DNA from: Phycisphaerae bacterium
GTDB taxonomy: Bacteria; Planctomycetota; Phycisphaerae; FEN-1346
Assembly: GCA_035528235.1 (NCBI GenBank)
Contig: DATKZB010000305.1
Span: 1 to 54,610 of the forward strand
Length of the DNA: 54,610 nucleotides
Reading direction: 5' to 3'
In this document: positions 1 through 54,610 of the stretch, in pieces
Layout of the letters: each line of letters opens with the position of its first letter
Numbering within the stretch: position 1 is the first letter of the stretch
Made by a program: the position numbers and the translations under genes
Notes under the pieces: generated by a model
What the model was told of the DNA's origin: nothing
Seen by the model: the letters and a program-made list of their open reading frames with translations, nothing else
Database searches by the model: none

Positions 1-15
1 GCAAGGGGGCGGTCT

Positions 16-1296
16 ATGATTCACGTCAGTTGTCCACGATGCAACACGCAGTTCACCACCAGCGACGCCAACGCCGGCAAGACGGGGCAATGCCCCAAGT
101 GCGGAAACCCCTTGAGGATTCCGCCCGCCGGCGCCGCGCCGCCACCCCCTTCGGCGGCCGCACCCCGACCGGCGCTCCAACCGCAGACCGCGGCGCCGCA
201 GCCGCCCGCGCCTCAGGCCGCGCCGCAGGCGGCCGAAGAGCCGGCCACGCAGCCCGCGGGGCCGGAGGTGGGCTTCGGCCAGGTGTTCCGCTGGATCCGC
301 GAAGGCATCGCGTGCGGCCTGCGCAACTTCCTGCCGCTGACACTGGCCGTCCTGGTGGCCACGGTCCTGGTGACACTGAGTTGGGTCATCTGCGTGGTGC
401 CGGGGGTGTTTCTGGAACCGCCGCTCGTGGCGGGGCTGGTGCTGGTCCTGCTGGGTGCCGCGCGGGGCAAGCGCAGCCTGATGAACAGGTTGTTCGCGGG
501 GTTCTCGGATGGGCGTTACTGGCCCAGCATGGGCGCGGTGTGGATGCTGGGGCTCATCTTCACGCTCGTCAGCATCCCGATATCGATCGCGATTACGTTC
601 CTGGGTGCCTCGTCGCTCATGCTGCTTCTGTCGCACGGCACGATGGGGCTGGTGGTGCTGGCGGTCGGCATTCCGGTGGTGTACTCGCCCGTGTTGTACC
701 TGTCGTCGCGGCTGGCGTGGGTGTTGCCGCTGGTGGTCGAGCGGCGGGCCAAGGTGGTCGAATCGCTGACAGTCAGTTGGCACCTGACGGGCCAGGTGGC
801 GCACGGGTTCGGCCTCTTCGTGCAAATGCTCGTGCTGGCGCTGGTAAGCCTGGTCGGCCAGGCGGTGATCGTGGGACTGGCCCTGGCGGTCTTCGGGGTG
901 GGCGGGCTGGCGGCCTTCTCGGCATCGGCCCCCGGCCTGTTGGAGTACGAGCAGGCCCGCAGCGAGGTCTCGGCCATGCCGGCCCGACCGGGCGAGATGC
1001 CCGACGAGCATTACGAGCGGCAGGTGCGCGAACTCCACCGCCGCGTGGATACGCCGATGCCCCCGCGAGCGCCGGTCGAGGCCGACCGGGCGTACTGCGC
1101 CCGCGCGGCAGCGGAACTCGACCGACACATGAACCAGGGGGCCGCGTCCGCCGTCGGAACGAAGGCCGTGGCGGGCATCGCCGGCCTGGGGGTCGCGGCC
1201 CTGCTGGCCACCGTCCTGGGTGCCGCACTGGGCGCCATCCTGGCCATGCCCGTCATGGTGGGTTACCGCGACATGGTCGGCCGGCGACCGACGTAG
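16..1296 (+). CDS. Membrane protein with N-terminal zinc-ribbon, Pro/Ala-rich linker and multiple TM helices; function unknown
   Basis: ATG at 16 follows an AAGGGGG SD-like run. There are two CxxC pairs (CPRC, CPKC) in the first 32 aa and long hydrophobic segments from about aa 95. The overlapping ORF 30..1460 is an Arg/Gly-rich shadow frame. Confidence 0.7.
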   Translation: MIHVSCPRCNTQFTTSDANAGKTGQCPKCGNPLRIPPAGAAPPPPSAAAPRPALQPQTAAPQPPAPQAAPQAAEEPATQPAGPEVGFGQVFRWIREGIACGLRNFLPLTLAVLVATVLVTLSWVICVVPGVFLEPPLVAGLVLVLLGAARGKRSLMNRLFAGFSDGRYWPSMGAVWMLGLIFTLVSIPISIAITFLGASSLMLLLSHGTMGLVVLAVGIPVVYSPVLYLSSRLAWVLPLVVERRAKVVESLTVSWHLTGQVAHGFGLFVQMLVLALVSLVGQAVIVGLALAVFGVGGLAAFSASAPGLLEYEQARSEVSAMPARPGEMPDEHYERQVRELHRRVDTPMPPRAPVEADRAYCARAAAELDRHMNQGAASAVGTKAVAGIAGLGVAALLATVLGAALGAILAMPVMVGYRDMVGRRPT

Positions 1297-1309
1297 CGCC
1301 GGCGCCGCG

Positions 1310-2095
1310 TCAGGCCGGTTTCTTCGCGGCACCGAGGTCGGTAAAGCGAATCGGCTCGACGCCGCCGGTCCGGGCATACGCCACGATGCGCTCGTCCATG
1401 AAGAGCCGCCGCTGCCAGTCGCGCTCGCGGGCGATCTCGCCGGGTTTCTTGTCGCCGTAACACATCGCGCGCATCTCGTCGGTCTCGTACCCCGGATGGG
1501 CGACCACCAGGTACGTCTTGCCGGCTTCGGCGGCCCCCAGTTGGGCGATGAGCCGCTCGACGGGGTCGGCAAAGTCGCCCGGGACGGCGGGCAGGCGCGA
1601 CACGCCCTTCGGCTTGAACAGGAGTCCCTCGGCCCGGGCGAACTCGGCCAGGCGGAAATCGAGGTTGTGGAACCAGTCGAACCCCATGTGCGTATCCACA
1701 TACGTGACGGCGAGGCCCGCCTGCCGCGCCCGGTCGAGTTGGGCCTTCAGTTCCGCCAGAATCTCGTCGTTGCTGGGCTTGTGTTTCCACAGGTCGGCGG
1801 TGTCCTTGAAAAACGTGCCATCGTCCATGACGAGCGACGGCACCTTCGCGGCGCCGAGCACGGGCCCCCACCGCGGCTGGTGCCACTCGTCGGTCAGCGT
1901 GGCGTGCAGGCCCACGCACAGGCCCGTGAGGGGCTTGAAGAGGGCGGCGGCCTCCGCGAACGTCGGCCCGGGCGCCATGATGGAGGTGTTCCGCAGGATG
2001 CCCTTTTCGAAGGCGTCGCGGATGGCCTGGTTGGCCGTGCGGCACGACCCGCTGTCGTCGCCGCGGGTGATGAGGCGGATGCGCGTCTCGGCCAT
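1310..2095 (-). CDS. ChbG/HpnK (YdjC) family carbohydrate deacetylase
   Basis: 261-aa ORF with RLITRGDDSG, HATLTDEW and VDTHMG motifs typical of YdjC-like deacetylases (recalled, not searched). A GAGGAGG SD lies upstream of the ATG at 2095. Confidence 0.8.
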   Translation of the reverse strand: MAETRIRLITRGDDSGSCRTANQAIRDAFEKGILRNTSIMAPGPTFAEAAALFKPLTGLCVGLHATLTDEWHQPRWGPVLGAAKVPSLVMDDGTFFKDTADLWKHKPSNDEILAELKAQLDRARQAGLAVTYVDTHMGFDWFHNLDFRLAEFARAEGLLFKPKGVSRLPAVPGDFADPVERLIAQLGAAEAGKTYLVVAHPGYETDEMRAMCYGDKKPGEIARERDWQRRLFMDERIVAYARTGGVEPIRFTDLGAAKKPA

Positions 2096-2163
2096 GGGTA
2101 CCTCCTCGGCAATTGTCGAACAGGCGCGCCCGCCCCGGGCGGGCCAGGCGTCGCGCGCGCCAA

Positions 2164-2296
2164 CGCGCGGGGCAAGCCCCGCGGCTAACCTCGCGCGCCT
2201 GGCGCCGAACGCGCCGAGCCGTGTTAGCCGCCCGGCTTGCCGGGCGCGTGTTGTCGGCGCCAGGCGCCGAACGCGCCAAGCGCGTGTTGTCGGCGC
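2164..2296. repeat. REP-like family A doublet (GTTAGCCG + hairpin + CGCG) plus local short duplications
   Basis: cgcgcggggcaagccccgcggctaac (2164..2189) faces gttagccgcccggcttgccgggcgcg (2223..2248) in inverted orientation. gcgtgttgtcggcgcc and ggcgccgaacgcgcc each occur twice in 2201..2296. The same units recur at 8136..8277 and 39053..39204. Confidence 0.8.
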
Positions 2297-2305
2297 CGAG
2301 GGCTC

Positions 2306-3163
2306 TTACCAGCGTATCTCGACCGTGCGATCTTCGGGCCGGCCGTTGACCCACGCCTTCTGGGCATCATACGCCGCGTCGGCGGGCATGGGAATGGCCG
2401 GCACCGTCTCGACGCGGATGGCATCGCGCCCGAACCGGACCAGCCGCACCTCGAAAGGCGCCTCGATGGCCGACGACGTGCTCAGGTGGACCCGCCCGCC
2501 GCGGCGCGCCGCACACGTCACGTGGCTGTGCCCCGCCAGGACGAGCCGCACGCGCGGATGATGGTCGAGCAGGCGACCCAGGCTGGCGGCGTAATCGGCG
2601 TCGGGCACATGGGCGTCCTCCGCCAGGCCCGTCAGTCGCGGCGGCAGCGGGTCGAGCGGCGCGTGGACCACCAGACACGCGGGTTTCCCGGGCGTCGCGG
2701 CCAGCGTCGCGTCCAGCCACTCGGCCTGGGCCTCGGTCAGGGCCTCGACGGGGAAATCCCCGTCCCAGAACAGGCCGGCCCGCCCGTCGTGCATCCAGGC
2801 GCAGTTGAGCAGCACGAGGTCGACGTGCTCGAGCGGCACGACCGCGTCGGCCAACCGCAGGTGTTCCGGCGCGAGGCCCCGCCACACGTCGTACGCGTCG
2901 TGGATCATCAGGTCGTGGTTGCCGAGGCACGCGGCGGCGGGCACGTCGAGGTCGTCGATGAACCGCAGGGCCCCCGCCAGGTCGATGTGGTCGGTCACGT
3001 CGCCGCCGTGCACCACCAGGTCGATGCCGCACGACTCGACCAAGCCCCGCACGCCCGCGCAGATGGCCGGCAGCAGGTCGGGCCGCGGCGGTTGCTGGGT
3101 CCAGGCGGGCGGGTGGTCGCCCGCGTGCGTGTCGGTCAGAAAGAGGATGGTGTCGTGGGTCAT
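2306..3163 (-). CDS. Metallophosphoesterase (calcineurin-like) family protein
   Basis: Start taken at ATG 3163 (MTHDTILFLTDTHAGD). It carries the DxH, GGDVTDH, GNHD and GHSH motif series. The upstream part of the 544-aa ORF is Arg/Pro-rich and overlaps REP elements and the next gene. Confidence 0.85.
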   Translation of the reverse strand: MTHDTILFLTDTHAGDHPPAWTQQPPRPDLLPAICAGVRGLVESCGIDLVVHGGDVTDHIDLAGALRFIDDLDVPAAACLGNHDLMIHDAYDVWRGLAPEHLRLADAVVPLEHVDLVLLNCAWMHDGRAGLFWDGDFPVEALTEAQAEWLDATLAATPGKPACLVVHAPLDPLPPRLTGLAEDAHVPDADYAASLGRLLDHHPRVRLVLAGHSHVTCAARRGGRVHLSTSSAIEAPFEVRLVRFGRDAIRVETVPAIPMPADAAYDAQKAWVNGRPEDRTVEIRW

Positions 3164-3199
3164 GGCTGTCGGCCTGGAGCCTTTGAACATCGGATTGTG

Positions 3200-3276
3200 G
3201 CGCGGTGGGTCCCCGTACCCACCGCGCCAACCCGGCATCTTACGGCGAGCGCGGCGGGTACGGGGACCCGCCGCGC
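3200..3276. repeat. REPIN-like family B doublet
   Basis: Two 28-nt hairpins, gcgcggtgggtccccgtacccaccgcgc (3200..3227) and gcgcggcgggtacggggacccgccgcgc (3249..3276). Near-identical doublets lie at 17011..17088 and 33468..33544, with a single unit at 49012..49039. Confidence 0.8.
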
Positions 3277-3294
3277 AAAACATGTTAGACTGCT

Positions 3295-6200
3295 CTAGCG
3301 CCGAAGGAGCGTCTCGATCGCCTTCGCGACGGTCGCGCGGCGACGCTCGATGGGCGCCGGGTCTCGAGTGAAGGTCGTCAGGTCCTTGGTGATGTCGTCG
3401 GGCACGTCGAGGAGGGCCGCGAACTCGGCCCGCCTGGCCGCATCGAGCCCCCCGCCCTTCTCGGCCAGGCACCGCCGCAGGATGGCCAGGTACTCGTAAT
3501 CCTCGACGCCGTCGCGGAGCATCTCCCAGCGGATGCTGTCGACGGGCCCGTCGAGGACGGCCCCGGCGGGCCGGCCGTCGGCCGCCGCCTCGGGCGGGTA
3601 GATGAACCGCCCGTCGCCGTTGCCCCACGCCTGCCGCGCGCCCTTCGGCACGCCGTAGCCCGAGACCCAGCCCATGGGGTCCTCGTACGGGTTCTGCGGG
3701 CGCTGCGGGTCGGTGTAGGCCGTGTCGGACGTCCAGTAGTTGATGGACCAGATGAGGATGCCGTCGATTCTCCGCTGCCACGTCTGCCACAGCCAGACGC
3801 GGAGTTCGGTGGCCGGGTGGTCGATGAAGAGGCCCGTGTACGGCGCCTTCGGGCCGCAGCAGACGTACCACCAGAAGCGTTCGCCCTGCTTGCGGCGCGC
3901 CTCGGCCGCGGCGTGGTCGTAGGCGTCGGAGATGGGGCACCAGAGGTTCGGCCCGCCCACGAGTTGCGGCTCAACCTGTTCGGTCAGCATGCGCGTGATG
4001 CCGGGGCAGGTCTCCTTGAGTTTCCGAAACCCGTTGGTGACGAAGGCGTAGTCCTTCGGGTCGGGCTCGTCGAACCAGTAGATGAAGGCGTACGGGAGCC
4101 AGCCCTTTTCCTTGAGGTGCGATTCGAGCGCGCGGCCGTAATTCGTGAAGGCGGTCTTGTACTCGGGCGTGTCTTCCTTGAAGCCGTGCAGTTCGGGATC
4201 GTGCCGCTGGTGGAACGTGCCGCCGCCCATCCCCGGCACGCTGACCATGAACGAGTTGAAGTGGTACTGGTCGATGGCGCGGGCCATGGCCTGGTCCCAG
4301 GCGGCCCAATCGAACTGGGGCACGAAGGTGTGCTTGCCGTCGGCGCCCTTGGGCCAGGTGACCTGGATGGGGTCGAGCGGCGCCGGGTGATACGGCGCGA
4401 TGTGGTGCCGGCTCAGGTTGGCCAGGTACTTTTCGAGGACCGTCCGGCGGTCGGTCTCAGTCTTGAGGTTCTGGTACCGCCAGACGTTTTCGGGCGAGAA
4501 GCCGAACGCCGTCTGGCACGTCATCCGGTCCGGCAGGGCGAAGTCGAAAACCTCGACCTCCAGCGGCACCTGGGCCGACCAGTCCCCGGCCGCCAAGCGG
4601 ATAGTGCCCGTGTACGTGCCGGGCTTCGCGTCCCGGGGCACCGTCACGCGGACCCAGAGCGGCTGGTTGCGGCCGGCCTCCAGGTCGAGCGGCGCCACGA
4701 GCGGCGGCAACGGGTCGGGCCAGTCGGCCACGCACCCGCTGGCGTCGGTCGGCTGGGTGACCGGGACGTAGCGGACCCGCAGGACCTCGACGGCCCCGGC
4801 CGCCATGGTCGCGCCGCCGGGCCCCGCCAGCGGCCCGGCCGTCGCCGTCAGGCCCCGAAGCGCCTGCTTGGGCCGGACGACGAGTTGGGCGGCCTCGGCC
4901 TCGTTGCGTGCGGCCCGGATGCGGACGGCCTTGCCCTCGTCGGCGGGCGCGGGGCGGACGCGGCTGATCTTCCATCCCGACGACGCCCACCAGAGGTCGG
5001 CCGCGCCGCCGCCACCCGCCAGCCGCTCGCCGTACGACGTGCTGTGCAGGTCGGGCACGTGCAGCGACGCCTCGACGACAACGCCGCCGCCCGGCGGCTC
5101 GGGCGCGGCACACGAGATCGTCAGCCTATGGTCGCCCGTGCCGGGGAGCGCATAGAGCATGTTGAGGGGGCTCGCGCCGGGCTGAAGCGAGACGGTTTGC
5201 GACGCGGGCTGGGGCCGGCCATCGACCGTCACCGTCGGCAGCACGGCGATGGGCTTGTCGGTGGTGTTGACGACGCGGCCGACGACGCGGTTGTCGCCGC
5301 CGGGCAGACCGTCGCCGAGCGAGTCGATTTCGACCTTCAGGCGCGGATCGGTCTGCGTGAGGGCGAGGAACTGCGTGCGGCCGGTCAGCGTGGCCGGCTC
5401 GCCGTCGAGCGTGGCCGTGTAAGAGTACCCGCCGACCTGGAGCGACGGCGGCTTGCCGTCGCCGCCCGGCCGCGCGGCCAGGCGAACCCAGACCTCGCCG
5501 CGGGGCAGCAGGCCCGCCGGCACCGGGTACGTGCCGCCGCCTGCCTTGCCGATGCGGCCGACCTCGGTCCACTTGTTGCCGTCGGCCGAGACGAGGACCG
5601 CCAGTTCGCCCGCGGCGTACCAAGTGACCGAGACGTTCACGGCGGCGGCGGTCTGCCTGCGGCCGGCGACGGCGTGGCGATAGGTGACGTTCTGGTCGGC
5701 CGCGAGGACCCAGCGGTCGGAGTTGAAACCGCCGGTGTACGAGGCGAGCGGGCGGCTGTGGTTCCGCGAGCCGGAGCGCAGCGGTGCGTCGAACACGTAG
5801 GCGTGGCCGTCGAGTCGTTCGCCCTCGCCCAGAACGAGGTCGCCCTGACGCACGTAGACCGGCATGGCCCGCACGAGGTCGACGTCGTCGAAGGCGACGG
5901 TACCCTTGACCTCCCACTGGCCGAAGCGCAGCCACGCGTCATCGGGCTTCAGGTTCGCCGGCGCGACGCAGACCGACTCGTACGGTTTCCACTCGGCGGG
6001 GATGGAGCCGAGGTCGCGGTTGCAGAAGATCGGGCCCGAGACGGGCGTGCCGCCCGAGGCGCCCAGGCTGCGGGCGCGGAACGTCAGCCGATACACCGCC
6101 GATGGCTCCAGCGGCAGCGGCCCCGACCGCCAGTAGTTGTGGTCGTTGCCCGTGCCCGTGACGGCGATGGCGCGGCGTCCGTGGGCGGCGCCGTCGGTCA

Positions 6201-6345
6201 GCCACTGGCCCTTGCCGCCCGAGAGGGTCCAGCCCTGGGGCGCCGCCTGGCCGTCTTCGAACGAGGCGTTGGGGACGGGCACCGCCTGGGAAGCGGCCGC
6301 GGCGGCCAGCAGCAGCACGAGGACTGGGGCCGATACGGAATCCAT
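3295..6345 (-). CDS. Secreted DUF4091 / GH123-like glycoside hydrolase family protein
   Basis: 1016-aa ORF with an AAGGAGG SD and a signal peptide (MDSVSAPVLVLLLAAAAASQA). The C-terminal WWYVCCGPKAPYTGLFIDHPATELRVWLWQTW...ILIWSINYW block is typical of DUF4091 (recalled). Confidence 0.8.
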   Translation of the reverse strand: MDSVSAPVLVLLLAAAAASQAVPVPNASFEDGQAAPQGWTLSGGKGQWLTDGAAHGRRAIAVTGTGNDHNYWRSGPLPLEPSAVYRLTFRARSLGASGGTPVSGPIFCNRDLGSIPAEWKPYESVCVAPANLKPDDAWLRFGQWEVKGTVAFDDVDLVRAMPVYVRQGDLVLGEGERLDGHAYVFDAPLRSGSRNHSRPLASYTGGFNSDRWVLAADQNVTYRHAVAGRRQTAAAVNVSVTWYAAGELAVLVSADGNKWTEVGRIGKAGGGTYPVPAGLLPRGEVWVRLAARPGGDGKPPSLQVGGYSYTATLDGEPATLTGRTQFLALTQTDPRLKVEIDSLGDGLPGGDNRVVGRVVNTTDKPIAVLPTVTVDGRPQPASQTVSLQPGASPLNMLYALPGTGDHRLTISCAAPEPPGGGVVVEASLHVPDLHSTSYGERLAGGGGAADLWWASSGWKISRVRPAPADEGKAVRIRAARNEAEAAQLVVRPKQALRGLTATAGPLAGPGGATMAAGAVEVLRVRYVPVTQPTDASGCVADWPDPLPPLVAPLDLEAGRNQPLWVRVTVPRDAKPGTYTGTIRLAAGDWSAQVPLEVEVFDFALPDRMTCQTAFGFSPENVWRYQNLKTETDRRTVLEKYLANLSRHHIAPYHPAPLDPIQVTWPKGADGKHTFVPQFDWAAWDQAMARAIDQYHFNSFMVSVPGMGGGTFHQRHDPELHGFKEDTPEYKTAFTNYGRALESHLKEKGWLPYAFIYWFDEPDPKDYAFVTNGFRKLKETCPGITRMLTEQVEPQLVGGPNLWCPISDAYDHAAAEARRKQGERFWWYVCCGPKAPYTGLFIDHPATELRVWLWQTWQRRIDGILIWSINYWTSDTAYTDPQRPQNPYEDPMGWVSGYGVPKGARQAWGNGDGRFIYPPEAAADGRPAGAVLDGPVDSIRWEMLRDGVEDYEYLAILRRCLAEKGGGLDAARRAEFAALLDVPDDITKDLTTFTRDPAPIERRRATVAKAIETLLRR

Positions 6346-6519
6346 GGCGTGCCCTCCTTAGCGGGTCCCTAGGCAGCCAGTTTACACCAGGGGCGACGCC
6401 AACGCACGCCATCAAACCGGCGAGGTTGGCCGCCAGGCCCACCAAGACGGCGCGGCGCCCCGACGTATCGGGACGCCGCGCGTGCATTCGTTTCTGCCAT
6501 GCGGCCGCAGAGGCGAGGG

Positions 6520-7911
6520 TTAGATGTTCCACCACCCCTTGCGGTACTCGCGTTTGACGATGGCGTCGGCCTTGGCGCAGCCGGGGCATTTCATCGTTTT
6601 CGGGTTCCAGGTAACCTTCTGGCCGACGCGGACGGCGACGTTGGCCAGGTTCATCGCCTCGACCATGGGCCCCGCGTAGGTGAAGTTGGACTTCGGGAAG
6701 TCCCAGGGCTGTTCGCCGCGGCAGGCCTTGATGAGTTCCTCGCGGTGGCCGGGCGAATCCGGGATCCGCTCGATTTTCTTCATCTCGTCGCCCTTGAACT
6801 CGTTCATCCTGGCGCTCGGGATGAGGTTCGGGCTGTCGGAGTAGTCGCCCTGGACGTAAATCTTGCCCTTGGTGCCGATGAAGAGGTTGCCGCTGCCGCT
6901 CAGTTGCACGCTGTTCGGGTCGCCGGCCTTCTTCTGGTAGGCCGGGTCTTCCTTCATCTCGTCGGGCACGTCGGGCTTGAGACCGCCTTCGTACCAGTAG
7001 GCGGTCCAGGCGGGCTTCTTCCCCTTGGCCGGGAACATCCACTTCACAAGCATCTGCTTCGGGAACGTTTCGTCGCCGAGTTCGACGACCTTGATCGGTT
7101 CGGCGCTAAGCGGCGCGTCGGCCCCCATCGACCACCAAACGTTGTCCCAGGTGTGACAGCCCATGTCGCCGACGGCCCCGCAGCCATAGTCGAACCAGCC
7201 ACGCCACGCGAACGGATGGACCGGGCTGCCCCCGTCGTTCTTGGTGATGTACGGCCGCTTCGGGGCCACGCCCAGCCAGGCGTCCCAGTTGAGGTTCTTG
7301 GGCGCCTCGCCTGTCTTGAAGGGCCCCAGTTTGCCCTGCGGCCACACGGGACGGTTCGTCCAGGTGTGGATCTCCGTGACGTCGCCGATGACGCCCGCGT
7401 TGACCCACTCGACGACGAACCGGATGCCGCGGCCGGCGTGGCCCTGGTTGCCCATCTGGGTGGGCACCTTGTGCTTCTTGGTGGCCTCGGCCAGCATGCG
7501 GGCCTCCCAGACGGAGTGCGTCAGGGGCTTCTCGCAGTAGCAGCCGGCCCCGCGGATGATGGCCGAGTACGCCGCCGGGAAGTGCGTGTGGTCGGGCGTC
7601 GCCACCAGCACCAGGTTCAGCTTCTTGTGGTTATCGTACAGTTTGCGCCAATCGGTATAGGTCTTGGCCTGGGAGTGTTTCTTGGCGAAGTCGCCCATGC
7701 GGCCTTCATCGGCATCGCACATGGCCACAACGTTCTCGCCCGAGGCCATGCCGTGCCCGGCACCGCCCTGGCCGCCGACGCCGATGAGGGCCACGTCGAG
7801 TTTACGGTTCTGGGCGTACGCGCGAAGCGACAGCGGGTCCGACAGGATGGTGACGCCCGCGGCCATGGCCGCGCCCTTCAGAAAACGACGACGACTGATG
7901 GGGTATGACAT
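6520..7911 (-). CDS. Gfo/Idh/MocA family oxidoreductase with Tat signal
   Basis: Start at ATG 7911 (MSYPISRRRFLKGAAMAAG, twin-arginine) with a GGAGGA SD. A Rossmann GVGGQG motif follows, then EKPL. The upstream 84 codons of the listed ORF cover REP elements. Confidence 0.9.
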   Translation of the reverse strand: MSYPISRRRFLKGAAMAAGVTILSDPLSLRAYAQNRKLDVALIGVGGQGGAGHGMASGENVVAMCDADEGRMGDFAKKHSQAKTYTDWRKLYDNHKKLNLVLVATPDHTHFPAAYSAIIRGAGCYCEKPLTHSVWEARMLAEATKKHKVPTQMGNQGHAGRGIRFVVEWVNAGVIGDVTEIHTWTNRPVWPQGKLGPFKTGEAPKNLNWDAWLGVAPKRPYITKNDGGSPVHPFAWRGWFDYGCGAVGDMGCHTWDNVWWSMGADAPLSAEPIKVVELGDETFPKQMLVKWMFPAKGKKPAWTAYWYEGGLKPDVPDEMKEDPAYQKKAGDPNSVQLSGSGNLFIGTKGKIYVQGDYSDSPNLIPSARMNEFKGDEMKKIERIPDSPGHREELIKACRGEQPWDFPKSNFTYAGPMVEAMNLANVAVRVGQKVTWNPKTMKCPGCAKADAIVKREYRKGWWNI

Positions 7912-8135
7912 TTCGGATGTCCTCCGACGACCAGGGTTCTTCTGGGGGTGGGCCGCAGGGCTGCGGCGTCTCCAGAACGTTTGCGGCCCGATGCCGCCGG
8001 CTTTCTCGCCCGGCCGATTGGACGGCCGAACGCTGCTCATATTCCTTAAAACCCTACGACCGAGGCAGGGTTTCGGCAAGACTTTTTCTCGGCCTCGGGC
8101 GACGTGGGCCTTCGCGGGTACCTCGACGCGCCCAA

Positions 8136-8277
8136 CGCGCCCGGCAAGCCGGGCGGCTAACACGGCCCGACACGCCCGTTAGCCGCGGGGCTTGCCCCGC
8201 GCGTCGGCGCGCCACAACGCGCCCGGCAAGCCGGGCGGCTAACACAGGCCCGTTAGCCGCGGGGCTTGCCCCGCGCG
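8136..8277. repeat. REP-like family A, four units forming two inverted doublets (REPIN-like)
   Basis: Units at 8136..8161, 8178..8203, 8218..8243 and 8252..8277. They share a GTTAGCCG head and an 8-bp stem with CCGG or GGGG core variants carrying compensatory changes. The last unit supplies the TAA stop (8253..8255) and the last ~9 codons of ORF 8253..9599. Confidence 0.85.
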
Positions 8278-10236
8278 TCGGCCCGCGTAAAGAGGGCCGG
8301 GTCGCCGGGCATCGCCGTCTCGGCCGGCGTCACGGGCGTGAAGACGACCTTGTCGCCGGCCACCTTGATTTTGCCGACGATGTAGCGGCGCTCGTTGTCG
8401 CTGGTCCCCAGAAGCGAGACGCGGCCCAGCGAGGGCTGGGAGAAGAAGCCGACGCGGACGTCGAAATCGCCCTCCAGGCCGGGCGGCACCGTGACCGTGA
8501 ACGGCCCCTCGACGTACTCGCCCACCGGCCACTTCGACGTGCCGGGGTCGGGCAGGTGGTCGTTCTGGAACTGGATGGCCGCACCCGCCGGGTCGGTGAA
8601 GTGCACGAAGACGCGCCAGTCGGCCTCGACGGTCTTCTCGACCGCCCAGCGATAGGTAATCCGGAACGTGCGGCCGCCGGCGGTCTTGACCTCGGCCGCC
8701 TTGGGGGCCACGGCCACCGCCTCGGCCTTGCCCGACCACTGCTTCCAGTACAGGTGCGGCGGGATGCTATGGTAGTTGAGCGGCCGGCCGATGCCGACGT
8801 GGTCCAGCACGTACTCGGCCGCCTGGTTGATGTCGTACCCATACTTGCCATACATGGCGATACAATCGCGGTAGACCATCTCGAAGAGCGGCACGGGCGC
8901 CGCACCCAGCGCGTCCAGCAGTCCCTTATTGTGGTAGTAGGAGCCGCTGACGCCGGTGAGCCCCTCGAAGAAATCGGCGTGCGGCACGGCCCACTCGCGC
9001 CCGCACTCGCTGCCGAAACTGCCGAAAACCTCGCGGGCGTAGTCCGAAAGGGCCTGCTTGTACTTCATGTCGTCGGCGCGGGTAAGCGGGTGCTCCTTCG
9101 AGAAGCATTCCTGGAGGCCGGCGGCGTAGGTCGTGTCGATGAAGTAGGAGTCGGCGCCCGAGAGTTTCTCGACCGCCGCGAGGTTCTGCGGTCGCTTCGC
9201 CAGGTCGACCGCCCGCCGGGCACAGGTGATGTACGCGCGTCCGCCCGCCCACCGGCCGCCGACGGTGGGCTTGCCGTCCGGGTTCCTCTGGAGGCAACTC
9301 TCGTCCCACGAGGGCGAGTCGCGGTAGATGTCCTGGTAATTGTCGTGCAGCGACAGGATGTACCCGAGTTCTCGGACGCGTCGGCAGCAGCGGGCGAAGG
9401 CCTCGTCGCCGCCGCACTCCGGCGCCGTCGGCAGGACGTCGGGATGCTGGTTGTCGTAGCCGCGATGGATCCACCCGCCCATGATGAAGAGGACCCGCTC
9501 CAGCGCGAGGTCCCGCTTCAGGTGCTCGGCAATCTGGCGGGCCTCGTCGAACGTCCAGTTGACCCGGTGCGATTCCTCCTGGGTGCTCTCGTCGTTCATC
9601 TGGCGCGACAGGGTAGACTAGAGTTTGAAGTTGACCGCGCCGAAGTATTTGGCCCGGTCGGCGTGCCCTTTAAGTTTCTCGTCCCAGGTGACCAGCCAGC
9701 CGCGCTCGCGGGCCACCTCGCGGTACGCCGCGGCGATGAGATTGTAGTCGCCCTTGCCCAGAAATGCGACCCGCGCCGCCCGGGCCGACTTGCGGAGCAC
9801 CAGCGACAGCCCCAGCACCTGCCGGCCCAGGTAGTAACCCGTGCCATCGGCACGGCTCACCTCGGCCACGACGTACGGGTCGTCCCACGTTACCAGGGCG
9901 GCCGCGCCGGCCTTGACGATGCCCACCATCGCCATGTGGCAGCCCTCGTAGGCGTACGTGTCGAAGGCGTGGCGGACGGGGCGGGTACCCTTGGCCGGAA
10001 TCAACAGGCCCTCGCGGACCGGCACGACGACGTACCCCTGGTCCGCGCCGCTGGTGGTCCAGAGGGCCTCGTCAAGCAGGCGGATGTGTTCGACGGAAGC
10101 GGGGTCGGCGGCGTCCCAGGCGAAATCGAGGGCCTTGCCACCCGGGGCCGCCGCAACGGTCACGCGGACCCACGCGTCGGGCTTCTCGGGGACGGGACGG
10201 AAGGTCAGTTCGAGCGCGCTACCGTCTTTTTTTTTT
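8253..10236 (-). pseudogene. Interrupted TIM-barrel glycoside-hydrolase-like gene (tentatively DUF5696-like), read as two ORF pieces
   Basis: The pieces are 9618..10163 (frame open back to the A-run at 10227..10236) and 8253..9599. They are in the same frame, separated only by TAG (9618..9620) plus 6 codons. There is no SD before the Met at 9599. The upstream continuation lies in the -1-related frame of ORF 10205..11788. The GWIHRGYDNQHPDVLP...LHDNYQDIY motifs look like a sugar-hydrolase barrel (recalled, low certainty). Confidence 0.6.
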
Positions 10237-11788
10237 CGGCGTCACAGGGGCCCAAGACGAGGTCCTGGGCCTTGCCGTCGACCGTCATGCGGACGCGCCC
10301 GAATCCCCCCTTCCGGCCGTCGGAGCACCACGTCACGCCTCCCGCCCGGTCGGCGATTCGGTACCCGCCCGTTTCCGTGCGGACGGTGAACTCCAGGTCG
10401 GCGGTCTGGAGCGAGGCGGGCCCGGCCGCGCCGGCCGGGCCGGCTTCGCCCTTGGCGCCGGCGGCCTTCTTCGCCTTCAGGGCCTCGCGGAGCGACCGGC
10501 TCATGTAGGGCGGCTGGTGGCGGGTCATCTCGGCCAGGAGTTTAAAGAACCCGTACTTGCGGAGGCTCGAGATGCCCCAGTCGACCGGCACGCTCTGGTA
10601 CCCCTCGCTGAAGCCCTCTTCCTTCTTCCGGAAGTCGAAGAACCCCCAACCGGCGTACTCGCTGACAGCGGCAATCATGTTGTTGTCGGGCTGGTCGAAG
10701 TCGTAGTGATCGTCTTCGTTGAAGAGGATGGGCTTCTCATTGCCGCCCATCCGCTTGCGGGTGGCCTGGACCATGCGTCGGATGCCGGCGGGCTCGCCGA
10801 CACCGTTGCCGTGCAGCAGGACGAAGTCGCCGGCCCGGACGATGTCGTTCGGCGGCAGGGCCCCGCCGCCCATGCTCACGCTCACCAGCAGCCGCCCGGC
10901 CGGGCTCTTGACCTTGCCCTCGCTGCGTTTCTGGACGAGTTCGATGAGTTCCTTGACGCGTTGCTGGGTGAGGATGGCGTGGTCGTACTGGCGGACGTTG
11001 CACTCGTTGCAAATCTCCACCAGGACGTTCGTGTACTTTTTCTCGATGAGCCAGTCGGTGGCGTCCTCGGTGGCCCGGATGACCGACCGTTCATCCCAGA
11101 TGCGCTCATCCTGACCGAAGTAGAAGTACCCCAGGATGACCACCATGCCGAGTTCGTCGGCCTTGTCGATGATGCTCTCCAGCCGCGCCAGGTAATCGGC
11201 CCGCAGGCGGCCGTCGGCCTCGAACGCCGAATGGTGCCACGGCTGGACCGCGCTGTACCCCTCGGGGCTCCCGCCCTGGAGGTTGATCGTAAAGGCCAGC
11301 AGGCCGTGCGCCCGCCACGTGGGCATGGCCCGGATAAACTCGTGCGTGTTGCGCTCGGCGTCCCACGGCCCGTCGGGGTACTTCCAGCGCGAGCGCGTCT
11401 CGGGGTTGCGGTCGTCGAAGACGCCCTGCACCAGGCGGGCGTTCATCAGCAGGCCTTCGATCTTGTACTGCTTGTCTTTCGGCGCGCTGCGGGGCCAGCC
11501 GCGGCCCGGATACGTCGGCCTCTCGTTAATCTGGAAGGCGTTCTTGGCGATGCTGACCGTCGTCTTCCGCTGCATTTCCGGGTCCTCCAGCAGCGTCTGG
11601 TCCACCGTCACGGGGGCCTCTTCGGCCGGGGGCTTCCCGCCCGGCTTAGCAGGCGGCGCGGTCGCGGCAGGCTGAGGCGGCCTGGGAGGAAGCGGCCCCG
11701 GCGGCCTGCCCGCCCAGCACGGTTCCCCGGCCAGCAGACCGCACGCCAGGACTATCCCAGCCGCAAGCCATACCCGTGAGCAACACAT
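10205..11788 (-). CDS. Secreted GH5-like (cellulase-family TIM barrel) glycoside hydrolase whose ORF runs on into the N-terminus of the downstream module
   Basis: Start at ATG 11788 (MCCSRVWLAAGIVLACGLLAG, a signal peptide). VLVEICNECN resembles the GH5 NE acid/base motif. There is no stop before the linker KAKKAAGAKGEAGPAGAAG and a beta-rich segment that ends just after the A10 run. Confidence 0.65.
   Translation of the reverse strand: MCCSRVWLAAGIVLACGLLAGEPCWAGRPPGPLPPRPPQPAATAPPAKPGGKPPAEEAPVTVDQTLLEDPEMQRKTTVSIAKNAFQINERPTYPGRGWPRSAPKDKQYKIEGLLMNARLVQGVFDDRNPETRSRWKYPDGPWDAERNTHEFIRAMPTWRAHGLLAFTINLQGGSPEGYSAVQPWHHSAFEADGRLRADYLARLESIIDKADELGMVVILGYFYFGQDERIWDERSVIRATEDATDWLIEKKYTNVLVEICNECNVRQYDHAILTQQRVKELIELVQKRSEGKVKSPAGRLLVSVSMGGGALPPNDIVRAGDFVLLHGNGVGEPAGIRRMVQATRKRMGGNEKPILFNEDDHYDFDQPDNNMIAAVSEYAGWGFFDFRKKEEGFSEGYQSVPVDWGISSLRKYGFFKLLAEMTRHQPPYMSRSLREALKAKKAAGAKGEAGPAGAAGPASLQTADLEFTVRTETGGYRIADRAGGVTWCSDGRKGGFGRVRMTVDGKAQDLVLGPCDAEKKKTVARSN
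10227..10236 (-). other. A10 homopolymer (coding strand) creating an A_AAA_AAG heptamer in the zero frame
   Basis: The coding strand reads GAC GCC GAA AAA AAA AAG ACG GTA GCG CGC TCG AAC TGA. A -1 shift reads ...AAA AAA GAC GGT AGC GCG CTC GAA... and joins the frame of ORF 9618..10163. Confidence 0.9.
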
Positions 11789-12091
11789 AGCCGTTCGCCT
11801 TTCCCCATGACCCGCCACGCGCGTTCGGAAACCGGGCCTACACCACCGCCGCCGCCGCGAGCCATCGGTCCCCGCCCGCGGCCAACCAGGAAGTACATCG
11901 GACCCTCGTTGACTGAAACCCGGTCGGCCCCCCCCCCGGTTTCCCAAAATCCGGTCTTGACAGTCCCCTCGGCGGGTGGTAGCCAGATGCCCATTGCACG
12001 CCCGGCCCGTGCTTCGCCGCCGCCTGTCGGCGGGGAACCCGTGGCGGCGTGCCGCCTGGGAGGCGTCGTGGCCCGATATCGCAGCCCGCTG

Positions 12092-12790
12092 ATGGTGCCG
12101 TCCGCAGCGCGGCAGGGCCTGGCTGCCTTGGCGGCCGTGGCGGCCCTGGCGGCGTGCGGATGCGGGGGGCCGCCGTCCGATTCCGCCCTGTCCGATTCTG
12201 CCGCGCCACCGGCGCCGGCCCCCGACGCCCCCGCCCGGCCCGCCGTTCTGCTGATTCAGGGATGGTACCGGACCCAGGACGGCCGGCCCATCGGCCGCGG
12301 GGCGGTTCTGGCCAGCCATCGGGAGGGCGAGCGCGGCTACGAATTGTACGGCCGGAGCAGCGGCACCCTTGCCCTGTGGCTGGGCGACGGCCGACAGCCG
12401 CGCGAGGTCGTATCGCCCCAGGTCTACACCGAGAGCGGCCAGTGGGTCTACTTTGCCGTCTCTTTCGCGGGGACCGACGAGGCCGACGACGCCGCCCCGA
12501 CCAAGCCCGGCCGCATCGCCTTCTACAAGGGCACCGACAGGACGCCGGTCCGCCTGGCGCACCAAGCCGCCGTCGAGTGGGCCGTGCCGCGCGACCTGCC
12601 CGGAGAAGTCTCCATCGGCGCCCGGGCCGACGGGTCCAGGGCCTTCGCCGGGAACCTGAAGGGCCTGCGCGTCATGGCCGGGACGCTGGGTCCCGACCTG
12701 GCGTCCATCGAGAAACGCCGCCGCGACGACCTGGCCGACGACCGGCTCGGGCCGCCCGACCGGTCTCCCGGGACCCGTTCCCCCGATTAA
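12092..12790 (+). CDS. LamG/concanavalin-like domain lipoprotein
   Basis: Start chosen at ATG 12092 (MVPSAARQGLAALAAVAALAACG lipobox). The SGQWVYFAVSF...AFAGNLKGLRVMAG pattern is typical of Laminin_G_3 proteins (recalled). Confidence 0.65.
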   Translation: MVPSAARQGLAALAAVAALAACGCGGPPSDSALSDSAAPPAPAPDAPARPAVLLIQGWYRTQDGRPIGRGAVLASHREGERGYELYGRSSGTLALWLGDGRQPREVVSPQVYTESGQWVYFAVSFAGTDEADDAAPTKPGRIAFYKGTDRTPVRLAHQAAVEWAVPRDLPGEVSIGARADGSRAFAGNLKGLRVMAGTLGPDLASIEKRRRDDLADDRLGPPDRSPGTRSPD

Positions 12791-12915
12791 CCCTACAGCG
12801 CCACTTGTCGCGCGGCGGCCTTCCCAGGCCGCCGCGATCGGGCCTGACGCATGTTCCTGGCGGCCTAGGAAGGCCGCCAGGCGGGAGGAAGTGGCGAATT
12901 GGCGATGTAGGATTG
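12791..12915. repeat. REPIN-like family C element (two hairpins, GTAG-type ends)
   Basis: Hairpins gcgcggcggccttcccaggccgccgcg (12810..12836) and cctggcggcctaggaaggccgccagg (12856..12881). The ends are ccctacag and atgtagga. A near-identical inverted copy lies at 15861..15966, with relatives at 19221..19270, 38480..38554 and 28632..28661. Confidence 0.85.
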
Positions 12916-12967
12916 ACATGGTTGAACCGCAACCTACACAGGAAACCTTGAAAGGGAGTCGTCACAC

Positions 12968-15859
12968 ATGTCCAAGCAGCAGCGAAGCGAGTTGAAGACG
13001 GCGTTGGGTCGCCTGGTGGACCGCCGTAACCACTTGGCCGAACGCATCCTGGCGGAACTCGAGTTCGTCGAGGGCCTGGCGTCGCTTCATCCGACCAAGG
13101 CCGCGCGATGGACCCGCCTGGCCGACCAGGCCGCCGGCGTCGTCGCCAAGGCCCTGGCCTCCGGCCGCCTCGACCGTCTCGACAAGGCCGTCGGGGACGC
13201 CGAGGCGATTCTCGCGCCCGTCGGCAAGACGGCCAAGACCTACACGATCCACTGCGTCGGCCACGCGCACATCGACATGAACTGGATGTGGTCGTGGGCC
13301 GAGACGGTGGCGTGCGCCAACGACACGTTCCTGACGATGCTGAAACTGATGGACGAGTTTCCGGACTTCTGTTTCACGCAGAGCCAGGCGTCGGTGTACG
13401 CCATCCTGTGCGACTATAACGCCGAGAGGCTCGAGGCCGTCCGCCGCCGCGTCGCCGAGGGGCGGTGGGAGGTGGCCGCGTCGCACTGGGTCGAGGGCGA
13501 CAAGAACATCGCCGCCGGCGAGGCACTGGCCCGGCACCTCCTGTACACCCGCCGGTTCATCAAGGAGACGCTGGGCCTGGAGGCCGACGACGTCCTCATC
13601 GACTGGTCGCCCGACACCTTCGGCCACGCCCACACCATTCCGACGATCAACTCGCGCGGCGGCGTGCGCCACTACTACATGTGCCGCGGAGGCGCCGACC
13701 CCAAGCCCCCCGTCTTCTGGTGGCAGGGACCCGACGGCGCCCGCATCCTCGTGAACCTGGAGACCACCTGGTACAACGATCACATCGGCCCGCACAACGC
13801 CCAGGCCATGCTGGCCTTCTGCGCGAGGACCGGCATCCGGGACTGGATGAACGTTTACGGCGTGGGCGACCACGGCGGCGGACCCACCCGGCGCGACATC
13901 CTCCGGGCCATCGACATGAATACCTGGCCCATCTTCCCGGCGTTCCGGTTTTCGACGACCCGCCGGTACTTCCCCCTTCTCGAAAAGCACGCCCAGGCCT
14001 GGCCCGTTCTCGACGGCGAACTCAACTTCGAGTTCACCGGCTGCTACACCTCCCAGGCCGCCATCAAGCACGCCAACCGTTTCGGCGAGAACTACTGCCT
14101 GGAGGCCGAGGCCGCCGCCGCCGTCGCCCGCCGGGCCGTCGGACGGCCCGTGCCCGCCGAGGCCATCCGCGAGTCGTGGATCAACACCCTCTTCGGCCAC
14201 TTCCACGACATCCTGCCCGGCTCCGGCAACCGGATGACGCGCGAGTGGCAGATGGGCCTCTTCCAGCGGACCACGGCCGCCACCGGCATCATCAAGACCG
14301 AGTCGCTTCGGGCCATCGCCGCCCAGGCCGACACCTCGTTCGCCGGCCAGGCCGCTCCGCCCGACGAGACGCCCGACCGGGCCGGCACAGCCATCGGCGG
14401 CGGCCCCGGGCGCGGCACGATGCTGGGCGGCGTCACCACGGCCGGCCACGTCACCCACGGGCCGCGCGCCTTCCTCGCCTTCAACCCCACCGCCTGGCCG
14501 CGCAACGAAATCGTCACGGCCACCCTTTGGGACGTCGAGACCGGCGAGCCGGGCGCCGCCAAGAAGACGTTCGTCGTCCACACGCCCGATGGCAAGACGC
14601 TGCCCGCCCAGCGGACCGCCGACGGCGGCTACTGGGGCCATCAGTACGTCGACGTGGCCTTTCCGGCATCGGTCGGCGCCCTGGGATACGCGGCCTGCGC
14701 CGTCGCGGAAGGCGACGCGCCGGCGCCCAAGGGCGGCGTGACGTGCGGCGGCGGATTCCGCGGCGGCGAACAGCAGCCCGTCGGCGACTTCACCCTTGAG
14801 AACGAGCACCTCGCCGTCGCCTTCGACCGGCAAACGGGCGGCATCGTCCGACTCCTCGACAAGGCCACCGGCCGCGACCTCGCATCGCCCGACGCCCCGC
14901 TGGCCCTGCTGGAATACGTCCTCGAGCGGCCGCGCGGCATGTCGGCGTGGGTCCTGGGCGACCCGAAGGAGCAGCGGTGCCCGCTGGCGCTGGACGCCTT
15001 CGGACCGGGCCTCGCGGGGCCGTACGTCGCCTCGATGGTCGCCAAACTCAAGGTCAACCAGTCCGACGTCAAGGTGACGTACACGCTGAGGGCCGGGCAG
15101 GGGCAACTCGACGTCGCCGTCGAGGCCCACTGGGTCGAGATCGGCGGCAAGGAGACGGGCGTGCCGGCGCTGCGCATGCGGTTTCCGCTGGCGCTGGCGG
15201 CCGCCAAGGCCCGATACGAAATCCCCTTCGGCAGCATCGAGCGCGACCTGAACCGCGGCCAGGAAGTGCCCGCCCTGCGATGGGCCGACGTCACCGGCAA
15301 GGCCCCCGGCGGGGCCCGAGGCGGGATGGCCCTCTTGAACGACTCCAAGTATGGACATTCGCTCGATGGCTCGACGCTGCGGCTGACCCTCATCCGCTCG
15401 ACGTACGAGCCCGACCCCCTGCCCGAGGTCGGCGACCACGCCATCCGCATGGCCCTCGTGCCGCACGGCAAAGACCTGCCGGTAGCCGACCTGGTGCGGC
15501 TGGGTGCGGCGTTCAACCACCAGCTGCTGATCGTGAGCACCGACGTCCACGCCGGCCGGTTGCCGGCGACCGCATCGGCCGTCGCCGCGGCGCCCACCAA
15601 CGTCGTCGTATCGTCGGTCCGCGCGGCGCAGGACGACGACGCCGTCATCATCCACCTCTTCGAGACCGCCGGCAAGAAGACCGCCGCCAAGGTCACGCTG
15701 AACGCCGACCTCCTGGGCACGCCGGCCGACGCCGTTGAGGTGGACCTGCTGGAGCGGCCCGTCGAAAAGCCCACCGCCAAGGCGGCGCCCGGCGGGTTTC
15801 AGGTAACGGTGCCCGCCCGCGGCATCGCCGCCGTCAAGGTGAGGTTCCGTGAGGCCTAA
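12968..15859 (+). CDS. GH38 alpha-mannosidase
   Basis: 963-aa ORF with the HAHIDMNWMW, WVEGD and SPDTFGH motifs of the GH38 N-terminal domain, and a long C-terminal beta-rich region. Confidence 0.9.
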   Translation: MSKQQRSELKTALGRLVDRRNHLAERILAELEFVEGLASLHPTKAARWTRLADQAAGVVAKALASGRLDRLDKAVGDAEAILAPVGKTAKTYTIHCVGHAHIDMNWMWSWAETVACANDTFLTMLKLMDEFPDFCFTQSQASVYAILCDYNAERLEAVRRRVAEGRWEVAASHWVEGDKNIAAGEALARHLLYTRRFIKETLGLEADDVLIDWSPDTFGHAHTIPTINSRGGVRHYYMCRGGADPKPPVFWWQGPDGARILVNLETTWYNDHIGPHNAQAMLAFCARTGIRDWMNVYGVGDHGGGPTRRDILRAIDMNTWPIFPAFRFSTTRRYFPLLEKHAQAWPVLDGELNFEFTGCYTSQAAIKHANRFGENYCLEAEAAAAVARRAVGRPVPAEAIRESWINTLFGHFHDILPGSGNRMTREWQMGLFQRTTAATGIIKTESLRAIAAQADTSFAGQAAPPDETPDRAGTAIGGGPGRGTMLGGVTTAGHVTHGPRAFLAFNPTAWPRNEIVTATLWDVETGEPGAAKKTFVVHTPDGKTLPAQRTADGGYWGHQYVDVAFPASVGALGYAACAVAEGDAPAPKGGVTCGGGFRGGEQQPVGDFTLENEHLAVAFDRQTGGIVRLLDKATGRDLASPDAPLALLEYVLERPRGMSAWVLGDPKEQRCPLALDAFGPGLAGPYVASMVAKLKVNQSDVKVTYTLRAGQGQLDVAVEAHWVEIGGKETGVPALRMRFPLALAAAKARYEIPFGSIERDLNRGQEVPALRWADVTGKAPGGARGGMALLNDSKYGHSLDGSTLRLTLIRSTYEPDPLPEVGDHAIRMALVPHGKDLPVADLVRLGAAFNHQLLIVSTDVHAGRLPATASAVAAAPTNVVVSSVRAAQDDDAVIIHLFETAGKKTAAKVTLNADLLGTPADAVEVDLLERPVEKPTAKAAPGGFQVTVPARGIAAVKVRFREA

Positions 15860-16970
15860 TCCTATACAACACGGCTTCGTTACTTCATGCCGCCTGGCGG
15901 CCTTCCTAGGCCGCCAGGAACATGCGCCGGGCCTGATCGCGGCGGCCTGGGAAGGCCGCCGCGCGATAGGTTGCGTCGCAGGCCTGCTCCTGCTCGCGGC
16001 GCTGGGCGCGGCCGCGCCGGCGGAAGAGGCGCCGGCCGTCGCCGTGACGGTGTCGCGCGTCGGGCCCGACGTGCCGGCGTGTCCCGGCGAGGCGGTGCCG
16101 CTTCGCCTGGCGCTGGTGAACCGCACGGGCCGGCCCGTCATGCTGCCCGACTGGGAACTCTTTGCCGAGATGATCGACGTGGCCGTCCGCATCGCCGACT
16201 TCCCCGGCGCCGGCGGCGAGGCCGCCCCCGACCGGCCAGCCAGCCTCTGGGAGGGCCGGCCGTTTCAGAAGCGCGATTTCCGGGCCCTGGCGCCCGGCGA
16301 AACGATTATCGACCGCGCCGCAACGCCCGTGCTTCCGGGCAAGATGCGCGTGACCGTGACCCTGTCCAACCCGCTCGACACCTACCGCTCGCTGACCGAC
16401 GGCAAGACCCTGCGCATCGAGAACGGGTGGAAAGGCCTGGCCCAGGCCGCGCTGACGGTCGACGTGACGGCGGCCGAGTCGCCCGCCATGAAGGTCCGCT
16501 ACGCCGACTATCGCGAGCGTCTGGCCGACCCGCTGGTGCCGGCCGAACAAAAGGGCCGCCTGCTCGACGCCGTGGCCCGCGAGGGGCATTACCTGGCGGC
16601 CCGGTTCCTCCGCCAGGCGGCCGCGAACCTTCGGCCCGGGCCGATGCGCGACGCCGCCATCGACGGCCTGCTGCGGCTGGCCAAGGCCGGCCCCGGCTAC
16701 GAACACATCCCCTGCCTGCTCCAGGCCCTGGGCGACCCGAACGTGGCGCAGCCCCAACGCGAGCAGTTGCTGGCGTGGGCCGCCGAGTCGCTCATCCGCA
16801 AGGGACGCCTCAGCGTTGCCGACCAGGCCGACTACACCTGGCCCGACGCCCTTCAGCGCACGGCACGCGAGGCCATCGAGAGCGCGACCAAGGACCGCAA
16901 CCCGTACTTCGCGGCCCGGGCCCGGGAAGCACTCAAGCAAGAGGCCCGGGCGATCGCGCCGCCGCCCTGA
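15849..16970 (+). CDS. Secreted HEAT/ARM-like repeat protein; start uncertain
   Basis: A credible hydrophobic signal-like segment (GCVAGLLLLAALGAAAPA) begins near 15969. The only in-frame ATG/GTG/TTG upstream is GTG 15849, inside the GH38 3' end, so the REPIN would be translated. The C-terminal helical repeats (LLRLAKAGPGYEHIPCLLQALGDPN) look HEAT-like. Confidence 0.55.
   Translation: MRPNPIQHGFVTSCRLAAFLGRQEHAPGLIAAAWEGRRAIGCVAGLLLLAALGAAAPAEEAPAVAVTVSRVGPDVPACPGEAVPLRLALVNRTGRPVMLPDWELFAEMIDVAVRIADFPGAGGEAAPDRPASLWEGRPFQKRDFRALAPGETIIDRAATPVLPGKMRVTVTLSNPLDTYRSLTDGKTLRIENGWKGLAQAALTVDVTAAESPAMKVRYADYRERLADPLVPAEQKGRLLDAVAREGHYLAARFLRQAAANLRPGPMRDAAIDGLLRLAKAGPGYEHIPCLLQALGDPNVAQPQREQLLAWAAESLIRKGRLSVADQADYTWPDALQRTAREAIESATKDRNPYFAARAREALKQEARAIAPPP
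15861..15966. repeat. REPIN-like family C element, inverted copy
   Basis: The reverse complement matches 12808..12915 with only a few spacer mismatches over about 80 nt. Hairpins lie at 15893..15918 and 15938..15964. Confidence 0.85.
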
Positions 16971-17010
16971 CGCCCGGGCATCGTTTAGAGCGTCTTGAGA
17001 TTGAGTCTTT

Positions 17011-17088
17011 GCGCGGTGGGTCCCCGTACCCACCGCGCCAGGGCACACGTCTTGCGGCGAGCGCGGCGGGTGCGGGGACCCGCCCCGC
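17011..17088. repeat. REPIN-like family B doublet
   Basis: gcgcggtgggtccccgtacccaccgcgc (17011..17038) and gcgcggcgggtgcggggacccgccccgc (17061..17088). A family-A-like unit, gtagccgcgggcggtacgcccgcgcc, follows near 17113. Confidence 0.8.
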
Positions 17089-17155
17089 AAACACGCAAAG
17101 TTAAACCGCTGTAGCCGCGGGCGGTACGCCCGCGCCTTCGGCGCGCGCACCGACG

Positions 17156-17908
17156 CTACGGAAACTTCAGGCCCAGGACCTCCTGGAGGGTCTTGTAGCC
17201 GGTGGGGCAGAGGTACCGGGCCTGGGCGTAATGGGTGCCCTTGTCCTTGTGGTAGAACGCATCGTCGGTTGTCGACGTGAGGTCCTTGAACGGCGGGACG
17301 CGCCCTGCCCGGACGGCCTTCTGGAGGCCGTCGAGCCGCCAGTTCGTCAGCCCCACGATGTGACCGCCGCGATCGCTCGACTGTTCGTACAGCGACCCCA
17401 TCCCCTCGTTGAACCAGGCCGGACATGCCGGGAAGTTGGCCGCCATGAACGGGTGGACGATTTCGTGCACCAGCGTGCCGCCGCCCGTCGCGATGTTCAT
17501 GACCAGCGCCCGGTGCCGGTCCGAGTAGTATCCGAACGGCGTGTCGGGCGTGTCGCCGAAGATGGCGGGGGCGTGTTTCTCGTAACTGGCCTTGTCCTTG
17601 AAGAGCCCGATGTCGAGGATCTCGGTCGGGTCCTTCTTGAAGAAGTCGCGCTTCAGCCGCTCGACGGCCCACCGAACGGTGTTCACGGCGCGGCGGCGGA
17701 CCATGGCGGGGGCCTCGTCGCCGACCACGAAGAACGGTTTCTCGAGGACGATCGTGAACCCTTCCTGCGGCACCTTCTTCCGGAGGGCCGCCAGGTGCGC
17801 GGCGTAATCAGCATCGGTGAACGACGCCGGCGCCTCGGCGGCGGCGCGGGCGGCCCCGGACGCCAGCAGCGTCCCCAACGGCACCGTCGCGGTCATCGCG
17901 TATCGCAT
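17156..17908 (-). CDS. Secreted putative zinc metallopeptidase (HExxH; DUF1570-like)
   Basis: 250-aa ORF with an AGGGAGG SD, a signal peptide, and an LVHEIVHPF HExxH motif followed by NEGMGSLYE. Confidence 0.6.
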   Translation of the reverse strand: MRYAMTATVPLGTLLASGAARAAAEAPASFTDADYAAHLAALRKKVPQEGFTIVLEKPFFVVGDEAPAMVRRRAVNTVRWAVERLKRDFFKKDPTEILDIGLFKDKASYEKHAPAIFGDTPDTPFGYYSDRHRALVMNIATGGGTLVHEIVHPFMAANFPACPAWFNEGMGSLYEQSSDRGGHIVGLTNWRLDGLQKAVRAGRVPPFKDLTSTTDDAFYHKDKGTHYAQARYLCPTGYKTLQEVLGLKFP

Positions 17909-18048
17909 GTGGCCTCCCTGGCCCCCCTTGTAGTCTGCGGCGGCGGCGAAGGCAACTCCCCACCGGCGACCCCATGGCCTGCACGAGCGACGGCCCCGGC
18001 GCGGGGCGAAAGATTTTCAACTTGTGTCGGCCGTCGCGGTTAATCAAA

Positions 18049-19056
18049 ATGAGGGGGTATGTTGTTGCTGCGCGCCGGGCACAGAAACTCATGACGCCGG
18101 AAACCCAACCCGAGAGCCAGCCGCGCGCCAAGTCGGCCGCCGTCAGCGGAGAGACCGCCCGCCTCGTGGCGGTCCTGGCGCTGAACGTGGCGCTGGTGCT
18201 GGCGGTCGTCGTGCTGGTTTCGCGCGGCGGCGGCAGTTTCCCCGACCTGAACGCCCGGACGCTCGGCCTGGGCTGTCTACCGGTGTCGGCGGCGCTGGGC
18301 CTGATGCTGGCGTGCCGGCGTCTCGATTTTTCGCTTCCCGTCATCCTGGCCCTGGGGCTCGCGCTCCAGACGCCGCGCCACCTGTTCACCAGCCAGCCGA
18401 TCCTGTCGATGGCGATCGTGTGCGGCGCGGCCGCGGTGCTGGGCCTCACGAGCGCGCTGGTCACGTGGTTCGGTCGGATTTCGAGCGCCCTGTGGACGGG
18501 CATTCTGGGGTTCGGTCTGCTGCTGGTTCTGCGTCTTCTGCGGATCGAGAGCGCCGGTCCGGGCCTGTGGCCGTGGCCGTGGGCGATGGCGGCGGCGGTG
18601 GGACTGCTGGCGGCGGGGGCGGCGGTGCTGGGCACAACGGGCCTGGTGACGCCGCCGTCGACACCGCCCATCATCCGGTCGGGGTCGCGCGGGTTCGCCG
18701 GCCTGACGGCGGCGTGGATCATCGCGAGCGTGGGCGTGGCCCTGGCGTCGCTCTCGAACGCCGCCGAGTTGTCGGCCCAGCGGCTTCTGGATTCTTATCC
18801 GATGATGCTGGCCGCGGCCGCCCTGGGCGGGGCGTTTATCCTGCGCGGACGCTGGGGCGCCCTGGCCGCGGTGCTGCTGACCGCCGTCGGGCACCTCGCC
18901 TGGTCGTTTGCCGAGCATGCCGACCTGGGCAACGCCACCGCCAACGTGTTGGTGCCCGGCCTGGCCCCCCTGGTGGCCATCCCGCTGTACCTGCTCATCG
19001 ACCGGCTCATCCGGCGACACACCAAAGAGTCGGCCCCGACGGGCCTCCTGGCCTAG
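18049..19056 (+). CDS. Polytopic membrane protein, weakly ABC-permease (BPD_transp_2)-like
   Basis: About 9 hydrophobic helices. The RRLDFSLPVILALG and GGAFILRGRWG segments resemble ribose-type permease motifs. The start could be ATG 18049 or 18091. No ATPase or binding-protein partner lies nearby. Confidence 0.5.
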   Translation: MRGYVVAARRAQKLMTPETQPESQPRAKSAAVSGETARLVAVLALNVALVLAVVVLVSRGGGSFPDLNARTLGLGCLPVSAALGLMLACRRLDFSLPVILALGLALQTPRHLFTSQPILSMAIVCGAAAVLGLTSALVTWFGRISSALWTGILGFGLLLVLRLLRIESAGPGLWPWPWAMAAAVGLLAAGAAVLGTTGLVTPPSTPPIIRSGSRGFAGLTAAWIIASVGVALASLSNAAELSAQRLLDSYPMMLAAAALGGAFILRGRWGALAAVLLTAVGHLAWSFAEHADLGNATANVLVPGLAPLVAIPLYLLIDRLIRRHTKESAPTGLLA

Positions 19057-19072
19057 ACGCCTGGCTGCGCGA

Positions 19073-19220
19073 GGGTGGCATGGTCATCCCGAAGGGTGAC
19101 CATGTGTTTCCCTTCCGAGCACATGGCCACGCAACAGCGTGGCCATGCCACCCGGCCCACGCGAGGCTCAGAACATGGTCACCCAACAGCGGGGTGACCA
19201 TGCCACCCGGCCACCCGGCC
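19073..19220. repeat. REP-like family D cluster (three CATG-based hairpins with CCACCC heads)
   Basis: catggtcatcccgaagggtgaccatg, catggccacgcaacagcgtggccatgccaccc and catggtcacccaacagcggggtgaccatgccaccc. Relatives lie at 34963..35052 and 44386..44472. Confidence 0.8.
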
Positions 19221-19270
19221 CGATCGCGGCGGCCTAGGAAGGCCGCCGCGCGACAAGTTGCGTTGTAGGA
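19221..19270. repeat. REP-like family C single unit
   Basis: gcggcggcctaggaaggccgccgcgcgacaagttgcgttgtagga, ending immediately before the stop codon (19271..19273) of the pseudopilin gene. Confidence 0.8.
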
Positions 19271-19750
19271 CTAGTACCGGTTGTACGGGTTCCCGTCGCG
19301 GTCGACGTGGGCGTCCCTGAGGTCGGCGTAGAAGTACCCCGTAACCTCGTTGTACCACCACCCGCCATCGCTGTCGCCGGGCGGAAAGTGCTCGGCCGCG
19401 CCGGAGGCGGCGCGGATGGTCGCGAACCCGGTGATGGGGTTCGGCGGCATCTGTTCCAGGTAGGGGCCGAAACGGAAGGTGGCGGTCCGGGCCCCGGACA
19501 CCGTGCCATTGATATCGGTGCACTTGATCATCTGGTCGGTGAAGGCGGCCGCGCTGGGAAAGCCGTTGTGATGGTTCCGGTAGACCTGGAGTTGGGCGCG
19601 GATCTTGGAGAGGTTCTCTTTGAGGTTCGTTTCGCGCGCGACGGTCGTCATGCTGGTGATGTTCGGTATGACGATCCCGGCCAGGATGCCCAGGATGATG
19701 ACCACGATGAGGATCTCGACCAGCGTGAACGCCGGTCTGGCGCGGTACAT
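19271..19750 (-). CDS. Prepilin-type N-terminal cleavage/methylation domain protein (type II secretion / type IV pilin-like)
   Basis: N-terminus MYRARPAFTLVEILIVVIILGILAGIVIP, with an AGGGGA SD. Confidence 0.85.
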   Translation of the reverse strand: MYRARPAFTLVEILIVVIILGILAGIVIPNITSMTTVARETNLKENLSKIRAQLQVYRNHHNGFPSAAAFTDQMIKCTDINGTVSGARTATFRFGPYLEQMPPNPITGFATIRAASGAAEHFPPGDSDGGWWYNEVTGYFYADLRDAHVDRDGNPYNRY

Positions 19751-20083
19751 AGCGTTCCCCTAGCCTGTCGCCAGCCGCGTCTTTCCTCTCAGGGCAGGCG
19801 GCACCGGTGCCTCATTCAAGAGGATGCACACGGCGGGCGTCAAGTCAAGTCGGCTCTGTGGAGCGCCGCGCCGCCCTCGGCACGTCGGGCGATAAACCCT
19901 TTCGCGGCAACGGCTTACGAGAGCCCCACGGAAACCCATCCCAGCCGCACGCGCCTGGCGCGCCTGGCGGACGCGCCGGCAAACCGCTCAAAAAACCCTG
20001 CCCCGGCCCCCCGGATTCCGCTTGGGCCGGCCCGGATCTGCGTATACGATTCCCCTGTCTAATCGGCAGGAAGGAGCATGCTC

Positions 20084-20953
20084 ATGGAGGCATTCTGGAC
20101 CGAGGCCGTGGCCGGATACACCGGGCCGCCCAAAGACCCCGCGACGGCGGCGGCGATCGCCGAGTCGCTCGGACGGGCCGCGGACGCCCAGGTCTACGCC
20201 GAGTCGGTCACGGCCGAGGGCGGCGGAATCCTGGCGCTCGCCCGGCGCGGCCAGGACAAGCGACTCCTGCTCGCCTGGCCGAAGGAAGCGGCCGGCGGCC
20301 TGCGGGTCACGTTCGCGCTCGGGGGCGAGCGCCGCCGCGCCACGTTGCCACCGGGCCCCGTCGACCTCGTTGACGGCCGCGCCGACGCCGCCAACGCCGA
20401 GACGCTCCGCCGGATCCTCGACTGGACGGCCCCGCGCCTGGTCGCCGGCCGACCGTCGGTCGGTCTGGGCGACCGGCTGGGCCTGGCCACGCCCGGGCAC
20501 GTCCGGGCCGTCCGGGGAACCGGGTACGTCCCCATGCTGGCCCAGCAGTCGATCCGCGAGATGACGCGGACCGGCCGCTCGCCCCAGACGGTCCTGAACG
20601 ACGCCACGTGGGGCGTCTTCCAGACGGGCTGGCGGACGGGGTTCGGCGCCGACGCCGACCACCTGAAGACGGCCGCCGACATCGACCGGTGCGCCGCGGC
20701 CGGGTTCACGTTCTACACGATCGACCCGGGCGACCACGTCGACCACACGGCCGACTCGGCCGATGCCGCGACGCTGGCCGGGGCGTTCGAGGCCCTGCCC
20801 TGGGCGGCCCTGGAGTCGACGTCCGCCGACGCCCGCCGCACGTTCCTCGCCCGGCGTGTGACGCTCGAGAGCGGCACGGCCCTGGTGCTGGACGAGACGG
20901 CGCTGCACCGGCACATCGGCCGGCACCTGGAGGCGTTCATGCGAGCAGGCTGA
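20084..20953 (+). pseudogene. uxaE: Tagaturonate/fructuronate epimerase (UxaE family), C-terminally truncated
   Basis: The GLGDRLGLATPGH...MLAQQSIREM...GFGADADHLK...FTFYTIDP motifs match the UxaE family as I recall it. Full-length UxaE is about 480 aa, but this ORF stops after about 290 aa, just before a large inverted repeat. No continuation is visible in any frame before iolB. Confidence 0.6.
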
Positions 20954-20975
20954 GGTGCGAGGGTTGCCCGCCGGC

Positions 20976-21059
20976 ACCGCTCGCTTACGCTCGCGGCTCG
21001 GATACGGCGCGCCGGCGGCTCGGAATGTTGTTGGCTAGCCGCGAGCGCTAGCGAGCGGT
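20976..21059. repeat. Long inverted repeat (23-nt arms, 38-nt loop)
   Basis: accgctcgcttacgctcgcggct (20976..20998) versus agccgcgagcgctagcgagcggt (21037..21059); 21 of 23 positions are complementary. Confidence 0.8.
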
Positions 21060-21105
21060 ATGGCCGGGGCTACGGCGCCGGTGGTTGACGCGAAGGGAGG
21101 TCCCC

Positions 21106-21930
21106 GTGGCGAAACTCCTGACGAAGTCGTGCATGCCCGAGTCCGGGTATCGGCAGGTCGTGCCGGTGGCGTGCAAGCCGCTCAAGGCACTGGGCTTCGG
21201 CCTGGCGAACCTGGCGGCCGGCCAGGCGTGGGCGTTCGATACCGAATTATGCGAATGGACGATCGTGGTCCTCGGCGGCTCGGTCCGCGTGTGGGCGGGC
21301 AAGGACGAACTGACGCCCGGCCCGCTGGGCTCGCGGCCGAACGTGTTCGGCGGCAAGGCGTCGGCCGTCTACCTGCCGCCGGGTACCCGGGGCCGCGCCC
21401 AGGCCGTCACGCCGGCCCGGCTGGCCGTGTGCCAGGCCCGCAGCCGGACGGGGGCCGAGCCCACCGTCATCACGCCCGACGAGGTCCGCACCAAGACCGT
21501 CGGGGCCCACAACTGGCAACGGGAGGTCCACGACATCGTGGACGGGCGCCTGGCGGCCGGGCGGCTGCTGGTGGGCGAGACGTTCAACCGGCCGGGGTGC
21601 TGGTCGTCGTATCCGCCGCACCGGCACGATGAGGACCGCCTGCCGCTGGAGGCGGACCTCGAGGAGATTTACTTCTTCCAGGTCGACCCGCCGCAGGGGT
21701 TCGGGTTCCAGCGCGTCTACACCGACGACCGCCGCCTCGACGAATCGTACGCCATCGAGCACGACGACGTCGTCATTTTGCCGCGCGGGTACCATCCGGT
21801 GGCCGCCGCGCCGGGGTACCAGGTGTATTACCTGTGGCTGATGGCGGGGACGGGCCGGGTGATGTGCCCGTTCGACGACCCGGCCCACGCGTGGATCAAG
21901 GGTCTGGAGGCGGTGGTTCGGGAACTGTAG
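21106..21930 (+). CDS. iolB: 5-deoxy-glucuronate isomerase (KduI/IolB family)
   Basis: GTG 21106 lies 5 nt after an AGGGAGG SD. The block WSSYPPHRHDEDRLPLEADLEEIYFFQVDPPQGFGFQRVYTDDRRLDE...GYHPV...DDPAHAWI closely parallels Bacillus IolB. Confidence 0.88.
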   Translation: MAKLLTKSCMPESGYRQVVPVACKPLKALGFGLANLAAGQAWAFDTELCEWTIVVLGGSVRVWAGKDELTPGPLGSRPNVFGGKASAVYLPPGTRGRAQAVTPARLAVCQARSRTGAEPTVITPDEVRTKTVGAHNWQREVHDIVDGRLAAGRLLVGETFNRPGCWSSYPPHRHDEDRLPLEADLEEIYFFQVDPPQGFGFQRVYTDDRRLDESYAIEHDDVVILPRGYHPVAAAPGYQVYYLWLMAGTGRVMCPFDDPAHAWIKGLEAVVREL

Positions 21931-24079
21931 CGGGCGGGGGCTGGTCGTCGAGGCTCATCTTGACGACGCGGCCCTGCATCATGCGTTTGACCGAGAGGCG
22001 CAGCTCGCCGGCGGCGCCGACGGCCTCGGCGAAGTCCTTGACGGTCATCACCGGCCGGCCGTTGACGTGCGTGACGATCTCGTACGGTTTGATGCCCGCG
22101 ACGGAGGCCTTCGACCCCGGCTCGACCTTCGAGACGATGACGCCGGGCTCGTCCGGGGCCTTCTGGAAGTACCGGCGTGCCTCGTACGTCAGGTCGCGGA
22201 CGGTCAGGCCGAGGGCCTCGGTCTTGTACCGCGGGGCGGAATCGTAGTGCGGCGGGCTGGGCGTCACCTCGAGCGTCTTCGAGACCACTTGGCCGTCGAT
22301 GAAGAAATCGGCCTCGAACCGCCGGCCGAATCCCAGGTCGGTCAGCGCCCGCGTGAACCCGTTCTCGGCCGGTGGCCACGGCGGCGGAATCCGGTCGTAA
22401 TACGTCTCGGGCACCTCGTCCATCCGGTCCCACGGAAACGGCCCGCGGTCGTAGTGGTCTTCCAGGCGGACCTCGATGGGCTCGGCCCGGCCCTCGGCGC
22501 GGAGGCGCAGCAGGATGATGCCGGGCACGACGCCGGCCGCGGCCGCCGGCGACCCCGGATACACGTACGAGACGATGGCCCCGCTCTCGCCGTCGCTCGT
22601 CCACTGGGCCACGTTGTTCGCCCGGGCTAGGTCGCGGTTGAGCGGCTGGAGGATGACGCCCAGCCACGCCAGGCGCTGCTCGGTGTCCTCGGTCAGCGGC
22701 ACGTTGCTGGGATCGGTGTGTTTGGCCAGGTCGCCCAGGATGGGCCCCAGCCGCGCCACCGGCACCAGGGCCGGCTGGTCCGACGACCACCGCCGCTCGG
22801 TGGCCACCTTCTGCCGCCGCGCCAGGGGCAGGGCCACCAGGCGGCCGTCGGGGTCGAAGAGGAACCCCTGCCGGTCGCGGCCCACGGTCCGCAGTTCCAG
22901 TTGCCCGCGCCAGCCCGCCTCCAGCCGCCAGAAACGCTCGTGGTCGAAGTAGACCGTGCGGTTCTCGCCGTGCAGGCGAACCTCGACCGACGGTAGCAGG
23001 GCGCTGCGCCACTGCTGGATGGGCACGTCCGAGAGGGCCATCGCGGCGGCCAACGGTTTATCGAGCGTGGCCACCAGGCACCCGTAATCGGTCAGCGACC
23101 CGGCGAACGCGGCCCCGACGGTCTCGCCCGCCTCGGTGCGGACGGTCAGGCGCTCCAGCCGCGCCGTGACGGTGGGCCGCAGGTTCGCCAGGACGAGGAC
23201 CCGTCCGCCCTCGAGCACGACGCCGGTGGCGTGGATCTCGGTGGCGCTGTCGGTGTCGTCGCGTCCGCGGTACCGGCTGCCGGTCTCGCGTTTGGGGCTC
23301 CGCAGGTGGATGGTCACGCGCACCAGGGCCGCGTCGCATCGCTGGCGGACGGTCTCGATCATCTCGGTCCGCTCCTGGTCGGAGTAAAGGGGCCAGGCGA
23401 GCGGCGGCCCTTTCCAGGAATCGTCGGCCGGCAGGTCCGGCTGCATGACCAGGCCGACGGCCGCGCCCTGGGCGTCGGTCACGAGCGAGGCGCCGCCGAC
23501 CGGCATGTGGAGACCGCCGAACCCCGTCGCCTGGCCCACCTGGCCGTCGCGGACCACCAGGGCCGGCGCGAAGCCGCGCACCAGGGTCTCCCACTCGCCG
23601 CCGCGCTCGTAGTAGCGGATCTCCAGGTAAGGCGGCTCCTTGGCGGCGTCGAACTCGATGGGCTTGCCGCCCCGCAGCGGCCGCTCCAGCCGCACCAGCA
23701 CCGCGTTGTGCCGCGTGCCCCACCCGGCCAGGCTCGCGGGCACCACGTCGTCGCCCAGGCACACGGCCACGCGCTCGACGAACCGCGGATGGATGCGGAG
23801 GTCGTCGGTCATCACCTCGGTCGGCGAGACCAGGAACCCCGCCGACTCGAGCGGCCGTTCCTCCTCGAGGGCCGACTGGCCGGTCTCGGGCACCTCGCCC
23901 TTGTCGTAGCGCAGGGTGTACTGGACGCGGACGAGCGAGGCCGCGAGCGACTCGGCCACCGCCGCCTGCCGGGCCACGTCGGTCCGCGTCGCCGCACAAC
24001 CGGCCAGCAGCAGGAGCGCGAGCACCGGCGCCAGACGCCGGGCGAGGATGGAGGGTCGGTCGCGCATGGCAGTGGTCAT
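21896..24079 (-). CDS. Lipoprotein with two C-terminal PDZ domains and degenerate trypsin-like N-terminal region
   Basis: ATG 24079 overlaps the htrA-like stop (ATGA). It has a lipobox (LLLLAGCAA) and PDZ-like segments ([21 protein letters not shown] and [22 protein letters not shown]). I could not find a GNSGGP-type serine motif. Confidence 0.7.
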
Positions 24080-25455
24080 TCCTTCTCGTAGTCCCGCTGG
24101 TAATCGAGCACCACCTGCCGCACCAGACCGTTCCGCAAGACGGTCACGATGGCGCGGTGCCGCTGGGCCAAGTGGCCGAGGGCGTCTTTGTGGAGTTGCC
24201 GGACATCGTCGAGGGTGGTCACGTCGCGTGCGTCGATCTTCAGGAGGATGTCCAGCGGCCGGAGGCCGGCGATGCCGGCGTTGCCGGGTTCCTTGACGCC
24301 GAACACGAAGACGCCTTGCTTGCGGTGGAAGAAGAGGTCGGGGTTGTCGAACTGGTTGATCTCGCGGACGGTGAAATCCCAGCGCGGGCAGTCGAGTTGG
24401 TCGCCCTCGACCTTGCCCTTCTCGCGCGGCACGAGTTCGACGGACATCGCCTGGCCGCCGCGCACGAGGTCGATGCGGGTCGGTTGGTTCTTGGGCAACA
24501 GGCCCAGGACGCGCCGGACGGCGGGCAGGTCCTCCTCGGTGAGGGCGGCCACGGCCTGGCCGCCGATCTTGAGGAGGCGGTCGCGTGCCCGGATGCCGGC
24601 CTCGTGGGCGGGGCTGTCGGGGTCGGCCTCGGCCACGATGACGCCTTCGGTGCCCTCGAAGTACATGTTGCGACCGAAGTCGCGGAGCGGCTGGAGTTGC
24701 AGGCCCGTCCACGACCAGTTGACCCGGCCGACCTCGCGAATCTGGCCGACGATGTGCCGGATGGTGTCGCTCGGCACGGCGAACCCCATGTCGCCGCCGA
24801 AGAGCACGCCCAGCGTGTTGATGCCGACGACCTCGCCGTCGGTGTTGACGAGCGGCCCGCCGGAGTTGCCCGGACTGATGGCCGCGTCGGTCTGAATCCA
24901 CAGACTGTACTCGCTGTTCAGGGGCAGGAACCGACGCGTGCACGACACGATGCCGATCGAGACGCTCCGCGACAGACCCCACGGGGCGCCCATCGCCATG
25001 ACGAAGTCGCCCTCCATGAGGACGCCCGAGTCGCCCAGGACGGCGTGCGGCACGGTGCCGGCGTCGGCCGGAACCTTCAGCCGGACGAGCGCCAGGTCGG
25101 TGTCCTTGTCGGACCCGACGACCTTGGCCGTCATGGCCCGGCCGTCGTACAGCAGGCACCGGACCTCGACGGCCTTGTCGACGACGTGCCAGTTCGTCAG
25201 GATGTCGCCGTCGGGCGAGATGATGACGCCGCTGCCGGCCACCTCGGAGGAGACCTTGCGGCCGGACTCGTGGCTCTCCTGGATGACCTTGATGTAGACG
25301 ACCGCCGGGAAGACTTTGTCCTTGGCCGCGCGGATGACCTGCCGGAAATCGAGTTGCGCCAGGGCCTCGTCGCGGGTTGCCGGGGCCTTCTCGGCCGCCG
25401 CCACGACGCCGCAGGCCAGCACGATGGTCAGCAGCACGCTCGGATGCGGTCTCAT
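24076..25455 (-). CDS. HtrA/DegP family serine endoprotease (S1C) with PDZ domains
   Basis: It has a signal peptide, a TNWHVV (His) motif, a DLALVRL (Asp) motif and a GNSGGPLV (Ser) motif. Two PDZ-like regions follow. Confidence 0.9.
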   Translation of the reverse strand: MRPHPSVLLTIVLACGVVAAAEKAPATRDEALAQLDFRQVIRAAKDKVFPAVVYIKVIQESHESGRKVSSEVAGSGVIISPDGDILTNWHVVDKAVEVRCLLYDGRAMTAKVVGSDKDTDLALVRLKVPADAGTVPHAVLGDSGVLMEGDFVMAMGAPWGLSRSVSIGIVSCTRRFLPLNSEYSLWIQTDAAISPGNSGGPLVNTDGEVVGINTLGVLFGGDMGFAVPSDTIRHIVGQIREVGRVNWSWTGLQLQPLRDFGRNMYFEGTEGVIVAEADPDSPAHEAGIRARDRLLKIGGQAVAALTEEDLPAVRRVLGLLPKNQPTRIDLVRGGQAMSVELVPREKGKVEGDQLDCPRWDFTVREINQFDNPDLFFHRKQGVFVFGVKEPGNAGIAGLRPLDILLKIDARDVTTLDDVRQLHKDALGHLAQRHRAIVTVLRNGLVRQVVLDYQRDYEKE

Positions 25456-25611
25456 GCGGGCGACTCTCCCGGCCCATCTCCCCCTGCCCGACCTCTATTC
25501 TACGCTGCGCGCCGCAACGTGTCATGAAAATACCGTGCCGCACGCCGCTCCACTGCGATAAGATGGACGCACGCCGCGCCCCCGTGTCGCAGCCGAAAGC
25601 GAGGCCACGCC

Positions 25612-28017
25612 ATGCCGCGACCAACGCCGTCTCTGTGCCTGCCCGTCGTCGCCGCCCTCGTCCTCCTGATTGTCGCAGGCCCCCTCGTGGCCGGCGTGGC
25701 GATGGAGCGATTGAAGCCGGCCGGCGAAAACCTCCTCAAGGCCGACGCCTGGCGGCCTTACGACCAAGGCTTCGCCCGCGACGGCGAGGTCTTCGTGTGC
25801 GACAATGGCGCCGACGCGGCCGCCCGGCGCGGCGTGTGCCAGACCGTCGTCCTGAACCAGGCCGAGCCCGAGCCCATCGTCGCCACCGCCTTCAGCAAGG
25901 CCGAGGGCGTCGGCGGCGGGGCCGACGCCGATTACTCCCTCTACCTCGATCTCCTCTACCAGGACGGCACCCCTTGCCGGGGCCAGATCGGCCCCTTCCG
26001 CACCGGCACGCACGACTGGCAGCGGGCCGAGGTCGTGGTCTTCCCCGCCAAACCCGTCAAGCACCTCTCGTACTACCTCCTGCTGAGGGGCCACGCCGGC
26101 AAGGCCGCCTTCAAGGACCCGCAACTGGTGGCCATGAAGGTGCCCGAGGGCGCCGCCCTGTTCGACGGCGTGCCCGTGCGGCTGAAGGCGCCGGCCGCCG
26201 CGCAGTTTCTGGTGCGCGACGTGGCAGCGGGGTCGGATTTCGTGACGTTCGACGCCGGCGAGGCGCTGTGGCTGCGCGGGGAGTGCCAGGTGGAGCGGCG
26301 CGCCGACGCCGACGTCCTCTCCGCCCGCCTCACCGACATGACCGGCAAGGACCGGGCCGTCACGCTCGTCTACACGGTGCCCGTCGCGGCCAAGGACGCC
26401 GTGTGGCTGGCCGACCCGCGCCGCGAGGTCGCCGCCCGGCCGCCGCACGAGTACACGGCGGCGCTGCGGGCCGGCAACGTCGGGGCCAACGGTATGCTGT
26501 CGCGGTGGCCGCTGGCGGCCGTTGCGGCCGAGGGGCGAGACGCGGCCGTCGCCATCGACATGGCCCGGCCGGCGTTCTTCCGCGTCGGCTACAGCGCGGG
26601 GGCCGGGGCGCTGTACGTGGCGTACGACCTGGCGCTTACGAAGGAGAAGCCGGCGGCCGAGGTGCGGCTGGCCCACTTCGGCTTCGACGCGGCGTGGGGC
26701 TTCCGGGCGGCCGTCGCGCGGCTGTACGAGGTCTTTCCCGACCAGTTCCGCTCGCGGACGCCCGAACAGGGCCTCTGGATGCCGTTCTTCAAGATCAGCC
26801 AGGTCCAGGGGTGGGAGGACTTCGGGTTCAAGTTCAAGGAGGGCAACGACGAGACCGCCTGGGACGACGCCCACGGCATCACGACGTTCCGGTACACCGA
26901 GCCGATGACGTGCTGGATGCCGATGGCCAAGGACCTGCCCCGCACCTACGAGGCCGCGCTGGCCGAGGCGAAGCGCCTGGCCGAAAAGGGCAACGCCGCC
27001 GCCCGGGCCCTGCTGGCGAGCGGTCACCACGACGACGCGGGCCGGTTCGCCGCCCGCCTGCGCGACACGCCCTGGTGCAACGGCGCGGTCTGGAGCATGA
27101 ACTCATCGCCCGGCATCGCCGGCGAGGTGACCGACTTCCGCATCAAGTGGAGCCCCGCGATTCGCGACCGGCTGTACGGCCCCGACCGCAAGGGCGACCT
27201 CGACGGCGAGTACGTCGACTCCTGCGAGGGGTACGTAACCGACGTCCTGGACTTTCGGCGCGAGCACTTCGCCGGGCAGGACACGCCGCTGGTCTTTGCG
27301 TCGGACACGCACCGGCCGGCCGTGTTCCGCGGTCTCATCGCCTTCGAGTACACCCGGGCCATCGAGCGCGACGTGCGCCGCCTGGGTAAACTCATGATGG
27401 CCAACGGTGCGCCGGGGCGCCTGTGCTGGCTCTCGCCGCTGCTCGACGTCCTCGGCACCGAGACCAACTGGAACCCCGGCGGCCGCTGGCGACCGATGAC
27501 CGACGAGGAACTCCTCTACCGCCGCGTCCTCGCCGGCCCGAAGCCATACTGCTTCCTCATGAACACCGACTTCGACAAGATGCCGCACGAGACCGTGGCG
27601 AAATACATGAAACGGTGCGTGGCGTACGGCATGTTCCCCGGGTTCTTCAGCCACAACGCCTCCGAGGGCCACTACTTCAGCCGGGCCGACCTCTACAACC
27701 GCGACCGGCCGCTCTTCAAGACATACGTGCCCCTGGCGAAGCGCGTGGCCGAGGCCGGCTGGCGGCCCGTCACGGGTGTCCGCTCGAGCGACCCCCGGGT
27801 GTACGTCGAACGCTGGGGCGAGCGGTACCTGACGGTCTTCAACGACTCGCCCGAGGGACGCACCGCCACGCTGACGCTCGACGGACTCGGGGCGTCGAAA
27901 ACCGGCCGCGAACTCGTCGCCGGCCGCGACGTCGCCTGGACCGGCGGCAAGACCGAGATTCGCCTCGGCCCCGAGGACGTGGCGGTCATCGACCTGGCAC
28001 CGTTTCCAGAAAGGTAG
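25612..28017 (+). CDS. Large secreted/membrane-anchored protein of unknown function
   Basis: 801-aa ORF with an N-terminal hydrophobic anchor (LCLPVVAALVLLIVAGPLVAG). Its composition is coding-like throughout, and I recognise no motif. Confidence 0.7.
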   Translation: MPRPTPSLCLPVVAALVLLIVAGPLVAGVAMERLKPAGENLLKADAWRPYDQGFARDGEVFVCDNGADAAARRGVCQTVVLNQAEPEPIVATAFSKAEGVGGGADADYSLYLDLLYQDGTPCRGQIGPFRTGTHDWQRAEVVVFPAKPVKHLSYYLLLRGHAGKAAFKDPQLVAMKVPEGAALFDGVPVRLKAPAAAQFLVRDVAAGSDFVTFDAGEALWLRGECQVERRADADVLSARLTDMTGKDRAVTLVYTVPVAAKDAVWLADPRREVAARPPHEYTAALRAGNVGANGMLSRWPLAAVAAEGRDAAVAIDMARPAFFRVGYSAGAGALYVAYDLALTKEKPAAEVRLAHFGFDAAWGFRAAVARLYEVFPDQFRSRTPEQGLWMPFFKISQVQGWEDFGFKFKEGNDETAWDDAHGITTFRYTEPMTCWMPMAKDLPRTYEAALAEAKRLAEKGNAAARALLASGHHDDAGRFAARLRDTPWCNGAVWSMNSSPGIAGEVTDFRIKWSPAIRDRLYGPDRKGDLDGEYVDSCEGYVTDVLDFRREHFAGQDTPLVFASDTHRPAVFRGLIAFEYTRAIERDVRRLGKLMMANGAPGRLCWLSPLLDVLGTETNWNPGGRWRPMTDEELLYRRVLAGPKPYCFLMNTDFDKMPHETVAKYMKRCVAYGMFPGFFSHNASEGHYFSRADLYNRDRPLFKTYVPLAKRVAEAGWRPVTGVRSSDPRVYVERWGERYLTVFNDSPEGRTATLTLDGLGASKTGRELVAGRDVAWTGGKTEIRLGPEDVAVIDLAPFPER

Positions 28018-28030
28018 TATCACTTTCAGC

Positions 28031-28099
28031 GGGGTGCCACTGGCGGCTTGCCCGCCAGTGTTCTGGAGGCACTGGCTGCAAGCAGCCAGTGGCACCCGG
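28031..28099. repeat. REPIN-like double hairpin
   Basis: cactggcggcttgcccgccagtg and cactggctgcaagcagccagtg sit inside the outer inverted repeat ggggtgccactgg / ccagtggcacccgg. Confidence 0.7.
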
Positions 28100-28188
28100 C
28101 GCCGCCCGCCGATTCGCGTTGACTCCCGCGCGCCAGCCGGTACGATGACCCACAAGTCGCCGGCGTGCGCGGCCGCAAGGGGGCCTGC

Positions 28189-28554
28189 ATGGAAATCCAC
28201 GAACGACCCTGCGACGTCGAGGGCGTCCGCCTACTCGATATTGACGGCGGCCTCGACCACACGAATACCGAGGCATTCGCCCGGAAGATGCACGATCTCT
28301 TGCAGGAGGGGTCCCCGCGGGTCGTCCTGGACCTCGAACACCTGACGTACGCCTCCAGCCTGGGCCTGGCCGCCCTGAGGCAGATCCACCACCACGGTGT
28401 CGCGCGGGGCGGACGCGTCGCCTTCGCCAACCTCCATAGCGCTGTGGCGACGCTGCTGCGTCTGTCGCATCTGGACCGGCAATTCGACCTGTATCCGACG
28501 GTGGGGGATGCCATCCGCCACGTCGCCCCGGCCCAACCCGACGCCGCCGAGTAG
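28189..28554 (+). CDS. STAS domain protein (anti-sigma-factor antagonist, SpoIIAA-like)
   Basis: ATG 28189 follows an AAGGGGG SD. The pattern VLDLEHLTYASSLGLAAL...VAFANL is typical of STAS proteins. Confidence 0.8.
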   Translation: MEIHERPCDVEGVRLLDIDGGLDHTNTEAFARKMHDLLQEGSPRVVLDLEHLTYASSLGLAALRQIHHHGVARGGRVAFANLHSAVATLLRLSHLDRQFDLYPTVGDAIRHVAPAQPDAAE

Positions 28555-28982
28555 CGCACTTCAACGTTGGGTGTTTGCGCGGCAGGTCCATCGCACCGGG
28601 CCCGTAGCGGCCGGTTTCACGGGCCCAGGTGCCGCGGGGCGGCCGTCCAAGGCCGCCGCGCATATACTTTACTGAGACGCCCTTCCCCCTGGACACCGGA
28701 AATGGGCGCTTTTACAGGTCCAAAGACGCGTTTTCGGCGCACCAAGGCCGATGTACCCCCCTTTTGGTAAGATAGGCAAGGGGAAACGCGCCGCTTTTGA
28801 TCGTTTTTTTCGATTTTTGATCGGAACGCGCCGGAATCGGTCGTTTTCGACACCGTTTTGACCGTAAATGGACTGGGCTCAATATAAACTAAACCATACA
28901 TTCCTGGCCGCCGCCACGCCTGCCCGGCCGCCCCAGGCCGGCAGGAATCCAAGAGATTAACTGCAATGTGCGCGCTCCGGCC

Positions 28983-29011
28983 TTGCGTGGGGGTTGCTTT
29001 TCACGTATAAT
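28983..29011 (+). promoter_or_regulatory. Sigma70-like promoter TTGCGT-N17-TATAAT
   Basis: The -35 box is at 28983..28988 and the -10 box at 29006..29011, about 45 nt upstream of ATG 29057. It sits in an unusually AT-rich 500-nt intergenic region. Confidence 0.65.
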
Positions 29012-29056
29012 AGAGGGGTTCGCATCAGTCGTTCAGGCGCCGACAAGGGGACATCG

Positions 29057-29644
29057 ATGGGCTGGCACCTCCTGGTACTCGCGGTTCTCGCGTTTCCGGC
29101 CGCGGAACAGGCCCTGGCGGTCGAACCCCCCGCCGCGCCCGCCAACCCCGCTGCCAATGCTGAAAAGGCCCCCGGGCCGAGCGATGCCGCGTTCTTCGCC
29201 GAACTCGGATACAAGGACACGGCCACCGCCGCCGACGCCTCCCGGGCCCTGGCCATCCTCGTCAGCGAGGGCAGCCAGGTCGGGGACGATTTTGAAACCG
29301 CCAAAGCCTACCTGGCCAAGCGGGGCGTCCTCGCCGGCGGATGGTTCGCCAAGGCCGCGGCCGACGCCCCGGTCTCCAGGGGCCACCTGGCCGTCCTCAT
29401 CTGCAAGACCCTCGGCATCAAGGGCGGCATCTGGATGCGGATGTTCGGACCCAACCCCCGGCTGGCCCTGAACGAGTGCGCCTACCTCGAGGTCATGGTT
29501 CGGGGCTGCGATTACGGCTACGTCACGGGAGGCGAACTGGTCGGCGTCATCGACCGGGCCGACCGCCTCCGCTCAAAGGGAACCCAACACGCAGTGCCCG
29601 AACTCGAGGGTCATACCTCGGAGGCAACGGAGGCGGAACAATGA
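29057..29644 (+). CDS. Secreted protein, possibly SLH-like; function unknown
   Basis: ATG 29057 follows an AAGGGGA SD. A signal peptide (MGWHLLVLAVLAFPAAEQALA) is present. The stop overlaps the next start (ATGA at 29641). Confidence 0.7.
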   Translation: MGWHLLVLAVLAFPAAEQALAVEPPAAPANPAANAEKAPGPSDAAFFAELGYKDTATAADASRALAILVSEGSQVGDDFETAKAYLAKRGVLAGGWFAKAAADAPVSRGHLAVLICKTLGIKGGIWMRMFGPNPRLALNECAYLEVMVRGCDYGYVTGGELVGVIDRADRLRSKGTQHAVPELEGHTSEATEAEQ

Positions 29645-30468
29645 ACCGGATCCGGTGGATGGTCCTGGTGTGCATGATCCTGGCGGCCCCCGCCGCGGCC
29701 CCGGCTGAGCAGCCCGCCGCCGCGCCGCCCGCCGACGCCATGGTCGCCGTCGCCAAGGTCGTCGTCGGCACCGTCGAGACGCGGCCCGCCGCCGACCAGC
29801 CCTGGGTGGCCGTAACGCAAGGCATGAAACTGGCCGAAGGGGCCGACCTGCGAACGGGGTTCCGGGCCCGGTGCATCCTCGACACCACCGACAGCCTGGT
29901 CCAGGTCGACCCGCTCACGGTGCTCCGCATCGGCGAACTCCGCAAGGACGGCGAGAAGGTCCGGACCCGCCTCTTCATGAAGCACGGCAACACGCAGGCG
30001 GTGATCGAGAAGCGACCGGTGGCGAGCGACTTCGCCATCGTCACGCCGTCGGCCACGCTCTCGGTCCGCGGAACGAGCATCAAGGCGGGGTTCTTCCCCG
30101 TGCTGGGCGGCACGTACGGGACGGCCCAGGGCCTGATGGCCGTCCGCGACGCCATGCTCGGTCGCGAGACCACGGTCGCCAAGGGCGAGACCACCGACAA
30201 CAACGCTACGCCGCCCATCCAGCTCCTGGCGGAACTCTATCTGCCCGTCATCCTCGATAGCGGCGGGTACGACAAGACCGAGAAGGTGGCGGCCGGCCGG
30301 TGGCACGCGTCGACGCCTATCCCGGTGGGACTCCAGGGCAACAACCCCGGTTCCCAGCCAGGCGGCCAGGAGATCGATCCCGGCGACACGTCCCAGCCCG
30401 GCGACGACCTGCACGGCGGCCGCCCGTACCGCGGCGACGACACCATTCCGCCGCCACCCGGCGGGTAA
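29641..30468 (+). CDS. FecR-domain secreted protein
   Basis: A signal peptide is present. The pattern GTVETRPAADQPWVAVTQGMKLAEGADLRTGFRARCIL...VQVDPLTVLRI is typical of FecR domains that precede CHASE2 sensors (recalled). Confidence 0.65.
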   Translation: MNRIRWMVLVCMILAAPAAAPAEQPAAAPPADAMVAVAKVVVGTVETRPAADQPWVAVTQGMKLAEGADLRTGFRARCILDTTDSLVQVDPLTVLRIGELRKDGEKVRTRLFMKHGNTQAVIEKRPVASDFAIVTPSATLSVRGTSIKAGFFPVLGGTYGTAQGLMAVRDAMLGRETTVAKGETTDNNATPPIQLLAELYLPVILDSGGYDKTEKVAAGRWHASTPIPVGLQGNNPGSQPGGQEIDPGDTSQPGDDLHGGRPYRGDDTIPPPPGG

Positions 30469-30521
30469 CCATAGAGGGGCCGACCAGCCGCGGGAACGCC
30501 GCCCAGACCCAAGGTCCGCTC

Positions 30522-33128
30522 GTGGCCAAGCCGACCAGCGCCAAGCCGAAGGCCTTCCGCCACGCGCGGCTGTGGATTGCATCGCTCATCGCCCTCTCGC
30601 TGGGGTCGCTGGCCGCCACATTCATCGAGTTCACCGAGGCGGGTCTGACGCTGAAACTGGCGGTCGCCGACATCCTGCGGTCCGCCAACCCCCTGCCCGA
30701 CGACCCGCGGACGGCCCGGATCACGACGATCGAGATTGACGACCGCGCGCTCAAGGGCCACCCCGAAGGCGGCCGGTGGCCGTGGCCGCGACCGAAGCAG
30801 GCCCAGGTCATCGACGCCATCGCCTCGCTCGGGCCACGGTTCATCGTCCTCGACATCGAATACTCCGAGGCCGAGAAGGCCTGCGTGGCGTACCGGCCCC
30901 TCAGCCACACGGTCGAGCCCGAGCCGTACATCCTGAAGGAGCCCGACGAGCACTTCCGCGAGAGCCTCCGGCGGGCCGGCAACGTCGTCGTCCCGTTCAG
31001 CCTGTACTTCAAGGGCCGGTCCGAGGACGGCCGGCCGGCGGCGGCCGCCACCACGGTCGCTGTGGAACCGTACCTGCGGCGCTTCGCCGCGCGGATGGGC
31101 CCGGCCGACCTGGGCGGTCTCCACGAGGCCGAGGGCATCAGCCCCATGATCCCGCAACTGGCGGAGGTGGCCATCGGCTCCGGCTACACGAGCGTCGTCA
31201 AGGACCCCGACCAGGCCGTCCGGCGGGTGCCGCTGCTGGCCCGCGCGGGCGACTGCGTCTTCCCGCACCTGAGCCTCGAAATGGCCGGCCTGTGGCGGTT
31301 CGGCCCCGGCTACCGCGTGGCCCTGGACGAGGGGCACGTGACCGTGATGTCGGCCGACGGGAGCGAGGCCGTCTCGGTGCCGGTCGATGCGCGGGGCCAG
31401 GTCAACATGCGGTGGCCGCGGAACCTCGAGGCCATGGACCGCGACCGCATCTCGGTCGGGCCGGTGCTCGACCTGGTCCTGGCCCGCCGCCAACGGGCCG
31501 AGCTGGGGCAGCGATGGCGCCTGGTCATGGCGGAACTCGACGCCCTGCTGCCCGGCACCGGGTGGGCCCAGGCCCGGGCCGCGCTCGATGCGGCCGAGGC
31601 CGGGGCCGGCGCCAAGTCGGCCGACACGGCCCTTCGCGACGAAGCGCGGCAGCGGGCCGAGGCGCTCGAGAAGACCGAGGAACGCCTCGTGATGGACCTC
31701 GTGGCCCGCGCCGCCGGCGACGACGACCTGGGGCGCCGCTGCGCCGAGGCCGCCACGAAGCACGAGGCCCTCCTGGGCCTCTATCACCAGACCCGCGACG
31801 AACTGGCGGCCGACGTCGAGAAGGCCGCCGACCGCGTCCGGCCGCGCATCGAAGGACGAATCTGCATCCTTGGCATCAACATCACCGCCAAAACCGACCA
31901 GCACAAGACCCCCATCAGCAAGAGCCAGCCGGGGGTCACCATTTACCCGGCCGCCATGCGCACGATCCTCTCGGGCGAGGCGTTTCGGCGCCTGGGGCCG
32001 TGGCAGGACTGGGCGGTGGCGGTGCTGGCGGCGTGGCTAGTGGGCGTGCTGGGGACGCGGCTGCCGACCGGATGGGGCATCGTGGCCGCGATCTGGCTGT
32101 CGGCGGCCATCCTGGTGACCGGGTACGTGGCGGCCGGCGCGGCGGCCGTCCTGCTGCCCGTGACGGGGCCGGTGCTGGCGGTCGTCGTGGCGTTCGCGGG
32201 GGTCTCGGGTTACCGGCAGTTGACCGAGGCGGCCAGCCGCCGCTGGGTGACGCGGGCCTTCGAGCAGTACATGTCGCCGGCGGTGCTCGACGAACTCGTC
32301 CGCGACCCCGACCTGCTGCGCCTGGGCGGCGCGCGGCGCGAGATTACCGTCATCTTCAGCGACGTGGCCGGCTTCACGCCGCTCTCCGAACGCCTCGACC
32401 CGGAGAACCTCGTCGCCCTGCTCCAGCATTACCTGGGAACGATGACGGCCATCCTGCTCGCCGAAGAGGCCACGCTCGACAAGTACGAGGGCGACGGCAT
32501 CCTGGCGTTCATCGGCGCGCCCATCGAGGCGACCGACCACGCCCTGCGGGCCGTCCGCGCCGCGATCGGCATGCAGGATGCCGTGCCGCGCGTCCACGAC
32601 GAACTCGTCGCCATGGGCCTCATCACGCCCGAGCAGCCGCTGAAGATCCGGGTGGGTTGCTCGTCCGGACCCGCCAACGTCGGCAACTTCGGGTCCGAGA
32701 AGCGATTCGATTACACCGCCATGGGCGACACGGTGAACCTGGGCGGACGCCTCGAAGAGGCCAACCGGTGGCTCAACACCCGCATCCTGGTGCCCGAGAC
32801 CACGCGACAGGGCTGCGGCGAGGCCGTCTGCTTCCGACGCCTGGGCCTGGCCAGGATTCGCGGCAAGGCCCAGCCCATGCCCCTGTACGAGCCGATGGCC
32901 CTGGAACCGGCGCCGGAAAAAATCAAGGCGGTGGCCGAGGCCTTCGGCCGGGCCATCGACGCCCTCCAGGCCGCCGACCTGGACGCCGCCGAGGCCGCCC
33001 TGGCCGACCTGCTGGCCGTCGATCCGCAAGATGGCCCCGCGCAAGCGCTTAGGAAACGCATGGACGCCGTCCGGGCCGGACAGGCCAGACCCGAAGACCC
33101 CTGGAACCTCGCCCAGCCCAAAGAATAG
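30522..33128 (+). CDS. CHASE2 sensor-domain adenylate/guanylate cyclase (class III)
   Basis: Start proposed at GTG 30522. The order is an N-terminal TM, a periplasmic CHASE2-like region, three TM helices, then the cyclase core (ITVIFSDVAGFTPLSE, YEGDGILAFIGAP, GDTVNLGGRLE). Confidence 0.85.
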   Translation: MAKPTSAKPKAFRHARLWIASLIALSLGSLAATFIEFTEAGLTLKLAVADILRSANPLPDDPRTARITTIEIDDRALKGHPEGGRWPWPRPKQAQVIDAIASLGPRFIVLDIEYSEAEKACVAYRPLSHTVEPEPYILKEPDEHFRESLRRAGNVVVPFSLYFKGRSEDGRPAAAATTVAVEPYLRRFAARMGPADLGGLHEAEGISPMIPQLAEVAIGSGYTSVVKDPDQAVRRVPLLARAGDCVFPHLSLEMAGLWRFGPGYRVALDEGHVTVMSADGSEAVSVPVDARGQVNMRWPRNLEAMDRDRISVGPVLDLVLARRQRAELGQRWRLVMAELDALLPGTGWAQARAALDAAEAGAGAKSADTALRDEARQRAEALEKTEERLVMDLVARAAGDDDLGRRCAEAATKHEALLGLYHQTRDELAADVEKAADRVRPRIEGRICILGINITAKTDQHKTPISKSQPGVTIYPAAMRTILSGEAFRRLGPWQDWAVAVLAAWLVGVLGTRLPTGWGIVAAIWLSAAILVTGYVAAGAAAVLLPVTGPVLAVVVAFAGVSGYRQLTEAASRRWVTRAFEQYMSPAVLDELVRDPDLLRLGGARREITVIFSDVAGFTPLSERLDPENLVALLQHYLGTMTAILLAEEATLDKYEGDGILAFIGAPIEATDHALRAVRAAIGMQDAVPRVHDELVAMGLITPEQPLKIRVGCSSGPANVGNFGSEKRFDYTAMGDTVNLGGRLEEANRWLNTRILVPETTRQGCGEAVCFRRLGLARIRGKAQPMPLYEPMALEPAPEKIKAVAEAFGRAIDALQAADLDAAEAALADLLAVDPQDGPAQALRKRMDAVRAGQARPEDPWNLAQPKE

Positions 33129-33318
33129 GCCACGGTCCCGAATGCGCAGATTTCTAATTTCTTCTTGACACCCCGCCCGGGACAGTTCATAAAAGAGAGT
33201 GTAGGAGAAGGTAAGCATTTCCGGTCAGGTGTCGGCGGGCGTGCGACTGGCCAGGACGTCGACAGAGGTGGAACCGACGCACCGTTCCCTTTCGGGATGA
33301 CGGGTAACTAAAAGAGAA

Positions 33319-33339
33319 GGCGACCGAAAGGTCGTCTTT
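33319..33339. terminator. GNRA-capped hairpin, plausible bidirectional intrinsic terminator
   Basis: ggcgacc-gaaa-ggtcgtc is followed by TTTAAAA on the plus strand and by TTCTCTTTT on the minus strand. It lies between convergent genes ending at 33128 (+) and 33594 (-). Confidence 0.5.
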
Positions 33340-33379
33340 AAAAGCGGCAGCGGCTTCCTACCCCTCGGTCGCTGCCGCG

Positions 33380-33578
33380 ATTATGTCCACGTCCGGCCGC
33401 ACGCCACACCCAACGGTCCCAGAGCAGTTTCGCATTGCGTGTTTGCGCGGCCCGCCCACACACTTGTGCGCGGCGGGTCCCCGCACCCGCCGCGCTCGAG
33501 GTCCGACTGCGGGTTGGCGCGGTGGGTACGGGGACCCACCGCGCCCGAGCGCCATTATGTCCACGTCCGGCCGCACGC
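33380..33578. repeat. Family B REPIN (33468..33544) bracketed by a perfect 25-bp direct repeat
   Basis: attatgtccacgtccggccgcacgc occurs at 33380..33404 and again at 33554..33578. The hairpins gcgcggcgggtccccgcacccgccgcgc and gcgcggtgggtacggggacccaccgcgc lie between the two copies. Confidence 0.85.
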
Positions 33579-33593
33579 AGCCCCCGAACCGCC

Positions 33594-34424
33594 CTACGGT
33601 TTCGCGGTGCCGGTCTCATCTACCAGACGGATACCGATGTCACAGATGGCGCCGTCGGCCACCACCTGCGGCGACGCGTAGTACGCCCGCACGTACGGCG
33701 CGGGGTCGGCCGTCGGGTCGGGCACCCAGTAGATCATGGCGGTGGGGTCGCGCAGGTTGGTCGTGATGATGCTGCCCGAGAGCGCGGTCACGAGGACGTC
33801 TTCGTCGCCCTCCCTGAGGACCTGCGGCCCGACGTACACCCACCGACCCTTGCCCAGCGGCGAGCCGTCGGGTTTCGCGGCCAGCAGCCGCTCGACCGGC
33901 AGCCGATCGGTCCGCTCGCCGGGCCCGCGGGCCAAGAGCGTGACCTCGACCGTCTGACCCGCCGGCGGCCGGGCCCGGTCGTCGCCCACCGGCACCGGGC
34001 GCACGCCGGGCTTCAGGCCCGCCTCGGCCATGGCGGTCGCCAGGTCGGACGCCGAACACGCCGTCACGAGGACCGACGCGGCCGGGTGCCGGTCCGACGC
34101 CGCCAGCAACCATTCCACCACGCCCCGCGTCCGCGTTGGCGCGGCAGGAATGCGGACGGTGTGGGCCTTGGCGTCGACGTGCAGGCGCGATTCGTCCGGC
34201 TCGCCGGCGTCTTCGGGCCCGTCGGTCCGGCGCGGCCGGCGGAGGTCGTCGGTCTCGAGGATGAGCGGCTTGAAGCGGTCGACGCGACGCTGGGGCGCCT
34301 CGGGCCGGGCCTCGCCCGCCCAGGCCACGCCCGCCACCAGGAGCACCAGCACCCCGAGTATGATCCGAGCGGCACAAGACACACGCGTCTCCTTCGCCGG
34401 CCGACCGGCGGCCGCCGGCGTCAC
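33594..34424 (-). CDS. Secreted YdjY-domain-like protein
   Basis: GTG 34424 overlaps the upstream stop (GTGA). An N-terminal hydrophobic anchor is present. GVVEWLLAASDRHPAASVLVTACSASDLATAMAEAGLKPG resembles the YdjY-domain signature as I recall it. Confidence 0.55.
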   Translation of the reverse strand: MTPAAAGRPAKETRVSCAARIILGVLVLLVAGVAWAGEARPEAPQRRVDRFKPLILETDDLRRPRRTDGPEDAGEPDESRLHVDAKAHTVRIPAAPTRTRGVVEWLLAASDRHPAASVLVTACSASDLATAMAEAGLKPGVRPVPVGDDRARPPAGQTVEVTLLARGPGERTDRLPVERLLAAKPDGSPLGKGRWVYVGPQVLREGDEDVLVTALSGSIITTNLRDPTAMIYWVPDPTADPAPYVRAYYASPQVVADGAICDIGIRLVDETGTAKP

Positions 34425-34840
34425 CCGCCGCCTGTCGCCTCAACCAGGGTGACCAGGGGCACGAACAGGCCCACGACCATGCCGCCCACGACCAACATCG
34501 TCAGGCCGACCGACGCCGCCGCGAATATCCCCGACGCCCAGATGGCCCGATTCGACCTGGCCGCCAGCGACGCCCCGACCAGCCCCGCAACGACGGCCAG
34601 CCAGACCAGGGCGGCCAGATACCAGACGTGCGCGACCACCCCCGTCACGGCGATGATCACGCGCGTCAGCGCAGGCAGCGGCATGTCGAACTTGTCGAAG
34701 ACCTCGACGAATTTCGGAATGATATAGATGAGAAGCACCAGGGGAATCAGCCACGCGATGCCCCCCGCCACCGTCAACGCCACACCCAGCACCCTCAGCC
34801 CCGCCGAGGGGCGCCGCGGTTCCGCGGATATCCCGGTCAT
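34421..34840 (-). CDS. Small membrane protein resembling a single central segment of GspF/PilC (T2SSF-like)
   Basis: 139 aa with an AAAGGGGG SD. The layout is TM helix, then IPKFVEVFDKFDMPLPALTR, then TM helices. That layout copies the vPxFaevFxxfgxxLPxxTr segment of T2SS/T4P platform proteins. Confidence 0.55.
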   Translation of the reverse strand: MTGISAEPRRPSAGLRVLGVALTVAGGIAWLIPLVLLIYIIPKFVEVFDKFDMPLPALTRVIIAVTGVVAHVWYLAALVWLAVVAGLVGASLAARSNRAIWASGIFAAASVGLTMLVVGGMVVGLFVPLVTLVEATGGG

Positions 34841-34962
34841 AACCCAGCCCCCTTTCGTTCCGGAAACCCCTACCACCAACCATCTTACGCCGCGGCGGCC
34901 ACCCGTGCAACACCGAGGCGACCGAGGCCGGACCCGCCGGGAGTGCCAAGACTTTCTGGCAT

Positions 34963-35052
34963 GGGTGGCATGCCCAGGCCGCCGTTGCCTGGGCATGCTC
35001 CCCGGCCGCGGCACATGCCCACGCCAACAGCGGCGTGGGCATGCCACCCGCC
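34963..35052. repeat. REP-like family D doublet
   Basis: gggtggcatgcccaggccgccgttgcctgggcatgc and catgcccacgccaacagcggcgtgggcatgccacccgcc. Confidence 0.75.
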
Positions 35053-35066
35053 GCGCACCGGCAGAG

Positions 35067-36590
35067 TCAGCCGCCCGGACCGACCCGCACCAGGACCACC
35101 CCGTGGACCAGGACGGGCGCGCGGAACTCGCCGTCGAACACGCCCAGGTCCCTCTGCCGCCAAAGGTCGCGGACCCGCCGGGGGCCGCGGATGCCCAGGT
35201 CCGACCACTCGACCGTTACCGTGCGCGGCCCGTCGTCGGCCCGGTTGAAGAGGCCGACGGCCGTCGAACCGTCGGCGAGGTCCTTGGCCCAGACCTCGCG
35301 CGGGCCGTAGACGGTCAGACGCCGGGCCTGGCGGCCGAGCGGGTCCTGGTTCACCGCCAGCACCTCGTCGTTCGTCAGCAGGTTCAGCGTGAAGTCGTCG
35401 AGTTGCTCCAGGTCGCACCCCAGCAGCAGCGGCGCGGCCAGCAGGCACCAGAGGGTCACGTGCGTGTACTGCTCGTTGGGCGTGAGGGCCGAGGGCCGTA
35501 GCGTGGGTCCCCAGCCGACGCGGCCGACGACGAGCATGTCGGGGTCGTTCCAGTGTCCGGGCCCGGCGTAGGGCCGCCACGGGTCCTGCGAGAACCCGAC
35601 GCCCGAGACGCTGGCCCAGGTGTCGGTCAGGTCGCTGGTGGTCCGCCAGGCGTTGGCCAGTTCGGCCCAGTGGGCGGCCCCCTCCAGCGGGGCGGAGTTC
35701 GAGAGGCTAAGGACGATGTCGCGCCCCGTGCCGCGCAGCGCCTCGGCCATGGCCCGGGCGTGGTCAACGTCGATGGGCTTCCAATCGTACTTGAGGTAAT
35801 CGACGCCCCAGGCGGTGAACTGGCGGGCGTCGGCCCGGTGGAACGCGACGGCCCCGAACGCGTGCTCCTTGGTCGTAACGCGGCCGTCGTCGAGGTCGGC
35901 CGAGCCGCCGGCGTACCCGGCGTACGAGGTCTTCCAGGGGGTCGAGTAGAGGCCGAGTTTGAGGCCCAGGCCGTGGACGTACCCGGCCAGGGCCGCCATG
36001 TCGGGGAACCGGCCCTTGGGCTGGAGGGCGTAGTCGGGGGCCTCGCGGCGTCCCTGCCAGCCGTCGTCGATGTTGATGTATGTCCAGCCGTGGTTGATGA
36101 GACCCGAGGCGACCATGGCGTCGGCGGCATCGCGAATCTTCTCGTCGTCCACCGTCTCGGCCCAGCAGTTCCACGAGTTCCAACCCATGGGGGGCGCGAG
36201 CGCCATACGGTCGCCCGCGACGATCTCGAGCGCCCGCTCGCACCGGCCCAGCGCGCTACGCGCCACCAGCATCACCGCGTGCCGGCCGGGCCGCGCCAGG
36301 CGACCCGTGATGCGGCCGGCCGCCGGGTCGAGCACGAGACCCTCGGGCAACCCCCGCGCGGCAAACGTCATCGGCCGATCGCCCGTGGCGGGTATCGTGA
36401 ACAGCACCGGGCTGCCCGGCCGCACGCCCACGACGCGTGCCCCCACGAGGCGCGGCTCGCGCGGCGGCGGGGGTGTCAGGATGCCGTACTGCTCGGGCGG
36501 CGACCCCAGGCACACGCCCGCCACGACGGCCACGACCGCGGCCGCGACAAGCCGCAAGCCGGCCCTCCACTGCCGGATGGTCCGGTGCAC
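35067..36590 (-). CDS. GH27 alpha-galactosidase / alpha-N-acetylgalactosaminidase family
   Basis: GTG start at 36590, with MGWNSWN, YINIDDGW and YLKYDW motifs. The N-terminal extension carries a signal anchor. Confidence 0.88.
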   Translation of the reverse strand: MHRTIRQWRAGLRLVAAAVVAVVAGVCLGSPPEQYGILTPPPPREPRLVGARVVGVRPGSPVLFTIPATGDRPMTFAARGLPEGLVLDPAAGRITGRLARPGRHAVMLVARSALGRCERALEIVAGDRMALAPPMGWNSWNCWAETVDDEKIRDAADAMVASGLINHGWTYINIDDGWQGRREAPDYALQPKGRFPDMAALAGYVHGLGLKLGLYSTPWKTSYAGYAGGSADLDDGRVTTKEHAFGAVAFHRADARQFTAWGVDYLKYDWKPIDVDHARAMAEALRGTGRDIVLSLSNSAPLEGAAHWAELANAWRTTSDLTDTWASVSGVGFSQDPWRPYAGPGHWNDPDMLVVGRVGWGPTLRPSALTPNEQYTHVTLWCLLAAPLLLGCDLEQLDDFTLNLLTNDEVLAVNQDPLGRQARRLTVYGPREVWAKDLADGSTAVGLFNRADDGPRTVTVEWSDLGIRGPRRVRDLWRQRDLGVFDGEFRAPVLVHGVVLVRVGPGG

Positions 36591-36597
36591 GCTGGCC

Positions 36598-38430
36598 TCA
36601 CTTGCCGGCGGGTTTCAGGACGACCGACTTCAGGTTCATCACGCCCAGGCCGGGCTTGGTCTTCGGCTTGACCGAGACGGTCGTCTTGCCGGCCGTGGCG
36701 ATGGCGAGCGTCCCAACCTTCTCCGTGACGAACTCCGACCACGAGCCGGTGGTCCGAGTCTTGCCGTCGAGCGTGGCGTCGCCGGCGGCCACGGCGAACT
36801 CGCTGCCGCCGCACCCCTCGGCCGTGGCGTAGGTCATCTCGACGTCGAACGTGCCGGGCTTGGCGATCCGCACCGTCCACGAGACCCAGTCCTTGACGTC
36901 GGTCCAGAACCCGATGTTGTCCTTGCCGCCGCCGGACTCGTAGCGGGCCGTGTCGCCGTGGACGGTGGCGTCGCGTGCCGCGAGGGTGACGGTGCCGTCG
37001 GCGGCTTGTCCGATGGGCGGCCCGGCGGCCAGCGCCTCGTCAACGGCGACGGCGTCCTTGAAGCGGACCGCGACGACCGTGGCCACGAGGTCGGGGCTTT
37101 CGGGCGGGTGGATGATGAGCATGGCGGCGCCCTCGAGCGGCTGGACCTCGTACTTGATTTCGCCGACGTCCGGATTGACCGCGGCCACGCCGACGACCTC
37201 GCCCTTGACGCCCGGCAAGCGCACGGGCCCGTCCCACTCGAACACGTGGACGTAGAGCGTGCGGCCCTTGACGGTGCACCGGCCGTTGAAGGGGTGCTTC
37301 TTCCAGGGGCTCTGGGTGGTGCCGTAGACGGCGTCGCCGTTGCGGCGGAGCCATCGGCCCACTTCGCGGAGGCGGTCGACGCTGGGCTGGGGGATGAGGC
37401 CCTCGGCGGTGGGCCCGACGTTCAGGAGGAAGTTGCCTCCCTTCGCTGCAATGTCGATGAGTTTGCGCACCAGGTCGGTGGCGGATTTCCAGTTCTGGTC
37501 GTTGGTCTTGAAGCCCCAGGTGTCGTTGAGGGTCATGCAGGTTTCCCAGAGCCGCCCCTGGATGGCGCCGGCGGGGATGGTCTGCTCGGGGGTCTCGTAA
37601 TCGCCGTCGGTGCCCTTGCGTTTGCCGACGCGGTTGTTGACGATGAGGCTGGGCTGAAGGGTGCGGCAGAATCGGTACAGGTCGGTGCCCTTGGCCTCGT
37701 CCCACTCGCCGATCCATTCGCCGTCGAACCACAGGATGCCCAGCGGCCCGTAGCGCGTGATGAGTTCCTTGACCTGCGGCTTGAGGACCTCCTGGTGGTA
37801 CGTGGCGAAATCCGCACCCTTGGCCTGGGGGTGGTGCCAGTCCATGATGGAATGGTAGAAGCAGAACTTGATGCCCTCGGCCCGGCAGGCCTGGGCCAGT
37901 TCCTTCATGGGGTCGCGCGTAAAGGGCGTCGCATCGGCTATGTCGTATTTGGATACGTCGGACGGCCACATGCTGAAACCGTCGTGGTGTTTCGAGGTGA
38001 TGACCATGTAGGTCATGCCGGCGTCGCGGGCCAGGCGGGCCCACTCGGCCGCGTTGAACTTCACGGGGTTGAACCGGGCGGCGAACTTCTCGTACTCGGG
38101 CACCGGAATCTTGGCGTTGTCCATGATCCACTCGCCGATGCCGCCCACCTCCTTGCCGTCGTACACGCCGGCCGGCACCGCGTAGACGCCCCAGTGGATG
38201 AACATGCCGAACTTGCCCTCGCGGAACCACTCGGTCCGCGGGCTCGTCAGCGGATCGTCGTCCATCGGCGCGGCCTTCAGGGGAACGTCGCGCGGCGAAC
38301 CCACCGCCGCGGCCGCCCCGCCGCCGCACCCCGACGCCAGCACGGCCGCAAGACACACCAAGGCCAGCGCGCCGACCGACGAGACGCGCGGCAGCCACAC
38401 GCACGGCGACAAGCGATGGAAAGTCGTCAT
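36598..38430 (-). CDS. GH29 alpha-L-fucosidase with C-terminal carbohydrate-binding-like domain
   Basis: ATG 38430 has an AAAGGAG SD and a lipoprotein-like signal (LASGCGG). [14 protein letters not shown] and [10 protein letters not shown] motifs are present. The C-terminal ~150 aa are beta-rich. Confidence 0.9.
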
Positions 38431-38479
38431 CGTAATCCGCTCCTTTCCTAGTGCTACTTTGTCAACTCCTCGCCTTCTT

Positions 38480-38554
38480 GCGCGGCGGCCTTCCCAGGCC
38501 GCCGCGAGGGGCCGGCCTGCGCCAAGGCGCGGTGGCCTGGGAAGGCCACCGCGC
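38480..38554. repeat. REPIN-like family C doublet
   Basis: gcgcggcggccttcccaggccgccgcg (38480..38506) and gcgcggtggcctgggaaggccaccgcgc (38527..38554). Confidence 0.85.
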
Positions 38555-38627
38555 GGGATCCCAATAGGCCCTCGCGAAGTTGACCAAGTACCGTTGGGCC
38601 CAGGCCGGCGCGCGCACCGCGACGCCG

Positions 38628-39027
38628 TCAGGCCTTCTTCTTCGAGAACGTTTCCCACGGCACCACGCCGCAGCGCGCGGCCCAGGCGTCGTACGCGGCG
38701 GCCATGCGGCGACGTGTACGCCACGTACAGGAAGAACGGCCGCGTCGGGCAGCACCGGGCAGTATTGTAGAACTGTGTGAAGCGGATGCCGCCGGCGGCG
38801 AGGCGGTCGAGGTGGGGCGTGCGGATTTCGCCGCCGTAGCAGCCGATGTCCGAGAAGCCCATGTCGTCGGCCATGATGAGGATGATGTTCGGCCGCCGCG
38901 CGCCGCCGGTCGCGCCGCTCTGCCGCGCGGCCGGTGCGCAGCCAAGGGCCGCCGCGCCCAGGGCGCCGATGGCGCCGCGGCCCACGGTGTCGAGGAATCG
39001 TCGGCGCGTCAGGTGCATAGTGGCCAT
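38628..39027 (-). pseudogene. Arylsulfatase relic with internal deletions and a frameshift
   Basis: ATG 39027 has an AGGAGG SD, a Tat-like RRRFL signal, [19 protein letters not shown] and ARCCPTRP (CxPxR). The sequence then jumps directly to [12 protein letters not shown]. The typical C-terminal [16 protein letters not shown] appears in the +1 frame (ORF 38628..38945). Total length is about 130 aa versus roughly 480-550 aa for intact sulfatases. Confidence 0.75.
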
Positions 39028-39052
39028 GGCGGTCCTCCTATGACCGACCGAC

Positions 39053-39204
39053 ACGCGCCGCGCAAGCGCGGCGGCTAACCTTGCCCGGCTTGGCGCTGCG
39101 CAAGCGCGGCGGCTAACTCGGGCCGACACGGCGCCGCGCGAGCGCGGCGGCTAACCTTGCCCGGCTTGGCGCTGCGCCAGCGCGGCGGCTAACTCGGGCC
39201 GGGC
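39053..39204. repeat. Tandem duplication (2 x 76 bp) containing four family A REP units
   Basis: The period of 76 was measured between ctaaccttgcc at 39075 and at 39151. The units are cgc(a/c/g)agcgcggcggctaac with a CGCG-core stem variant. Confidence 0.85.
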
Positions 39205-39231
39205 ACCGCGCTGTCGCAAGCGATACTTCAT

Positions 39232-39257
39232 GTAGGGTGGGGCGCGCCCCACCTTAC
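39232..39257. repeat. GTAG-headed palindrome gtagggtggggcgcgccccaccttac
   Basis: Near-perfect 26-nt palindrome. It overlaps the TAA stop (39254..39256) of the sulfatase gene. A related half-site lies at 53354..53372. Confidence 0.8.
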
Positions 39258-40978
39258 GTGCCCAGCCGCTTGACCTCGACGTAATGCACGCCGACAGTCT
39301 GGTCGCCCGCGGCCAGCCAGGCTTCGAGGCGTCCGTCGCCGGCGACGAGTTTCACGTCCCGCAGCGTGCATGTGGCCGCGCCCTTGGCGACCGCCGTCGC
39401 GAGATCGGTCCCGAGGAGTTTGAACACCGCCTGGCGATCCTCCGGGGCGGGCGCGAACCGCAGCGTCACGTCGAACGTGCCGGCCTCGGCCACGCGGACC
39501 TCCCAGTGGCCGAGCGAATTCTTGCCCCATCCGGCCCGCGGCCCGCGCCAATCCTGCCGCGACAGACGCACCGGGTTCTCGTGCGGCGTGCCCAGGTAAA
39601 TGCGCGGCGGGGCGTAACCGCGCGTCGACGAGACGTCCTTGAACCACGCCTCGTACCCCTCGCGCATCCGCTGGACGACGTCGGGGTGGTCGGCCGCCAG
39701 GTCCTTCGTTTCGCCGGGGTCGGCCGCCATGTCGTAGAGTTCGAAGGCGGGCGTCCGGCCCTTGAGGTGCATGACGAGTTTCCAACGCTCGGCGCGGGCG
39801 GCGGCGTCGCGGTACAGGACGGGCTCGTCGCCGCGGTGCCACTGGAAGGTGAGCGTGCGGTCGGGCCAGTCGCCGGCCCGGCCGTCGAGCAGCGGCAAGA
39901 GGTCGAGGCCGTCAAGTTTCAGGCCCGGCGGCGGTGCCACGCCGCAGGCGTCGAGCAGCGTCGGCACGAGGTCGATGTGCGCGGCAATGCGCGACATCTG
40001 CCGCGGCGGCAGCCGCCCCGGCCACCGGATGAAGAACGGCACGCGGATGCCCCCGTCGTACACGGTACCCTTGCCGGCGCGAAGGCCCGCCGCGTACCGG
40101 TTCCGCTGCTGGGCACCGTTGTCGGTCAGGAAGATAACGATGGTCCGGCGCTCCAGGCCGAGGGCCTTGAGTTTCTCGAGGAGCCGGCCGACGTTCTCGT
40201 CGACGTTCGCAATCATGCCGTACACCTTGGCCGTGTCGTCGGGCAGGCCCATGGCACGATACGGCTCGACATATTTCTCCGGCACCTGAAGCGGCCCGTG
40301 CGGGGCGTTCGTCGGAAGGTAACAGAAGAACGGCCGGTCGCGGTTGGCCTCGATGAAGGCCATCGCCGCGTCGGCGAAGAGGTCGGTGCAGTAGCCCTTG
40401 GCCGGCTCGTCCTTGCCGTTTCGCTGGAGGATGGGGTCGAAGTAACCGGGGCTGCCGGGCGGGTCGGAGGGCTGGCACATGCCGCCGCCCAGGTGGTACA
40501 AGGCCTCGTGGAACCCCTGGTCGATGGGCCGCATCGGATAGTTGTCGCCCAGGTGCCACTTGCCGAAGAGGCCGCACCGGTACCCCGCGGCGCCCAGCAT
40601 CTCGGCCAGCGTGACCTCGTCGGGGTGCATCATCGCGCGGCCGATGAAGGTGTCGATGGCGCCCGTGCGGTAGTTGTAGCGGCCGGTCATGAGGCACGCC
40701 CGCGTCGGCGCGCAAACGGGCGAGACGTGGAAATGCGTCAACTCGACGCTCTCGGCGGCCAGGCGGTCGAGGTTCGGCGTGCGGATCGTGTCGTTGCCGT
40801 GGCACCCCAGGTCGCCGTAGCCCTGGTCGTCGGTCATGATGAGCACGACGTTCGGCCGCCCGGCCGGCGTCGCCTCCTCCCTGCCCCGCGCGCACGACGC
40901 CAACGAGGCGGCGGCCGCGCCCGAGGCCACCATGCCCAGGAACTCGCGCCGCTTCAGACCGTTCTCGCGTTTCGGCAT
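39254..40978 (-). CDS. Arylsulfatase (formylglycine-dependent, Tat-exported)
   Basis: ATG 40978 follows a GGGGGG SD (GTG 40987 is an alternative). It has an RREFLGMVASGAAAA Tat signal, LIMTDDQGYGDLG, CAPTR (CxPxR), GKWHLG and a C-terminal beta domain. Confidence 0.9.
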   Translation of the reverse strand: MPKRENGLKRREFLGMVASGAAAASLASCARGREEATPAGRPNVVLIMTDDQGYGDLGCHGNDTIRTPNLDRLAAESVELTHFHVSPVCAPTRACLMTGRYNYRTGAIDTFIGRAMMHPDEVTLAEMLGAAGYRCGLFGKWHLGDNYPMRPIDQGFHEALYHLGGGMCQPSDPPGSPGYFDPILQRNGKDEPAKGYCTDLFADAAMAFIEANRDRPFFCYLPTNAPHGPLQVPEKYVEPYRAMGLPDDTAKVYGMIANVDENVGRLLEKLKALGLERRTIVIFLTDNGAQQRNRYAAGLRAGKGTVYDGGIRVPFFIRWPGRLPPRQMSRIAAHIDLVPTLLDACGVAPPPGLKLDGLDLLPLLDGRAGDWPDRTLTFQWHRGDEPVLYRDAAARAERWKLVMHLKGRTPAFELYDMAADPGETKDLAADHPDVVQRMREGYEAWFKDVSSTRGYAPPRIYLGTPHENPVRLSRQDWRGPRAGWGKNSLGHWEVRVAEAGTFDVTLRFAPAPEDRQAVFKLLGTDLATAVAKGAATCTLRDVKLVAGDGRLEAWLAAGDQTVGVHYVEVKRLGT

Positions 40979-41030
40979 GACGTGCACCCCCTATGCGCCT
41001 GATCGCCTGCGACGCTCCCGCCGGCGGCCG

Positions 41031-41423
41031 TCACTCCTCGAGGGCCTGGTAGGCCGCGTCGACGTCGCTGACGCGCAGCACGAGGATAGCCTTGCCTTTC
41101 GGGCCGTCGGCCGCGCCGTACACGTAATGGATGTTGACGCCGGCCTCGCCGAGGCGGACGGCGACGTCCTCGAGCGCGCCCGGCCGGTCGTCGAGTTCCA
41201 GGACGAGGACTTGGTGCCGGGCGAAGGTCAGCCCGGCCTCGCGCAGAACGCTCCGGGCGGCGGCGGGGTTGCTGACGAGCAGCCGGATGGTCGAGTAGTC
41301 GGTGCCGTCGAAAATCGAGATGCCGCGAATGTTGACGGCGGCCTGGGCCAGAACGCGGCACAACCGGCCCAACTGGCCCGGCTGGTTCTCCATGGCGATG
41401 CTCAGCTGCGTGGCTTTTTCCAA
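41031..41423 (-). CDS. ACT domain-containing protein
   Basis: TTG start at 41423 lies 7 nt after AAAGGAG. Two ACT-like halves are present (ENQPGQLGRLCRVLAQAAVNI and DDRPGALEDVAVRLGEAGVNI). Confidence 0.75.
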   Translation of the reverse strand: MEKATQLSIAMENQPGQLGRLCRVLAQAAVNIRGISIFDGTDYSTIRLLVSNPAAARSVLREAGLTFARHQVLVLELDDRPGALEDVAVRLGEAGVNIHYVYGAADGPKGKAILVLRVSDVDAAYQALEE

Positions 41424-41508
41424 GAAACGTCTCCTTTAAGTGTCGCACGGTCCGGCGGCCATTATACCCCGCGGACGGCATCCTGCCGAGAGATTGTCGC
41501 CCGTCGCC

Positions 41509-43098
41509 TTACGGCGGCTCGTTCAACTGGCTCCGCTTCAGCGTGAACTCGTGGACAATCTGGTTGTCGATCGTGCCGATGCGGTACGTCACCTGGGGCT
41601 CGTCGCGGGTCGTGTCGAACGACAGGAGGCCGAACGAGCACGTCTTGGCGTACCCGTACAGCGACTCGCGGATGACCCCGTTGGTGTGGTCGTTGGTGAG
41701 TTTGCTGCTGGAGAACTCGTAGAGCAGGCAGCCGCGGGCCGGCTCGACGTCCCAGAGGTCGGTGCGGTGGCGGTCGGCCGAGAGCAGGACGACGCCGCCG
41801 ACGCGGCGGTCGGCCAGAAACGAGAACAGTTCGTCGCGTTCCTCCATGAATCCGCCCCAGTGGTCCTTCGAGCCGGGCTTGGCATCGAGCGCCCACGGCA
41901 CCGACGAGGCGACGACCTTGAACGTGGCCGTCGACGCCCCCAGGGCCTCCTTCAGCCACGCCTTCTGGACGGGGCCGAGCATGCTAGGCGGCTTGGCCTT
42001 CCGGTCGCGCCAGTAGCGGCAGTCGAGCATGAAGAAGTCGACGTCGCCGATGGCGAACCGGAACCAGCACCCCGGCTGGGCCTCGCCGCCGCCGTACGAC
42101 GGGTTGACCCAGTTCTCGCGGAAGACGTTCAGCACCGCGCGTTTCCACGCCGGCTTGTCGGGGTCCGGGCCGCCGGCGCTGTTGTCGTCGCCGAAGTCGT
42201 GGTCGTCCCAGATGGCGAAGGCGGCCGTCGACGCCGCGAAAGCGCGAAACTCCGGACGCGACCGGCGACGGTAGTAACAGTACCGCTGGACGGTCGGCGA
42301 CTTCGGGGCGTCGATGTACACGTTGTCGCCCATGAACAGCATCGCCAGCGGCCGCCGCGACGCCAGCGTGGTCCACATGCGTTCGTGCTGGGGCGTATAC
42401 CCCGCGCCGCCGCCGAAGATGACGTCGAACGCCGCCGGCTCGCCGGCCTTCGGAAACGTGCGGAACTCGGCCGGGGCGTCGAGCGCCTCGCGGCCATCAA
42501 CCAGCACGCGATAGTGATAGCGCGTGGCCGGCTGCAGACCCGTGACCTCGACGACGGCCGTGAAGTCGGCGTCGGCCTGCGTCCCGGCCGCGCCCCGGCC
42601 GGCGGGCCCGGCCAGGTCGGGCGACTCGCCCACGACCACCTCGACCTGGGCCTCGCGGGCGGTCCGCACCCAGAACCGCGCCCGCGAGTCGGTCACGCTG
42701 CCGACCATCGGGCCGTGGACGAGCAGCGGCGCGTGGTCCTTGGCGAACGCCTGGAAGGCGGGGCTCTCGACGAGCGGCGCCAGGAGGTCCCTGGGGCCCG
42801 CCAGGAACCGGCCGAACGGCAGCCCGCCGGCCACCCCCTGCCGCACGTGCGCCATGGCCCGGTCGATGTCGCCCTGCTGCGCCCAGCCGACCGCCAGGAC
42901 GAAGTGCGACTCGATGTCGTCGGGGTGCTTCCGGAGGTAGGCGTCGGCCGCGGCGATGGCCGGCTCGATCTCACCTTTGGCGATGCGGGTGATCTGCCCG
43001 CGGTGCTCCTTCTTGTACTCCGCCGCACGCGCCGCGACGCCGGCCGCCGCGAGCGCCGCAAGGACCACCAGAAAGGCCGTGCCGACGTGCCTCGTCAT
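41509..43098 (-). CDS. PhoD-family alkaline phosphatase/phosphodiesterase with N-terminal helical (TPR-like) region
   Basis: ATG 43098 has a GGGAGGAG SD and a signal peptide. It carries GDNVYIDAP, WDDHDFGDDNS and LLSADRH metallophosphatase motifs. The start overlaps the upstream stop (ATGA). Confidence 0.85.
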   Translation of the reverse strand: MTRHVGTAFLVVLAALAAAGVAARAAEYKKEHRGQITRIAKGEIEPAIAAADAYLRKHPDDIESHFVLAVGWAQQGDIDRAMAHVRQGVAGGLPFGRFLAGPRDLLAPLVESPAFQAFAKDHAPLLVHGPMVGSVTDSRARFWVRTAREAQVEVVVGESPDLAGPAGRGAAGTQADADFTAVVEVTGLQPATRYHYRVLVDGREALDAPAEFRTFPKAGEPAAFDVIFGGGAGYTPQHERMWTTLASRRPLAMLFMGDNVYIDAPKSPTVQRYCYYRRRSRPEFRAFAASTAAFAIWDDHDFGDDNSAGGPDPDKPAWKRAVLNVFRENWVNPSYGGGEAQPGCWFRFAIGDVDFFMLDCRYWRDRKAKPPSMLGPVQKAWLKEALGASTATFKVVASSVPWALDAKPGSKDHWGGFMEERDELFSFLADRRVGGVVLLSADRHRTDLWDVEPARGCLLYEFSSSKLTNDHTNGVIRESLYGYAKTCSFGLLSFDTTRDEPQVTYRIGTIDNQIVHEFTLKRSQLNEPP

Positions 43099-44339
43099 CT
43101 GCCGCTCCTCCCTGCTGGATCCGCCGCGACCGGGAAGACCCGCATGGCCCGCGGCGGGGCGGTCGGGCAGGCCGCCTCGCACGCGCCGCAACCGTTGCAC
43201 TTCGTCACATCCACATGCGGACAATCATACGGTGCCGAGGCGACCGTGGACTCGACCCGCGCGATGGCCTCGAACGGGCACGCCACCAGGCACGAGGTGC
43301 ATTCCTGCCCGCCCGCCAGCAGGCAGGCCGACAGGTTCACCCGCGCCCGGCCGATGACGCGCCGCCGCTTCGCCTCCAGCGACAGCCGCGCGATGGCCCC
43401 GCTGGGACACACCTGGCCGCAGGCGCGGCAGTCCTCGCGGCAATAGCCGCTCTCGAACACGACGACCGGCGTCAGCAGGCCGGCCACGCCGGAGCCGCCC
43501 AGGTCGGGCCGCAGGATGCCCGTCGGACACGCTCGCACACAGTTGCCGCACCGCACGCACAGACCGTTGAACCGGTCCTCGTCGGCCGCACCGGGCGGTC
43601 GCAGCGGCGGCCCCGCGCCGCCGGCCAGGCGGACCGCCAGCGTCCCCGCGGCGCCCACGCCCAGGCCCAGCACGGCCCGCCGGGCCAGGGCCGGCACCGG
43701 GCCGCGCGAAGACGCCACGGCGGCCGCGCGGCGACGGCGAAACCTGTCGCGCATCAGCCGCCACGGGACCGCCAGGAGGTCCTGCATCCCCCCGAGGGGA
43801 CACAGGCGCCCGCACCAGGCGTGCGGCACGATCAGGCTGACCACCAGGACCGCCGGCAGCCCCATCGCCGCCAGGACCGACGCCACTGTCAGCGGCCACC
43901 GCCACACCCCCAGGAAACCGCTCAGGATCGCCAGCGGGTCGGTCCACAGCAGGACGGGGTACCCCAGGCACGCCCCGCCCAGCGTCGCCAGGACGATCCA
44001 CTGGCCGACGGCCGGCCACCGGGCCAGCCGCGGCGTCGATGCGCGGCGCGCGCGGCCAAGGGTCTCCGACACGAGCCCCACCGGGCACGCCCATCGGCAG
44101 AACCACCGGGCACGGAGGCACGCGACGACCAGCAGCGGCACGGCGATGAGCGCGACGGCGCCGACCGTCCGCGTAGCCACCGCCGACGCCACGCCCACGA
44201 ACGGGCTCGCCGCCGGCAACACGAGCAGGCCCGGCGTCCACGACACGAGGGGAACCGACAGCAGCACGACCGCCGCCAGGACCGCGACCCGGGCCGCCAG
44301 CCGCAGACGCGCCGCGCCGCACTCAACCCGCTGCGCCAT
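43095..44339 (-). CDS. Membrane-bound polyferredoxin (NapH/MauN-like, 4Fe-4S binding)
   Basis: TM helices carry CRWACPVG and WCGRLCPLG motifs. The C-terminal ferredoxin cluster motifs are CVRCGNCVRACP, CRACGQVCP, CTSCLVACP and CNGCGACEAACP. Confidence 0.8.
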   Translation of the reverse strand: MAQRVECGAARLRLAARVAVLAAVVLLSVPLVSWTPGLLVLPAASPFVGVASAVATRTVGAVALIAVPLLVVACLRARWFCRWACPVGLVSETLGRARRASTPRLARWPAVGQWIVLATLGGACLGYPVLLWTDPLAILSGFLGVWRWPLTVASVLAAMGLPAVLVVSLIVPHAWCGRLCPLGGMQDLLAVPWRLMRDRFRRRRAAAVASSRGPVPALARRAVLGLGVGAAGTLAVRLAGGAGPPLRPPGAADEDRFNGLCVRCGNCVRACPTGILRPDLGGSGVAGLLTPVVVFESGYCREDCRACGQVCPSGAIARLSLEAKRRRVIGRARVNLSACLLAGGQECTSCLVACPFEAIARVESTVASAPYDCPHVDVTKCNGCGACEAACPTAPPRAMRVFPVAADPAGRSGR

Positions 44340-44385
44340 GCCACGCTCCGTGCCGGTGCTCCGTCAACTGCCAACAAATGAATAG

Positions 44386-44472
44386 CCGGGTGGCATGGTC
44401 ACGCTGTTGCGTGACCATGGGCCCCCGGGGAAAGATCCATGGTCACCCTTCGGGATGACCATGCCACCCGCC
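44386..44472. repeat. REPIN-like family D doublet (heads outward)
   Basis: ccgggtgg-catggtcacgctgttgcgtgaccatg ... catggtcacccttcgggatgaccatg-ccacccgcc. Confidence 0.8.
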
Positions 44473-44503
44473 TCAAGAGGGACTGACCCAATGGTAGTCC
44501 AGC

Positions 44504-45118
44504 CTACTCCCGCTTACGTGACTTTTTGCCAAAGGCGGGTAGGGATGCGTTCATCTTCTCGACCTGGGCCCGTGTAGCGTCGAAGAAATCCCAGAATGTT
44601 TCCGCGGTCCCCGACGCGAACGCATCGCCTTTCTCGGCGATCACCAGGACGAACTCGTTCACGGAGGCGAAATCCCGGATGTACTTCCAGCCCATCCATC
44701 CCTTGGTTTTTCTGTAACCCTCTTCCAGAAGCGATTGCCGCAGATCGGCCACTGCCTTCTCGGCCACCTGCGGAACCGCGGGCGGCAGGCGAATCCCCTG
44801 ATAGAGATGATAGCGGCTACGCCCCTCCTCCTCTCCGAACTCGTACCGAAACACGTTCGTTGAGTCCTTCGCCATCTTGGGACAAAGCACAGTCCCCAAG
44901 AGGGTGCCGTCTTCCTTCTTGTGCAACTCCTGCTGCCACCTGTCATGAAGGGCGCGATCTTCAAGCCTCCGCTGCAGGTTGGCTCGTACGCCCTCCCAGA
45001 ATGAATTCCCCAGTCGTTGCATGACTGCGTCAATGTGGTCCGATATTTCCAGCGCCATCGCCAAATTCTCCTTCCGGGCCAGAAAATCACATATCGCATT
45101 TTCGTATTCAGTTGTCAT
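44504..45118 (-). CDS. Hypothetical 204-aa protein, partner of the PD-(D/E)XK-like gene
   Basis: ATG 45118 (MTTEYENAICDF) overlaps the upstream gene by 11 nt. The composition is coding-like with a charged C-terminal tail (GKKSRKRE). I recognise no motif, and G+C is lower than in neighbouring genes. Confidence 0.65.
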   Translation of the reverse strand: MTTEYENAICDFLARKENLAMALEISDHIDAVMQRLGNSFWEGVRANLQRRLEDRALHDRWQQELHKKEDGTLLGTVLCPKMAKDSTNVFRYEFGEEEGRSRYHLYQGIRLPPAVPQVAEKAVADLRQSLLEEGYRKTKGWMGWKYIRDFASVNEFVLVIAEKGDAFASGTAETFWDFFDATRAQVEKMNASLPAFGKKSRKRE

Positions 45119-46025
45119 CAGTGCTCTCCTCGTGGACCATGGCCTGAATCGTCTCAATGTACTGTGACACCACCGCGCGCACACGGTCTGCCTTAACGTC
45201 CGGCAAAGCCGCTTGGAGCATCCGCAGAATGCCCGTACGATAGGAGACCCGAACGTACGGAACATCGGAGGCGCTCCTGGCCGGCCGTCCCTCCGGAGTC
45301 AGAAACACCAGGTGCTGGCGCGGATACGCTGCGTCATAGCCACGCAGCCACCGGGCGTAGCGGCGTATCTGGTCTGCCTGCTCGGAAGCGTAGACTTTAT
45401 TCTCGACTGCGATGCGGTATCCAATCGAAGGCGCCGAGATCACAAGGTCAATTATGCCGAACGGCGTGAACCGCTGCGTATCTACGATCCACACTTCCTT
45501 CTCGTGGCCTTCCGGTGGTTCCTCGAACGTAGGGTCCTCAGAGCAGCATCGCAGGAACTCCCGCAAGAATAGGAAGCCTTGTGCATGTGCGCCTCGGGGG
45601 TCAAGGAGGTCGGCCAGGATCGGCGTGTGGGTCTTGTCCTCGTCGCCCTCGACGCCGAGCAAATAAAAGATGTTGAACGCCGGCGCGGCTGTCCGTTCCT
45701 GAACTCCAGCCTCGGCCTGAACCGAGGACAATTGATCGCACAACCGCCCGAACTCGCTACGGAATATTGCTGACCGTGGGCCCGCCCATGCCGCCTCCAG
45801 CAAGCGAAAGCGTTCGAACAAGGCCTGCATACTTTCCTCTCGCAGGGCCGATGATGGTTCCGCGTCTTGGCGAACGCGTAGGGCTCGGCACCCATCGAAC
45901 AGGCGCTGCACATCTTCCAGGGCCTGGCGGGGGTAAGCGGTGCAGAAGGCCCGGTAGCGGCCAAGGAAATCGCGCAGCGCCCCAAGCCCGCGCGGGTGCT
46001 CGCGCAATGGTCTCTCGGTTAGCAT
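45108..46025 (-). CDS. PD-(D/E)XK nuclease superfamily protein (PF14281/PDDEXK_4-like)
   Basis: Start chosen at ATG 46025, because the longer ORF runs through a REP hairpin. The motif chain is FNIFYLLGVEGDEDKTHTPILADLLDP, GIIDLVISAP, AVENKVYASEQADQIRRYARWL and LVFLTPEG. This matches the D...E.K core and flanks of that family as I recall it. Confidence 0.7.
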   Translation of the reverse strand: MLTERPLREHPRGLGALRDFLGRYRAFCTAYPRQALEDVQRLFDGCRALRVRQDAEPSSALREESMQALFERFRLLEAAWAGPRSAIFRSEFGRLCDQLSSVQAEAGVQERTAAPAFNIFYLLGVEGDEDKTHTPILADLLDPRGAHAQGFLFLREFLRCCSEDPTFEEPPEGHEKEVWIVDTQRFTPFGIIDLVISAPSIGYRIAVENKVYASEQADQIRRYARWLRGYDAAYPRQHLVFLTPEGRPARSASDVPYVRVSYRTGILRMLQAALPDVKADRVRAVVSQYIETIQAMVHEESTDDN

Positions 46026-46140
46026 GCCCAAACCCAAGTACTTCGGAAGGATACGGATACGGTAATGCTTGGGGTGAGCCGTTGTCAAGACCCCAAGAGA
46101 CCGGGCCGGCGGGCGCCGAGCGAACCCCTGTCCCATGAGA

Positions 46141-46173
46141 AGAGCACGGCCGGACAAGCCGGCCGTGGCACAC
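46141..46173. repeat. REP-like family E hairpin
   Basis: agagcacggccggacaagccggccgtggcacac; a second copy lies at 49091..49126 (agagcacggccgggcaagaccggccgtggcacacgc). Confidence 0.8.
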
Positions 46174-46271
46174 TTGGGGCGGCAGCGCGGGCAATTCGCG
46201 GTTGAACGCGGGCCCCGGGCACGGCTAGAATACGGGCTGGTGTCACGCCATCAACCAGGAGAATGGGGACG

Positions 46272-47555
46272 ATGAAGATTCTCGTTGTCGGCGGCGGCGG
46301 GCGCGAGCACGCCCTGGCCTGGAAACTGGCCCAATCGCAGCACTGCACCCGGCTGTACGCGGCGCCGGGGAACCCCGGCATCGCCACGGTGGCCGAGTGC
46401 GTGCCGATCGCGGCCGACGACGTCAAGGGTCTCGCGACGTTCGCCCGCCAGGAGGGGATCGGCCTGACGGTGGTGGGCCCCGAGAAACCGCTCATCGACG
46501 GCATCGTCGACGTGTTCCAGGCGGCGGGGCTGCGGGTCTTCGGCCCCAACCGGCTCGCCGCCCGGACCGAAGGCTCCAAGGCGTGGTGCAAGGGCGTGAT
46601 GACGCACTCGGCCGTGCCGACGGCCGAGTACCAGGCCTTCGGGAGCCTGCCTGACGCCGTGCGGTACATCGACAACCACGAGGAACCGCTCGTCGTCAAG
46701 GCGTCGGGCATCGCCGCCGGCAAGGGCGTCTTCGTGTGCAAAAATGCGGACGAGGCCCGGGCGGCCGTCCGGATCATCATGCAGGAGAGGGCCTTCGGCG
46801 AGGCCGGCGACACCGTCATCATCGAGGAGCGGATGTCGGGCGAAGAGGCCTCCATCCTGGCGCTCGTCGATGAATCAACCATCTACATGCTCGATTCCTC
46901 CCAGGACCACAAGGCCGCCCTCGACGGCGACCAGGGCCCCAACACGGGCGGCATGGGGGCCTACAGCCCGGCGCCGGTCGTCACCGACGGCGTCCAGAAA
47001 CAGGTCGACCGCGAGATCCTCGTCCCGATGGTCCACGGCATGAAGACGGCCGGCGCCCCGTACAACGGCCTGCTGTACGCCGGCATCATGGTGACGGCCG
47101 GCGGGCCGAAGGTGCTGGAGTTCAACTGCCGCTTCGGCGACCCGGAGGCCCAGCCGCTGCTGGCGCGACTGCGGAGCGACCTGGTGGAGGCGCTCGAGGC
47201 CACCATCGACAACCGCCTCGACGAGATCGTGCTGGACTGGGACCCGCGGCCGGCCGTCTGCGTCGTCATGGCCTCCGGCGGGTACCCCGGCCCGTACGAG
47301 AAGGGCAAGGAGATTACGGGCCTCCAGAAGGCCGGCGCGATGGACGACGTCACCGTCTTCCACGCCGGCACCCGGGCCGAGGACGGGAAGATTCTGACCG
47401 ACGGCGGCCGCGTGCTGGGCGTGACGGCCCTGGGCGACGACATCGGCGCGGCCCGCGACCGGGCCTACGAGGCCGTCCGGGCGATCCGGTTCCACCGGGC
47501 CCACTGGCGGACCGACATCGGGACCAAGGCCATCCGGCGCCTGGGCCGCTCGTAA
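46272..47555 (+). CDS. purD: Phosphoribosylamine--glycine ligase
   Basis: MKILVVGGGGREHALAWKL lies 9-10 nt after AGGAGA. It is followed by an ATP-grasp core and the C-terminal GGRVLGVTA motif. Confidence 0.95.
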   Translation: MKILVVGGGGREHALAWKLAQSQHCTRLYAAPGNPGIATVAECVPIAADDVKGLATFARQEGIGLTVVGPEKPLIDGIVDVFQAAGLRVFGPNRLAARTEGSKAWCKGVMTHSAVPTAEYQAFGSLPDAVRYIDNHEEPLVVKASGIAAGKGVFVCKNADEARAAVRIIMQERAFGEAGDTVIIEERMSGEEASILALVDESTIYMLDSSQDHKAALDGDQGPNTGGMGAYSPAPVVTDGVQKQVDREILVPMVHGMKTAGAPYNGLLYAGIMVTAGGPKVLEFNCRFGDPEAQPLLARLRSDLVEALEATIDNRLDEIVLDWDPRPAVCVVMASGGYPGPYEKGKEITGLQKAGAMDDVTVFHAGTRAEDGKILTDGGRVLGVTALGDDIGAARDRAYEAVRAIRFHRAHWRTDIGTKAIRRLGRS

Positions 47556-47639
47556 GGGGGTCGGCACCACCCCCACCCGAAGCGGGGGCCGACAGCCGAG
47601 CCCCGGCCGACCCGCTGGGGGCACCAAGACGGGGACCAC

Positions 47640-48992
47640 ATGAATGCTCTGGGCTCGATGGCGGCGGCCCTTCCGCTCAGGGCGTTGCGCGGGGCCGCGC
47701 GCCTGGCACCCGAATGGTTCGAGAAGGCGCTGTTCGCCTTCGCCGAGATGGCCAGCCGCTCGATTCCCTACCCGCAGGGCCGGGTGTTCGTCGGCCAGAT
47801 GCTGCGTTTCACGCGGCGCCTGTTGCCGACCGGTTGCCCGCCGTGTCGCCGGAAGGTGCTGGACAACCTCGTCCTGGGTTCGATCGCCGGCAAGCGCCGG
47901 CGGACGGCGTACCAGCGGCAGACCGGTTTCCAGCCGCCCTACTTCCTGGTCATCAGCCCCACGATGCGCTGCAACCTGCGGTGCACCGGATGCTGCGCCG
48001 GCCGGTACGCCAAGGGCGACGAGATGCCCATCGACCTGCTGGACCGCATTCTGACCGAGGCCGAGGCGATGGGCATCCGCTTCATCACGATCAGCGGTGG
48101 CGAGCCGTTCGCGCGGCCGGACCTGCTCGACCTCGCGGCCGCACACGGACGGATGTACTTCCAGGTATACACCAACGGCACGCTCATCGACGACGCCGTG
48201 GCCGACCGCCTGGCTCGTCTAGGCAACGTGTTCCCCGCGATCAGCGTCGAGGGGTTCGAGGCGGAGACGGATCGCCGCCGCGGGCCCGGGGTGTTCCGGG
48301 AGGTCCTGGCGGCGATGGCGCGGCTGCGCGAGCGGGGCGTCTTTTTCGGGTTCAGCGCCACGGCCACCCGCCGGAACAACGACCGGGTGGTCTCGGACGA
48401 GTTCGTCGACTTCTACCGGGCCCAGGGCTGCGCCGTCGGGTGGTATTTCAATTACATCCCCGTCGGGAAGGAACCGGACCTGGACCTGATGCCGACACCC
48501 CAGCAGCGTCTGCACCGCCGCCGGCGCCTCCGCGACCTGCGCGGGCGGCTGCCGATGCTCCTCATGGATTTCTGGAACGACGGGGCCCTGGTGGGCGGAT
48601 GCATGGCCGCCGGCACGTATTACGTCCACATCAACGTCCACGGCGACGTCGAGCCGTGCGTCTTCGCCCAGTTCGCCGTCGACAACATCCGCCAGAAGTC
48701 GCTGCGCGAGGTTCTCGACAGCCCGTTCTTCCGGGCGGTCCGCGCGCGGCAACCGCACTCACCCAATCACCTGAGGCCGTGCATGATTACCGACCACCCC
48801 GAGGTCCTCCGCGAGGTCGTCCGGGCGCACGGCGCGCGGCCGACCTACGCGGGCGGCGAGGCCTTGCTCGACAAGGCGGCCGCCGGCCTCGACGCCTACG
48901 CCGCCCGCTGGGGCGCCCTGGCCGACGCCGAATGGGCGGCCGAGGGGTCGGCCGAACTCGAAGACGCCGAGCAGCGCCCGAAGGCCCGGTAG
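47640..48992 (+). CDS. Radical SAM protein with Cys-containing C-terminal (SPASM/twitch-like) extension
   Basis: CNLRCTGCC (CxxxCxxC), ISGGEPF and a C-terminal GCMAAGTYYVHINVHGDVEPCVF segment. The N-terminal ~95 aa are of unclear function. Confidence 0.8.
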   Translation: MNALGSMAAALPLRALRGAARLAPEWFEKALFAFAEMASRSIPYPQGRVFVGQMLRFTRRLLPTGCPPCRRKVLDNLVLGSIAGKRRRTAYQRQTGFQPPYFLVISPTMRCNLRCTGCCAGRYAKGDEMPIDLLDRILTEAEAMGIRFITISGGEPFARPDLLDLAAAHGRMYFQVYTNGTLIDDAVADRLARLGNVFPAISVEGFEAETDRRRGPGVFREVLAAMARLRERGVFFGFSATATRRNNDRVVSDEFVDFYRAQGCAVGWYFNYIPVGKEPDLDLMPTPQQRLHRRRRLRDLRGRLPMLLMDFWNDGALVGGCMAAGTYYVHINVHGDVEPCVFAQFAVDNIRQKSLREVLDSPFFRAVRARQPHSPNHLRPCMITDHPEVLREVVRAHGARPTYAGGEALLDKAAAGLDAYAARWGALADAEWAAEGSAELEDAEQRPKAR

Positions 48993-49011
48993 GCCCCGAG
49001 CGCTACCTGTC

Positions 49012-49039
49012 GCGCGGCGGGTGCGGGGACCCGCCGCGC
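49012..49039. repeat. REP-like family B single hairpin
   Basis: gcgcggcgggtgcggggacccgccgcgc, 20 nt after the radical SAM stop codon. Confidence 0.8.
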
Positions 49040-49090
49040 ACGGACCCGACCTCAGCGCCGCGCACGAACTCGACCTCTCCGCCGACGCCA

Positions 49091-49126
49091 AGAGCACGGC
49101 CGGGCAAGACCGGCCGTGGCACACGC
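49091..49126. repeat. REP-like family E hairpin, second copy
   Basis: See 46141..46173. Confidence 0.8.
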
Positions 49127-49220
49127 TCAGCACGTACTTCCATTCCGCTGCCTACGTTTTCCGTGGACCCTGCTGCGCCGGCTGATACAGTGTCCGCGGA
49201 CTTCTGAGGAGACACGTCGC

Positions 49221-50348
49221 GTGGACGCCGTCGAGCGGCTCCGGAGGATGTTCGAGGGCGGGCCGGTGGACCACCTGGTCCGCCGGCCGTTCGGTTACTT
49301 TCCGCAGACGTTCGAGCGGTGGCGGCGCGAGGGCATGCCCGACGACGTGGGCGAGTGGGGACCGCGGTTCGACGAGTACTTCGGTTTCGACCCCGAGGTC
49401 TGGATGGGCCCGTGCCTGGACCTGGGCTGGTGCGAGGCCCCGGTCTGGCCGCGATACGAGGAGAAACTCCTCCGGACCGAAGGCCGGCACGAGGTCGTCC
49501 AGGACCACGTCGGGCGGCACGTGGTCTTCCCCATCGGCCAGCGCCAGCAGGTCATGCCGACGTACGTCCGGCACGCCGTGGCGTCGCGCCAGGACTGGGA
49601 GCGCGACGTGGCCCCGCGCCTCGACCCCGAGACGCCCGAGCGATGGGGCGGCTACGCGGAGAAGGTCGCGGCGAATCGCGCGCGGCTGGCCCGGGGCGAG
49701 GCCCTCCACACGGCCAGTGTCATCGGCGGATATATGTATCTGCGGAGCCTCGTGGGACCGACGGAACTGCTGTACCTCTTCTACGACGATCCGGACCTGG
49801 TGCACGCCATGATGCGGGCCTGGCGGCAGATGATGGTCACGTGCCTGGCGCGCGTCCAGGCCGACGTGGGCCCGTACTTTCGCCTCTACCTGGCCGAGGA
49901 CATCTGCTACAACCACGGGCCGCTCATCTCGCCCGACATGATGCGCCGCTTTCTGCTGCCCTATTACCGCGACCTCTTCGAGGAACTCCGCCGCGGCCAG
50001 CGCGAGACGCTTCATTTCGAGATCGACACCGACGGCCAATGCATGGGCGTCATCGACGTGTACCGCGAGGTGGGCGTCACGGCGATGAGCCCGTTCGAGG
50101 TGGCCTCGGGCTGCGACGTCGTGGAGGCAGGGCGGCGGTGGCCCGAGTTGCACATCCGGGGCGGCATCGACAAACGCATCCTGGCCGCCGGACCCGAGGC
50201 CATCGACCGGATGCTCGAGCGCATCCTGCCCGCCATGGTCCAGCGCGGCCGGTACATCCCCTGCGCGGACCACGCCGTGCCCGACGACGTGTCGCTGGCC
50301 AGTTACCTGCATTACCGCCAGCGGGTCCGGGAACTGGCCCACGGATGA
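49221..50348 (+). CDS. Uroporphyrinogen decarboxylase (URO-D) family protein
   Basis: GTG 49221 lies 9 nt after GAGGAG. The overall pattern (PFGYFPQT...; LAEDICYNHGPLISPDMMRRFLLPYY; IPCADHAVPDDVS) resembles URO-D/MtaA-like TIM barrels (recalled). The listed upstream extension covers REP elements. Confidence 0.65.
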   Translation: MDAVERLRRMFEGGPVDHLVRRPFGYFPQTFERWRREGMPDDVGEWGPRFDEYFGFDPEVWMGPCLDLGWCEAPVWPRYEEKLLRTEGRHEVVQDHVGRHVVFPIGQRQQVMPTYVRHAVASRQDWERDVAPRLDPETPERWGGYAEKVAANRARLARGEALHTASVIGGYMYLRSLVGPTELLYLFYDDPDLVHAMMRAWRQMMVTCLARVQADVGPYFRLYLAEDICYNHGPLISPDMMRRFLLPYYRDLFEELRRGQRETLHFEIDTDGQCMGVIDVYREVGVTAMSPFEVASGCDVVEAGRRWPELHIRGGIDKRILAAGPEAIDRMLERILPAMVQRGRYIPCADHAVPDDVSLASYLHYRQRVRELAHG

Positions 50349-50350
50349 AG

Positions 50351-50386
50351 GAGAGGCGGGGGGCCCCTTGGCTCTCCCCGCCTCTG
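50351..50386. terminator. GC-rich hairpin between convergent genes (terminator-like, no U-tract)
   Basis: gagaggcgggg-N14-ccccgcctct begins 3 nt after the stop at 50348. Confidence 0.4.
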
Positions 50387-50466
50387 TGACGCGGCCGGGA
50401 AACCCCTCACCCGTACCGCGTTTGCTAACGGCATCGTGAAGCGGTGCGGCGCTTCACCCTGATCGT

Positions 50467-50796
50467 TCAATGACTATGCGGAACGATTCGGCCCGTCGCC
50501 GGGTCGAACACGTAGGGTTTTCCGTACGGGCACTTCGGCAGGGCGCCTCGCAGGTCCGGGTCGCGGGCGACCATCTGTTTGAACTCGGCCGTGTCGGCCG
50601 GGGTCCATCCACTGTGCCGGTCGGCATAGAACCGTATCTTGCGGTCGAGCAGTTCCACGTTAGCCCGGCACTGCGCGGCCCGGGTGTCGGCCGAGTACAC
50701 GATCGAAGGAATCACGACGGCCGCCAGCAGTCCAAGGATCAGCACGCAGAACAGCATCTCGGGCAGCGGGACGCCGCTTTCCTTCCGATGAGCCAT
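50467..50796 (-). CDS. Divergent prepilin-like N-terminal domain protein
   Basis: The N-terminus ...ESG/VPLPEMLFCVLILGLLAAVVIPS keeps Gly(-1), Glu(+5) and the hydrophobic helix but lacks the usual F-T-L-I-E core. An AGGGA SD is present. Confidence 0.6.
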   Translation of the reverse strand: MAHRKESGVPLPEMLFCVLILGLLAAVVIPSIVYSADTRAAQCRANVELLDRKIRFYADRHSGWTPADTAEFKQMVARDPDLRGALPKCPYGKPYVFDPATGRIVPHSH

Positions 50797-51261
50797 GATC
50801 TATCCCTGCGCATCCACGGGTGCGCACCCGTTGCTGGGCGACTTATCTGTGGAGCGGCGGCCGGTGCTGCCGGCGCCTTAGGGGAGGCGCCGCCGTACCG
50901 CGTGTGCGCAGAGACCGTCAGGACGTGCGGGGCGATTCGTCGTCCAGCCCCGCCGGCCCATCGAGGGCCTCGTCCGGAGGGAGTATCGACATGAAAGGCG
51001 GGTCGACTTTAGCACTACAACCGGGCGGCGTTAATCGCAAAAAACTCAAGGGCGCCGCGAGCGGCCGGCTGGGTCAAGCCCGACGGCACGCAGGCCCCGG
51101 GGCGGCCTGTGCGCGGCTCGGGATCGCCCCATGGAGCAGACCGGCCGAAGCGCAAGTCCTTTCAAGACAAGGTCTTACCTTACTCGAAACGCATGGTGGA
51201 AACCCCCGTAGGGGCGGCGGGTGATGGCTCGTCCAGCCGTGGCCGCGACCTGGCGCCCGGC

Positions 51262-52386
51262 TTACGCCGACGGCGTCATGGCGGCCAGGAGTTCGCGGTT
51301 CGAAGGATACTTGGCCATGACCCCGAGGAGCGATTCGAGGGCCTCGATGGGCTTCGACCCGGCCAGGCGCCGCCGGATGAGGTACCGCTTCTGGAGCTCC
51401 GCGGGCGAGACCAGCCGCTCCTCTTTCCGCGTGCCGGAGGCCAGCACGTCCATGGCGGGCCAGAGCCGCCGCTCGGACAACTCGCGGTTCAGGATGATCT
51501 CCATGTTGCCGGTGCCCTTGAACTCCTGGAAGATGAGTTCGTCCATGCGGCTGCCGGTGTCGACGAGGCAGGTGGCGACGACGGTCAGGCTGCCGCCGCC
51601 CTCGATGTTGCGGGCGCTGCCGAACAGGCGTTTGGGTTCCTCGAGGGCCCGGATGTCGACGCCGCCCGACATGGTCCGCCCGCTCGAAGGCACGGCCTTG
51701 TTGAACGCCCGGCCCAGGCGGGTCAGGCTGTCGAGGAACAGGACCACGTCGCGCCCGAACTCGACCTCGGCCTTGGCCTTGGCGAACGCCATCCGCGACA
51801 GCCGCACGTGCTGCTCCACGTCCTGGTCGTTCGACGAGGCCAGAACCTCGGCCCCGGTGGAGCGGCGGAAGTGCGTGACCTCCTCCGGACGCTCGTCAAT
51901 CAGGACCACCATGAGCGTCACGTCCGGGTAGTTCTCGTGGACGCCGGCGGCCATCTGTTCGAGTATGATGGTCTTGCCGGCGCGTGGCGGCGAGACGATA
52001 AGGCCCCGCTGGCCCTTGCCGATGGGCGTCAGGAGGTCGAGGATCCGCGTCGTCACCGGCTCCGGGCCGGTCTCGAGCCACAGCGCCTCCTCCGGGTCGA
52101 TGACCGTCAACCGGTCGAACGGCACGCGTGCGGCATACTCCTCGGGCGTGTGGCCGCAGATGCCCGTCACGGTGGCCAACTGAAGGCCGCGGCCCTTCTT
52201 GTCGCGCTGGGTGGGACCCTCGACCGGCAGGCCGGTCCGGAGGCGGTACTTGGCTACCACGGCGGGCGGCACGAAGACGTCGCTCCGCTCGGGCCGGAAG
52301 TCTCGGGCCGCATGCCGCAGGAACCCGTACCCTTTGTCCTGAATTTCCAAAACGCCAGACGCCGTGCCCTGCTCGGCTTGTGCCAT
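51262..52386 (-). CDS. rho: Transcription termination factor Rho (short N-terminus)
   Basis: Start at ATG 52386 (MAQAEQGTASGVLEIQDKGYGFLR). It has an RNA-binding OB/CSD, PPRAGKT Walker A, LIDERPEEV, SGGVD and FKGTGNME motifs. Confidence 0.92.
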   Translation of the reverse strand: MAQAEQGTASGVLEIQDKGYGFLRHAARDFRPERSDVFVPPAVVAKYRLRTGLPVEGPTQRDKKGRGLQLATVTGICGHTPEEYAARVPFDRLTVIDPEEALWLETGPEPVTTRILDLLTPIGKGQRGLIVSPPRAGKTIILEQMAAGVHENYPDVTLMVVLIDERPEEVTHFRRSTGAEVLASSNDQDVEQHVRLSRMAFAKAKAEVEFGRDVVLFLDSLTRLGRAFNKAVPSSGRTMSGGVDIRALEEPKRLFGSARNIEGGGSLTVVATCLVDTGSRMDELIFQEFKGTGNMEIILNRELSERRLWPAMDVLASGTRKEERLVSPAELQKRYLIRRRLAGSKPIEALESLLGVMAKYPSNRELLAAMTPSA

Positions 52387-52594
52387 GCTGCCCCCATAAA
52401 GGCGGTGATGCCGGCAATAACTGCCGGGCAGAAAAAGGGGATCTGCGAGAACCTGGAACACCCTAAGCATACACCGAGTTCAGCCAATGTCCACCCTAAA
52501 AATCGCCCGCCGGCGAACGGATTATCGTACCCCGGCTGCAGCGCCGGCGGCCGGCCGGCCGACGGGACGAAACACGCCAAGGGGTGTCAAGGGG

Positions 52595-52623
52595 TTGCAT
52601 TGGCCCACCCCGGCCGATACAAT
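52595..52623 (+). promoter_or_regulatory. Sigma70-like promoter TTGCAT-N17-TACAAT for the tRNA cluster
   Basis: The -35 box is at 52595..52600 and the -10 box at 52618..52623, 15 nt upstream of tRNA-Lys. Confidence 0.65.
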
Positions 52624-52637
52624 ACCGGGCCGCAGAG

Positions 52638-52714
52638 GGGGGAGTAGCTCAGTCTGGTAGAGCAACGGCCTTTTAAGCCGTGGGCCGAGGGTTCGAATCC
52701 CTCCTCCCTCACCA
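52638..52714 (+). tRNA. tRNA-Lys (anticodon UUU)
   Basis: Cloverleaf folded by hand: acceptor gggggag/ctccctc, D-arm gctc..gagc, anticodon stem acggc/gccgt with loop CTTTTAA, T-arm gaggg-ttcgaat-ccctc, encoded CCA. Confidence 0.9.
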
Positions 52715-52740
52715 TGTAATCTGACAACTGAATACGGCGT

Positions 52741-52815
52741 GGCCCCATCGTCCAGTGGTTAGGACACGGCCCTTTCAAGGCCGCGACACGGGTTCGAGTC
52801 CCGTTGGGGTCACCA
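52741..52815 (+). tRNA. tRNA-Glu (anticodon UUC)
   Basis: Acceptor ggcccca/tggggtc, anticodon stem cggcc/ggccg with loop CTTTCAA, T-arm acggg-ttcgagt-cccgt, encoded CCA. It is close to the E. coli tRNA-Glu layout. Confidence 0.9.
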
Positions 52816-52860
52816 AGAAGATCCTCGATTTCCGATCGGCGATTTTCGATTGGCCGTTTC

Positions 52861-53007
52861 GGATCTGAGATCTCAGATTGTCGATTGACGATCTTCGGCC
52901 GGCGGTCTCGGATCTGAGATTTCAGATTTTCGATTGGCGATCTTCGGTTGGTGGTCTTGGATCTGAGATTTCAGATTTTCGATTGGCGATCTTCGGTTGG
53001 TGGTCTT
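52861..53007. repeat. Three tandem 49-bp units (AT-rich, GATC-rich)
   Basis: Units lie at 52861..52909, 52910..52958 and 52959..53007. Units 2 and 3 are identical (ggatctgagatttcagattttcgattggcgatcttcggttggtggtctt). Unit 1 is diverged and contains the 16-nt palindrome atctgagatctcagat. A partial copy lies upstream at 52826..52860. Confidence 0.9.
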
Positions 53008-53040
53008 GGGTGCCGAGAAAGGCCCCGGCCCGGGCCATCC

Positions 53041-53124
53041 GAAATCTGAAGTCCGCAATCTGCAATCTGAAATCTGCAATCTGAGATCTGCAATCTGAGA
53101 TCTGCAATCTGCAATCTGAAATGC
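53041..53124. repeat. Twelve tandem heptamers G(C/A)(A/G)ATCT
   Basis: The series gaaatct gaagtcc gcaatct gcaatct gaaatct gcaatct gagatct gcaatct gagatct gcaatct gcaatct gaaatgc is the reverse complement of the agattt/cagattt motifs inside the 49-bp units. Confidence 0.9.
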
Positions 53125-53131
53125 CGTTTCT

Positions 53132-53206
53132 GGCCCCATCGTCCAGCGGTTAGGACACGGCCCTCTCAAGGCCGGGACACGGGTTCGAGTCCCGTTGGGG
53201 TCACCA
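53132..53206 (+). tRNA. tRNA-Glu (anticodon CUC)
   Basis: Same scaffold as 52741..52815, with anticodon loop CTCTCAA and a few substitutions; CCA is encoded. Confidence 0.9.
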
Positions 53207-53292
53207 CCATACACGGGGACTGCGGCCGGCGCCGCCGTCCCCTCTCTCTTCCCGCATCACGTGCCACGGATTGCTCGCAATCCGTGATAAAT

Positions 53293-53372
53293 GTAGGGCG
53301 GGTGCTCCGCACCCACCGTCCGCAGTTGTCCACGGCCAGCAAGCAACCGCGGCGGGGCGCGCCCCACCCTAC
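53293..53372. repeat. GTAG-headed REP-like elements
   Basis: gtagggcgggtgctccgcacccacc (53293..) and ggggcgcgccccaccctac (53354..53372). The latter overlaps the TAG stop of korB (53369..53371). Confidence 0.7.
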
Positions 53373-54184
53373 GTGGCCGCGAACTGCGAGACGAGCGTGC
53401 CCTTGGCCAGCACGCCCAACTGCGACTCGAAACTCGGGCGCTTCGAGCGGTAAATCACCCCGATGGGAATCTCGTCGCCCCACGCAAGCGCCAACTCCAG
53501 CGCCCGGGCCCGGTCGTACGGGTCGTGGTCCTCGGGCACCGGCCGCACGCGGTCTTTGTACCACTTGAACGTATTCACCCTGTTGAATGAGATGCACGGC
53601 TGGAGGATGTCCAGCAGCACCGTGCCGCCCGTGTGCTTCAGGGCCTCGACCATCATGGCCACCAGGTGCTCGGCCGCGCCCGAGAACGACCGCATGACCA
53701 GCGAGCAGTCCTCGACGACCGCCAGCGCCAGCGGCTGCACGGGCCGGGCCAGGACGCCGTGCGTCTGAATCTTCGTGACGAACCCCAGGTCGGACGTCGG
53801 CGACGCCTGCCCTTTCGTCAGCCCGTAGACCTGGTTGTTATGGACAAACATCTTCAGGCCGATATTCCGCCGCAGCGTGTGCAGGAAGTGGTTACCGCCC
53901 TCGCCGTACATGTCGCCGTCGCCGCTCGTGACAACGACCTCCAGGTCGTGGTTGGCCAGTTTGATGCCGGTGGCGGCGGGCAGCGCCCGGCCGTGCAGTC
54001 CGTTGAAGACGTTGGCCCGCGTGTAATGCGGCGTCTTGGCGGCCTGGCCGATGCCTGAGACGAGGACGAGTTTCGCGCGGTCGACGCCGGCCGCCTCAAT
54101 GGCCCGGTCGAGCGCCTTGAGGATGGCGACGTTGCCGCACCCGGGACACCACGCCGGCCGATTGTCGCTAGGCGGGTTGATCAC
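53369..54184 (-). CDS. korB: 2-oxoacid:ferredoxin oxidoreductase, beta (TPP-binding) subunit
   Basis: GTG 54184 overlaps the upstream stop (GTGA). It carries WCPGCGN, SGDGDMYGEGGNH (TPP motif) and VHNNQVYGLTKGQ. Confidence 0.85.
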   Translation of the reverse strand: MINPPSDNRPAWCPGCGNVAILKALDRAIEAAGVDRAKLVLVSGIGQAAKTPHYTRANVFNGLHGRALPAATGIKLANHDLEVVVTSGDGDMYGEGGNHFLHTLRRNIGLKMFVHNNQVYGLTKGQASPTSDLGFVTKIQTHGVLARPVQPLALAVVEDCSLVMRSFSGAAEHLVAMMVEALKHTGGTVLLDILQPCISFNRVNTFKWYKDRVRPVPEDHDPYDRARALELALAWGDEIPIGVIYRSKRPSFESQLGVLAKGTLVSQFAAT

Positions 54185-54610
54185 CCCAGGATCCTTTCGG
54201 CAATGGCCTCGCCCGTAAAGGGCAGGCCGTCGTATTGGAGCAGCAACTCGGCATCGTGCGGCACGCCCACCTGCCGCAGGAGCGCCGCCAACTGGCCGGT
54301 GGCGTTGCCCTCGACGACGATGATCCGCTCGGGCCGCGCGGCACCATCGCCCTCCAGACCCATCGCCCGCCGCGCGGCCGCCGCATCGAGCGGCCAGACC
54401 TGAGCGAAGTGCAGCATCGCCGCCTTCGTGCCGCGCGCCGCCAACCGGTCGACCGCCTCGCGGCACGGCCCGTAGGTCGAGCCCCAACACACGAGCAGCA
54501 CCGGCGCGTCGGGGGGACCGTAGCGCTCGGGCGCGAGCGCCTCGGCCGTCATGGGCCCGAGTTTGGCCAGGCGCTTGTCCTGGAGACGCACGCGGACCTG
54601 GAGGTCCTCG
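54181..54610 (-). CDS. korA: 2-oxoacid:ferredoxin oxidoreductase, alpha subunit, C-terminal part (5' end outside window)
   Basis: The frame is open to the window edge. The pattern LLVCWGSTYGPCREAVDRL...VVEGNATGQL is typical of the KorA C-terminal domain. Confidence 0.7.
   Translation of the reverse strand, partial: EDLQVRVRLQDKRLAKLGPMTAEALAPERYGPPDAPVLLVCWGSTYGPCREAVDRLAARGTKAAMLHFAQVWPLDAAAARRAMGLEGDGAARPERIIVVEGNATGQLAALLRQVGVPHDAELLLQYDGLPFTGEAIAERILG

Follow-up and report, generated by a model that had tools for sequence, protein, structure and literature searches.

What are the short palindromic repeats of this stretch of planctomycete DNA, and by what means did they spread? The window, by which we mean the whole 54,610-nt stretch (contig C305), holds ten units of what we call family A, each built of the foot GTTAGC, an 8-bp stem, the loop TT and the complementary 8-bp stem. 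The first-pass annotation had counted at least ten such units, and there are exactly ten copies of the exact GTTAGCCG head, all within the three sites it named (2164..2248, 8136..8277 and 39053..39204). It had also reported three stem variants in which pairing is kept, and these were recovered as CGCGGGGC, CGCCCGGC and CGCCGCGC, each standing opposite its exact complement across the TT. The ten units are as follows.

2166..2189 (head 2182-2189), minus strand: unit V1, GTTAGC CGCGGGGC TT GCCCCGCG, left arm of a doublet
2223..2246 (head 2223-2230), plus strand: unit V2, GTTAGC CGCCCGGC TT GCCGGGCG with tail CGTGTTGTCG, right arm of the doublet
8138..8161 (head 8154-8161), minus strand: unit V2, first of a four-unit cluster
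8178..8201 (head 8178-8185), plus strand: unit V1, same cluster (site 2)
8220..8243 (head 8236-8243), minus strand: unit V2, site 2
8252..8275 (head 8252-8259), plus strand: unit V1, overlapping the end of the minus-strand ORF 8253-9599
39056..39079 (head 39072-39079), minus strand: unit V4, CGCCGCGC TT GCGCGGCG, first in a direct four-unit array with a 38-bp period
39094..39117 (head 39110-39117), minus strand: unit V4 with one stem mismatch, site 3
39132..39155 (head 39148-39155), minus strand: V4 stem with a TC loop, outside the strict TT census
39170..39193 (head 39186-39193), minus strand: V4-like stem with a TG loop and one mismatch, site 3

Site 1 (2166-2246) is a head-to-head inverted doublet of V1 and V2, site 2 (8138-8275), likewise of head-to-head inverted doublets, runs V2/V1/V2/V1 with alternating orientation, and site 3 (39056-39193) is a direct tandem array of four V4-type units, made up as a 76-bp duplication of a two-unit block, which bears out the tandem arrays that had been described. 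The putative further variant near 17113 belongs elsewhere: with its GTAG head and GTA loop, TGTAGCCGCGGGCGGTACGCCCGCG is a member of a different REP family. Counts based on the head alone overstate the family, since the 8-mer head with up to one mismatch occurs 49 times in the window against 44.7 expected and is therefore not enriched. With a 24-nt core, an 8-bp stem and a TT loop the unit has the size and shape of a REP; its foot contains TAG plus an extra T and matches neither of the canonical tetranucleotides, GT[AG]G and CGTC. The foot reads GTTAGC in the host genome and NTTAGC in sister genera, the base preceding it is not conserved, and variant-specific tails often lie 3′ of the stem, that of V2 being CGTGTTGTTG. 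A single unit folded as DNA reaches -9.2 kcal/mol. Searching the window against Rfam at the gathering threshold gave three tRNAs and nothing else.

The motif is not confined to the window. The assembly is a metagenome-assembled genome (MAG) of 3.9 Mb and 68.9% G+C, 90.9% complete, in 403 contigs all of at least 2 kb, and the pattern proposed with the first-pass annotation finds 124 units in it, and the strict pattern used to compare genomes finds 125. If one stem mismatch is tolerated, the census rises to 145 units, grouped in 87 clusters that lie on 60+ contigs, with 51 singlets, 21 pairs and 15 larger clusters. There are 17 stem variants, of which V1 (CGCGGGGC, 56 units, 51 identical) and V2 (CGCCCGGC, 45 units, 42 identical) are the most frequent, followed by V3 (CGCCCGCC, 14 units) and V4 (CGCCGCGC, 8 units). 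When pairing is not presupposed, 128 of the 166 sites of the form GTTAGC-N8-TT-N8 pair at 8/8 positions and 17 at 7/8. Reversing the head leaves 26 sites, all of them at 5/8 or below, and among all 103,826 N8-TT-N8 sites in the genome 104 pair at 8/8.

For covariation we aligned 74 distinct units from the host genome and its relatives, keeping non-pairing noise rows; in this alignment the search itself, by construction, holds columns 1-6 (the foot) and the TT loop invariant. Paired cells make up 87.5% compared to 62.9% in shuffles, cells with double-sided changes number 119 compared to 40, and the covariation score is 0.551 compared to 0.162 in shuffles and 0.10-0.17 in slid controls, with none of 500 shuffles attaining the observed values. 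The stems covary with pairing kept, which argues that the structure is under selection and the stem sequence is not, as had been suggested from the window alone.

Neighbouring units follow a marked rule of arrangement. Direct neighbours are of the same variant in 36 of 40 pairs, whereas inverted neighbours differ in 17 of 18, 15 of these being V1/V2 (Fisher p = 5e-10 for direct homotypic versus inverted heterotypic), so that two REP subtypes alternate in orientation as they do in BIMEs. Arrays have periods of 38-69 bp, with spacers of 8-47 nt that are themselves repeated. Folded as single-stranded DNA, the doublets of the window are predicted to form one long hairpin each, at -30.2 and -37 kcal/mol (z about -3.6); the latter value belongs to the site 1 pair (2166..2246, z -3.6), which has two 2x2 internal loops, and such loops fall at the positions where V1 and V2 differ. 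A V1/V2-type hetero-doublet is also found in another genus, where V2 carries the compensated change CGCCCAGC/GCTGGGCG. Being heterotypic, the doublets resemble BIMEs more closely than the perfect REPINs with which the first-pass annotation compared them. Like the REPINs of Pseudomonas fluorescens (Bertels & Rainey 2011, PMC3116915), family A has inverted doublets predicted to fold as one long hairpin, and is inherited vertically within one lineage, but its inverted pairs (18) stand against 40 direct ones, singlets account for 51 of the 87 clusters, and the doublets are heterotypic V1/V2 pairs with two 2x2 loops.

The family is spread through one taxonomic family of bacteria. Among genomes that are all incomplete MAGs, the strict pattern occurs in 18 of 21 sister genomes of the same taxonomic family, at 1-195 copies (44-195 in genus g12), and in none of 19 genomes from other families of the same order or class, the reversed pattern giving 0-1 matches per genome. 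Other genera have other dominant stems (CCGGGC, CCGGCC, CCGGAC, CCCTGC, CCCATC and more), each accompanied by its complement. Two orthologous sites differ between genera. Homologues of ORF 8253-9599 in four other genera are about 150 residues longer and are not followed by a TTAGC unit; in the window the homology ends at '...GDPALFTRA', exactly where the cluster starts, and the missing C-terminus was not found anywhere in the window. Downstream of gene 39254-40987 the host genome has a 226-bp gap with four units, while the orthologue in G005 has the same neighbour gene across a 53-bp gap with no family A unit, and G008, G013 and G003 have other repeats there. Sites filled here are empty in other genera, so occupancy is lineage-specific, and the static sites that would have told against the first-pass annotation were not observed between genera.

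A candidate for the enzyme comes from the sister genera. The relatives were searched with an intact 197-aa protein from contig C193 of the host genome (MVLGTHLILTAYGFWLPNDPRGS..., with HVH and YVEANP motifs), and a tree of the sequences found has three well-supported clades, with the C193 protein in clade I. Clade II is monophyletic (100/97 support) and includes genes of G011, G018, G020 and G021, which have family A units on both sides, exact V1 (CGCGGGGC) included. Every clade II member examined is flanked by NTTAGC-CG-N6-TT-N6-CG units; those of G001, G004, G006, G010 and G013 have the same unit architecture with lineage-specific feet. These other feet are TTTAGC, CTTAGC and ATTAGC, and in G006 TTTCGC, there with stems identical to V2 and V4. 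The number of units does not fully track the presence of the gene: with 97 units, G015 lacks any homologue, and G001 has a clade II gene and no strict match, its units carrying the TTTAGC foot.

In genus g12 the clade II gene is syntenic in four species, whose flanks on either side are 78-96% identical, and both flanks are also homologous in the pairs G004/G013 and G001/G010. Each genome has 1-3 diverged paralogues, and near-identical copies were not found. Judged by its sequence context, this syntenic and vertically inherited locus, flanked by its own units, is a REPtron, and its gene has the apparent behaviour of a RAYT and not of an insertion sequence.

The protein itself points the same way. 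In 20 sequences of the family (L059, which has an in-frame stop, was left out of the alignment) H104, H106, Y166, N170 and P171 are invariant, giving HVH and YVExNP motifs, and an N-terminal YGFWLPNDPRGSWS block is common to the family. Profile matches are weak, with the NCBIfam model REP_Tyr_transpos (NF047646) reached at E 2.8e-12 and 46.7 bits, under its curated cut-off of 80 bits, and Pfam Y1_Tnp (PF01797) at 21.8 bits, under the cut-off of 23. Searching the PDB by sequence gave weak matches to ISDra2 TnpA and 4ER8. An AlphaFold (AF2) model (pLDDT 84.6, pTM 0.82) has ISDra2 and the E. coli TnpA-REP structure 4ER8 as its top structural matches, the top 30 Foldseek results all being ISDra2, TnpA-REP (4ER8), IS608 or IS200 transposases at probability 1.00. 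The clade II protein is accordingly modelled with a Y1 HUH fold.

The first-pass annotation had looked to a RAYT transposase encoded elsewhere in the genome, which holds in part: there are Y1/RAYT-like genes in the host genome, and one clade of such genes is flanked by the units in sister genera, but the cognate clade II gene is not in the host assembly. Apart from paralogues, no clade II sequence was detected in the assembly even at E = 10, so for the host genome the link between enzyme and repeat rests on the sister genera. The genes that flank the clade II gene of G018 are adjacent on contig C336. The left one (C336:49-1509, match 310-1494) has 70% amino-acid identity to G018 and the right one (starting at C336:2039, match 2048-2752) has 89%. 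The 529 bp between them (C336:1510-2038) consist of seven family A units and unique spacers, and neither an ORF of the RAYT-like family nor tnpB was found at this locus. We read the C336 locus as a REPtron that has probably lost its transposase, leaving the family A population of this genome orphaned. An IS200/IS605 element was considered as the source and rejected, given the lack of near-identical gene copies, the syntenic location and the lack of tnpB beside the C336 locus.

Another reading of the same observation is that the organism does have the clade II gene and that it was lost from the assembly or the bin. At 90.9% completeness, with contigs below 2 kb absent, a gene bracketed by repeats is the kind of sequence that could go missing, and several other Y1 genes do lie at contig ends. 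The syntenic C336 locus is nonetheless assembled unbroken through its 529 bp of REP units and unique spacers, and collapse of the repeats should be unlikely because the units are shorter than typical assembly k-mers. We consider loss in assembly somewhat unlikely, and prefer the reading in which the gene was lost from the genome.

Should the cognate gene indeed be gone, one of the remaining Y1 genes might mobilise family A in its place. The host genome has at least 14 Y1/RAYT-like genes (10 Pfam Y1_Tnp matches and at least four paralogues found by tblastn), and most of them are bracketed by hairpin families of their own:

around both C390 genes: hairpin family GTAGCCACGGG...
around the C151 gene: hairpin family GTAGCGCGGGGG...
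around the C85 gene: hairpin family GTGGCGGGT...
around the C92 gene: hairpin family GCTAGCC...
around the C333 gene: hairpin family GTTTAGCCG with a GTA/GCA loop

The canonical RAYTs of the host genome are likewise flanked by their own GTAG-footed REPs, which are separate families and serve as an internal control. Family A brackets none of the Y1 genes of the host genome. Within 1.5 kb of the 10 Pfam Y1 matches the string GTTAGCC was found only at C85, and C85 was rejected as the family A gene: the REP on either side of it is another one, GTGGCGGGT-N-CGGGGACCCGCCAC, which makes its nearness to family A incidental.

One contender is the clade I paralogue on C193; any other of the 14 Y1 genes could also be proposed, and on such a reading family A would still be active here and not orphaned. 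The C193 protein is intact at 197 aa with HVH and YVEANP motifs, and the V1 and V2 copies are very homogeneous (51/56 and 42/45). Directly after the C193 stop codon lies a head-to-head doublet with TTAGCCGCG feet and a different body, CGAGCCGAAGGCGAGCGCG, an element of 8 copies in the host genome, and the feet of this doublet (GTTAGCCGCG/CTTAGCCGCG) match the first 9-10 bases of V1. Against this, the clade I genes of sister genomes are flanked by TTAGCCGCGA-NCC-GAA-GGN-GAGCGCG, in which the NCC and GGN positions are compensated, and not by TT-loop units; this flanking element has only 8 copies in the host genome; and one RAYT goes with one REP family in the systems that have been described (PMC6006769). 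Mobilisation by a paralogue therefore strikes us as unlikely.

The best explanation, and in our view a very probable one, is that family A is a REP family spread by a divergent RAYT-like lineage. A clade II Y1 HUH nuclease/transposase would copy units into extragenic DNA, reading the hairpin by shape and the foot by sequence on single-stranded DNA, by analogy with E. coli TnpA-REP and IS608 TnpA. An enzyme of this sort would leave the stems free to covary and hold the foot and loop fixed. Tandem duplication may then multiply units locally into homotypic direct arrays, and V1/V2 inverted hetero-doublets could fold into long hairpins like those of REPINs and BIMEs. Both the cleavage and joining chemistry and the enzyme acting in the host genome are parts of this scheme that we infer.

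Positions relative to genes bear on a different view, namely that the hairpins are mainly RNA or DNA signals selected by the host (3′-end stabilisers, terminators, sites for nucleoid proteins or gyrase) and maintained by that selection without spread by a transposase. No cluster of the 87 lies inside a coding-like ORF, as judged from gene calls by a crude GC3-based ORF picker, which account for 76% of the genome and leave 44 of the 87 clusters without gene context. The 43 clusters with both neighbours called lie in 33 co-directional, 6 convergent and 4 divergent gaps, and in the co-directional gaps 50 units run along transcription and 14 are opposed to it. This bias, the many units placed directly past stop codons, the secondary roles of this kind that E. 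coli REPs have (PMC6006769) and the persistence of family A here without its cognate gene are what a host signal would lead one to expect. However, the stems are not followed by a T-run, both orientations are represented among the units, some of which lie in divergent gaps or in arrays of up to 6-7, and neither an invariant single-stranded foot nor clustering around one transposase clade in several genera is expected of terminators. Host signalling as the main account is in our judgement improbable, and such roles would be exaptations, compatible with a REP origin.

Lastly, we find it extremely improbable that the units derive, as ends or as fragments, from MITEs or from insertion sequences moved by DDE enzymes, or that they are degenerate CRISPR arrays. 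The arrays do have regular periods (38-69 bp), and V1 units adjoin a 235-nt dispersed element. Yet neither terminal inverted repeats nor target-site duplications surround single 24-36-nt units. About 38 of the 56 V1 units have no 235-nt element beside them, and its distance from V1 units ranges from 4 to 30 nt. Most units are single and the 8-47-nt spacers are themselves repeated, which is not the make-up of a CRISPR array. There is no Rfam match, three copies of the 235-nt side element also giving nothing at E up to 1.

Set beside known systems, family A, spread as we believe by the clade II lineage, resembles the REP/BIME elements of E. coli and their TnpA-REP (RAYT, YafM; 4ER8). The two share short GC-rich hairpins outside genes, a conserved single-stranded 5′ foot containing TAG, hundreds of copies and inverted alternation of subtypes (Y/Z there, V1/V2 here, in 17 of 18 inverted pairs). 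In E. coli, and for family A in the sister genera, the REPtron centres on a syntenic Y1 HUH gene in single copy with its own REPs to either side, and the predicted clade II fold matches 4ER8. Family A differs in its foot, (G)TTAGC and not GTAG, in its fixed TT loop, in its planctomycete host and in the absence of the cognate gene here. Unlike E. coli TnpA-REP, the clade II protein has the extra conserved N-terminal YGFWLPNDPRGSWS and falls below the curated RAYT and Y1_Tnp thresholds.

REPs tagged with GTAG or CGTC have been described in more than 80 species, including Planctomycetes and the PVC superphylum (Di Nocera et al. 2013, PMC3733652). Family A resembles these super-families in being a stem-loop repeat tagged at one end, and in that several families coexist per genome, but its TTAGC tag matches neither consensus, and that paper contains neither GTTAG nor TTAGC as a string. 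Quentin et al. (2018, PMC6006769) describe REPtrons, with one RAYT per REP family and Y/Z subtypes, as well as TnpA-Y1 class 3, a rare group of HUH-Y1 enzymes found mostly in Planctomycetes, Acidobacteria and Proteobacteria, with a CnGA foot, a Y----Q motif, an extended conserved N-terminus and atypical flanking hairpins that can reach high copy number. Distant matches of the clade II-type protein fall in the same phyla, but clade II has a TTAGC foot and YVExNP (a class-2-like Y+4 = N), a comparison made by description. The C92 and C374 proteins of the host genome, which end in YVQNQ and YVVDEQ, fit class 3 better than clade II does. The TTAGC foot is mentioned in neither PMC3733652 nor PMC6006769, and our literature search found no paper joining 'repetitive extragenic palindromic' with Phycisphaerae.

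We conclude that family A is a true REP family, organised much as BIMEs and REPINs are, and that it belongs to a divergent, Planctomycetota-specific RAYT-like lineage whose foot, TTAG(C), is non-canonical. It is not a new kind of element; what is new is the TTAG(C)-footed version of the REP/RAYT system. A broader proposal, on which we are evenly divided, is that the YGFWLPNDPRGSWS proteins form an undescribed Planctomycetota-wide RAYT-like class with a TTAG(C) foot, in which foot, loop and stem co-diversify with the protein clade, and for which the host genome would be a natural knock-out. Co-diversification would then have paired clade II with NTTAGC and a TT loop, the C333/L028 clade with GTTTAGC and a GTA/GCA loop, and clade I with TTAGCCGCGA-NCC-GAA-GGN-GAGCGCG. 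The C333/L028 clade is flanked by GTTTAGC and 3-nt-loop hairpins, which have more than 110 copies in the host genome. TTAG-footed systems of YGFWLPNDPRGSW proteins can be high-copy. If the proposal is true, the class can drive REP populations of 100-200 copies, and an enzyme deleted from its ancestral locus beside 145 still-homogeneous units offers a test of REP decay or of takeover by a paralogue.

Study of REP/RAYT systems has so far been almost entirely in Gammaproteobacteria. A single 3.9-Mb planctomycete genome here brings together several high-copy REP families and no fewer than 14 Y1/RAYT-like genes. Since the foot, the loop and the protein clade go together from genus to genus, these systems form a comparative data set for how such nucleases read hairpins, and the missing cognate gene makes the host genome a natural experiment on REP persistence.

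There is also a practical side for annotation. MAG assemblies are broken up by the repeats, which also give neighbouring ORFs stop codons and short C-terminal tails and mark at least one gene truncation, so annotators of Planctomycetota genomes should mask them. A TAG of the head serving as in-frame stop of the upstream gene was considered as a general property and rejected (0 of 145 family A units). It is the TAA on the reverse strand of the head that forms the stop codon of a neighbouring ORF, in 6 cases, with the unit overlapping the last codons. For instance, at the minus-strand ORF 8253-9599 the head of unit 8252..8275 reads GCTAAC on the minus strand; the TAA within it (8253-8255) serves as stop codon, and the last 7 residues of the ORF (ARGKPRG) are encoded by the unit.

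Four relatives carry a single ORF of 1336-1457 residues whose counterpart in the window, the gene at 8253-12919 (minus strand), lies in three pieces, which correspond to it jointly:

10205-12919, minus strand: ORF
9618-10163, minus strand: ORF
8253-9599, minus strand: ORF

Compared with the relatives' ORF, about 150 C-terminal residues are missing, and the break point is exactly the REP cluster, one unit of which provides the final 7 residues together with the TAA stop. Either the window gene is a pseudogene, decaying at the site of a REP-associated deletion or rearrangement, or its fragmentation is in part due to assembly frameshifts.

The 3.9-Mb source genome contains at least 14 genes resembling Y1 transposases or RAYTs (REP-associated tyrosine transposases), on contigs C390, C398, C346, C151, C92, C136, C85, C374, C333, C193, C101, C362, C80 and C105, and most of them are bracketed by a hairpin family of their own. 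Hairpin families in this genome include:

GTTTAGC with a GCA/GTA loop: more than 110 copies
GTAGCGCGGGGG-TTTAT/C: about 90 copies
GTAGCCACGGGC: about 16 copies
GTGGCGGGT-N-CGGGGACCCGCCAC and GGTCACCCTGCGGGATGACCATGCCACCCGG: further families

Two diverged Y1 paralogues (LAYLITFTCYGTWLHGDERG...), at C92:52-519 and C374:972-1619, end in YVQNQ and YVVDEQ and lie between repeats of the GCTAGCC and CCGAGCCGCGAC types. They may represent the "class 3" TnpA-Y1 proteins described by Quentin et al. 2018.

Units from two REP families other than family A (GTTAGC, then two 8-bp stems separated by TT) are found in an intergenic region of the window, and right at the stop of a gene (39254-40987, minus strand) there is a further element that resembles a lone GTAG-footed REP of a different type again:

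17010-17135: two units of the type GTGGCGGGT...ACCCGCCAC, the same family that brackets the C85 RAYT, and one GTAG-footed unit, GTAGCCGCGGGCGGTACGCCCGCG
39229-39260: 32-nt palindrome, CATGTAGGGTGGGGCG/CGCCCCACCTTACGTG

For family A itself, the position syntenic to that of the clade II RAYT-like gene in genus g12 (C336:1510-2038, locus L083) holds seven units and no transposase. Clusters of this family are unusually dense on C336 (5 clusters) and C343 (7 clusters).

A dispersed non-coding element of 235 nt is present on contigs outside the window in 39 near-full-length copies of 74-93% identity (for instance C282:4105-4339, C130:4550-4790 and C126:9381-9617). It starts with ATACACTTTGAGAAAACGCCC... 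and finishes with ...CAATATATACTAAAGCA, with imperfect terminal inverted repeats and an AT-rich core (TTTTTGATCGnTTTTTTCGATTTTTGATCGG). Multiple copies of the core (positions 91-158) also occur in sister genera: four genomes (G005, G011, G018 and G021) give 19 or more matches each. The element has no match in Rfam, and its copies show no consistent direction relative to genes. It either resembles a MITE or represents an RNA gene family of unknown kind. Of the 39 copies, 18 have a family A unit of stem variant V1 upstream, at a distance of 4-30 nt, and six have one of variant V3 downstream.

Follow-up and report, generated by a model that had tools for sequence, protein, structure and literature searches.

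A conserved run of nine or ten A's in a two-module glycosidase gene of Planctomycetota: a candidate slippage site with an apparently decaying copy

Results

The interrupted gene and its A10 run

The window (the whole stretch of DNA analysed here, 54,610 nucleotides of a Phycisphaerae genome) contains a gene whose reading frame breaks at a run of ten A's, which raises the question of whether the run is a recoding site, a lesion or an artefact of assembly. The gene and its frames were delimited as follows:

10205..11788, minus strand: 0-frame coding sequence, 527 codons plus stop
10227..10236, minus strand: A10 run (T10 on the plus strand), GAA AAA AAA AAG in the 0 frame, with A_AAA_AAG in phase
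10205..10207, minus strand: 0-frame TGA stop, inside a conserved GAA CTG ACC (E-L-T in the -1 frame)
9621..10232, minus strand: continuation in the -1 frame, 204 codons; completes the N-terminal beta domain and enters the DUF5696 core
9618..9620, minus strand: in-frame TAG, a nonsense codon for an invariant Trp (TGG to TAG); KLW-S in 9/9 orthologues compared
8253..9617, minus strand: the part after the TAG, same frame, 454 codons; DUF5696 / GH129-GH101-like catalytic region and beta domain

The minus strand around the run reads GAC GCC GAA AAA AAA AAG ACG GTA GCG CGC TCG AAC TGA, so the earlier note was right about both the exact run with its in-phase heptamer and the 0-frame stop six codons 3' of it. 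Past the run, the -1 frame reads KK DGSALELTFRPVPEKPDAWVRVTVAAAPGGK and continues into ORF 9618..10163, also as described there; the unbroken flow that the note went on to claim does not exist, owing to the TAG.

The 0-frame coding sequence begins with a signal peptide and a proline-rich stretch; these are followed by a GH5-like (clan GH-A) barrel, which a linker joins to the first ~63 residues of a DUF5696 module, and the sequence ends in KKKTVARSN. Its product matched Pfam Cellulase only weakly, and Foldseek returned GH140 and GH5 barrels; the AlphaFold model had pLDDT >90 at residues ~70-445, with low confidence for the stub and tail. Stand-alone homologues of the GH5-like part (~350 aa) number in the thousands. 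The full gene consists of signal peptide, GH5-like barrel, linker and DUF5696 (GH129/GH101-like) module; the 204-codon continuation is 64-75% identical to orthologues, and once the frames are joined the Pfam DUF5696 match crosses the TAG. Comparison with orthologues placed the run within a loop of variable length, ~63 residues past the start of the DUF5696 module, and not at a domain junction as had been supposed. The possibility that out-of-frame alleles represent two separate genes was rejected, given that the upstream frame encodes the initial ~63 residues of the DUF5696 beta domain and that the downstream ORF has no signal peptide of its own; stand-alone homologues of ~890 aa have both these residues and a signal peptide.

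A run of this length is far beyond chance. The window genome (3.9 Mb, 68.9% GC) contained 2 A/T runs of at least 10, where 0.05 were expected under an independent-base model. On the coding strand there are at least nine uninterrupted A's, A10 in the window and A9 or A10 in every run-bearing allele. Codon usage in the window genome is biased in the opposite direction: Lys is encoded by AAA in 18% of cases and Val by GTA in 2%.

A/T runs of at least 8 in the window genome, and of at least 10 in the family, were also screened for further split genes. All candidates were rejected, being intergenic, of low GC3 or dnaX fragments.

Concordant assemblies and a control from dnaX

The A10 of the window recurred in three other, independent assemblies (L049-L051), which were 99.88-99.90% identical without gaps. 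They were found through the ORF after the TAG, a look-up unbiased as to frame state, giving A10 in 4/4 assemblies of the window type. Another allele, the G018 type, had A10 in 4/4 assemblies reached through a neighbouring gene; this route was used because an exact-protein look-up of the G018 upstream half is biased to the out-of-frame state, and the latter was left out of the frequency evidence. Run length was therefore unchanged in 8/8 frame-independent look-ups, and A10 also recurred in another four run-level G018-type assemblies. The agreeing assemblies were made by MEGAHIT, SPAdes, JGI and Logan.

The dnaX gene provided a control. Of the 21 dnaX loci in the family, 19 had A10 (A9 once) at one place, without exception in frame. 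This G-A10-G tract is present in the window genome and 18 relatives, and was in frame in 18 genomes of the same short-read MAG family; therefore, A10 had been assembled correctly there. In-frame A10 was also found in the glycosidase gene itself, in G015 and G020. G010 had two contigs with the dnaX run, which read A10 in one and A11 in the other. Across 22 genomes (~93 Mb) there were ~29 runs of A10 or longer, comprising 20 in dnaX (two on stray contig fragments), 5 in the glycosidase gene and ~4 that were apparently non-coding. The homopolymer error that the earlier note had raised is effectively excluded at the window locus by the concordant assemblies and the dnaX control.

Decay of the window copy

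The TAG at 9618..9620 was read as a stop because no tRNA with a CUA anticodon was found in the window genome (ARAGORN); recoding of the TAG was rejected for the same reason. A slip at A10 would add just 204 residues before it. After the TAG, a premature TAA at 8253..8255 closes the frame, and the final ~9 codons (DARGKPRG) derive from the following repeat array:

8136..8277, no strand assigned: tandem palindromic REP-type units with head motif GTTAGCCGC, standing where the gene has lost its 3' end

The head motif has about 181 copies genome-wide, counting both orientations. Orthologues extend ~170 residues beyond the window copy (GGWAEGLHP.D..VKNTYEVLSPL...), and tblastn detected no trace of this C-terminal domain at the window locus. 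Its survival in a different frame or at a different genomic location was rejected, since the only matches were to distant paralogues (C251 and C298). The 3' part of the gene thus carries three disabling lesions: the frame break at A10, the TAG at the invariant Trp and the loss of the C-terminal domain. All three were reproduced in three other assemblies, where gene calls of 468, 181 and 448 aa recur identically. The second and third had been overlooked in the earlier note.

Relative-rate tests against P0243 gave 32 unique changes for the window versus 48 in the GH5 part, and 40 versus 19 in the part after the TAG (p = 0.006), although this excess was confined to nearer outgroups and was absent with more distant ones. 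The end branch of the window copy measured 0.23, against 0.12 for its sister. The 3' 2 kb of the window gene were interpreted as a decaying remnant. Because the downstream half is also broken at two other places, no working long form is possible in the window genome, and the long product once expected from the window itself must be given up, with the TAG after 204 residues and the C-terminal domain missing. The nonsense codon at the invariant Trp and the lost domain therefore mark the tract of the window as a relic. The window lineage probably still produces the 0-frame GH5-like protein.

As modelled, the short product would end in 63 residues of an incomplete beta domain, whose usefulness is doubtful.

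Run and frame state among orthologues

Comparison of orthologues, as the earlier note had advised, showed that A9-A10 is kept at the same spot in at least three genera and about 19 alleles, as GTA AAA AAA AAA or a variant, and that the downstream frame is kept in relatives. Lineages retaining AAA AAA AAA after GTA are separated by dS of 0.2-0.7. Orthologues outside the clade encode the loop with GC-rich codons, and the sister lineage of the window has no run. Conservation of the run thus exceeds coding needs, against a strong codon bias. No runs of A8, A11 or A12 were seen in the about 19 alleles. Synonymous change near the run was 0.12-0.20, or about 1-1.7 SD below the gene mean (0.246, SD 0.074), which was not used as evidence because several other gene windows were lower.

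Approximately 10 alleles were in frame and nine distinct alleles were out of frame. All nine are in the phase that requires one additional A or a -1 shift, none being in the other phase, and every one terminates at the same AAC TGA, 5-6 codons 3' of the run; for in-frame alleles, the two alternative frames close after 2 and 9 codons. Most out-of-frame alleles have A_AAA_AAA, while A_AAA_AAG occurs in the window and L053. A search of 5.8 billion proteins found no in-frame 'A11' form of any out-of-frame allele.

The downstream frame was open to the normal stop or contig end in the six out-of-frame alleles besides the window's for which DNA was read. Four alleles on six loci (L020, L040, L054, L039/L052 and L053) had ~800 open codons before the normal stop; L036 stayed open as far as the end of its contig. 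These alleles differ from one another by 8-15% of nucleotides, and the probability of no stop arising under simulated neutral change was 0.002-0.016. With dN/dS of 0.20-0.31 between out-of-frame pairs, the downstream frames of out-of-frame relatives are evidently under purifying selection.

Phylogenetic analysis identified two clades consisting exclusively of out-of-frame alleles (support 100/100 and 100/99), and L036, L040 and L054 belong to one all-out-of-frame clade with a common junction layout. Over the tree as a whole the two states are intermixed, the state having changed at least three times. The sole A9/A10 difference among related alleles concerned L053 (A9, out of frame), whose junction is the same as that of G015 (A10, in frame). 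Several changes of frame involved indels adjoining the run (GCCG-A10 versus GT-A10, GTC-A10-T versus GT-A10-GAT, and NAPA versus KRAA). The gene is dispensable in places: it is missing from 12/22 family genomes, the window copy is broken and L103 has TAA at a conserved Tyr.

Transcriptional slippage as the favoured explanation

Recoding is supported by these comparisons for the gene family, and not for the window copy. RNA polymerase slippage is indicated as the mechanism because the conserved feature is a run of 9-10 A's and not the AAG heptamer. Runs of 9 A or T are known to produce efficient slippage, with A's mostly added, and the presence of two tRNA-Lys species favours RNA polymerase slippage over ribosomal frameshifting (PMC5009743); dnaX genes made up of two ORFs and carrying A10 have been described (PMC3711429). 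On balance, we favour the view that A10 is a selected slippery site giving short and long glycosidase isoforms, the window copy being a relic with a decaying 3' part. RNA polymerase would slip on the T10 template and add one or more A's, so that one gene would yield a short enzyme with the GH5 module only and a long one with both modules, and species would differ in which product is templated by DNA. The window lineage would represent an allele with the short form templated, whose downstream part was damaged afterwards. The same slippage would be expected at the dnaX G-A10-G tract of the same genomes.

A broader proposal is quite possible, while we lean slightly against it: that A10 is, throughout this family of Phycisphaerae-like bacteria, a general RNA polymerase slippage signal whose coding sites in each genome are confined to dnaX and the glycosidase, with small indels next to the run repeatedly flipping the templated isoform. 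The glycosidase tract would then set the ratio of free GH5-like enzyme to tethered GH5-GH129-like two-module enzyme, acting in the breakdown of extracellular polysaccharides as an isoform switch that can be tuned, and not as one between ON and OFF.

Alternative explanations

The best surviving alternative is that the gene is a phase-variable contingency locus, at which slippage by DNA polymerase toggles the long enzyme heritably and reversibly, assemblies record the majority state and there is no recoding. A homopolymer in the coding region of a gene with a signal peptide would suit such a locus, as would the mixture of states among close relatives with its three or more switches, the opposite frame states of L053 and G015 on the same junction, and the length heterogeneity shown by the A10 and A11 contigs of dnaX in G010. 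Periodic ON phases would account equally well for intact downstream frames under purifying selection. However, run length is nearly fixed (A10, or A9 beside C or G, in about 19 alleles) and was constant in all eight frame-independent look-ups. OFF alleles occupy one phase in 9/9 cases, n-1 and n+1 not both being found, and the 5.8-billion-protein search recovered no in-frame length variant of any of them. Several frame differences arose from indels beside the run instead of within it, and a majority-OFF state in at least six separate lineages would be odd under purifying selection. Phase variation was considered unlikely on these grounds.

It is decidedly unlikely that the run is a functionless mutational hot spot, at which a Lys-Lys-Lys loop repeatedly loses one nucleotide, the out-of-frame alleles being young pseudogenes and the window the oldest. 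The three lesions of the window copy, the TAA of L103 and the absence of the gene from 12 of the 22 genomes are in keeping with such decay, and a deletion bias of long A runs would account for the single out-of-frame phase. Against this, GTA and AAA AAA AAA have been retained in opposition to codon bias over dS 0.2-0.7; ~800 codons have acquired no stop despite 8-15% divergence (P = 0.002-0.016), at dN/dS of 0.20-0.31; and L036, L040 and L054 form an all-out-of-frame clade with a single junction layout.

Ribosomal -1 frameshifting of the E. coli dnaX type, with a tandem tRNA-Lys slip on homogeneous mRNA giving the long product, was judged very improbable. The heptamer is in phase as A_AAA_AAG in the window and L053 and as A_AAA_AAA in the other out-of-frame alleles, the shift needed is -1 every time, and there is a precedent among glycosidases in Sulfolobus fucA1, which shifts at A_AAA_AAT with 5-10% efficiency (PMC1616953). 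However, the window genome encodes tRNA-Lys with both CUU and UUU anticodons (ARAGORN), and the shiftiness of AAG in E. coli depends on a single tRNA-Lys (PMC5009743). No SD-like element was found 10-14 nt upstream of the run (the preceding 30 nt are CAGGACCTCGTCTTGGGCCCCTGTGACGCCG), the nearest AGGA being ~28 nt away, which bears out the earlier note's failure to find a convincing one. Downstream stems of -19 to -31 kcal/mol came from single-sequence folds and may be no more than ordinary for 69% GC sequence; flanking structure had no covariation support across 11 alleles (RNAalifold, covariation term +1.17), and a conserved stimulatory RNA structure was rejected for this reason. The RNAalifold consensus contained only a small GCGACG/CGCGC stem flanking the run, which is coding-constrained too. 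Moreover, ten A's are kept, here and in dnaX, where seven suffice. The dnaX-type recoding originally proposed therefore holds in part: the conserved run and open downstream frames favour recoding in the family, while tRNA-Lys(CUU) and the missing SD-like element speak against the E. coli ribosomal mechanism.

That the true run is A11 and the gene continuous at the run is scarcely credible: homopolymers are error-prone, all data are short-read metagenome assemblies and dnaX of G010 has both A10 and A11, but A10 recurred in four window-type and eight G018-type assemblies, the same MAGs yield in-frame A10 (in dnaX 18 times, and in this gene in G015 and G020), and the TAG and 3' truncation would remain even so.

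Implications

Few cellular genes, as distinct from those of phages and insertion sequences, make two proteins by means of a poly-A tract, dnaX being the classic case. If slippage is indeed responsible, a carbohydrate-active enzyme of free-living, uncultured Planctomycetota would join this short list. The family would constitute a natural experiment, in which in-frame and out-of-frame relatives allow the costs and benefits of each arrangement to be compared, with the dnaX tract of the same genomes as an internal control. For annotation, split 'hypothetical' genes at A9-A10 in high-GC MAGs need to be checked against orthologues before being labelled errors or pseudogenes; conversely, as in the window, a conserved slippery site does not guarantee a working local copy.

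Comparison with known systems

In E. coli dnaX, -1 ribosomal frameshifting takes place at a cassette of A_AAA_AAG, an upstream SD-like element and a downstream hairpin. The window shares the identical heptamer in phase and the -1 direction. It differs in having neither an SD-like stimulator at the right distance nor a supported hairpin, and in encoding the cognate tRNA-Lys(CUU); the alleles here conserve a 10-nt run and not the AAG heptamer.

The alpha-L-fucosidase gene fucA1 of Sulfolobus solfataricus has been experimentally demonstrated to undergo ribosomal -1 frameshifting at A_AAA_AAT (PMC1616953). In fucA1 too, an A-rich slippery site divides the gene of a glycoside hydrolase, whose full-length form needs a -1 change of frame. 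Unlike the window gene, fucA1 is archaeal and has a run of only seven A's, and its upstream ORF specifies a short 9.6-kDa piece, whereas that of the window gene specifies a complete catalytic module.

Poly-A phase variation by slipped-strand mispairing is described for p78 of Mycoplasma fermentans (as cited in PMC3711429). In both cases the coding region for an exported protein contains a poly-A tract, and in-frame and out-of-frame alleles occur naturally. In contrast to variation of the p78 type, run length is nearly invariant here, there is one OFF phase only and several frame changes arise from indels outside the run.

Transcriptional slippage at A9 in Thermus thermophilus dnaX (Larsen et al. 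2000, as cited in PMC5009743) and the two-ORF dnaX genes with A10 in Chlorobi (Antonov et al. 2013, PMC3711429) complete the comparison. The gene described here differs from these in coding for a secreted glycosidase instead of a replication protein, in being known from its DNA alone, in the position of the site (within a beta domain instead of between domains), in the alternation of in-frame and out-of-frame alleles within one genus, and in the present non-functional state of the downstream part of the window copy. It resembles them in having a coding-region run of 9-10 A's with nearby stops in the other frames and two tRNA-Lys species in the organism and, if the favoured explanation is correct, in giving a short and a long product from one gene, with the DNA-framed product varying among relatives.

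The adenine run in the window glycosidase

The glycosidase gene on the minus strand of the window was interrupted shortly after a run of ten adenines, where the sequence read GAC GCC GAA AAA AAA AAG ACG GTA GCG CGC TCG AAC TGA. The principal features of this region were:

10227..10236, minus strand: A10 run, exactly ten A's
11788 to 10205..10207, minus strand: 0-frame ORF, from the ATG to the TGA, with a 527 aa product

The earlier note proposed a dnaX-type slippery site here; its A10 run, A_AAA_AAG heptamer in phase with the 0 frame, TGA (10205..10207) six codons past the run and open -1 frame, which continued as KKDGSALELTFRPVPEKPDAWVRV... into ORF 9618..10163, were all borne out by the sequence. 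The site was also placed at a domain junction, which was incorrect, as the run lay approximately 63 residues into the DUF5696 module, in a loop that varied in length and sequence among orthologues. A conserved string, AACTGACCTTCC, was identified in the glycosidase alleles.

The window contig (C305) belongs to a 3.9-Mb MAG of 403 contigs, with 68.9% GC, in which two A/T runs of at least 10 were observed where an independent-base model predicts 0.05; the A10 run is therefore far beyond chance. AAA accounted for 18% of lysine codons in this genome, and GTA for 2% of valine codons. At 11928-11937, approximately 140 nt 5' of the start codon, ten G's lie in succession on the coding strand (C10 on the plus strand), bracketed by a short inverted repeat (GAAACC/GGTTTC); this G10 run may represent another tract prone to slippage, located in the promoter or leader.

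Assembly accuracy and the dnaX tract

Homopolymer error, i.e., a true run of A11, was among the options raised in the earlier note, and can be excluded for practical purposes. Searching with the ORF after the TAG at 9618..9620, which is independent of the state of the run, retrieved three further assemblies (two MEGAHIT assemblies from ENA and one from JGI) that were 99.88-99.90% identical without gaps; all three shared the window's A10, TAG and truncation. Apart from the glycosidase run, the window genome contained a single A10, in dnaX (GAC GAA AAA AAA AAG CCG):

C6:12377-12386 of the window genome, G000 (locus L069): dnaX A10, in frame, codon 412 of 471, after domain III

The tract shares its 12-mer and codon phase with the glycosidase run, and stops lie 7 and 13 codons past it in the other frames. 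Across the 22 family genomes, A10 (A9 once) occurred at one place in 19 of 21 dnaX loci examined, besides two further runs on stray contig fragments. These runs were always in frame, showing that the same short-read MAGs assemble A10 correctly, and both other frames usually stopped within about a dozen codons. The dnaX tract is a putative Thermus-like gamma/tau recoding site in this Phycisphaerae-like family. In one relative (G010), two contigs carried the dnaX run, one with A10 (C191:9463-9472, L084) and the other, a fragment beginning at the run, with A11 (C420:11-21, L102); the duplicate may be an assembly bubble, and shows that such tracts vary in length at the level of reads or populations.

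Domain structure and genomic context

The 0-frame product consisted of a signal peptide, a proline-rich stretch and a (beta/alpha)8 barrel, which was confidently predicted at residues ~70-445 (pLDDT >90). Foldseek matched the barrel to GH140 and GH5 enzymes (clan GH-A), and the Pfam Cellulase match to the 0-frame product was weak. The GH5-like module also exists as a stand-alone protein of ~350 aa in thousands of genomes. A Gly/Ala/Lys-rich linker leads into the DUF5696 module (starting SLQTADLEFTV...); when joined across the breaks, this module matched Pfam DUF5696, DUF6259 and GH129, and its nearest solved relatives were 5opq (3,6-anhydro-D-galactosidase) and 5wzn (GH129 alpha-N-acetylgalactosaminidase).

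The neighbouring genes encode a TAT-signal GFO/IDH/MocA oxidoreductase and a GH38-like alpha-mannosidase (6520-7908 and 12968-15859), and the locus resembles a gene cluster for glycan degradation. The order of GFO/IDH/MocA oxidoreductase then GH123 downstream of the glycosidase was common to the window and the G018 lineage, and at a G018-type locus (L056:1-3162) a type II Cas9 gene (Cas9_a, HNH, RuvC_III; 1153 aa) lay directly upstream on the opposite strand.

Probable decay of the window copy

The expectation that the -1 frame flows into ORF 9618..10163 held as far as the end of that ORF, where an in-frame TAG was encountered:

9618..9620, minus strand: in-frame TAG of the -1 frame (TGG to TAG), the same frame then open to 8253
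8136-8277, also 2181-2223 and 39071-39185: REP-type element, head motif GTTAGCCGC

All nine orthologues compared had Trp at this position (KLWS), and thus the TAG was interpreted as a TGG to TAG substitution; no TAG-reading tRNA was present in the window genome. Orthologues run for ~170 residues past DPALFTRA (GGWAEGLHP.D..VKNTYEVLSPL...), where the window frame ends instead with FTRADARGKPRG-TAA, within a tandem REP-type element, and no trace of the missing C-terminal domain was found at the locus. This palindromic element had ~181 copies in the genome, counting both orientations; two tandem units coincided exactly with the loss at 8136-8277, contributing the frame's final nine codons and its stop. 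Given the TAG and the C-terminal loss, a slip at the A10 would add only 204 residues, and a working long enzyme is impossible from this copy.

In a relative-rate test against a relative's protein (P0243), the window was not faster in the GH5 part (32 vs 48 unique changes) and was twice as fast after the TAG (40 vs 19, p = 0.006), an excess that disappeared with more distant outgroups. The 5' module therefore appears to have been maintained, and the 3' part to be a remnant in decay; the window copy is very probably a short-form allele with a decaying downstream half.

Alleles in related genomes

A glycosidase orthologue was present in 10 of 22 family genomes, and additional alleles were gathered from pattern scans, protein searches and contig look-ups. 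The run was absent, and the loop encoded in GC-rich codons, in the orthologues of G009, G010 and G005 and in the window's sister (P0002); A9-A10 was kept in a clade of at least three genera. The alleles, by frame state, were:

In frame, DNA read: G020, G015, G003, G013, L103, L104
In frame, protein only: P0003, P0242, P0243, P0255
Out of frame: window, G018 type, G021 type (L040), L054, L036, L055, L039/L052, L053
Out of frame, protein only: P0129

All nine out-of-frame alleles ended at the same AAC TGA, and so in each the long frame would be regained by a one-nucleotide insertion or a -1 shift; the other out-of-frame phase did not occur among them. All four G018-type assemblies located through the neighbouring gene were A10 and out of frame. 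No A8, A11 or A12 allele was seen in the collection, and for none of the out-of-frame alleles did protein searches find an in-frame 'A11' counterpart. Several frame differences lay beside the run and not in it (GCCG-A10 vs GT-A10; GTC-A10-T vs GT-A10-GAT); among these, NAPA (G003) and KRAA (L103) represented one CGCGCCG string read in two frames, i.e., a compensated indel pair.

The downstream frame was open for ~800 codons to a normal stop at L020, L040, L054, L039/L052 and L053, and to the contig end at L036. Out-of-frame alleles differed by 8-15% of nucleotides with dN/dS of 0.20-0.31 (upper confidence limit <0.38), the same as among in-frame alleles; after the same amount of simulated neutral change, only 0.2-1.6% of trials had no stop. 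Judging from these patterns, the out-of-frame alleles apart from the window's do not look dead. A DNA tree built without the run contained two purely out-of-frame clades (support 100/100 and 100/99), and the clade of L036, L040 and L054 had a single junction layout in common; at least three changes of frame state are required overall. An in-frame allele of another lineage (L103:2858; ENA NODE_10839, protein P0148) had TAA for the conserved Tyr of GGWIRRGYDNQHPD, and the glycosidase is therefore decaying independently elsewhere. With the window and L103 copies broken and the gene absent from 12 of 22 family genomes, it is clearly dispensable in places.

Mechanism

A run of 9-10 nt is kept against codon bias, and recoding in the gene family is likely, with polymerase slippage as its most likely cause. 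RNA polymerase would slip on the T10 template, adding A's, such that each allele would yield both proteins, the short GH5-only one predominating where the allele is out of frame and the long one where it is in frame. The case for slippage draws on the literature: efficient slippage in vivo has been described for runs of nine A or T, Thermus dnaX products carry one or more extra A's (PMC5009743), and A10 also occurs in known two-ORF dnaX genes (PMC3711429). A bias towards insertion would explain why only the '+1 A' phase occurs.

Phase variation, in which the run would switch the gene on and off, is a serious rival. In its favour, in-frame and out-of-frame alleles intermingle on the tree and one case of A9 versus A10 was seen; against it, run length is near-constant, there is a single OFF phase and indels fall outside the run. 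Ribosomal -1 frameshifting at an E. coli-type cassette, as first suggested, is improbable: no SD-like element was found at the right distance, no stem had covariation support, and the heptamer was not kept as AAG among alleles. Thermus, with two tRNA-Lys species, uses polymerase slippage, and E. coli, with one, ribosomal frameshifting (PMC5009743); the window genome encodes both tRNA-Lys(CUU) and tRNA-Lys(UUU). A mutational hot spot without function would suit the broken copies and the patchy presence of the gene, but is hard to square with retention of the run against codon bias and selection on the downstream frames. The original proposal thus stands as likely recoding at the level of the gene family, but not for the window copy, whose downstream part is very probably decaying, nor in its E. 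coli-type form.

Comparison with known systems

A narrow literature search turned up no earlier description of a comparable site, either for DUF5696 or GH5-like genes or for Planctomycetota. The glycosidase site would be a further case, unproven at the RNA level, of a known type of poly-A realignment, and its closest known counterpart is the poly-A transcriptional realignment of Thermus and Chlorobi dnaX. Sulfolobus fucA1 (PMC1616953) is likewise a split glycosidase gene joined by a -1 event, although in fucA1 that event is ribosomal.

Follow-up and report, generated by a model that had tools for sequence, protein, structure and literature searches.

PDC-S26 is catalogued in PADLOC as a single-gene 'phage defence candidate' (Payne et al., bioRxiv 10.1101/2024.01.29.577857). 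It belongs to a set of 145 PDC systems which were defined by their embedding in BREX, DISARM or Type I restriction-modification (RM) systems, PrrC in EcoprrI being an example of a defence gene embedded in a Type I RM operon, and which the source paper itself describes as experimentally unproven candidates (bioRxiv 10.1101/2024.01.29.577857). The Pfam family PF14281 (PDDEXK_4), listed without an assigned function (Steczkiewicz et al. 2012), describes only the nuclease core of these proteins and leaves their C-terminal domain outside. In the literature searched, we found no further account of PF14281 or PDC-S26 function. A comparable combination of an effector with a non-catalytic domain, in both fused and split forms, occurs in CapRel-type systems. 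To our knowledge, Planctomycetota are a phylum in which defence systems have been little studied.

Here we describe two overlapping genes in a 54,610-nt stretch of a Phycisphaerae bacterium assembly (GCA_035528235.1, contig DATKZB010000305.1; hereafter the window). The first-pass annotation had presented them as a restriction-fold nuclease with an orphan partner, and could match them to no named system. We now regard this 'nuclease plus orphan' as the two-gene form of a catalogued defence candidate: the PDC-S26 kind is known, and what is new is its two-gene form rather than a new kind of system.

Gene layout and family assignment

The pair comprises gene 1 (45108..46025, minus strand; 305 aa from its ATG), the predicted catalytic subunit, and gene 2 (44504..45118, minus strand; 204 aa), a putative non-catalytic subunit equivalent to the PDC-S26 family's C-terminal domain. 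Both ORFs were found as first described, in different frames and with an 11-nt overlap (ATGACAACTGA). All four PF14281-type motifs initially noticed in gene 1 are present, at residues 117, 192 (IDLVISAP), 206 and 239 (LVFLTPEG), and the suggested membership of PF14281 was confirmed by Pfam, which matches residues 117-289 at E=2.6e-20 (73.6 bits, gathering cut-off 22.3; model positions 1-181 of 183); the D...ExK motif is intact. In NCBI the proteins of the pair are HUU11298.1 and HUU11299.1, the latter, for gene 1, being annotated as 'PD-(D/E)XK nuclease family protein'.

Gene 1 does carry an N-terminal extension, but its length had been overstated at about 130 aa; members of PF14281 normally have ~50-60 aa ahead of the Pfam domain, and the true surplus is ~55-65 aa. 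Annotators differ on the start, giving 305 aa (ATG 46025), 299 aa (NCBI, TTG 46007) or 240 aa (ATG 45830, with a GAGG Shine-Dalgarno motif), and the frame is still open upstream to TTG 46157. We favour a long form because two homologues of gene 1 (P0001 and P0002, 58-60% identity) conserve the extension at the protein level. An origin of the extension by internal duplication of the family's N-terminal helices was not supported (local score 27 versus 22.4 ± 4.4; reached by 147 of 1000 shuffles).

Both window proteins are collinear on the PADLOC PDC-S26 HMMs, with gene 1 covering model positions 8-219 (E=8.4e-36) and gene 2 positions 215-374 of model PDLC04983 (E=1.8e-9), and a full-length match (the models span 389-413 positions) is obtained only by gene 1 and gene 2 together. 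Single-chain relatives of 445-598 aa, with 44% core identity, cover both halves: on the 413-position model PDLC04983, the matches of P0012, P0020 and P0022 start at positions 22-30 and end at 364-407 (E down to 8e-65), and P0003, also a fusion, can be aligned to the gene 1 and gene 2 proteins alike. The 204-aa protein therefore does not qualify as an orphan, since it is collinear with part of this model and has homologues which stand alone (P0009, P0017, P0054 and the partners in L001, L069 and L072) or are fused to the nuclease (P0003, P0012, P0020, P0022). These alignments indicate that the window pair is very probably a naturally split PF14281/PDC-S26 unit. Unlike the catalogued form, which is one gene of ~350-450 aa in the single-gene 'S' class, the window version consists of two ORFs encoding two polypeptides, with an internal start and a Shine-Dalgarno motif as ribosome-binding site, and its nuclease is longer by ~60 N-terminal residues.

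Conservation of the two-gene form

The proposal that the two genes form one translationally linked unit was upheld by the recurrence of the same layout in at least five other lineages. In L001/L002, proteins of 291 and 203 aa are encoded with a 13-nt gap, and a gap of the same size separates the 241- and 198-aa genes of L069. The genes overlap by 17 nt in L003/L004 (298 aa plus partner) and by 11 nt in L072 (251 and 200 aa; partner 32% identical, E=2e-31), while L073 combines a 240-aa protein with a partial partner (40% identical). The 204-aa ORF, on whose conservation the first-pass annotation had made its reading depend, is conserved, with partner homologues in both split and fused relatives. 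In the window, a Shine-Dalgarno motif (GAGGAG; 45126..45131, minus strand) falls within the 3' end of gene 1 and precedes the gene 2 ATG by 7 nt. The same spacing of exactly 7 nt before the second ATG was seen at each of the four junctions read (window, L001, L003 and L069), the motif being AAGGAG in L001 and L003 and GCGGAG in L069.

An 11-nt overlap between out-of-frame ORFs that follow one another along a single model could also result if a frameshift, in a pseudogene or through an assembly error, had interrupted one PDC-S26 gene. However, the break falls at the same point in five or more further lineages (32-60% identity), where the genes are joined in three ways (13-nt gap, 11-nt overlap or 17-nt overlap); each of the four junctions read has a start codon with a Shine-Dalgarno motif at fixed distance; and the junction is identical in four independent assemblies. 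The conserved split, start codon and Shine-Dalgarno motif effectively refute a frameshift, which we consider extremely improbable.

Among the 149 best representatives, 114 are nuclease-only (<=310 aa), 21 are fused and three consist of the C-terminal domain alone. The split form appears to be common, because most representatives are nuclease-only and a partner gene lies directly downstream in every nuclease-only locus inspected, and single-gene detection rules probably under-count split PDC-S26. In distant split relatives, hhalign detected no homology to gene 2 in the proteins paired with the nuclease, which have 182 aa in cyanobacteria and 144 aa in L012.

Predicted roles of the two proteins

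The predicted active-site codons of gene 1, D193, E208-x-K210 and Q219-xxx-Y223, lie at 45357..45449 on the minus strand (counted from ATG 46025), and D193, E208, K210, Q219 and Y223 are invariant columns in an alignment of eight sequences (25-61% identity). With E129, an acidic residue in the first helix, they make up a RecB-like motif set. The combination of an acidic residue, D, ExK and QxxxY is what we take to be the RecB-family pattern, with QxxxY as its diagnostic element; this pattern was reportedly set out by Aravind and colleagues in 2000. On these motifs gene 1 is assigned as a RecB-like PD-(D/E)XK nuclease and predicted to be the catalytic subunit. The D, ExK and QxxxY pattern is shared with the nuclease domains of RecB and AddB, with Cas4 and with lambda exonuclease; unlike Cas4 and AddB, gene 1 has no Fe-S cysteine cluster, and it has no helicase partner. 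A sequence search of the PDB with gene 1 gave no match to any solved RecB-like structure.

For gene 2, AF2 prediction from the single sequence was unusable (pLDDT 49.5), and an alignment of 17 sequences was used instead, which gave a helix/beta-sheet domain at pLDDT 92.3 and pTM 0.84. Foldseek searches of this model against PDB and BFVD returned nothing at E<1e-3, and PDB sequence searches with gene 2 were empty; weak Foldseek matches to CapZ and to YbjN/type III secretion chaperone-like proteins (TM 0.2-0.36) were dismissed as no evidence. Conserved positions of the gene 2 family are hydrophobic and aromatic only, with no catalytic-looking motif among them. Gene 2 belongs to no Pfam family and has no DNA-binding domain in Pfam (HTH and RHH included) or NCBIfam. 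Word-indexed protein searches with gene 2 returned only 2-4 proteins and an exhaustive HMMER search was needed, the profile of which spanned all of P0003, so that its counts mostly reflect the nuclease domain.

The two proteins most probably bind each other because they form one chain in many relatives; on the basis of this fusion the subunits probably form a complex, in which the gene 2 protein would serve as a regulatory or target-sensing subunit. This role is conjectural, since the searches returned no significant structural or sequence relative with an established function. Fusion and fission between the halves give a free prediction of interaction between the gene 1 and gene 2 proteins. 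With its confident model and no known fold matched, the C-terminal domain encoded by gene 2 is a candidate for structural characterisation. A more speculative and rather doubtful extension is that the 204-aa protein has an undescribed fold and serves as a detachable sensor or gate, and that PF14281/PDC-S26 is a widespread immune module, repeatedly fused and split, whose split form, which accounts for most of the close metagenomic representatives, is missed by single-gene rules.

Cassette replacement at the purD-Fer4 site

Comparison with the near-isogenic locus L074 by blastn showed 92-96% identity on both flanks, with homology stopping at 46178 and resuming at 44304. The intervening replacement cassette (44305..46177; 1873 bp, GC 0.605) contains both genes together with a REPIN and a hairpin. 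At the same site, L074 has 1569 bp (GC 0.725) comprising a gene for an FAD-dependent oxidoreductase (FAD_oxidored) together with ~40 nt from the start of Fer4. In ~34 related loci Fer4 is preceded by the FAD_oxidored gene, which the window lacks.

The impression of a lower-GC island proved correct: the 1522-nt stretch over the pair is the lowest of the 54.6 kb (0.593 versus a median of 0.703, sd 0.027), and the two 60-nt lines on which that impression had drawn (45061 and 44701) have 41.7% and 53.3% G+C. GC3 is 0.70-0.71 in the pair versus 0.92-0.95 in the purD, Fer4, PhoD and radical SAM genes. A pair which is syntenic and native in composition in all relatives, the outcome that the first-pass annotation had set against its own reading, is not what we observed, given this foreign GC3 and the absence of the pair from the purD-Fer4 site in all 15 syntenic relatives. 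The same cassette is present in four further assemblies at 98-100% protein identity, and the members of this cluster are a few substitutions apart with no disruption. Relatives of the pair are patchily distributed across phyla, and 185,579 GTDB species genomes (a set without the window's own MAG) contained no close relative, the best being 25-35% identical.

Since the flanks in L074 are 92-96% identical around an FAD_oxidored gene, GC3 is foreign and syntenic relatives lack the pair, recent acquisition by horizontal transfer is almost certain. No target-site duplication or terminal inverted repeats were found around the cassette, a simple scan revealed no intrinsic terminator, and a phage origin gained no support from PHROG (no match) or IMG/VR contigs (no relative). 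The contig pair with cassette and ancestral FAD-oxidoreductase gene, respectively, offers a clean natural case, from the Planctomycetota, in which an operon gene has given way to a minimal cassette. The cassette is upstream of and co-directional with the Fer4-PhoD operon, and is therefore probably transcribed.

Defence context and alternative explanations

A link to defence, as proposed for the pair, is supported at the level of the family, through the PDC-S26 match and Type I RM neighbours of relatives. The window itself is no defence island: around the pair lie purD, a radical SAM gene, Fer4, PhoD, an ACT-domain gene and sulfatases. Gene neighbourhoods could be read for three fused relatives, two of which are placed within or next to Type I RM operons, P0012 between hsdM and hsdS and P0020 directly upstream of hsdR. 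These two show the embedding (BREX, DISARM or Type I RM) by which PDC systems were defined, whereas the window copy lies outside any such system. The extra N-terminal domain of P0003 recurs in a protein with EVE and AAA_5 (McrB-like) domains and is also found fused to a NOV_C nuclease. Split relatives, too, adjoin housekeeping genes: carB (L003), lytB (L072) and a HEAT/AP_endonuc_2 gene (L001). Five distant genomic loci compared with PADLOC gave a mixed picture, with matches to WYL, mad2, PDC-S27 and UvrD-like models among many metabolic genes. The insertion of fused relatives among or next to hsd genes resembles PrrC, and the occurrence of the PDC-S26 effector and non-catalytic domain in fused and split form resembles CapRel; however, neither has a sequence or fold relationship to the window pair, and the window copy is stand-alone. 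A role of the pair in defence against invading DNA (phage, plasmids) is plausible, at somewhat below even chances.

We propose that both genes encode one two-subunit enzyme, a split member of PF14281/PDC-S26, in which the gene 1 protein would be the catalytic subunit and gene 2 would supply the family's C-terminal alpha/beta domain as a separate polypeptide, translated from its own conserved ribosome-binding site. The non-catalytic subunit may hold the nuclease in check or direct it. The unit entered the Phycisphaerae lineage as a 1.87-kb cassette, replacing the FAD-oxidoreductase gene between purD and the Fer4-PhoD operon. Its most likely role would be that of a stand-alone nuclease module against phage or plasmid DNA, of the type which relatives carry within Type I RM operons. 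Taken as a whole, this reading of an acquired two-subunit nuclease with a RecB-like catalytic and a regulatory or sensor subunit, probably serving defence, is the one we favour by a modest degree.

A compact bicistronic unit with overlapping genes and a non-catalytic partner, acquired horizontally as a minimal cassette and alone among housekeeping genes in several lineages, would also suit a toxin-antitoxin or addiction module, in which a nuclease toxin is neutralised by the 204-aa protein and the cassette persists selfishly, with or without an anti-phage role. We consider this unlikely. Both parts are fused in 21 of the 149 best representatives; classical type II pairs seldom are, although there are fused toxin-antitoxins, CapRel among them. 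Type II antitoxins usually carry a DNA-binding domain (HTH, RHH or AbrB) for autoregulation, whereas a Pfam search of the partner detected neither HTH nor RHH nor any other DNA-binding domain of the antitoxin type, and the gene order here is toxin first.

The remaining explanations, to which we assign still lower and about equal probability, dispense with conflict or with function. If the pair were a RecB/AddB-like accessory nuclease for cellular DNA repair or recombination, uninvolved in conflict with mobile elements, this would account for its RecB-like D, ExK and QxxxY motifs and for a distant relative (L012) which adjoins an AddAB-like helicase-nuclease pair. Against this, neither the 92-96% identical relative nor any of the 15 syntenic relatives carries the pair, the two genes are foreign in codon composition and patchily distributed across phyla, and Type I RM operons surround or adjoin two of the fused relatives. 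A functionless passenger, unexpressed or inactive in this host and awaiting purge, is suggested by how recent the replacement is (92-96% identity to the L074 flanks, with composition still far from the host's) and by the loss of an otherwise conserved operon gene to the insertion. Yet neither reading frame is broken, the catalytic residues and the internal Shine-Dalgarno motif are all preserved, the cassette occurs in four further assemblies at 98-100% protein identity with substitutions that cause no disruption, and its co-directional position upstream of the Fer4-PhoD operon makes transcription probable.

REPIN and hairpin elements

The two elements reported to bracket the pair exist, but they do not define the island, and as island borders they were rejected: both lie within the replaced segment, and the REPIN is genome- and clade-wide. 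The GC-rich hairpin (46145..46167; 9-bp stem, 5-nt loop) lies 11 nt inside the purD-side cassette edge and is unique in the window at <=3 mismatches; L074 has a different hairpin at the equivalent position. The REPIN (44384..44473) is located between gene 2 and Fer4 and consists of two 37-nt inverted arms, each a hairpin. Its core, GGTGGCATGGTCAC, occurs six times in the window versus 0.5 expected, a near-identical copy is present at 19074-19152, and the same core is found in the relative L034. The REPIN family is native to the source genome and its clade.

Identity of the gene pair

Two minus-strand genes, gene 1 (45108..46025; 305 aa from its ATG, with the frame open up to a TTG at 46157) and gene 2 (44504..45118; 204 aa), share an 11-nt stretch (ATGACAACTGA), as the first-pass annotation had described, and occur once in the window. 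They are annotated at NCBI as a PD-(D/E)XK nuclease family protein (HUU11299.1) and a hypothetical protein (HUU11298.1), respectively. All four motifs quoted in the first-pass annotation are located in gene 1, at residues 117, 192, 206 and 239, and its proposed family assignment was confirmed by a match of residues 117-289 to Pfam PF14281 (PDDEXK_4; E=2.6e-20, 73.6 bits vs a cut-off of 22.3).

The 204-aa protein had been regarded as a motif-less orphan and the pair as matching no named system, neither of which holds. Gene 1 matches nine PADLOC HMMs of the phage defence candidate PDC-S26 at model positions ~8-219 of ~400 (best E=8.4e-36), and gene 2 is not an orphan since it matches the same models at positions 215-374 (best E=1.8e-9), the gene boundary coinciding exactly with the domain boundary of the family. 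By homology, the gene 2 product is the C-terminal half of gene 1's own protein family, one family split at its domain boundary. A search with a conceptual fusion of both window proteins recovered P0003, a single 598-aa protein aligning to both (nuclease core 49%, C-domain 25-28% identity), and the fused homologues P0012, P0020 and P0022 (448-457 aa) reach from positions 22-30 to 364-407 of the 413 in PDC-S26 model PDLC04983 (E down to 8e-65). Although homologous to PDC-S26/PF14281 and presumably alike in action, the window unit comprises two genes, which the formal 'single-gene' definition does not cover, and it lies outside any other system. We regard it as a two-gene form of this uncharacterised candidate, not as categorically new. 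Its architecture would not surprise a defence specialist; what is notable is how prevalent the split form seems to be, a C-domain that is modelled with confidence and lacks a known fold, and a clean natural gain event.

In an alignment of nucleases at 25-61% identity, D193, E208, K210, Q219 and Y223 are invariant, as are E129, H147 and the FLTPxG strand, and the active-site motif of the predicted nuclease is intact. We take its D...ExK...QxxxY pattern to be that of the RecB family; sequence searches turned up no solved structure. Annotated starts of gene 1 differ (305, 299 (NCBI) and 240 aa). A long form is likely, because the first 65 residues are conserved as protein in the nearest relatives, P0001 and P0002, where gaps are multiples of three and a valine stands at window M66. 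The N-terminal extension of about 130 aa noted previously is an overestimate: ~50-60 of the residues preceding the Pfam domain are the family's usual N-terminal helices, which leaves ~55-65 aa as truly additional.

The structure prediction and Foldseek search proposed for gene 2 gave a confident model without a significant match. Modelled without an alignment, the protein reached a pLDDT of 49.5, vs 92.3 (pTM 0.84) once given an alignment of 17 sequences from split and fused relatives. The predicted fold begins with two helices, one of 39 residues, followed by a four-stranded sheet, a helix, a fifth strand and a long C-terminal helix. No match was found at E<1e-3 in PDB or BFVD; weak recurring matches to CapZ and YbjN/type III secretion chaperone-like proteins (TM 0.2-0.36) do not constitute evidence. 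Conserved positions (F12, L13, F40, W41, W61, L126, W176, N190) are hydrophobic or aromatic, without a catalytic look.

Split and fused forms among relatives

P0001 (298 aa) and P0002 (291 aa), which share 58-60% identity with gene 1, are stand-alone N halves, and a gene 2 homologue follows each of them. In loci L001/L002 the genes (291 aa and 203 aa; partner 59% identical to gene 2) are separated by a 13-nt gap, and in L003/L004 (298 aa and a 55% identical partner) they overlap by 17 nt. More divergent pairs occur in L069 (241 and 198 aa, 13-nt gap; partner 24% identical to gene 2 in alignment A5), L072 (NCBI MAG GCA_030667405.1; 251 and 200 aa, 11-nt overlap; 32%, E=2e-31) and L073 (240 aa and a partial partner, 11-nt gap; 40% over 67 aa). 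A Shine-Dalgarno motif lies exactly 7 nt ahead of the second ATG in the window (GAGGAG), L001 and L003 (both AAGGAG) and L069 (GCGGAG), giving the second gene an independent, conserved initiation signal. A frameshift pseudogene or assembly error is excluded because three junction geometries keep this one signal, and the split is therefore natural. The window junction also recurs identically in this organism's four independent assemblies, and that the pair is a pseudogene or artefact is extremely improbable.

An exhaustive search of 1.84 billion representatives used a profile covering all of P0003, and its 149 best matches were sorted by a C-domain HMM. Nuclease-only proteins of <=310 aa, mostly ~240 aa, made up 114 of these, although some short ones may be fragments; the others were fused (21), C-domain alone (3) or of other architectures (11). 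Every nuclease-only locus inspected has the partner gene directly downstream. Split and fused relatives interleave in similarity to gene 1: P0001/P0002 (58-60%) and P0015 (47%) are split, P0003/P0010 (44-49%) and P0012 (44%) are fused, and P0014/P0019 (40-44%) are again split. This sequence pattern suggests that fission or fusion occurred more than once in the family.

Acquisition by replacement at the purD-Fer4 site

Windowed and third-position G+C both confirm the lower-GC island reported earlier. A 1.5-kb stretch over the pair is the G+C minimum of the 54.6-kb window (0.593 vs a median of 0.703, sd 0.027), and third-position G+C is 0.70-0.71 vs 0.92-0.95 in purD, the Fer4 gene, PhoD and the radical SAM gene.

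In the near-isogenic locus L074 the genes are arranged alike and both flanks match the window at 92-96% DNA identity, with homology ending at window 46178 and restarting at 44304. The intervening cassette (44305-46177; 1873 bp, GC 0.605) stands in place of 1569 bp of L074 (GC 0.725) that hold the gene of a 465-aa FAD-dependent oxidoreductase together with ~40 nt from the start of the Fer4 gene. Because of the latter loss, the window Fer4 protein (gene 43095-44339) has a new N-terminus (414 aa vs 434 aa in L074); its start and N-terminus are supplied by the cassette (44305-44339).

In ~34 related metagenomic loci the Fer4 gene is immediately preceded by the oxidoreductase gene (52-81% identity), which is found nowhere in the window. 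Among 15 purD-Fer4 syntenic relatives, ten carry it at this site with native GC, five have 120-330 nt of intergenic DNA and no gene there, and none has the nuclease pair. The oxidoreductase gene therefore represents the ancestral state of the site, and the pair was gained recently, in this lineage only, by horizontal replacement. Neither target-site duplication nor terminal repeats were found at the cassette.

The lost oxidoreductase (L074 6611-8041) is conserved, carries a TAT signal and is FAD-dependent. The Fer4-PhoD-ACT-sulfatase operon of this lineage has lost its first gene and upstream region. As the cassette replaced both, the boundaries imply that transcripts of Fer4-PhoD in this lineage must now originate within the cassette or traverse it.

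The island had been described as bracketed by REP elements. A REPIN with 37-nt inverted arms is present at 44384-44473, but it does not delimit the island: since a near-identical copy lies at 19074-19152 and the core recurs in a more distant relative (L034 1596-1689 and 2347-2360, upstream of the Fer4 gene), its sequence identifies it as a host-clade repeat. The core, GGTGGCATGGTCAC, occurs six times in the window vs 0.5 expected, and the family, which consists of paired hairpins in inverted orientation, is dispersed across this genome (window 19074-19207, 35035-35048 and 44384-44473). The hairpin assigned to a second repeat family also exists (46145-46167, adjoining the purD-side breakpoint), but no further copy of it turned up in the window at <=3 mismatches. 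At the equivalent position right after this breakpoint, L074 (~6475-6500) has a different GC-rich hairpin, with arms TAGGCCGCG...CGCGGCCTA vs CACGGCCGG...CCGGCCGTG in the window. Such elements may mark a recombination-prone spot.

Possible function and genomic context

Because the halves are fused in relatives, Rosetta-stone logic predicts that the two polypeptides assemble together. The non-catalytic subunit would regulate or target the nuclease, and the two-subunit unit could defend against incoming DNA. We place such a defence role at slightly under an even chance, family-level context being in favour and window context neutral. A toxin-antitoxin or addiction module seems unlikely, and a repair nuclease or an inert passenger would each be more doubtful still.

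At the family level, fused P0012 sits within a Type I RM operon between hsdM and hsdS (order hsdR, 292-aa gene, hsdM, 230-aa gene, P0012, hsdS), and fused P0020 is preceded by a DUF5655/NucS-like gene and followed directly by hsdR and a YgjP-like gene. These surroundings are the guilt-by-embedding context that yielded the 145 PDC candidates, which are untested according to their authors (Payne et al., bioRxiv 10.1101/2024.01.29.577857). The extra N-terminal domain of P0003 (~150 aa, without Pfam family; residues 1-165, L005 8001-8495) recurs in P0035 (119-276) with EVE and AAA_5 (McrB-like) domains and in P0046 (2-154) fused to a NOV_C nuclease, and may serve restriction-type systems as a module that reads nucleic acids.

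The inspected split pairs adjoin housekeeping genes, namely purD and Fer4 (window), carB (L003) and lytB (L072), and that of L001 adjoins a HEAT/AP_endonuc_2 gene. Distant genomic relatives have mixed neighbourhoods in Cyanobacteria, Alphaproteobacteria, Deltaproteobacteria, Latescibacterota and Phycisphaerae; there were no PHROG matches and no relatives in IMG/VR contigs.

The two additional genes in the P0012 operon (L070 5014-5892 and 7312-8004), one between hsdR and hsdM and one between hsdM and P0012, have no Pfam or PADLOC matches. In cyanobacterial loci L007 (9992-11687) and L009 (8620-10315), a 182-aa ORF with no detectable homology to gene 2 begins 3 nt after a 227-aa PF14281 nuclease gene, and a NADAR-domain gene comes next; here the same nuclease may have another set of partners. 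Elsewhere in the window, three clustered tRNA genes lie on the plus strand at 52638-53203 (Rfam RF00005, 64-75 bits). Very long spurious ORFs run opposite real genes on both strands of 41440-44385 (e.g. 668 aa, 41440-43446, plus strand); these are typical of DNA with 70-80% G+C, so mechanical ORF lists here need care.

Follow-up and report, generated by a model that had tools for sequence, protein, structure and literature searches.

Heptamer arrays in the spacer between two tRNA-Glu genes of a Phycisphaerae bacterium

Two tRNA-Glu genes of a Phycisphaerae bacterium (GenBank assembly GCA_035528235.1) are separated by a block of tandem and inverted repeats that is dense in GATC sites. What kind of element is this block, and does it bear on the tRNAs on either side of it? 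The initial annotation of the window, the whole 54,610-nt stretch of contig DATKZB010000305.1 that was analysed, offered three readings: a structured spacer RNA co-transcribed with the tRNAs, an iteron or methylation-sensitive array for protein binding, and the scar of an element that once targeted the tRNA.

Anatomy and distribution of the heptamer arrays

The genome (68.9% G+C, 3.9 Mb in 403 contigs) carries three tRNA genes at this locus, and the ARAGORN coordinates of the two tRNA-Glu genes (Table 1) agree with the 316-bp spacer that had been reported. An Rfam search at a permissive E-value returned the same three tRNAs only; no rRNA was found at the spacer by Rfam, and the spacer itself gave sub-threshold microRNA noise. 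tRNA-Glu(CUC) is 96% identical to tRNA-Glu(UUC) (direct repeat D3), and the neighbours of the locus are rho and 2-oxoacid:ferredoxin oxidoreductase genes. Elsewhere in the window, at 20230-20326, ARAGORN called a 97-nt tRNA-Arg(CCT), which has no Rfam tRNA match at the gathering score and is probably a false call.

The spacer had been described as AT-rich. This is true relative to the rest of the genome but not in absolute terms, as its G+C content is 49.7%; the 60-nt line from position 52921 has 41.7% G+C, where 42% had been counted. There are 11 GATC sites in the spacer against 1.02 expected from the genome-wide frequency, as in the earlier count of 11 against about one, and the AGATCT sites previously given as several number three (0.03 expected). 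Tandem Repeats Finder identified a 49-bp unit repeated 3.7 times with 87% matches and a 7-bp unit repeated 11.4 times. The three 49-bp tandem units of the initial annotation were thereby recovered, two of them identical and the third matching both at 42 of 49 positions, and so were its twelve heptamers of opposite polarity, which come to 13 by an in-phase parse. Because 49 is 7 x 7, the left half is, in phase from 52820, a single run of about 28 heptamers, and the 49-bp unit is itself seven heptamers. The spacer holds 28 + 13 = 41 units in total. The assembly behind this copy number was built from short reads and is fragmented (403 contigs), so that the number may be in error.

The block begins 4 nt past the CCA end of tRNA-Glu(UUC) and ends 5 nt before tRNA-Glu(CUC). 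It is a long imperfect inverted repeat, as had been noticed, with arms that are 72% complementary over 67 nt without gaps (inverted repeats I1-I8). The left arm, at 28 units, is far longer than the right arm, at 13, and part of it folds on itself. The GC palindrome reported near the centre is present, though at the position given in Table 1 and not at about 53022-53035. The units run head to tail without unique spacers, which rejects a CRISPR array, in keeping with the first description. No second copy of the 49-mer was found in the genome, and exact-match scans of a metagenome collection, using the tRNA/array junction and 30 nt of the 49-mer, gave no match. The 3' arm matched at least nine other genomic loci by blastn at 86-100% identity. 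The two identical 49-bp units appear to stem from a recent duplication. Several reading frames stay open through the heptamer arrays and yield spurious ORFs of 47-113 aa (one such peptide is QIADLRLQISDCR), which gene callers may label as hypothetical proteins.

Table 1. Coordinates of features at the tRNA locus (window positions) and of the armed PF05635 genes (contig:positions)
Feature	Position	Strand	Description
Promoter-like motif TTGCAT-17 nt-TACAAT	52595-52623	+	Upstream of tRNA-Lys; found by eye
tRNA-Lys(UUU)	52638-52714	+	ARAGORN; Rfam tRNA model 75.4 bits
tRNA-Glu(UUC)	52741-52815	+	CCA end encoded; ARAGORN; Rfam 67.5 bits
Glu(UUC)-Glu(CUC) spacer	52816-53131		316 nt
5' arm	52820-53015	+	About 28 in-phase GATYNNN heptamers, starting GAT or GGT
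5' arm unit variants		+	GATCTGA, GATTTCA, GATTTTC, GATTGGC, GATCTTC, GGTTGGT, GGTCTTG and others
49-bp repeat (Tandem Repeats Finder)	52827-53006		3.7 copies
49-bp higher-order unit (7 x 7)	52862-52910		Matches the other two at 42/49 positions
49-bp higher-order unit (7 x 7)	52911-52959		Identical to the next
49-bp higher-order unit (7 x 7)	52960-53008		Identical to the preceding
Apical loop	53016-53035	+	GC-rich, 20 nt
Palindrome GGCCCGGGCC	53027-53036		Begins in loop, extends one base into 3' arm
3' arm	53036-53126	+	13 heptamers (A/G)ATCYG(A/C), reverse complement of GATY class
7-bp repeat (Tandem Repeats Finder)	53043-53122		11.4 copies
tRNA-Glu(CUC)	53132-53206	+	ARAGORN; Rfam 64.1 bits
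Spurious array ORF	52873-53214	-	
Spurious array ORF	52878-53084	+	
PF05635 gene with arms	C276:9960-10545		
PF05635 gene with arms	C33:7192-7728		
PF05635 gene with arms	C255:8666-9329		
PF05635 gene with arms	C255:10668-11134		Arms GATTTCG / AATCCGA

The repeats of the spacer are members of a dispersed class. AATC/GATT arrays of period 7 with at least three units occur 45 times in the genome, compared to 0-2 times for unrelated control tetramers, and the same tetramer forms no arrays at period 6 or 8. The arrays are spread over at least 40 loci and their modal length is about 4-5 units. When arrays of at least four units are counted, AATC/GATT (34), AGGCT (19) and AATGAC (16) are the three commonest gene-less classes. 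To place the arrays relative to genes, genes were marked by a simple GC3-based ORF caller (2,937 ORFs, 84% coverage) and tRNAs by ARAGORN. In 28 of 39 intergenic arrays, 20 nt or less separated the outer edge from the boundary of a gene or tRNA (median 11 nt; 23 of these at 3' ends, the other 5 at 5' ends); the inner edge lay as close in one of the 39. The usual layout is a stop codon followed by (GATTTCG)n, a loop, (CGAAATC)n and the next gene, and the tRNA spacer obeys the same edge rule. The inverted-pair layout was also seen on contigs C6, C113, C123, C173, C255 and C289. A mobile hairpin of MITE or REP type is marked by fixed ends flanked by a target-site duplication, or by a cognate transposase (RAYT); in this class, several copies share the ends CCATTTCG...CGAAATGG, and no target duplication was seen.

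The loop between heptamer arms often contains a GC-rich hairpin of REP type, GCGCGGCGGGTCCCCGCACCCGCCGCGC or a variant of it (C289:800-862, C123:4600-4680 and C188:5680-5760, and on C149, C209 and C258), so that the REP-type and heptamer families are two repeat families stacked within one intergenic region. Arrays also adjoin other tRNA genes. At C205:11316-11610, tRNA-Gln lies between an octamer array (CTCAGGTA) and a GAATGAC/GTCATTC hairpin, and at C196:36178-36297 a GATT-class array comes straight after tRNA-Tyr.

The Lys-Glu(UUC)-Glu(CUC) cluster is conserved across the family, and the same array class fills the tRNA spacers of this cluster in several related genera at very different lengths. 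Ten genomes, including this one, have the Glu-Glu tandem, with spacers of 40-316 nt. In seven of these ten, an AATC-class array stops about 10 nt short of tRNA-Glu(CUC); one of the others has an octamer-class hairpin and two have no array. The Lys-Glu spacers of relatives are often filled by arrays as well. Three successive AATCYGM units were found in 19 of 22 genomes of the family (this one included), in none of five from the sister family and in 2 of 14 from other families of the class; the reversed pattern, used as a control, was found nowhere. Among the matches listed for species-representative genomes, more than 119 stretches of four AATCYGM units came from many phyla. The short Glu-Glu spacer of one relative (G010, locus L005) has a TTGGCT-17-TATAAT motif, and tRNA-Glu(CUC) may thus have a promoter of its own in that genome. 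The repeats belong to a common genome-wide class and the block is hypervariable in relatives, outcomes that the initial annotation had named as refuting it, and the block is not a device specific to this locus.

Folding, transcription and processing of the spacer RNA

An in-silico fold of the spacer, proposed in the initial annotation as a check, was run on both strands. The + strand, which is the tRNA-sense strand, folded at -140.5 kcal/mol compared to a shuffle mean of -108.6 kcal/mol (z = -6.5), with helices that run almost unbroken for more than 20 bp and with 21 G.U among its 124 pairs. The - strand folded at -109.3 kcal/mol, which makes the sense strand more stable by 31 kcal/mol. In the best ungapped register of the arms, 12 of the non-Watson-Crick positions were of G.U type and 3 of A.C type. 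This strand asymmetry fits, and weakly suggests, a constraint at the RNA level at this locus. When 19 tRNA spacers from relatives were included, however, the sense fold was the better one in only 12 of 20 tRNA spacers, with a mean difference of -2.8 kcal/mol. As the bias is not general among these spacers, its presence here could reflect mutation bias.

A consensus scan found no promoter-like or terminator-like site inside the spacer. Upstream of tRNA-Lys, a promoter-like motif (Table 1) ends 14 nt before the tRNA; it was missed by the consensus scan because its -35 hexamer matches at just 3 of 6 positions. We presume that this motif is the promoter of the Lys-Glu-Glu operon. Together with the lack of such sites in the spacer, it suggests that the three tRNAs are most likely made as one transcript. 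The signal scan, the 31 kcal/mol advantage of the sense fold and its 21 G.U pairs favour, of the three readings offered initially, the co-transcribed structured spacer RNA.

A path from this transcript to the mature tRNAs can be proposed from sequence and by analogy. The three tRNAs would be made as a single precursor from the promoter upstream of tRNA-Lys, in which the spacer RNA would make about 120 pairs in an imperfect hairpin, and the helices of this hairpin would be of sufficient length for RNase III. A gene for RNase III is present in the genome at C370:954-1325. A cut in the stem, by analogy with the 23S rRNA intervening sequence (IVS) of Coxiella, would separate the two tRNA-Glu precursors, whose ends would then be trimmed by RNase P and 3' nucleases. 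Array length would drift up and down by slipped-strand mispairing. We favour, at a probability of about 60%, the reading that the spacer is a gene-less, locally over-expanded heptamer-array hairpin that is presumably co-transcribed with the tRNAs and probably cut by RNase III. The two tRNAs and the giant heptamer hairpin between them are a clean and short substrate on which to ask whether hairpins of this kind serve as RNase III sites in stable-RNA precursors outside 23S rRNA. The hairpin may be tolerated by the cell rather than beneficial to it.

A stronger form of such tolerance would be that the block is neutral, either a simple repeat prone to slippage or a selfish hairpin, kept in a permissive spacer and without a role in tRNA maturation. 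Length at the same site is hypervariable in relatives, some of which have no array, and the two identical 49-bp units speak for a recent duplication. Heptamers are over-represented in many bacteria, and the cause proposed for this is polymerase slippage (PMC4692102). Slippage alone, however, leaves four features unexplained: the inverted pairing of the arrays, their exact abutment to gene ends (28 of 39), the restriction to few unit classes and to period 7, and the recurrence of the AATC class before tRNA-Glu(CUC) in several genera. We consider a purely neutral repeat rather unlikely.

PF05635 genes in heptamer arms, and the weaker readings

All four PF05635 genes of this genome lie inside inverted arrays of 7- or 8-nt units, with a different unit for each gene (GTGCCTAG, GGAGGCT, AATGACT and GATTTCG). 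Without their arms, the genes occupy C276:10113-10427, C33:7322-7633, C255:8845-9069 and C255:10758-11054. The ORF enclosed by the GATTTCG / AATCCGA arms matches PF05635 ('23S rRNA-intervening sequence protein') with E = 1.9e-13. In these cassettes the 5' array begins at the stop codon of the preceding gene or within it, and a few nt separate the 3' array from the start codon that follows. About 50 of the 57 PF05635 genes examined in relatives from the family and the class also have inverted arms. On a tree of the 57 proteins, arm class requires five changes, close to the minimum of four, compared to a mean of 23 changes when the arm-class labels were shuffled; none of 200 shuffles was as low as five. 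Arm class thus follows the protein tree, which may reflect either cognate specificity or the descent of whole cassettes. To our knowledge, the PF05635 family has remained without a known function since its discovery in rRNA intervening sequences.

In relatives, the units of the spacer itself are found around PF05635 genes. One such gene (locus L170) has GATTGCA/AATCTGC arms, which are the spacer's own units, and a subfamily (L164-L166) has GATTTCA/GATCTCA arms of 15-24 units with a 42-49-bp higher-order periodicity like that of the spacer. A tblastn search with this subfamily against the present assembly returned no orthologue. The coding sequences of the subfamily contain a short run of these heptamers (L164:1528-1562, L165:1760-1790 and L166:1529-1559, in genomes G021, G001 and G007), which encodes the conserved peptide HLKSEISDLKS, and the ORF could therefore pair with its own arms. 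In a further relative (G017, L160:1245-1848), tRNA-Glu(CUC) is followed by a terminator-like hairpin, an AGAGAGT/TCTACTC heptamer hairpin, TATAAT and a PF05635 gene, which adjoins the heptamer hairpin and is not enclosed by it.

These genes raise the alternative that the arrays are binding sites, in RNA or in DNA, for a cognate PF05635 pentamer, and that the spacer is a multivalent array served in trans. In this genome, the arm classes of three PF05635 genes out of four (AATC/GATT, AATGAC and AGGCT) are also the three commonest gene-less classes, an apparent match that amounts to a concrete binding hypothesis. Such binding would also account for the way in which arm class tracks the protein tree, although the same clustering is expected from the common descent of whole cassettes, and two distant clades of the proteins share the GATY class. 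The modal array of about 4-5 units is compatible with a pentamer, as the solved member of the family is a homopentamer (PMC4990558), and the relatives described above combine PF05635 genes with the units of the spacer. No PF05635 gene with GATCTGA/GATTTCA arms is present in this assembly, however. Among relatives, one genome (G004) has one array and no PF05635 gene, and another (G005) has 22 matches to three AATCYGM units and one gene. Putative binding by the pentamer is compatible with the data, although rather unlikely as the explanation of the spacer, and it can coexist with RNase III processing.

A broader proposal, to which we give tentative credit at less than even odds, is that heptamer-array hairpins and PF05635 proteins are one system that colonises transcript junctions (cistron boundaries, 23S rRNA helices and tRNA spacers), in which each subfamily recognises its own 7-nt unit and gene-less hairpins are served in trans. 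If this is true, the tRNA-spacer copy would be a direct analogue, in a tRNA precursor, of the rRNA intervening sequence.

The GATC sites had suggested an iteron or methylation-sensitive array, that is, a GATC cluster for a Dam-type methylase and a methylation-sensitive protein, or the iterons of a replicon. The elevenfold excess of GATC invites this reading, and a homologue of a D12-class adenine methyltransferase is encoded at C52:79-675. Only 3 of the 45 arrays of the class contain GATC, however, and of the array-bearing homologous tRNA spacers of relatives nine of ten have none and the tenth has a single site. The 12,558 GATC sites of the genome are near the compositional expectation. No replication gene is found nearby (the neighbours being rho and the oxidoreductase), and the iterons of a replicon were rejected on the absence of a rep-like ORF and on the dispersal of the arrays. 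Since so few arrays hold GATC, the density at the spacer is due to the local unit variants GATCTGA and GATCTGC; it is a by-product of the repeat unit and no functional signal. A methylation or iteron function is thus highly improbable. For annotation, the lesson is that GATC-dense, AT-richer blocks of this kind are neither CRISPR arrays, origins nor methylation switches.

Equally remote is the scar of an integrase-type element that entered and duplicated tRNA-Glu: the 96% identity of the flanking genes is what a duplication would give, and the spacer is, loosely, the gene-less copy of a dispersed element class, but the second tRNA gene is complete and has a different anticodon, the UUC-CUC tandem is ancestral in the family (conserved in at least nine related genomes, with spacers down to 40 nt), no att-type duplication was seen, and the ORF scan of the spacer and of the last 4 kb of the window found no integrase or mobile-element ORF, as the initial annotation had also observed.

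Comparison with known systems

The gene-less heptamer-array hairpin that we favour resembles repeats described elsewhere, most closely the inverted GGGAATC pairs of Xanthomonas, then the ORF-bearing 23S rRNA intervening sequences, and after these the TAACTGA and STRR heptamers. In Xanthomonas (GGGAATC) and Nostoc (GGGGAYT), intergenic heptameric tandem repeats occur in inverted pairs (Rehm et al. 2015, PMC4692102). Tens to hundreds of arrays are dispersed between genes, and many form convergent pairs, with stem-loops of 70-75 pairs in Xanthomonas. They lie nearer to the end of the upstream ORF (mean 28 nt) than to the downstream ORF, and their length varies among close relatives (PMC4692102). 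The arrays studied here are alike in their 7-nt unit, dispersed copies, inverted pairs and intergenic position near the end of the upstream gene. In contrast to those repeats, the spacer has a different unit sequence that is not G-quadruplex-prone, and its block, in a tRNA operon, much exceeds them in length with 28 + 13 units. The repeats of that paper were not tied to PF05635 genes. TAACTGA direct repeats, found in Beggiatoaceae, Cyanobacteria and Bacteroidetes, mostly end just upstream of start codons, and one inverted pair has been reported (PMC4679880). These are likewise dispersed intergenic heptamer arrays, whereas inverted pairing is the rule for the class described here.

The second comparison is with intervening sequences. 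RNase III excises the 23S rRNA IVS of Coxiella burnetii, whose stem contains tandem heptamers in a copy number that differs from strain to strain (Warrier et al. 2016, PMC4990558). As in the ORF-bearing 23S rRNA IVSs of Coxiella burnetii and Leptospira, the terminal inverted repeats of the spacer form a long heptamer stem. Those elements lie within a stable-RNA transcript, in helix 45, with an S23p/PF05635 ORF in the loop (PMC4990558). The spacer differs in that it lies between two tRNAs and has no ORF, and its excision is a proposal. The defining site of a 23S rRNA IVS is helix 25 or helix 45 of that rRNA gene, and the spacer is not located there. Compared to the PF05635 cassettes, the spacer has the same arm architecture, unit classes and exact wedging between neighbouring genes; unlike them, it has a 20-nt loop without a gene, and its arms exceed the usual 4-5 units by a factor of 3-6. 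Cyanobacterial STRR heptamers, which are dispersed intergenic arrays too, are said to have been found, by Vioque in 1997, inside the RNase P RNA gene as well; such arrays can thus sit within stable-RNA genes.

We know of no established cause for the over-representation of heptamer tandem repeats in many bacteria. We class the spacer as a gene-less heptamer-array hairpin because it shows every feature of inverted heptamer pairs that was tested, lies outside the IVS location and lacks the ORF of the cassettes. It is a known kind of element and no new system. What sets it apart among such arrays is its size of 41 units and its site in a tRNA operon, and it offers a handle on the unexplained link between heptamers and PF05635.
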